NCBI GenBank assembly: GCA_963847625.1
Contig: CAWKAR010000042.1
Location: 1-18,393, forward strand
Source of the DNA: a candidate division FCPU426 bacterium
GTDB taxonomy: Bacteria > Oederibacteriota > Muellerivitia > Muellerivitales > Muellerivitaceae
Direction of reading: 5' to 3'
DNA length: 18,393 nucleotides
Shown: positions 1-18,393 of the stretch, piece after piece
How positions within the stretch are numbered: the first letter of the stretch is position 1
How the letters are laid out: the number at the start of each line of letters is the position of its first letter
Notes under the pieces: generated by a model
Told to the model about the DNA's origin: nothing
Database searches by the model: none
What the model saw: only the letters and a program-made list of their open reading frames with translations
Translations under genes and position numbers: made by a program

Positions 1-239
1 GAATAATAACAATAATACTGCACCTAAATTATAAATTTCATTTCTGCGTCACCGAATTCAAAACCGCTTCTTTATCCGCCTGTGAAACTGAAATCTTGTA
101 ATCCCAAGGGCCTGCAATTATTTGCCCGGTTCCATCCTGGTTCTGGATAATCAATGGAATTAAATCGGGATTAATGATTTTGGGGTCAGGCACCAACGTT
201 GGAATTTGTTTAGAATTCCTCGAACCTTTTGCGGCGGTT

Positions 240-311
240 ATTGAAAACTCTTCCGGAGAATTTGACCTGATTCACCCCAGCTTCTCCCCTGATTTCTTCC
301 GCGAAGTACCA
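240..311 (+). repeat. Direct repeat A, copy 1 (~72 bp)
   Basis: ATTGAAAACTcTTCCGGAGAATTTGACCTGATTCAC...ATTTCTTCCGCGAAGTaCCA recurs at 2851-2921 with about 90% identity by manual alignment. Confidence 0.92.
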
Positions 312-483
312 AGGAAACCTCGTTAAATGCTGGCTAAAAACCTTAAATCTTCCGGATTTTTTCATAGGTGATAAAATATATGAAATAAAAACAAATTTTG
401 ACCGTTTGTTGATGGAAAATGTGAATAGAAATATTTAATCCTATGACGCATTTTCGGATTGTGGGTCGGATTCCGAGGCGAGT

Positions 484-2814
484 ATGAATCAAAAGCCGGT
501 TTTTGATGTAACAGCCCTTGTGGTTTTAGGGGTTTTAATCCTGATGGCTGGATGCTCCAATAAATTAAATATGCCTTCCTTGCCAATATTACACCCGGCG
601 AATACCCCAACCAACACGCCGACACAAACACCCACTATTACTTCTGACCCAGGAACCGAAACTTATACATTCACTGCCACGCCCACGAATACGGCAACCC
701 CAACCCCGACAAGAACGAATTCCCCTACTAATACTGTCACAACTATATCGACAAGCACATCAGGGTACACACCAACCTCAACGCCCACGCCTACCCCAAC
801 AATCACACCCACCCCGACTCCGACCAACACGCCGACCAACACCCTCACTTCGACCCTCACCATGATGGGAACGTTTTCGTTCACGCCCACCCCGTCCAAC
901 ACACCAACGCGAACATATACACCCACGTCCACGGCCACACCGACTGCAATACTCACAGATACTTCCACCAATACTCCCACGCCATGGCCGACTGGCGTTC
1001 CCACTTATACTTCCACCCTTACCCCGACCCAGACCGATACGTACACCCCCACCACTACTTTCACCTCAACTCTCACGCCGACGATTACCCTAACTCCGAC
1101 AATTACTCTTACGCCGACGATCACGCTAACCCTGACGGACACATGGACACCCACTCCCACCATTACGAGAACGATAACAAACACACCTACTATCACCAAT
1201 AGTCCCACGCCATGGCCGACAGGCGTTCCTACCTATACTTTCACCAACACCCCAACGCCGACCCCCACCCCAACGTCCACCAACACGCAAATCCCCACCC
1301 CGACGTCCACCCCGACCTACACGTCGACACCATCTACAACATCTACACCAACCATTACCAATAGTCCCACGCCATGGCCGACAGGCGTTCCCACATATAC
1401 TTTCACCGTTACTTCGACCCCAACCATTACGGCCACCCCGCCGTCCAACCTCCTGCTGATCGACGATATGGCGGATGGGGACAATCAAATCGTTTTAGTG
1501 GAAGGCAGGAATGGTTATTGGTCCACGATTATTGATACATATGGATCAACGATTTGGCCCTCTGCCGGCGCTTCCTTCACCATGTCCTCACCGGGAAGCG
1601 GCACTACCAGTTCAGCCTATTGCGCCCGGATGACCGGCACTGTTGCGCAGATAGTCAATGGGAATTATCCATTCGCGGGCATGGGGGCTGATTTCACAGC
1701 AACGGGAACTTATGACATTACCGAAAACGTACCCGGCGCCACAGGAGTTGTTTTCAACCTGAAAGCGGTCTTCACCGGGGCTGGGTTAGGTATTTCGCCT
1801 CCGGTCAGGTTCATGATCACGGACGCTGCGACAACCCAAAGCGATGACGGAAACGGGGTGAACTTGACGCCGGTAAACGGCAATTGGAATGCCGTGACTG
1901 TATTCTTCAACCAGATGATGACCACGGGCAGGAGCGTCAGCCAAACCCATGTTTTGGACTTAACCACGGCTTATCAACTCCAGTGGGAGGTGACCTACCC
2001 TGGCGCGAATTACGACGTATCTGTAGACGATGTCATGTTTACAACGGCCACGCCTCCGGCGGCGGCCGTGCCTCCAAATTGGCCCCCGGCCTTAATCGAT
2101 AATTGTGAACAGGGATCGAGTTCCAGTCTGATAAACAGTGGACGGGGCGGGCCTTGGTTCACTATGGGGGATAACGCCAATAACTGTCCTCCCAACAACT
2201 GGACTTACCTAAACATGGCCACCCAAGATGTAATTTGGCCCCCGAACAACGGGGCGCCTTTCATCATGAGCCCGGGAGGCGACGCCATCAGCCCGAATTA
2301 CTGCGCGCGCATCACTGGCACCGGAATGGTGAGCGCAAGTCCATATCCCTTTCCAACCTTGGGTTTGCATTTCCTGCCGCAGATCCCCAATGCCAATGCG
2401 GGTTGCCCGCTCGGGACAGGAAACGATGCCCTTTATGATATCGACACATCCCCCGGCGGGCCTTATACCGGGTTCCAGTTTTGGGCAAAGGTGGGGGCTG
2501 GAAGCCAGACGATTGTGGAAGTAATGGGTGTTGATGCCACGACTGACCCCAATATAGTGTCACAGCAATGTTCTTTTATGAACCCGAACAACTGCGACAC
2601 CATGGATTGGTGTAATGCGAATCACTGTTATGAGATAAATGGCTTAACGACCACTTGGGTTCAATACCAGGTACCTTTTACCAGTATCATTAATCCGGCT
2701 TGGTGCACCCACAACCCCCAGGCAACATTTAAAACAAGCCAGGCGGTTGGAATTCAATGGCAATTCTCGTCTGGCGCATTTGATTTCTCGGTGGACGATG
2801 TCAGCTTTTATTGA
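484..2814 (+). CDS. Surface lipoprotein with a long Thr/Pro-rich linker and two tandem galactose-binding-like (CBM11/CIA30-like) beta-sandwich domains
   Basis: 776 aa. Hydrophobic signal ends in lipobox LMAG|C (Cys24, codon 553-555), followed by a ~280 aa T/P-rich stalk. The two homologous domains begin LIDD/LIDN..GRxGxW and end [10 protein letters not shown] / [11 protein letters not shown], a pattern typical of CBM11-like domains. No catalytic domain recognised. Confidence 0.8.
967..1407 (+). repeat. Three ~51-nt intragenic repeats encoding TN(T/S)[12 protein letters not shown](S/F)T
   Basis: Near-identical DNA copies at 967-1017, 1195-1245 and 1357-1407 (core CCCACGCCATGGCCGAC(T/A)GGCGTTCC). 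Confidence 0.9.
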
Positions 2815-2850
2815 TCGCCAGTTTATAAGTAACTTCATATTGCTAAGGCG

Positions 2851-2921
2851 ATTGAAAACTATTCCGGAGAATTTGACCTGATTCACTCCGGCTTCCCCCC
2901 AATTTCTTCCGCGAAGTTCCA
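2851..2921 (+). repeat. Direct repeat A, copy 2
   Basis: Matches 240-311 and starts about 37 nt after the lipoprotein stop codon. Confidence 0.92.
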
Positions 2922-3195
2922 TCGCTATCTTGCTTCATTTCCAGCTTTTCCAGACCCGTTCCGACTCTTTCCACTGCAATTACAGCTTGTTTTTCTGTTA
3001 CTAAAACCAAACCATGTCACTGTCTTGTTGGCGTTTGACCAAGTACTCCCGCGATGCAAAACCATCGTTAAAGAAAATCTTCACGGGGAGGATTCGCCGC
3101 GGGATAGGCCAGCCCCATATAGACAATAACGAAATGGAATATTAAGTTAGCGGTATAATTAATATTAAGTTTCCCGATAACTTCGCTGGACAAGG

Positions 3196-3213
3196 TCATC
3201 TGGGAAATGACGG
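3196..3213 (-). mobile_element. Possible orphan IS1380-type terminal inverted repeat (right-end remnant)
   Basis: The reverse complement CCGTCATTTCCCAGATGA matches the IS left end CCCGGATTTCCCAGATGA (17411-17428) at 15/18 positions, with 13 contiguous identities. No transposase nearby. Confidence 0.45.
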
Positions 3214-3269
3214 TGAAATAGCCAAAGTTTTTTTAATTGTAATTCCAAAAATCTAGAACCGAAATAAAT

Positions 3270-5471
3270 ATGCCTTTTATGAAGTTCGGTAAAATGATCC
3301 GGATATTTTTGATTGGAATCGCCCTGGCTTTGGAATGTGCGATCTCTGCTGCGGCTCAATGCACCATAACGGGCGCGACACTTTATTACCAAGATGACGA
3401 TTATGGCCAAGTTTATCTCAATGGTGACCTGCTATTGACGTCCAGTATTTCATGCCTTAACACCCAGTTAACCTATGTCCTCACCCCGGCGGAAATAGCC
3501 CTTCTGGCTGCAGCACCCGGTGAAAACATATTGGCGGTTTACGACACTGACATTTGCGGGGCATTGAGCTGTACAACTTGGGACCTTCAAATCACCTATT
3601 CGAACTGCGCTACACAGGATGTTGCGAGTGACGGCACCTGCACCAAGGATTTTTACGCTGGAATTTATCCAAGTTCCGTTTTCCCAACAGGTTGGAACAA
3701 TTTGAGTTTCGACGACAGCGCTTGGGGTGGCGTCTATACGGCCATCAGCGATCAATACGGACCTCCCCCCAAAACACCCTACTTTGTTACCTCTGGAGGA
3801 GCCACCATCCCTTGGATTTGGGGGGAAAACTCCTTTGTGACCCGGAATACTGGTGATGGATATTTGTTCCGCCAATATTTTACCCTCGGCAATTCCAGCG
3901 CCTGCGCCTTCACACCTCTACCGACGCCTACGGTCATTGGCGCGCCCACCGCCACGCCCACCCCGACCCCGACTATCACACCCACAGCAACATCGTCATG
4001 CGTTATCTCTGGCGCGACCCTTTTTTTCGCAAATGATGATTATGGTGACTATTACCTAAATGGCACTCTTATCGCTTCCTGCCCCACTGCTTCATGTACT
4101 GGTACGTCTTGTTCTTCATATTCCCATATCCTCACTACTGCGGAATTAAACCTTTTAAATCCAACGCCTAGCGAAAATATTTTGGCGGACTATATCACTG
4201 ATGAGGGCGGCGGTGGTTCCGGCGGCACTTGGGACCTCCGGATCACTTATACAAACTGCGGCACACAAGATGTCATAAGCGATGGGACTTGCATCAAATC
4301 TTATTACGCTGGAAATTTTTATGGCACCCCCGTTCCAGTCGCCACCCCCTCAGGTTGGACTAGTTTGGGTTTCAATGACAGTTTATGGAACGGCGTTTAT
4401 GCATCTTTGAACAGCCCTTTTCTTGGTACTTGCCCATATGGATGGCCAACTTTAACGACAGCAGGTGGAACCACCATCCCTTATGTCTGGGGGGTAAACT
4501 CCTTTAATGTCCAGATTCAGGGTGACGGTTACCTATTCCGCCAATATTTTACCCTCGGCAATTCCGGCGCCTGCCCCTTTACGCCTTTACCGACGCCTAC
4601 GGTCTTTGGCGCGCCTACCGCCACGTCCACCCCTTCACCGACATTGACTGTTACACCGACACCGTCATCTACAGTGACTCCCACACCAACCCCCACCCTC
4701 ACGCCCACACCGACCCAAACCCCCACTCCCACCGCCACTTCGACGGATACGAAGACACTTACCCCGACGCTGACCAATACTTCCACCCCCACAGTGACAT
4801 ACACTCCGACGTATACTAAGACTTCTACTCCGACCAAGACCTCAACGCCCACTTCCACGCCAATCTTCACCCCCACGATCACCGACACCTTTACGGTCAC
4901 TAACACGCCCACGATTACCCTTACACCTACATTAACTTTCACCCGGACTCCCACTTATACTTTCACGGCTACTGATACTTGGACCAATACCCCCACACCC
5001 ACGAATACGCGGACCCCCACTCCCACCCGCACGCCGACACTTACATCTACCATTACCGATACATTCACGGTTACCAGCTCCCCCACGATTACTTTTACGC
5101 CCACTCCAACCGCCACCCCGACCGCTACGGACACGCCATGCGGATATCCTGGCAACACCTGTACGCCCACTTTTACGCCTGTCTATACCGACATCTTTTA
5201 CATATCCGAAAATGTTTTTAGCCCATCAGATCCGGTTTCCATATTCGTGGAATACAAACAATTTCCCGGTAATTATTCCCTGAGGATTTATAATTCAGCC
5301 GGGGAACACATCAAAACGCTGGATGAGCAGCATCTGGAAGCCCCGATATCCGCATCTTACCAATGGGACGGGAAGAATAAATTTGGGGATCCATGCGCAA
5401 GTGGGGTTTACATTTTCTATCTGGTCGAACCCTATGACCGGAAAACCAAAAGGGCCCTTCTATTAAAGTAG
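3270..5471 (+). CDS. Secreted protein: two tandem lectin-like (CBM67 / rhamnosidase N-terminal-like) jelly-roll domains, Thr/Pro-rich linker, C-terminal FlgD-Ig / T9SS-CTD-like domain
   Basis: 733 aa. Sec signal ends ..SAAA|Q. Each ~223-aa repeat carries DD-YG-x-YLNG, ENILA, ITY..QDV.SDG, GW...F(D/N)DS.W, IP(W/Y)(I/V)WG and YLFRQYFTL. The C-terminus [14 protein letters not shown]...[20 protein letters not shown]...RALLLK is the FlgD_ig/CTD pattern. Start may be a downstream Met (3279 or 3294). Confidence 0.8.
3867..4625 (+). repeat. 90-nt intragenic direct repeat at the ends of the two lectin-like domains
   Basis: 3867-3956 vs 4536-4625: 83/90 identical with the first 30 nt perfect. Offset 669 nt (223 codons). 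Confidence 0.9.
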
Positions 5472-5717
5472 GCTTGATCCATGATTAGAATGAAAAACCG
5501 GGGTCAGGCTGAACCTATTGAGAAGGATATGTCCCCTAAAAATAAAATTTGGAATGAAGAATTAGGAACCCATTCGAGGCACTTCGTTTACTCAGGGCGG
5601 ATTAAGAGTTAACCACAAAACATCAATAGCATTGAAGCGACATCCTCCCCCTAATTTTTTCCGTGGATTGAAAACCGGGGGGTTTAGTACCCGGGTGTGA
5701 GAGATTTGAGGCTCGAT

Positions 5718-5813
5718 GCCGATTCAGGGAAACAAAAAGCAGGAAAGAACGATCAGGACCCCGCCCCGGACCATCCGGCTGACGTTTTGAGTTTTTCCCC
5801 CGCCAAGGCATAT
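5718..5813 (-). pseudogene. Repeat B copy 1: decayed 3' half of the 47-aa gene at 9602-9745
   Basis: About 89% identical to 9597-9693. Has a 2-nt deletion in the A run, retains the TGA stop, and lacks the 5' part of the gene. Confidence 0.85.
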
Positions 5814-5839
5814 CCATCCGGAAATAATGTTGCCTACAC

Positions 5840-5895
5840 TTGTTTGCAAGAGATATTAATTGTAAGATATATTTAGAAAAAACTAGCATGAGGTG
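5840..5895 (+). promoter_or_regulatory. Putative sigma70 promoter and RBS of the TA operon
   Basis: TTGTTT (5840-5845), 17 nt spacer, TAAGAT (5863-5868) in an AT-rich tract. GAGGTG at 5890-5895 precedes ATG 5900. Confidence 0.45.
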
Positions 5896-5899
5896 TTAG

Positions 5900-6127
5900 A
5901 TGGCCAAGACCCGAGCATTCGCGACTCGTCTTCCCTTCGAGCTTACGCACGCCCTGGATGAAACTTGCCGCAGGCTGGGATTGCGCAAGAATTACGTGGT
6001 GGAAACGGCTCTTAAGGAAAAACTGGAAGACCTATTGGACGCAGAGGATTTGAAAGCGGCCGTCCAGAGCGCCACCGGTTTTCATCCGTGGGATGAAGTG
6101 AAAAAGGGCCTGAAGGGAAGGGCCTAA
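5900..6127 (+). CDS. Type II antitoxin, ribbon-helix-helix (CopG/RelB-like)
   Basis: 75 aa with an N-terminal beta-strand then helices (FATRLPFELTHALDETCRRLGLRKNYVVETAL) and an acidic C-half ending ..PWDEVKKGL. Lies directly upstream of a RelE-like gene and has a good RBS. Confidence 0.85.
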   Translation: MAKTRAFATRLPFELTHALDETCRRLGLRKNYVVETALKEKLEDLLDAEDLKAAVQSATGFHPWDEVKKGLKGRA

Positions 6128-6130
6128 CCC

Positions 6131-6400
6131 TTGCCTTACCGGTTGGAGTTGGAGACGCACGCACGACGGGAGCTGTTGGATTTGCCAAAAAACGTCCAGG
6201 GGCTCGTCATTCCCGTTTTGGATGACCTGCAGAAAGAACCCCGACCCCCCGGTGCCAAGAAGATCACGGGGCATCCGGGATACCGTGTCCGAAAGGGCCA
6301 GTATCGAATCCTTTATACAGTGGATGACACTCAGAAATGGGTCCGGGTATACCGAATAGCGCATCGCCGCGATGTCTACCGCAATCTTAAAGAAGCATAA
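6131..6400 (+). CDS. Type II toxin, RelE/ParE (RelE/StbE) family
   Basis: 89 aa, TTG start 3 nt after the antitoxin stop. Motifs PRPPGAKKITG..YRVRKGQYRILYTVDD...VYRIAHRRDVYR are typical of the RelE family. Confidence 0.92.
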   Translation: MPYRLELETHARRELLDLPKNVQGLVIPVLDDLQKEPRPPGAKKITGHPGYRVRKGQYRILYTVDDTQKWVRVYRIAHRRDVYRNLKEA

Positions 6401-6445
6401 GATAAGACTTGCCCGAAAAACAAATATCCGAAATAAAAATATGCC

Positions 6446-6540
6446 GAAGCCGATTCGGGAAAACAAATAGCGGGAAAGAACGATCAAGACCCCGCCCCAG
6501 ACCATCAGGCTGACGTTTTGGGTTTTTCCCCCCCGCCAAA
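6446..6540 (-). pseudogene. Repeat B copy 2: decayed 3' half of the 47-aa gene
   Basis: Reads WRGGKTQNVSLMVWGGVLIVLSRYLFS on the minus strand. Stop TGA has mutated to CGA and the 5' part is absent. Begins about 20 nt downstream of the MFS stop. Confidence 0.85.
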
Positions 6541-6560
6541 CCGGAATTTCGTTGAAGGGT

Positions 6561-8138
6561 TCAATCCGGCACTTCGATGCTGTCCAGCCTCCCCGCGCGG
6601 TGTATGTTCTTGGAAGGCAGGAACAGCGCCGGTATCAGGGCCGTCATGATGATGACGGCACCCACGATGAAGGAGTCCTCGTACGCCGCGACGGTGGTCA
6701 TTTTGAAGAGATGACGTGCCACGACGGCACCAGCCCCCCTCATGGAGTCGGCATGCGAAAGGCCCAGGGCATGGAGCCGTCCGGCCATGCTCGAGAGAGA
6801 GGCTTGGGAAGCGGGGGTCAGGTTGCTCCAGGCGGAAGCCGCCAACCCCTGGTGGAAAACCTCGCGGTGGCTCAAGACAGCGCCCAAAACCCCGATGCCG
6901 ACGGACCCCGCCACCTGTTGGGTCAGCGTCAGCATGGAGGAGGCCATGCCCGCCTGGTCTTTGGGGACGCTGTTCAAAGCCGTCACCATGACCGGGGTGA
7001 TCAAAAGCGCGATGCCTACTCCCCGGACGAGGGTGGGCTGGACCACGTCCCAAATGCTGGTGTTGATGTCCAGCGTCCGGTAAGCGTACATGGAATAAGC
7101 CACGATCAAGATCCCGAGCAGGGTTGGCCAGAGGGGCCCGACGCGGTCGATGAGTTTTCCGGCCATGGGCATCACCAGGGCGGCGGCCAGGGCGCCGGGG
7201 AGCAGGATCATTCCGCTGGTAATCTCGTCCAAGCCCATGATTTGCATGAGGAAAAGGGGGAGAAGAAAGGTACTCCCGAAAAGGGCCACGGAGCGGGCGC
7301 CTTGAACCATGATGCAGGCGGAATAAACCGGGGATTTCAAGAGCCTAATGTCCAAGATGCCGTGGGGAGTAAGGGTCTCCACCACCGTGAAGCCCACAAA
7401 ACCGGTAAAGGCCAGGCCCCAGCAGGTATAGATGAAGCGTGAAGACCATCCTTCCTCCTCCCCCTGGCTCAAGCCCAGCAGGAACGAAACCAGGAACAAC
7501 GACAGGAAGAGGAAGCCCGCAAAATCAAAGGGGTGTTTGTGGGCATGCTCGGAGGCTTTATCCTCCCGCAAGAGGATGAGGGTCAGGACAATCCCTATGA
7601 TTCCAAAGGGCAAGGTCGAGGAGAATACGGACCGCCACCCGAATTGGTCGCTCAGGTAACCGCCCAAGGTCGGGCCGAAAGCGGGCCCGACAATCACGCC
7701 CAGCCCCCAGTAACCGATGGCCATCCCCCGTTCGTGGGGTTCGAAGACCTCCGCGATCATGGCCAATCCGGTGGGGGTGATGGCGCCCCCTCCCAGGGCC
7801 TGAAGCACGCGGGCCGCCACCAGGGAAGGGAGGTTCCAGGACATGGCGCAGAGCAGGGATCCCAGGGTGAAGACGAACAGGCTCCCCGCGTAAAGCCGCT
7901 TGTAGCCGGCATGCTCCCTCAGCCAGGCCGTCAAGGGCATCAGCGTGGCAAAAGCCAGCATGTAGCCCGTCACCACCCATTCGATGTCGTTCAAGGGCGA
8001 ACCGAAGTCGGCCATGATGTCGGGCAGGGAAACATTGACGATGCTCTGGCTCAAGGCGGCGATGAGGGAGCCGATCATGACGACCCCCAGCACTTCCCAT
8101 TTGTAGGCGGTGCCGGAAACACCATGGGTGTTCGGCAT
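6561..8138 (-). CDS. DHA2 family (EmrB/QacA-like) MFS efflux transporter
   Basis: 525 aa, about 14 hydrophobic segments. Motifs IVNVSLPDIMADFG, WVVTGYMLA, ARVLQALGGG and GPAFGPTLGGYL. Start overlaps the HlyD stop (TGATG). Confidence 0.95.
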   Translation of the reverse strand: MPNTHGVSGTAYKWEVLGVVMIGSLIAALSQSIVNVSLPDIMADFGSPLNDIEWVVTGYMLAFATLMPLTAWLREHAGYKRLYAGSLFVFTLGSLLCAMSWNLPSLVAARVLQALGGGAITPTGLAMIAEVFEPHERGMAIGYWGLGVIVGPAFGPTLGGYLSDQFGWRSVFSSTLPFGIIGIVLTLILLREDKASEHAHKHPFDFAGFLFLSLFLVSFLLGLSQGEEEGWSSRFIYTCWGLAFTGFVGFTVVETLTPHGILDIRLLKSPVYSACIMVQGARSVALFGSTFLLPLFLMQIMGLDEITSGMILLPGALAAALVMPMAGKLIDRVGPLWPTLLGILIVAYSMYAYRTLDINTSIWDVVQPTLVRGVGIALLITPVMVTALNSVPKDQAGMASSMLTLTQQVAGSVGIGVLGAVLSHREVFHQGLAASAWSNLTPASQASLSSMAGRLHALGLSHADSMRGAGAVVARHLFKMTTVAAYEDSFIVGAVIIMTALIPALFLPSKNIHRAGRLDSIEVPD

Positions 8139-9010
8139 CAGTTGACCTTTATTCTTATTTCCACCGACTGCCCGGCTTTCAGGACGCGGCCCGGGTGGGG
8201 GTCCAGCCCCACTTTGATGGGGATGCGCTGGACCAGCTTGATGAAATTGCCCGAGGCGTTCTCGGCCGGAAGCAGGGCAAATTGGGCGGCCGTGGCGGTC
8301 GTCACTTCCAAGACATTGCCCGTCAGGTTTTCCCCCTCGTCCACGTGGATCTTAACCGGCTGGCCCGCCTTCACTTTGCCCACGTAGACTTCCTGGATGT
8401 TGGCCGACACCCAGGCGTGGTCCACGTCCGCCACCACCAAAGCCACCTGGCCCGATTCCAGCAGGTTCCCCACGATCCCGATTTTCTCCACCACGATCCC
8501 GTCCACCGGACTTTTCAAATAGGTATGATCCAAGGCGTTCTGGGCCAATAGCAGGTCGGCTTGGGCCGATTGGGCGTTGGCTTGGGCGGCTTGGTCATCC
8601 CGGAAAGCCAGGGCGCCCTGCTTGTAAAGCCGGCCGGCGCGGGCGAAATCAGCCTGGGCCAGGGTTGCGCGAGCCTGGGCTTTCAGGAGCTGGGACTGGT
8701 AAACGGTATGTTCCAACTCCGCCAAAACCTGGCCCCGCCCGACGCGGTCCCCCTCGGTCACGTTGACCTTCAAGACCGTCCCGCTCACCCCGTCGGGGGC
8801 GATGCGGACCAGGTCCTCGGCCACCCTGGCGTCATCGGTGGTTACGTAAGGCCGGAAGGCGAAAAACCAAACCACCAAGCCGGTGACCACCGCCGCCAAA
8901 AAAGCCAAACCCGAGTTTTTCGCCAGCTTGGACCGCCACCAGGGATTACGCGCGGCATGCGGGCGGATCTCGGGATGTCCGTCCGTTTTATCGACCGTTT
9001 GGGGGTTCAT
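8138..9010 (-). CDS. HlyD/EmrA-family periplasmic adaptor protein
   Basis: 290 aa with an N-terminal TM. Motifs YVTTDDARV, lipoyl half-motifs (V.EGDRVGRGQVL; LKSPVDGIV) and FALLPAENASGNFIKLVQRIPIKV. Start overlaps the MarR stop (ATGA). Confidence 0.95.
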   Translation of the reverse strand: MNPQTVDKTDGHPEIRPHAARNPWWRSKLAKNSGLAFLAAVVTGLVVWFFAFRPYVTTDDARVAEDLVRIAPDGVSGTVLKVNVTEGDRVGRGQVLAELEHTVYQSQLLKAQARATLAQADFARAGRLYKQGALAFRDDQAAQANAQSAQADLLLAQNALDHTYLKSPVDGIVVEKIGIVGNLLESGQVALVVADVDHAWVSANIQEVYVGKVKAGQPVKIHVDEGENLTGNVLEVTTATAAQFALLPAENASGNFIKLVQRIPIKVGLDPHPGRVLKAGQSVEIRIKVN

Positions 9011-9501
9011 GCGTTTCTCCTGTGCGGGTTATTTGCCATGGGGATGGCTTCGTTTTTTTCCACCGAAAGGTATTGGAACAATTTTTTAAGGATATTCGAA
9101 AACCGCGTTTTTTCGCCGGCGGAAAGGGCCTTCAGGGAGCCTTCGGACAGAAGCAGGTAAATCCTCTCGACTTCCACGGTCAGTCTTTGGCCCCGGGGGG
9201 TCAGGGCCAGCACCCAGCGCCTCTTATCCGTGGGATGCTCCTTTTGGCTCACGAGGCCCCCTCCCAGCAGGACGTTGACCACCCGGGTCATGGCCGCGGG
9301 GTCGGTCATGGTGTCGCGGGAAAGTTCGGCCAACGAGGCTTTGCCCCGTTTGGCGAGAAAACGCAATAGGGAAGCCTGTTTGACCCCCAAACCCAGGGGC
9401 CTTAAGGCATTGGAAAAATGAAGGTTCAGGGCCCGCCGGAAGCGGGCGAAATCCTCCAGCAGGAGAAGGTCGGGATTGGATTGGACAGGCTTGGATTTCA
9501 T
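9007..9501 (-). CDS. MarR family transcriptional regulator
   Basis: Winged HTH with DPAAMTRVVNVL...HPTDKRRWVLALTPRG. Start placed at ATG 9501 (MKSKP) because the 9 extra codons of the 9528 start fall within a palindromic operator-like site. Confidence 0.92.
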   Translation of the reverse strand: MKSKPVQSNPDLLLLEDFARFRRALNLHFSNALRPLGLGVKQASLLRFLAKRGKASLAELSRDTMTDPAAMTRVVNVLLGGGLVSQKEHPTDKRRWVLALTPRGQRLTVEVERIYLLLSEGSLKALSAGEKTRFSNILKKLFQYLSVEKNEAIPMANNPHRRNA

Positions 9502-9528
9502 GGATATATCAATAATAGATATGTCCAT
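9500..9528. promoter_or_regulatory. Imperfect 29-bp palindrome, probable MarR autoregulatory operator
   Basis: ATGGATATATCAAT-A-ATAGATATGTCCAT: 14-bp arms pair at 12/14 positions. AT-rich and abuts the marR start. Confidence 0.7.
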
Positions 9529-9601
9529 CTATTTCAAGGGGATTTTAAAAAACTTGGGGCCAGGCTCCTCGCGCCGCCAAATTAAAATTTGCGGAAGCCG
9601 A

Positions 9602-9745
9602 TCAGGAAAACAAAAAATAAGAAAGGACGATCAGGACCCCGCCCCAGACCATCCGGCTGACGTTTTGGGTTTTTTTCCCCCGCCAAAGCATATAAATCCC
9701 AATAGTCCCCACCACAAAGCTTCCGAGGATTTTAAAAATGGACAT
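9602..9745 (-). CDS. Small 47-aa two-TM membrane protein (not in ORF track); its 3' half is repeat B copy 3
   Basis: MSIFKILGSFVVGTIGIYMLWRGKKTQNVSRMVWGGVLIVLSYFLFS*. Two hydrophobic stretches with a basic RGKK loop. ATG lies 6 nt after the PBP stop, in the same orientation. Confidence 0.75.
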   Translation of the reverse strand: MSIFKILGSFVVGTIGIYMLWRGKKTQNVSRMVWGGVLIVLSYFLFS

Positions 9746-9751
9746 AGGGGG

Positions 9752-11578
9752 CTACTTTTTCCCCGACTCCGAGGTCAGGTCGATGAAATCCATGATCCCC
9801 TCGATCACCTTTTTGGCGATGGGAGCCGCCACGTCCTTGCCCATCCCGCCGTTTTCCGCCAGGATGGCCATGGCGATCTTCGGGTTGTCCACTGGCGCGA
9901 AGCAAATGAACCAAGCGTGGAAGTTGGGGTCCCGGCTCCCGGAAGTCCCGGTTTTTCCGGCGATCTTGATCCCCTTGACCCGCGCCTTGACGCCGATGCC
10001 CCTTTCCACGTCGTTGTACATCATGGTGGTGAGGAATTGGGCCGTCTGGCGGCTGATGGTGTTCTTGTATATCACCGGTTTCCACTCCTCCAGCACTTTC
10101 CCGTTGATGTTGGTGAGCTTATCGACCAAATAAGGCGACATCATGATTCCGTCGTCGGCGATGGCGGAGGCCATGAGGGCCGCGTTAAAGGGGGTGATCC
10201 GGAAGGATTTTCCCAACCCGGTGGCGGTTTCCGCCAGCTCGTAACGGCTTAAACCGAGCTTGGGCGAGATGCTCATCGCCATGGGAAGATTGATGGTCTT
10301 GGGGATGGAGTTGAAGCCGAAGCGGTTGTTGAACTCGAAAAGGGAATCCTCGCCCAATTCCTCGCCCAGCTTGGCGTAGGCCATGTTGCAGGAGGCGTCG
10401 AAGGCTTCCTCCAGGCTCTTAATCGTCTTGTGCTTGTGCCAATCGTAAAAAATCTTGCCGTCGATGTAGGTGAAACCCTTGCAATACAAGGGGAAGACCT
10501 TGTTGAGGTCGATATTTTTTTCCAGGGCCGCGGCCGAGCTGATGATCTTGACGATGGAACCCGGCTCATAAAGGCCCTCGAAGGCGCGGTTCTTGAGCGG
10601 ATAGTTCTTGTTTTCAATATATTTCCACCAATCATCGTGGACCTTTTCGGGAGTGAAGGTGGGCTGGGAGATGCATCCGAGTATCTCGCCCGTCTTGGGA
10701 TTCAAAATCACGATGGCGCCTTTTTGCCAGCCCATCGCCTTGGAAAGAACCCTTTGGATCCGGCTGTCCAGGGTCAGGTAAAGTTTGTTGCCGGGGAAAT
10801 AATCCTGGTAGATCTTCTCCAAGCCCGAATTGCCCCGGTTGTTCACCGTTTGGATGTCCATATAGCCGATCAGGTGGGCGAATTCCTTCCCGTAGGGATA
10901 GCCCCTCTCGTTGTTCTTGATCCATTCAAGGGCCAGGGGAACCCCGTTGCGGTCGAAAATGTAATAGATGTTCCCCCGGTCCTTTTCCTCCCGGGCTTGC
11001 TCCAGCAGGACCTGCATTTTTTTGTTTTTCGGGTCGTAAACGAGGGCCTGCTCGTAGTATTTTTCCCCCTTGGTCACCTGGCCCAGGGCGCGTTCGGTGG
11101 TCCCCAAGGCGATGTAAATGTCCGGATTGTCCTTTTGGAGCTCCAAGGCGTGCTGGAGTTCCGCTTCCGCCAGATCGTATTTACCCTCGTCGATGAAATA
11201 CTGGCCCGTTTTCAAGTGATTGAAACGGCGGCTGTAAGTCAATCCCTGCTTCATGGCCTGGTCGTAAAGCTGCCGGGCCTTATCCAGGTCGCCGGCCTTG
11301 ATTTCCACCAGGCCCAGGCCGTCCAGGGCCTGGGCGTTGCCGGGATTGCGGCTGAGGACCTTGTTGAATTCCATGCGGGCCATCTCCAAATTGCCGGTCC
11401 GCCAGTACTTGATCCCTTTCAGGAAATTGTAATGGTTGATAAGGACTGTCTTGGAGGTCACCACCCCGCTGAATACGAGGATGAATAAAATGAACGTCCT
11501 GAAGGAAGGAAGTCTGCCTCTGCGTTTTCTGGATAGGGACATGGGTTGAAAGCGTTTGAAAGGGTCGTTCAGGGCCAT
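9752..11578 (-). CDS. Class B penicillin-binding protein (transpeptidase) with N-terminal TPR domain
   Basis: TM anchor, about four TPR-like repeats, short pedestal (IFDRNG, FAHLIGY, GLEK, LTLDSRIQ), and transpeptidase motifs SxxK (PGSIVK), SxN (SCN) and KTG (KTGT). Start at 11578 is supported by AAGGAG upstream; the ORF extends to 11608. Confidence 0.93.
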   Translation of the reverse strand: MALNDPFKRFQPMSLSRKRRGRLPSFRTFILFILVFSGVVTSKTVLINHYNFLKGIKYWRTGNLEMARMEFNKVLSRNPGNAQALDGLGLVEIKAGDLDKARQLYDQAMKQGLTYSRRFNHLKTGQYFIDEGKYDLAEAELQHALELQKDNPDIYIALGTTERALGQVTKGEKYYEQALVYDPKNKKMQVLLEQAREEKDRGNIYYIFDRNGVPLALEWIKNNERGYPYGKEFAHLIGYMDIQTVNNRGNSGLEKIYQDYFPGNKLYLTLDSRIQRVLSKAMGWQKGAIVILNPKTGEILGCISQPTFTPEKVHDDWWKYIENKNYPLKNRAFEGLYEPGSIVKIISSAAALEKNIDLNKVFPLYCKGFTYIDGKIFYDWHKHKTIKSLEEAFDASCNMAYAKLGEELGEDSLFEFNNRFGFNSIPKTINLPMAMSISPKLGLSRYELAETATGLGKSFRITPFNAALMASAIADDGIMMSPYLVDKLTNINGKVLEEWKPVIYKNTISRQTAQFLTTMMYNDVERGIGVKARVKGIKIAGKTGTSGSRDPNFHAWFICFAPVDNPKIAMAILAENGGMGKDVAAPIAKKVIEGIMDFIDLTSESGKK

Positions 11579-11745
11579 GAAACTTTTCTCCTTAGGGAAT
11601 CCAAGCATTTTAGTGAGAATGAAAAAGGAATAAAGGGAAAAAAGGGAGCCGCTGAAAAAGGATTCGAATAAGTTGCCTGGACGGCCGTGGGAACGTTAAG
11701 ATAACTTGCGTTTGAGAAAGCCGCCCCAAGACCCGGCCGTCAAGG

Positions 11746-12987
11746 ATGGTTATGGTTCCCTTAGAATCCCTCGCCCTAGCGCTGGTTTTAATCCTGTTGA
11801 TCCTGGTTGTATTCCTCCAGGTCCGCAATTCCAAGGCCCAGTCCCCGCACGCGTTCGACGGCGCCTTTTCCAACCTGGCTCAAAACCTGGACCGGCTGGA
11901 AAAGACCCTCCGGGAAGAAATGGCCCGGAACCGGGAAGAGTCCGGCGCCAATGAGCGCTTGTCCCGCGAGGAAATGAACCGCCAGCTCCTGGGCCTGATC
12001 CAGGCCAACGACCAAAAGATGGAAAAATTACGGGAAACCATCGAGAACCGGTTGAAAACACTCCAGGAGGACAACGGCCGGAGGCTCGAGGAAATGCGCT
12101 CCGTGGTGGATGAGAAACTGCAGTCCACCCTGGAGAAAAGACTGAGCGAATCCTTCCGGCAGGTGAGCGACCGCCTGGAGCAGGTCCATAAGGGCCTGGG
12201 GGAAATGCAGTCCCTGGCTTCCAGTGTCGGCGACTTGAAGAAGGTCCTGGCCAATGTGAAAACCAGGGGAACCTGGGGAGAGGTCCAGCTCGGGAACCTG
12301 CTGGACCAGATCCTGACAGCCGAGCAATACGGAAAAAACATATCCACAAAGAAAGGGAGCGAGGACCGGGTGGAATACGCCATCCGGCTTCCCGGCCGGG
12401 AGACCGGGGAGGAAATTTGGCTTCCGGTGGACGCGAAATTTCCCCAGGAGGATTACCAAAGGCTGGTGGAGGCCTATGAGCAGGGGAACGCCGCCCTCGC
12501 CGAGGAGGCCTCGAAAAGCCTTGAAAACCGGATCAAGGGGGAAGCCAGGAACATACGGGATAAATACCTGGACCCTCCCCACACCACGGATTTCGGCATC
12601 ATGTTCCTTCCCACCGAGGGCCTTTACGCGGAAGTGGTCCGAAGGCCGGGCCTCCTGGACCTGCTTCAACGTGAATACAGGGTTGTCCCCAGCGGACCCA
12701 CCACCTTCGCGGCCCTGCTGAACAGCCTCCAGATCGGGTTCAGGACCCTGACCATCGAGAAACGATCCAGCGAGGTTTGGAACTTGTTGGGAACGGTGAA
12801 ACAGGAGTTCGGGCTGTTCGCGGGCATCCTTGAAAAAACCCATAAGAAGCTCCAGGAAGCCAGCCATACCATCGAGGACGCCGCGAAAAAAACCAGGACC
12901 ATCGAGAGAAAACTGAAGAATGTCGAGGGACTCACCGCCGGTGAGGATCAGGAAATGCTCGAGACTGAGACGGCCCCGGAACCGTGA
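11746..12987 (+). CDS. rmuC: DNA recombination protein RmuC
   Basis: 413 aa with N-terminal TM and coiled coil. Motifs NVKTRGTWGEVQL, LPVDAKFP, DFGIMFLPTEGLYAEV and GPTTFAALLNSLQIGF. Confidence 0.95.
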   Translation: MVMVPLESLALALVLILLILVVFLQVRNSKAQSPHAFDGAFSNLAQNLDRLEKTLREEMARNREESGANERLSREEMNRQLLGLIQANDQKMEKLRETIENRLKTLQEDNGRRLEEMRSVVDEKLQSTLEKRLSESFRQVSDRLEQVHKGLGEMQSLASSVGDLKKVLANVKTRGTWGEVQLGNLLDQILTAEQYGKNISTKKGSEDRVEYAIRLPGRETGEEIWLPVDAKFPQEDYQRLVEAYEQGNAALAEEASKSLENRIKGEARNIRDKYLDPPHTTDFGIMFLPTEGLYAEVVRRPGLLDLLQREYRVVPSGPTTFAALLNSLQIGFRTLTIEKRSSEVWNLLGTVKQEFGLFAGILEKTHKKLQEASHTIEDAAKKTRTIERKLKNVEGLTAGEDQEMLETETAPEP

Positions 12988-13072
12988 CTGACCGTCCCCC
13001 GGCTATTTCAAAAAATTTGGTTTTATGCCCCATTTAAGAGTGGTTAAATTTCCCGAAAGACAATAGGGCTTC

Positions 13073-14887
13073 ATGAGACCTCAACCCATTCAAAACAACC
13101 CGAAGGAAAACAGGCTTAGGCTCTTTTGGTTCGCGCTGGTACCGGCCGCAATCACTTTCCTGTTTTACCTGCCCGTTTTGAGGAATGGTTTCGTATGGGA
13201 TGACGAGGACGCCATCCTGAAAAACCTCCAAATCCGGTTCATCAATTGGAATTCCCTCCATTGGATGTTCACGAGTTTCCTTTTGGGCAATTGGACGCCC
13301 CTGACCTGGTTCTCATTCGCCCTGGATTACCAGGCGGGACACCTCCAGGCCTGGGTTTACCACCTGGATAACCTGCTTTGGCACTCCCTGAACACGGCCC
13401 TTGTTTTCTTCCTGGCGTTGAAAATATTTAAAATAGTCCGAAAAAACCAAAACCCGCTTGAACCAACAATAAAAACAACCTGGGAATTGCCTGGAGCGCT
13501 CCTGGCCGCGATCCTATTTGGGCTTCACCCCGTTCACGTGGAAGCAGTGGCATGGGCTTTGGAGCGAAACGACCTTCTTTGTGGTTTCTTCCTATTAGTA
13601 AGTCTTTTAATTTATTTGGATTACGCCACAGGACCCACCCGGGGCATGGGGAAGTACCTTTTTTGCGTTTTCCTTTTTGGCTTGGCCCTTTTGGGCAAAC
13701 CCATGGGAATCACCTTTCCTTTAACCCTGTTTCTGATTGACGCCTGTCCTTTGGGAAGGTTTTCCAAGGAACGTTCCAGGGTTTTATTAGAAAAAATCCC
13801 ATTTCTAACCTTATCCTTGCTAGCGGGGTTTATGGCCCTGATGGCCCGGGCCGCGGTGCACAACATCCCGGTTTTTGCCGAAGAATCTTTCCCCATCCGG
13901 CTAGTCAACGCGTTCCATTCCCTGGTTTTTTATCTTTGGAAATTGGTTTGGCCGGTGAATTTGGCGGTTTTGTACCCGCTCACACCCAGGACGGGCGTTT
14001 TATCCCTTGAGAACCTGATTTCAATTTTTTTAGTCCTGTGTCTATTCACGGTCTTGTTTATTTACCGCCGGAAATTTCCTTATCTGTGGGTGTCGTGGGT
14101 TTATTACTGCGTTACCCTTTTACCGGTTCTGGGCCTGTTGCAGTCGGGCAACCAAGCCGCCGCGGATCGGTACACCTACCTGCCCACCTTGGGTTTCTTT
14201 TTCCTTTTGGCCGCTTGGATCGCGCGTTTTTTATCGGAGCGAAAGCTTCCAGCGGCACTCGCCATCCTATTTTTACCGATTATCCTGGGACCCGCTGCAG
14301 TCCGGCAAATCGGCGTTTGGAGGGACCCCGTCACGCTTTGGGAAAACGCGGCGAGGGTTTCCCGGGGCGGTTCCGAAACGGTATTAAACTACCTGGCGGA
14401 TGCCTATCGTTCGGAGGGGCGATTGGAGGAAGCCTTGCGGATTTACGATCAGGCCATCGTCCTAGGGCCGAATGACGTTTACTCGCATAACGGAAAGGCC
14501 ATCGACCTTTTTTTATTGGACCGCCCGCAGGACTCGATCCGGGAATTCAAAACCGCGATATCCATCAATCCCTCGTTTGACCTGGTTTATTTCAATTTCT
14601 GGATTGTTTGCCAGCGGTTGAAAATGTATCCCGATTCCCTGGAGGCCGCCCGCGAGTTGGTCAGGATTAATCCCAATTCCGCCAAGTCCTTCGACCTCCT
14701 GGGAATCAGTTGCGGCGATATGGGCCGATTTAACCAGTCGCTTGCCTCTTTTGAAAAAGCCCTGGAATTAGAACCAGGTAATCCCGAAATTTTACGCCAC
14801 TTGGCCGTCACCCGGCACCGCGCTCAAAATCCAAAAGAGCCGATGGATTTGTACCAAAAAGAATTAGAAGGCCAGGTAAATCTTTAA
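13073..14887 (+). CDS. TMTC-like polytopic membrane protein (GT-C fold, putative O-glycosyltransferase) with C-terminal TPRs
   Basis: 604 aa. Motifs FVWDD in the first loop, PLTWFS, YHLDNLLWH, LHPVHVEAVAW..ER.DLL, ADRYTYLP and WRDPVTLW, followed by about four TPRs. Confidence 0.85.
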   Translation: MRPQPIQNNPKENRLRLFWFALVPAAITFLFYLPVLRNGFVWDDEDAILKNLQIRFINWNSLHWMFTSFLLGNWTPLTWFSFALDYQAGHLQAWVYHLDNLLWHSLNTALVFFLALKIFKIVRKNQNPLEPTIKTTWELPGALLAAILFGLHPVHVEAVAWALERNDLLCGFFLLVSLLIYLDYATGPTRGMGKYLFCVFLFGLALLGKPMGITFPLTLFLIDACPLGRFSKERSRVLLEKIPFLTLSLLAGFMALMARAAVHNIPVFAEESFPIRLVNAFHSLVFYLWKLVWPVNLAVLYPLTPRTGVLSLENLISIFLVLCLFTVLFIYRRKFPYLWVSWVYYCVTLLPVLGLLQSGNQAAADRYTYLPTLGFFFLLAAWIARFLSERKLPAALAILFLPIILGPAAVRQIGVWRDPVTLWENAARVSRGGSETVLNYLADAYRSEGRLEEALRIYDQAIVLGPNDVYSHNGKAIDLFLLDRPQDSIREFKTAISINPSFDLVYFNFWIVCQRLKMYPDSLEAARELVRINPNSAKSFDLLGISCGDMGRFNQSLASFEKALELEPGNPEILRHLAVTRHRAQNPKEPMDLYQKELEGQVNL

Positions 14888-15122
14888 CATTGCGTTCTTC
14901 CTTAAAGTAAAAGCGTTTCAGCCCAATCAAATATGCGATATCACTCAACTTAAAGTTTGGGTCTATTTTCTGTGCTTTTTATGCTAATCTAAAAGGGTTG
15001 ATGGAAGCGGGAAATGGTTGAAAAGCCAGTAAACCCCCTGCCCGCTCCCAAATCCTGAAGGCTTCCTGAAACCTGAAGTAGCCTGCCGATTCAAGCGAAG
15101 TAAGGAAAGCGAAAGGGTGGTT

Positions 15123-17346
15123 ATGCAAATCACTCCAGTCGTCCCCGGTTGTTTCCACCTGGAAGGCCCCGAAACCAGCGCATTATTGGGAAGCCCCCCT
15201 GAAATCCTGAAATCCCTCCTCAAACAAAAGAAAAAGATTCCCCATGTGGGCATCCTTCCGGATGTTTCCCATATCAACGGCGTGTCCCAAATGGCCTTTG
15301 AGTTCCTGGGCTATTGGTTTTTATTCATCGACCAGGGTTACCATGCCGGGAAAAAATTCCGGATTTTGGGAAGCCGCAATATGTGCGAAAGGCTCCAGGA
15401 AATCCTCCGCATCACCCTGCTGGGCCCCACCCGAGCGGAAATGAAAAAGTGGGGATTGAGTAAAAACCGCTCGGAAACGCTCGCCCGGATGTCGGAAGGC
15501 ATGGCGCTTAAAAAGAACGGGGTTGTCTTGCAGGTCAAGGATTTGTTCGAGTTTGTTTTTTTCCCCGAGGATAAAGGCAAGGGTTTCATCCCGATTTTTC
15601 CCGGAACTTCCGATTACCTCATCAAACGATTGGGCGGGAACCGTTTCGAAGTTTCGGACCAGGGGAACTTGTCCGTTTTGGATTTGAATTTTGACGGGGA
15701 ACAGATTCCACCCCTCGTGGATTTATCGGGTGAAAAGGAGAAACCGGAAGCCTTGAGAGTGAAGGTGCTGGGTTGTTTCACCGGTTTCGACCCCGGGGGG
15801 CCCACCACCGGAATGCTTTTATGGGTCAGCGGCAACGGGTTTCTAGTCGATTCCCCCGCGGGGATTAGCAGGACTTTGAAACAAATCGGGGTATCCAAGG
15901 ACCGCCTCACCGCCGTCATCCAAACCCACGTCCACGACGACCATTGCGCCTTGAGCGAGCTGATCCTTTCGGAGCACGCTTTCTCATTTATTTCCACCAG
16001 GGAAATATACGAGTCAGCGGTGTTAAAGGTCGCGAATATCACCGGGGAAACGGCCGAAATGATCAAGCGGATGATGGAGTTTGTCGAGGTGATCCCGGGA
16101 CGCACCTATCAAATGTACGGGGCCGCCTGGGAATTCTTTTACACGGTCCATTCCATCCCGACCATCGGTTTCCGGGTGACGGTGCCCGATGAAAAAGGCG
16201 TTCCCCGCACCCTCCTGCATACCAGCGACCTGGCCCATTACAAAGCCATGCAGAAGTTAGCGGATGAAGGAGCGATCAGCGGGGAACACCTGGAGCGCAT
16301 GCGAGGGTTGGTACGCGGTGATGAGTCTCTCGCTATGATCGACGGCGGCGGCGGCTTGATCCACGGCGACCCTTCCGATTGGGATCCGGTGATCGCCCAA
16401 TATCCCAAAACGGAATTTCTTTTCTACCACGTCAATCCCACGCAGGTAAACACTGAGAAATACCAGGTGGCCCGGCCGGGGTGGGGGAAAACCTATTTGG
16501 AGGAACGTCAATTTCCCCAATCCGTTTACAGCGGGGTGGTCCAGGCGCTCAAGCTTTTTCAAGTGAAGGACCCCGCCTGGCTGAACGTTATTTTTTCGCG
16601 GGGCCAAGTTGTTGAGTTCCCGGCCGGCACCGAAGTGGTGAAAAAGGGACAGGAAGGGGATTCGTTCTATTTCATCCTATCCGGGACCCTGGAAGTCCTG
16701 GACCCCGAGGACCCCCGGGCGCCGCTTTTGGCCACCCTGGAAGGGGGGGATTTTTTCGGGGAAATGTCGATCCTCAATAAATCCAAGACGAACGCCACAG
16801 TCATCTCAAAGACCCCCGTCGTGCTTTTCAAACTCGCGGGAGACTTGTTCCTGGAGTTCGTTGAGACGAACGATTTGAAGGATAATTTTTCCAGCCTGTG
16901 GAAAAGGCGCCCCCTCATCTCCTCCGTTTCAATCTTCCGGGACCTGGATCCCACGGCCAAACACGAGATTTCCCTATTGGCGCGCAGCCAGGTTTTTTCC
17001 AAGGACGATTTGATTGTCCGGCAAGGGGGGAAGACCGATGATTTCTTCATCATTTCCTCGGGATACGTCGAAATTTTCCGGAAAAACGAAAGGGGAAAGG
17101 TTCTTTTCTCGACGGAGTTAAAGGCCGGGGATTTCTTCGGCGAGAACGTGGCCCTGGGATATACCGATAAAAGGAATGCCACCGCGAAAGCCAAGTGTGA
17201 AGTCGCGACCTTGGTCATTTCTGGCAGGGGAATTCCGCGAACTGGCCAAACGCATGCCGATCCTGCGCCACAAACTTCATGTGGTCATGAAACAGAGGGG
17301 CGTTCCCGGTGAAGTCCTCGAAAAGGGATCTGTCTTGTTAAAATAA
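15123..17346 (+). CDS. MBL-fold cyclic-nucleotide phosphodiesterase-like protein with two C-terminal cNMP-binding domains; apparent +1 frameshift at 17227-17230
   Basis: HxHxDH motif THVHDDH plus TVHSIPT, TSD and IHG. Two cNMP domains (FYFILSG...FFGEMS; FFIISSG...FFGENV). The ORF as given ends at 17312, but the natural-looking C-helix EFRELAKRMPIL... lies in the +1 frame and ends at 17346. Start is GTG 15117 or ATG 15123. Confidence 0.82.
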
Positions 17347-17410
17347 TTGGCGAATATCCCTTTGAAATAAGTAAACAAGAAAATTAGATTCGATAGTCAA
17401 ACCATTTAAC

Positions 17411-18393
17411 CCCGGATTTCCCAGATGAAATTACCTTTCGAGTATAATAAGGCGTCGTTTGGCCATACAAACAAAGGTTTTTCTTCACTTTGGGGACCAC
17501 GAGAGGGGGGAATGCAATGGGTGAAAGGGGAAAAGACGCTCTTCGGGTGGTTTTTGATCCTGGTCTCAAGCTGGAGTTCCATGGCGCGAAGGTCACTTCC
17601 GATGGCGGGTTGATTCCCTATCGTGAACTCGATGAAGCCTTTGGTTTGACTGACAGAACGGAAAACCTTCTGAGGGATCGGCGAACCGGCAAGAATACGC
17701 AACATACGATGACGGCGCTTTTGCGGCAATCAATCTACAGCCGCCTAGCCGGTTACGAGGACACCAACGACGCAGAACGATTGAGTGTTGATCCGGCGAT
17801 GCGGCATGTGATCGGAGGACGGGCCAAGGAAAAACAAGCTGCCTCCACCAGCCAGATGGGACGTTTCGAGACGGAAGTTCTCACCCAGTCGAAGAACCAG
17901 ACCGGTCTGATTGACCTATCTGGCCAATGGATTGATGGTGTCCATGAAAAAAAGCCCATCCAGCAGATTATTCTCGACATGGACAGCTCCGTGAGTGAAA
18001 CCTACGGGGACCAAGAAGGTTCCTTGTACAACGGTTACTTCGGCTGTACCTGTTACCATCCCCTGTTTTGTTTCAACCAGTTTGGCGATTTGGAACGGGC
18101 AATGTTGCGCAACGGCAATGTGGCCAGCGCCCACGAGTGGCGGTCGGTTCTTGAACCAGTGGTTGTCCGTTATCGGGGTCTTTCCATCAGCCGTTTTTTC
18201 CGGGGTGACGCGGCCTTCGCCCGTCAGGAACTATACGAGTACCTAGAAGACGAAGGATACCTTTATGCGATCCGCCAACCCGCCAATGGCGTGCTACAAA
18301 GAGAAATTGAGCCATTTTTGACCCGTCCCGTGGGCCGCCCTTCCCACAAGCCGGTTGTCCGGTATCACAGCTTCCAATACCAAGCCGTCAGCT
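17411..18393 (+). mobile_element. IS1380 family insertion sequence, left end (truncated by window)
   Basis: Putative left IR CCCGGATTTCCCAGATG at 17411-17427 after AT-rich TTAAC, TATAAT at 17443-17448, then the transposase. Exact end is uncertain by 1-2 bp. Confidence 0.85.
17517..18393 (+). CDS. IS1380 family DDE transposase (partial, open at window end)
   Basis: MGERGKDALRVVFDPGLKLEFHGAKVTSDGGLIPYRELD...RLAGYEDTNDAERL...LDMDSSVSETYGDQEGSLYNGYFGCTCYHPLF...FRGDAAF. No stop within the window. RBS GAGAGGGGG upstream. Confidence 0.95.
   Translation, partial: MGERGKDALRVVFDPGLKLEFHGAKVTSDGGLIPYRELDEAFGLTDRTENLLRDRRTGKNTQHTMTALLRQSIYSRLAGYEDTNDAERLSVDPAMRHVIGGRAKEKQAASTSQMGRFETEVLTQSKNQTGLIDLSGQWIDGVHEKKPIQQIILDMDSSVSETYGDQEGSLYNGYFGCTCYHPLFCFNQFGDLERAMLRNGNVASAHEWRSVLEPVVVRYRGLSISRFFRGDAAFARQELYEYLEDEGYLYAIRQPANGVLQREIEPFLTRPVGRPSHKPVVRYHSFQYQAVS

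Follow-up and report, generated by a model that had tools for sequence, protein, structure and literature searches.

Genes at the locus

The window analysed here is the complete 18.4-kb contig C42 (18,393 nucleotides) of a candidate division FCPU426 bacterium, whose metagenome assembly (G000) comprises 63 contigs and is 94% complete. On the minus strand, a TPR-transpeptidase (PBP) gene (9752-11608) is followed, 6 nt after its stop codon, by a small gene (9602-9745) for a 47-residue protein with two predicted membrane helices. The small gene is found in 29 of the 30 other genomes of the family, each time directly after the TPR-transpeptidase gene, its conserved upstream partner. In the window, its 3' half is present in three copies in direct orientation, which delimit two accessory modules.

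The module between the first two copies is encoded on the plus strand. Its upstream region (5823-5899) contains a promoter-like TTGCAA-18-TATATT at 5844-5873. The first gene (5900-6127) encodes a RelB-like antitoxin of 75 residues, which matches NCBIfam NF048017 with 37.9 bits (E 1.5e-9), under the cut-off of 50, and has no Pfam match. The second gene (6131-6400) encodes an 89-residue toxin of the ParE/RelE family (Pfam PF05016, 29.3 bits against a cut-off of 23), with a weak match to TIGR02385. With the antitoxin gene upstream of the toxin gene and 3 nt between them, the two qualify as a type II toxin-antitoxin pair. The pair is sporadic, being present in only one other genome (G017) among the 30.

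The larger module, between the second and third copies, lies on the minus strand. It encodes a MarR-family regulator of 173 residues (9007-9528; PF12802, 39.4 bits against a cut-off of 27), an EmrA/HlyD-type membrane-fusion protein of 290 residues (8138-9010; PF16576 and PF13437, both above cut-off) and an EmrB-type DHA2 MFS efflux permease of 525 residues (6561-8138; TIGR00711, 380 bits against a cut-off of 230, and PF07690). The reading frames overlap or abut, and the group has the composition of an EmrAB-type DHA2 efflux operon with its MarR regulator. A palindrome overlapping the marR start codon (9500-9528) recurs in G001, a genome of the same genus.

Three copies of a gene end

The copies span 5714-5819, 6431-6540 and 9579-9699, with pairwise identities of 86-88%. 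An ungapped repeat search located them at 5714-5801, 6445-6532 (90%) and 9592-9679 (82%). Gapped BLAST gave 86.9% identity over 107 nt between copies 1 and 3 (5715-5819 and 9594-9699), 88.4% over 95 nt between copies 1 and 2 (5714-5806 and 6445-6539), and 86.4% over 110 nt between copies 2 and 3 (6431-6540 and 9579-9687). The E-values of these comparisons, 1e-27 to 1e-30, are well outside chance. The longest exact run between any two copies is 21 nt, and the longest stretch invariant in all three is 13 nt. The copies thus differ at 12-14% of positions, and each has unique flanks.

Copy 3 is the 3' half of the intact small gene, whereas the two other copies are remnants, both on the minus strand. 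Copy 1 begins near codon 16 and extends through the stop codon to about 10 nt beyond it. The codons before that point (1 to about 15) are missing, 2 nt are deleted from an A-run, and invariant residues are altered (W34R, Y43C). Copy 2 runs from about codon 20 through the former stop codon, lost by a change of TGA to CGA, into about 30 nt of post-stop flank, in which a terminator-like hairpin is located at 6444-6458; codons 1 to about 19 are missing. The triplicated unit is therefore the gene end together with 10-30 nt of downstream flank. The preliminary description had reported a direct repeat of about 95 bp in three copies, had taken the repeats for 3' fragments of a small gene, with copies 1 and 2 broken by 5' truncation and a frameshift or lost stop, and had placed exactly one complete unit in each interval. 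All of this is borne out by the repeat and BLAST searches, the conservation of the gene in the family, and the identification of the RelB/ParE pair and the marR-emrA-emrB operon.

The flanks of the copies are nested. The post-stop flank of the intact gene (9579-9601, minus strand) is common to copy 2 and absent from copy 1. Past the end of copy 1, copies 2 and 3 share 15-20 nt more and then diverge into the toxin-antitoxin module and the emr operon, respectively. Copy 1 instead continues into a flank (5660-5713, minus strand) that it shares only with contig C35, where 9108-9153 is 85% identical to it. This flank is probably the original DNA downstream of the small gene. It is possibly a decayed form of a C-terminal tail region that is kept in other genera, to judge from a weak likeness to that region and to a remnant on contig C63.

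A genome-wide BLAST search identified two additional remnants of the small gene, C63:72923-72988 and C35:9060-9153, both near variable DNA (in C35, IS3 copies and a type I restriction system). The C35 remnant brings with it 45 nt of the copy 1 flank and the 3' end of a paralogous secreted-protein gene, and plain segmental duplication would suffice to explain it. All five copies overlap in a 25-nt stretch, GGGGTCCTGATCGT, within which every copy has changes. Copies 1, 2 and 3 and the C63 remnant cluster together, with G001 as sister, so the duplicated DNA is the lineage's own allele. Some sites in the alignment are mutually incompatible. At codon 31, copies 1 and 3 agree (CGG) against copy 2 and the C63 remnant (CTG). 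At codons 42-43, copy 3 goes with the C63 remnant (TCTTAT), against TCCTGC or TCCCGC in copies 1 and 2. This pattern may be read as exchange among the copies.

The locus in related genomes

The comparison covered the 30 other genomes of the family and 6 metagenome loci, and gene order was scored for 25 related loci. To the right of 9609, the window and G001 are collinear (83.5% identity over 3.4 kb), and G001 has neither a module nor a remnant after its small gene. In 19 of the 25 loci the order PBP, small gene, transglutaminase-like gene (TGL; not in every case) and M24 peptidase is fixed. Four loci have other DNA between the small gene and the M24 gene, and none of these carries a gene-end remnant. 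A second copy of the gene end was found in none of the 30 genomes and none of the 6 metagenome loci, and alternative cargo between such repeats is absent from all genomes compared. The site is empty in G001, and the proposal of an integration hot spot shared among relatives is not upheld.

G001 also has an emr operon, located between dnaJ and a nitroreductase gene and 81% identical at the nucleotide level to 6557-9544 of the window. In G000, the orthologues of dnaJ and the nitroreductase gene are adjacent, 92 bp apart, and the emr region has no match elsewhere in the 94%-complete assembly. In the EmrB tree, G000 is sister to G001 (support 93/93), and the emr cargo therefore has the look of a native operon of the lineage that was relocated, and not of a cassette acquired from outside. 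The EmrB proteins are only 78% identical, compared with 91.5% for the PBP, and going by this difference one of the two operons may conceivably be of foreign origin. The edges of the cargo are tight: homology to the G001 operon begins about 16 nt ahead of the marR start codon and ends shortly after the emrB stop, and the junction on the emrB side falls within a shared TTT.

Recombinases and recombination sites

No integrase, attC-like fold or IS was detected within 5718-9745, as the preliminary description had stated for integrase and attC, and no recombinase domain within 5400-9800. Six folds, three copies on both strands, gave z-scores of -0.91 to +0.76 against shuffled sequences and no attC-type hairpin. 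The repeat search reported no inverted repeat at the module boundaries, and the region has no tRNA or Rfam match. No transposase genes or IS ends flank the modules as in an IS-bounded composite transposon; an IS transposase at the right end (17490-18392) is the only transposase in the window, which encodes no other recombinase. The genome has 18 matches to the tyrosine recombinase domain (PF00589), every one on other contigs. The preliminary description had suggested a search for recombinases next to other copies; none was found on C42, C35 or C63. The reading as a cassette-like gene-capture system at a hot spot thus finds partial support: the duplicated gene ends and the self-contained units speak for it, but no recombinase could be assigned to the site, and nothing points to a system that is still working.

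Proposed history

The small gene is conserved, the units are self-contained, the site in G001 is empty, the toxin-antitoxin pair is sporadic, and there is no integrase, attC or IS inside. Hence two insertions at the 3' end of the gene, each duplicating the gene end, are the simplest history. Our tentative interpretation, held with a little less than even confidence, is that the repeats are fossil scars of two successive duplicative insertions by homologous or illegitimate recombination, the toxin-antitoxin pair first and the emr operon second. Each insertion would be the single-crossover (Campbell-type) entry of a DNA circle carrying the cargo and the lineage's own gene end, and would leave the intact gene on the proximal side and a copy without its 5' part on the distal side. 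In the first step, the toxin-antitoxin pair would have entered, and copy 1 would have stayed behind next to the former downstream flank. In the second, entry of the emr operon would have duplicated about 94 nt of the gene and about 15 nt brought in with the toxin-antitoxin pair, giving copies 2 and 3. The order is suggested by the nesting of the flank that copies 2 and 3 share beyond the end of copy 1. It also predicts that copies 2 and 3 should be the closest pair, but they are less similar (86.4%) than copies 1 and 2 (88.4%) or 1 and 3 (86.9%), in counts that are too small to weigh.

The driver would likely have been ordinary homologous or illegitimate recombination, rather than a dedicated integrase. 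A run of 21 identical bases is short for RecA-type exchange. Since the copies now share at most such a run, homology-driven movement can be claimed for the past only, and the array is likely inert now.

Three further points weigh against this history. In public reads no circle, empty-site or hybrid junction was seen, although at a coverage too thin to argue against excision. The origin of a circle that joins a distant operon to the gene end is not accounted for by the scar reading. Two insertions in one 100-nt stretch, together with two remnants elsewhere, would also be expected from a site-specific system.

Alternative explanations

A rather unlikely alternative is an array of att sites. A recombinase, acting in trans or since lost, would recognise a core in the 3' end of the gene, and integrase-less mini-elements carrying the gene end as attP would have inserted serially, as do ccr-less pseudo-SCC at orfX and stacked tycheposons. 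Repeated use of the site, evident from the two nested insertions and the C63 and C35 remnants by variable DNA, fits this model, and there are precedents in stacked elements split by partial tRNAs and in composite SCC islands. The stretch GGGGTCCTGATCGT would be a possible location for the core, and the tyrosine recombinase matches elsewhere in the genome might supply the enzyme. However, there is none on the three contigs with copies, at most 13 nt are identical across the three copies, and no second gene-end copy exists in the family genomes or metagenome loci. Every copy is the lineage's own allele, the larger cargo is its own operon, and the C35 remnant can be explained by plain segmental duplication.

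Similar gene-end duplications on unrelated sequence speak against att sites as well. On contig C12, a cyclase gene has its 5' end and upstream region in three copies (91-93% identity), which bracket two genes. The toxin-antitoxin homologue in G017 sits among three direct repeats that are unrelated to the small gene. These comparable arrays argue for a general process over one special att site.

Errors of replication or duplication are rather improbable too, and would need neither a circle nor a special site. Either the fork switched to a distant template and returned about 100 nt behind its point of departure (templated insertion), or a large tandem duplication was joined in the small gene and later trimmed. 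The target-derived nature of the duplicated DNA and the tight cargo edges, with the emrB-side junction in the shared TTT, agree with such errors, and the C12 locus would be their mirror image at a gene 5' end. G000 moreover contains 228 pairs of local direct repeats (45-260 nt long and 0.3-8 kb apart; 233 minus 5 of very skewed base composition). On the other hand, two independent errors would have had to fall within one stretch of 100 nt. By way of tandem duplication, each module would require three or more events, and a second emr copy would have to have been lost. Copy-paste should keep the source copy, but the emr region has no second match in the 94%-complete assembly. Among the matches listed in a literature search on this reading, most were human-genome work and none was a bacterial precedent.

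It is more doubtful still that the arrays at the small gene, the C12 cyclase gene and the G017 toxin-antitoxin genes are products of one process, a gene-capture route of the family without an element-borne recombinase. Operon-sized DNA would then enter gene ends with target duplications of 100-250 nt, and the resulting self-contained units, flanked by portable homology, could subsequently be cut out and inserted again.

It is very improbable that the contig is an assembly artefact or a chimera, with sequences from different strains joined at the repeats. In favour of this, the assembly is a metagenome in 63 contigs, and in four public runs only low-depth unitigs of 150-280 nt matched, none bridging a repeat. 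Against it, the copies differ at 12-14% of positions, have unique flanks and share no run above 21 nt, which appears too short for a repeat-collapse error, and a 151-nt unitig from another run matches 9434-9584, from the marR upstream region to the copy 3 flank, exactly.

Implications and relation to known systems

If the process was homology-driven or replicative, a complete operon or addiction module can reach a gene end without mobile-element machinery, and the insertion itself creates direct repeats that later resemble att sites. A duplicated gene 3' end would then not be proof of an integrase, which calls for caution in genomic-island callers. If instead a trans-acting recombinase was responsible, its att site, a gene for a 47-aa protein, would be out of the ordinary. 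As the array is single, old and lineage-specific, without sign of current activity, its value lies mainly in being a well-resolved example.

Integron cassettes and integrase-less attC clusters (CALINs) consist of small promoter-less or self-contained units with a recurring separator of 60-140 nt. The array in G000 is similar in having units in a row with a recurring separator element. It differs in that the repeat is a coding fragment without a hairpin beyond shuffled sequences, that there is no IntI or attI, and that there are two units only.

Staphylococcal SCC, as described in PMC3026799, is similar in that a conserved gene (orfX/rlmH) has several modules stacked at its 3' end, with a direct repeat of the gene end at each boundary. 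Some modules there, including ccr-less pseudo-SCC, have no recombinase of their own, and the composite islands described carry extra direct repeats and a psiSCC. In SCC, according to the same account, the cores are 15-19 nt long and recognised by island-encoded CcrAB, whereas the repeats in G000 are 95-110 nt long, 86-88% identical and associated with no known recombinase; here, a single operon makes up the cargo, and the array has been seen in one lineage only.

Prochlorococcus tycheposons, in the account of bioRxiv 10.1101/2020.12.28.424599, include stacked elements separated by partial tRNAs, with scattered partial tRNAs from degenerated elements. In both systems, successive integrations would push older ones outward, partial copies of the target separate neighbours, and scattered partial copies would mark older events. 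Tycheposons, on that description, target tRNA genes and use tyrosine recombinases, whereas the array in G000 has a 47-aa protein gene as its target, lacks a recombinase, and carries as its larger cargo an operon of the lineage that has moved.

Arrays with a palindromic site in the same genome and family also have accessory units, among them a toxin-antitoxin homologue in G017, between recurring boundary sequences. They differ in what is presumably their site, TTGTCCACG-N12-CGTGGACAA, of about 30 bp. The window has no match to it by pattern or by position matrix, its top matrix score of 3.9 lying below the mean maximum of 4.7 in shuffled sequences. With fixed spacing, this site has 33 copies, and with relaxed spacing 113, and we infer that it marks the boundaries of cassette arrays.

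Repeat copies and proposed order of events

The source assembly (G000) comprises 4.43 Mb in 63 contigs, and the window is the whole of contig C42 (18,393 bp). A repeat search of the window finds one three-copy family of direct repeats, at 5714-5801 (copy 1), 6445-6532 (copy 2) and 9592-9679 (copy 3). By gapped BLAST, copies 1 and 2 are 88.4% identical over 95 nt (5714-5806 and 6445-6539), copies 1 and 3 are 86.9% identical over 107 nt (5715-5819 and 9594-9699), and copies 2 and 3 are 86.4% identical over 110 nt (6431-6540 and 9579-9687). The 3' half of an intact minus-strand ORF (9602-9745, 47 aa) constitutes copy 3; this ORF starts 6 nt beyond the stop of a TPR-transpeptidase gene (PBP, 9752-11608). 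Copy 1 begins at about codon 16, has an A-run shortened by a 2-nt deletion, and carries the substitutions W34R and Y43C at family-invariant positions. Copy 2, which begins near codon 20, no longer has the stop. Genes for a RelB-like antitoxin and a ParE/RelE toxin (TA module), with a promoter-like site of their own, lie between copies 1 and 2, and the marR-emrA-emrB operon (emr module) lies between copies 2 and 3. The preliminary description, which had reported the repeats, the broken state of copies 1 and 2 and one functional unit per interval, is correct in every detail that could be checked.

The boundaries of the copies are nested. Copy 1 ends 10 nt beyond the stop and gives way to a flank that recurs only on contig C35. 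Copies 2 and 3 have 15-20 nt more in common, which in copy 2 include a terminator-like hairpin; beyond this common stretch, copy 2 leads into the TA module and copy 3 into the emr operon. This nesting fits an order in which TA was inserted first and emr second. The emr event would then have duplicated about 94 nt of the small gene together with about 15 nt supplied by the TA event. Copy 1 cannot be derived from copy 2, because it extends 12 nt further into the gene.

In a small tree, the three copies cluster with a further remnant of the gene on contig C63, and the gene of G001, the sister genome from the same genus, is sister to this cluster. The duplicated DNA is thus the lineage's own allele and not that of a distant donor. 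Several sites in the alignment are mutually incompatible among the copies. At codon 31, copies 1 and 3 are alike, as against copy 2 and the C63 remnant, whereas at codons 42-43 copy 3 and the C63 remnant are alike, as against copies 1 and 2. We read this pattern as exchange between them.

The small gene and its locus in relatives

Six-frame searches detect the small gene in 29 of the 30 other genomes of the family, and weakly or not at all across 30 genomes from elsewhere in the order and phylum. It lies behind the PBP gene in all six relatives that were taken with long flanks. With 70-90 residues, the protein of other genera consists of the same two hydrophobic segments and a polar tail. The tail is missing in both species of the genus, each of which has a stop of its own (TAA after F46 in G001, TGA after S47 in the source genome). 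In G001, the DNA following the stop can still be aligned with the part that encodes the tail in other genera.

We examined 25 related loci, 19 from family genomes and 6 of the 11 metagenome loci found with the PBP query; the other five were short or ended before the end of the PBP gene. All 11 metagenome loci are at most 81% identical to the query, and hence represent other genera and not closer strains. The small gene is followed by a convergent M24 peptidase gene, directly or via one transglutaminase-like gene, in 19 of the 25 loci. One other gene intervenes in four (an IS transposase, a TPR protein or either of two hypotheticals), the small gene is undetected in one, and the last, that of G001, has undergone a large rearrangement. 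At none of the 25 loci does the small-gene end occur a second time, and the source genome is the only one in the family with a second strong match anywhere in the genome.

In both genomes of the genus, the M24 and small genes have been driven far apart. They are separated by 84 kb of a single contig in G001, with their convergent orientation kept. In the source genome, the M24 gene is at C63:48952-50091, and the 55-65-nt remnant lies 23 kb beyond it (C63:72923-72988), in the expected orientation. The DNA following the remnant weakly resembles the tail region, and the remnant may represent a gene end that was displaced at an earlier time. No contig-end overlap of at least 15 nt connects C63 to C42. 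Nearby, a stretch of about 140 nt (C63:70980-71135; 6981-7136 of locus L012) is a dispersed short repeat, with at least seven copies of 85-92% identity across G001.

History of the emr operon

The sister genome G001 can be taken as an empty-site reference. From 9609, just beyond the stop of the small gene, through the PBP and RmuC genes, it matches the window collinearly (83.5% identity over 3.4 kb). Downstream of the small gene it has unrelated DNA, with neither module and no gene-end remnant. Its emr operon, 81% identical in nucleotide sequence to window 6557-9544, shares the interval between dnaJ and a nitroreductase gene with three other genes. The orthologues of these two genes in the source genome are 92 bp apart, and the operon is present there as a single copy. 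In other genera, its neighbours are different again.

The EmrB proteins of the two genomes are 78% identical, compared with 91.5% for PBP. This low value was considered as a sign of foreign origin, a reading that was dropped since the two proteins are sisters in a tree (support 93/93). Most simply, they are orthologues that diverged fast; that one of the two is foreign in origin is conceivable. The GC content of the operon is 59-64% and that of its neighbours 52-58%, a comparison within the source genome from which no origin is inferred. Elsewhere in the family, EmrB of G025 (L045) is 92-93% identical to EmrB of two genomes of genus g11 (G011 and G030; L043/L044), with which G025 shares only 78-79% identity in PBP. 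Judged by these sequences, horizontal transfer of the operon from one genus of the family to another has apparently taken place.

A near-perfect palindrome (9500-9528; 10 of 11 arm positions pair) lies over the marR start codon. The palindrome is also conserved in G001, upstream of marR, and is probably a MarR operator.

Other repeat arrays

Outside the source genome, the family has the TA pair only in G017, with 71% nucleotide identity. There (3746-5984 of locus L052, on contig C47 of G017), it also lies between three direct repeats, which are 50-77 nt long, 62-74% identical, and spaced by 1459 and 703 nt. A short dyad, GGTTTCGAGTTGGAACC, occurs in the G017 repeats, which resemble a protein-coding fragment; an intact source gene for this fragment was not found in the 31 family genomes. 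The G017 repeats show no likeness to the small-gene repeats beyond that of shuffled sequences, and their site is absent from the source genome.

In the source genome itself, C12:10500-13450 (L073 2052-4950) contains three direct copies, 91-93% identical, of the 5' end of an adenylate/guanylate-cyclase gene. The copies span the first 30-70 codons and 60-170 nt upstream, and bracket a gene for a 103-aa hypothetical protein and a PAS-cyclase gene. The array mirrors that of the small gene, at the 5' end of a gene.

Nature of the probable insertions

Our preferred reading, which we hold tentatively, is that the repeats are old scars of two duplicative insertions of single-crossover type at the end of the small gene, and that general recombination, homologous or illegitimate, was more likely responsible than a dedicated integrase. 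A site-specific system acting in trans is rather unlikely. Stacked SCC elements (PMC3026799) and tycheposons (bioRxiv 10.1101/2020.12.28.424599) are its closest precedents. The source genome has 18 tyrosine-recombinase matches, all on contigs other than C42. Domain, tRNA and Rfam scans detect no recombinase domain, tRNA or Rfam family in the region. There is no attC-like fold, and the repeat units fold no better than shuffled sequences. The genome was also searched for dyads, eight families of which were tested in the window, with a position matrix for the best one. This 30-bp candidate, TTGTCCACG-N12-CGTGGACAA, has 33 copies in the genome at fixed spacing, and 113 when the spacing is relaxed, often in local clusters (for example C19:110969-119291 and C41:64745-71067). 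The window contains none, whether searched by pattern or with the position matrix. None of the eight families occurs at any module boundary.

Errors of replication or duplication could have produced the same structure; we consider them improbable to a similar degree, and present data do not separate them from the insertions that we prefer. An assembly artefact is very improbable in view of the divergence of the copies, any two of which share at most 21 nt of exact match, a length at which a repeat-collapse error is judged unlikely.

Nothing shows present-day mobility of the array, and the public reads are too sparse to serve as a test. The four runs contain at most 0.13 of the sampled words, and over 4800-11000 they yield only short, low-depth unitigs, with no joints and none spanning a repeat, which is uninformative on excision.

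Further repeats in the window and on C35

The C35 remnant is accompanied by 45 nt of the flank of copy 1. It adjoins a paralogous gene for a secreted protein, at the 3' end of that gene, with a type I restriction system and copies of IS3 in the neighbourhood. Segmental duplication explains it. On the same contig, at C35:6736-8696 (L011), an IS3-family element (orfA 7232-7579, orfB 7576-8421) lies between 246-nt direct repeats (96.7% identity), which are part of a tandem array of GGGCAGTTTATCC-type motifs that is also present on C57, C60 and C39.

The window encodes two large Pro/Thr-repeat proteins (484-2814 and 3270-5471) with a C-terminal sorting domain of FlgD_ig/CHU_C type. Their paralogous family is very large; the last 71 nt of its genes recur on many contigs, and the upstream regions of the two genes (229-311 and 2840-2921) are repeats of 85-90% identity. 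The approximately 200 nt from the end of the second gene to the flank of copy 1 (5472-5660) are missing at the paralogous C35 locus and are composed of pieces that recur on C45, C57, C24 and C46, and may be a small inserted repeat element. At the other end of the window, the contig end cuts off an IS (17407-18393) that carries a DDE_Tnp_1_4 transposase; G001 has two copies of this IS, with 88-93% identity.
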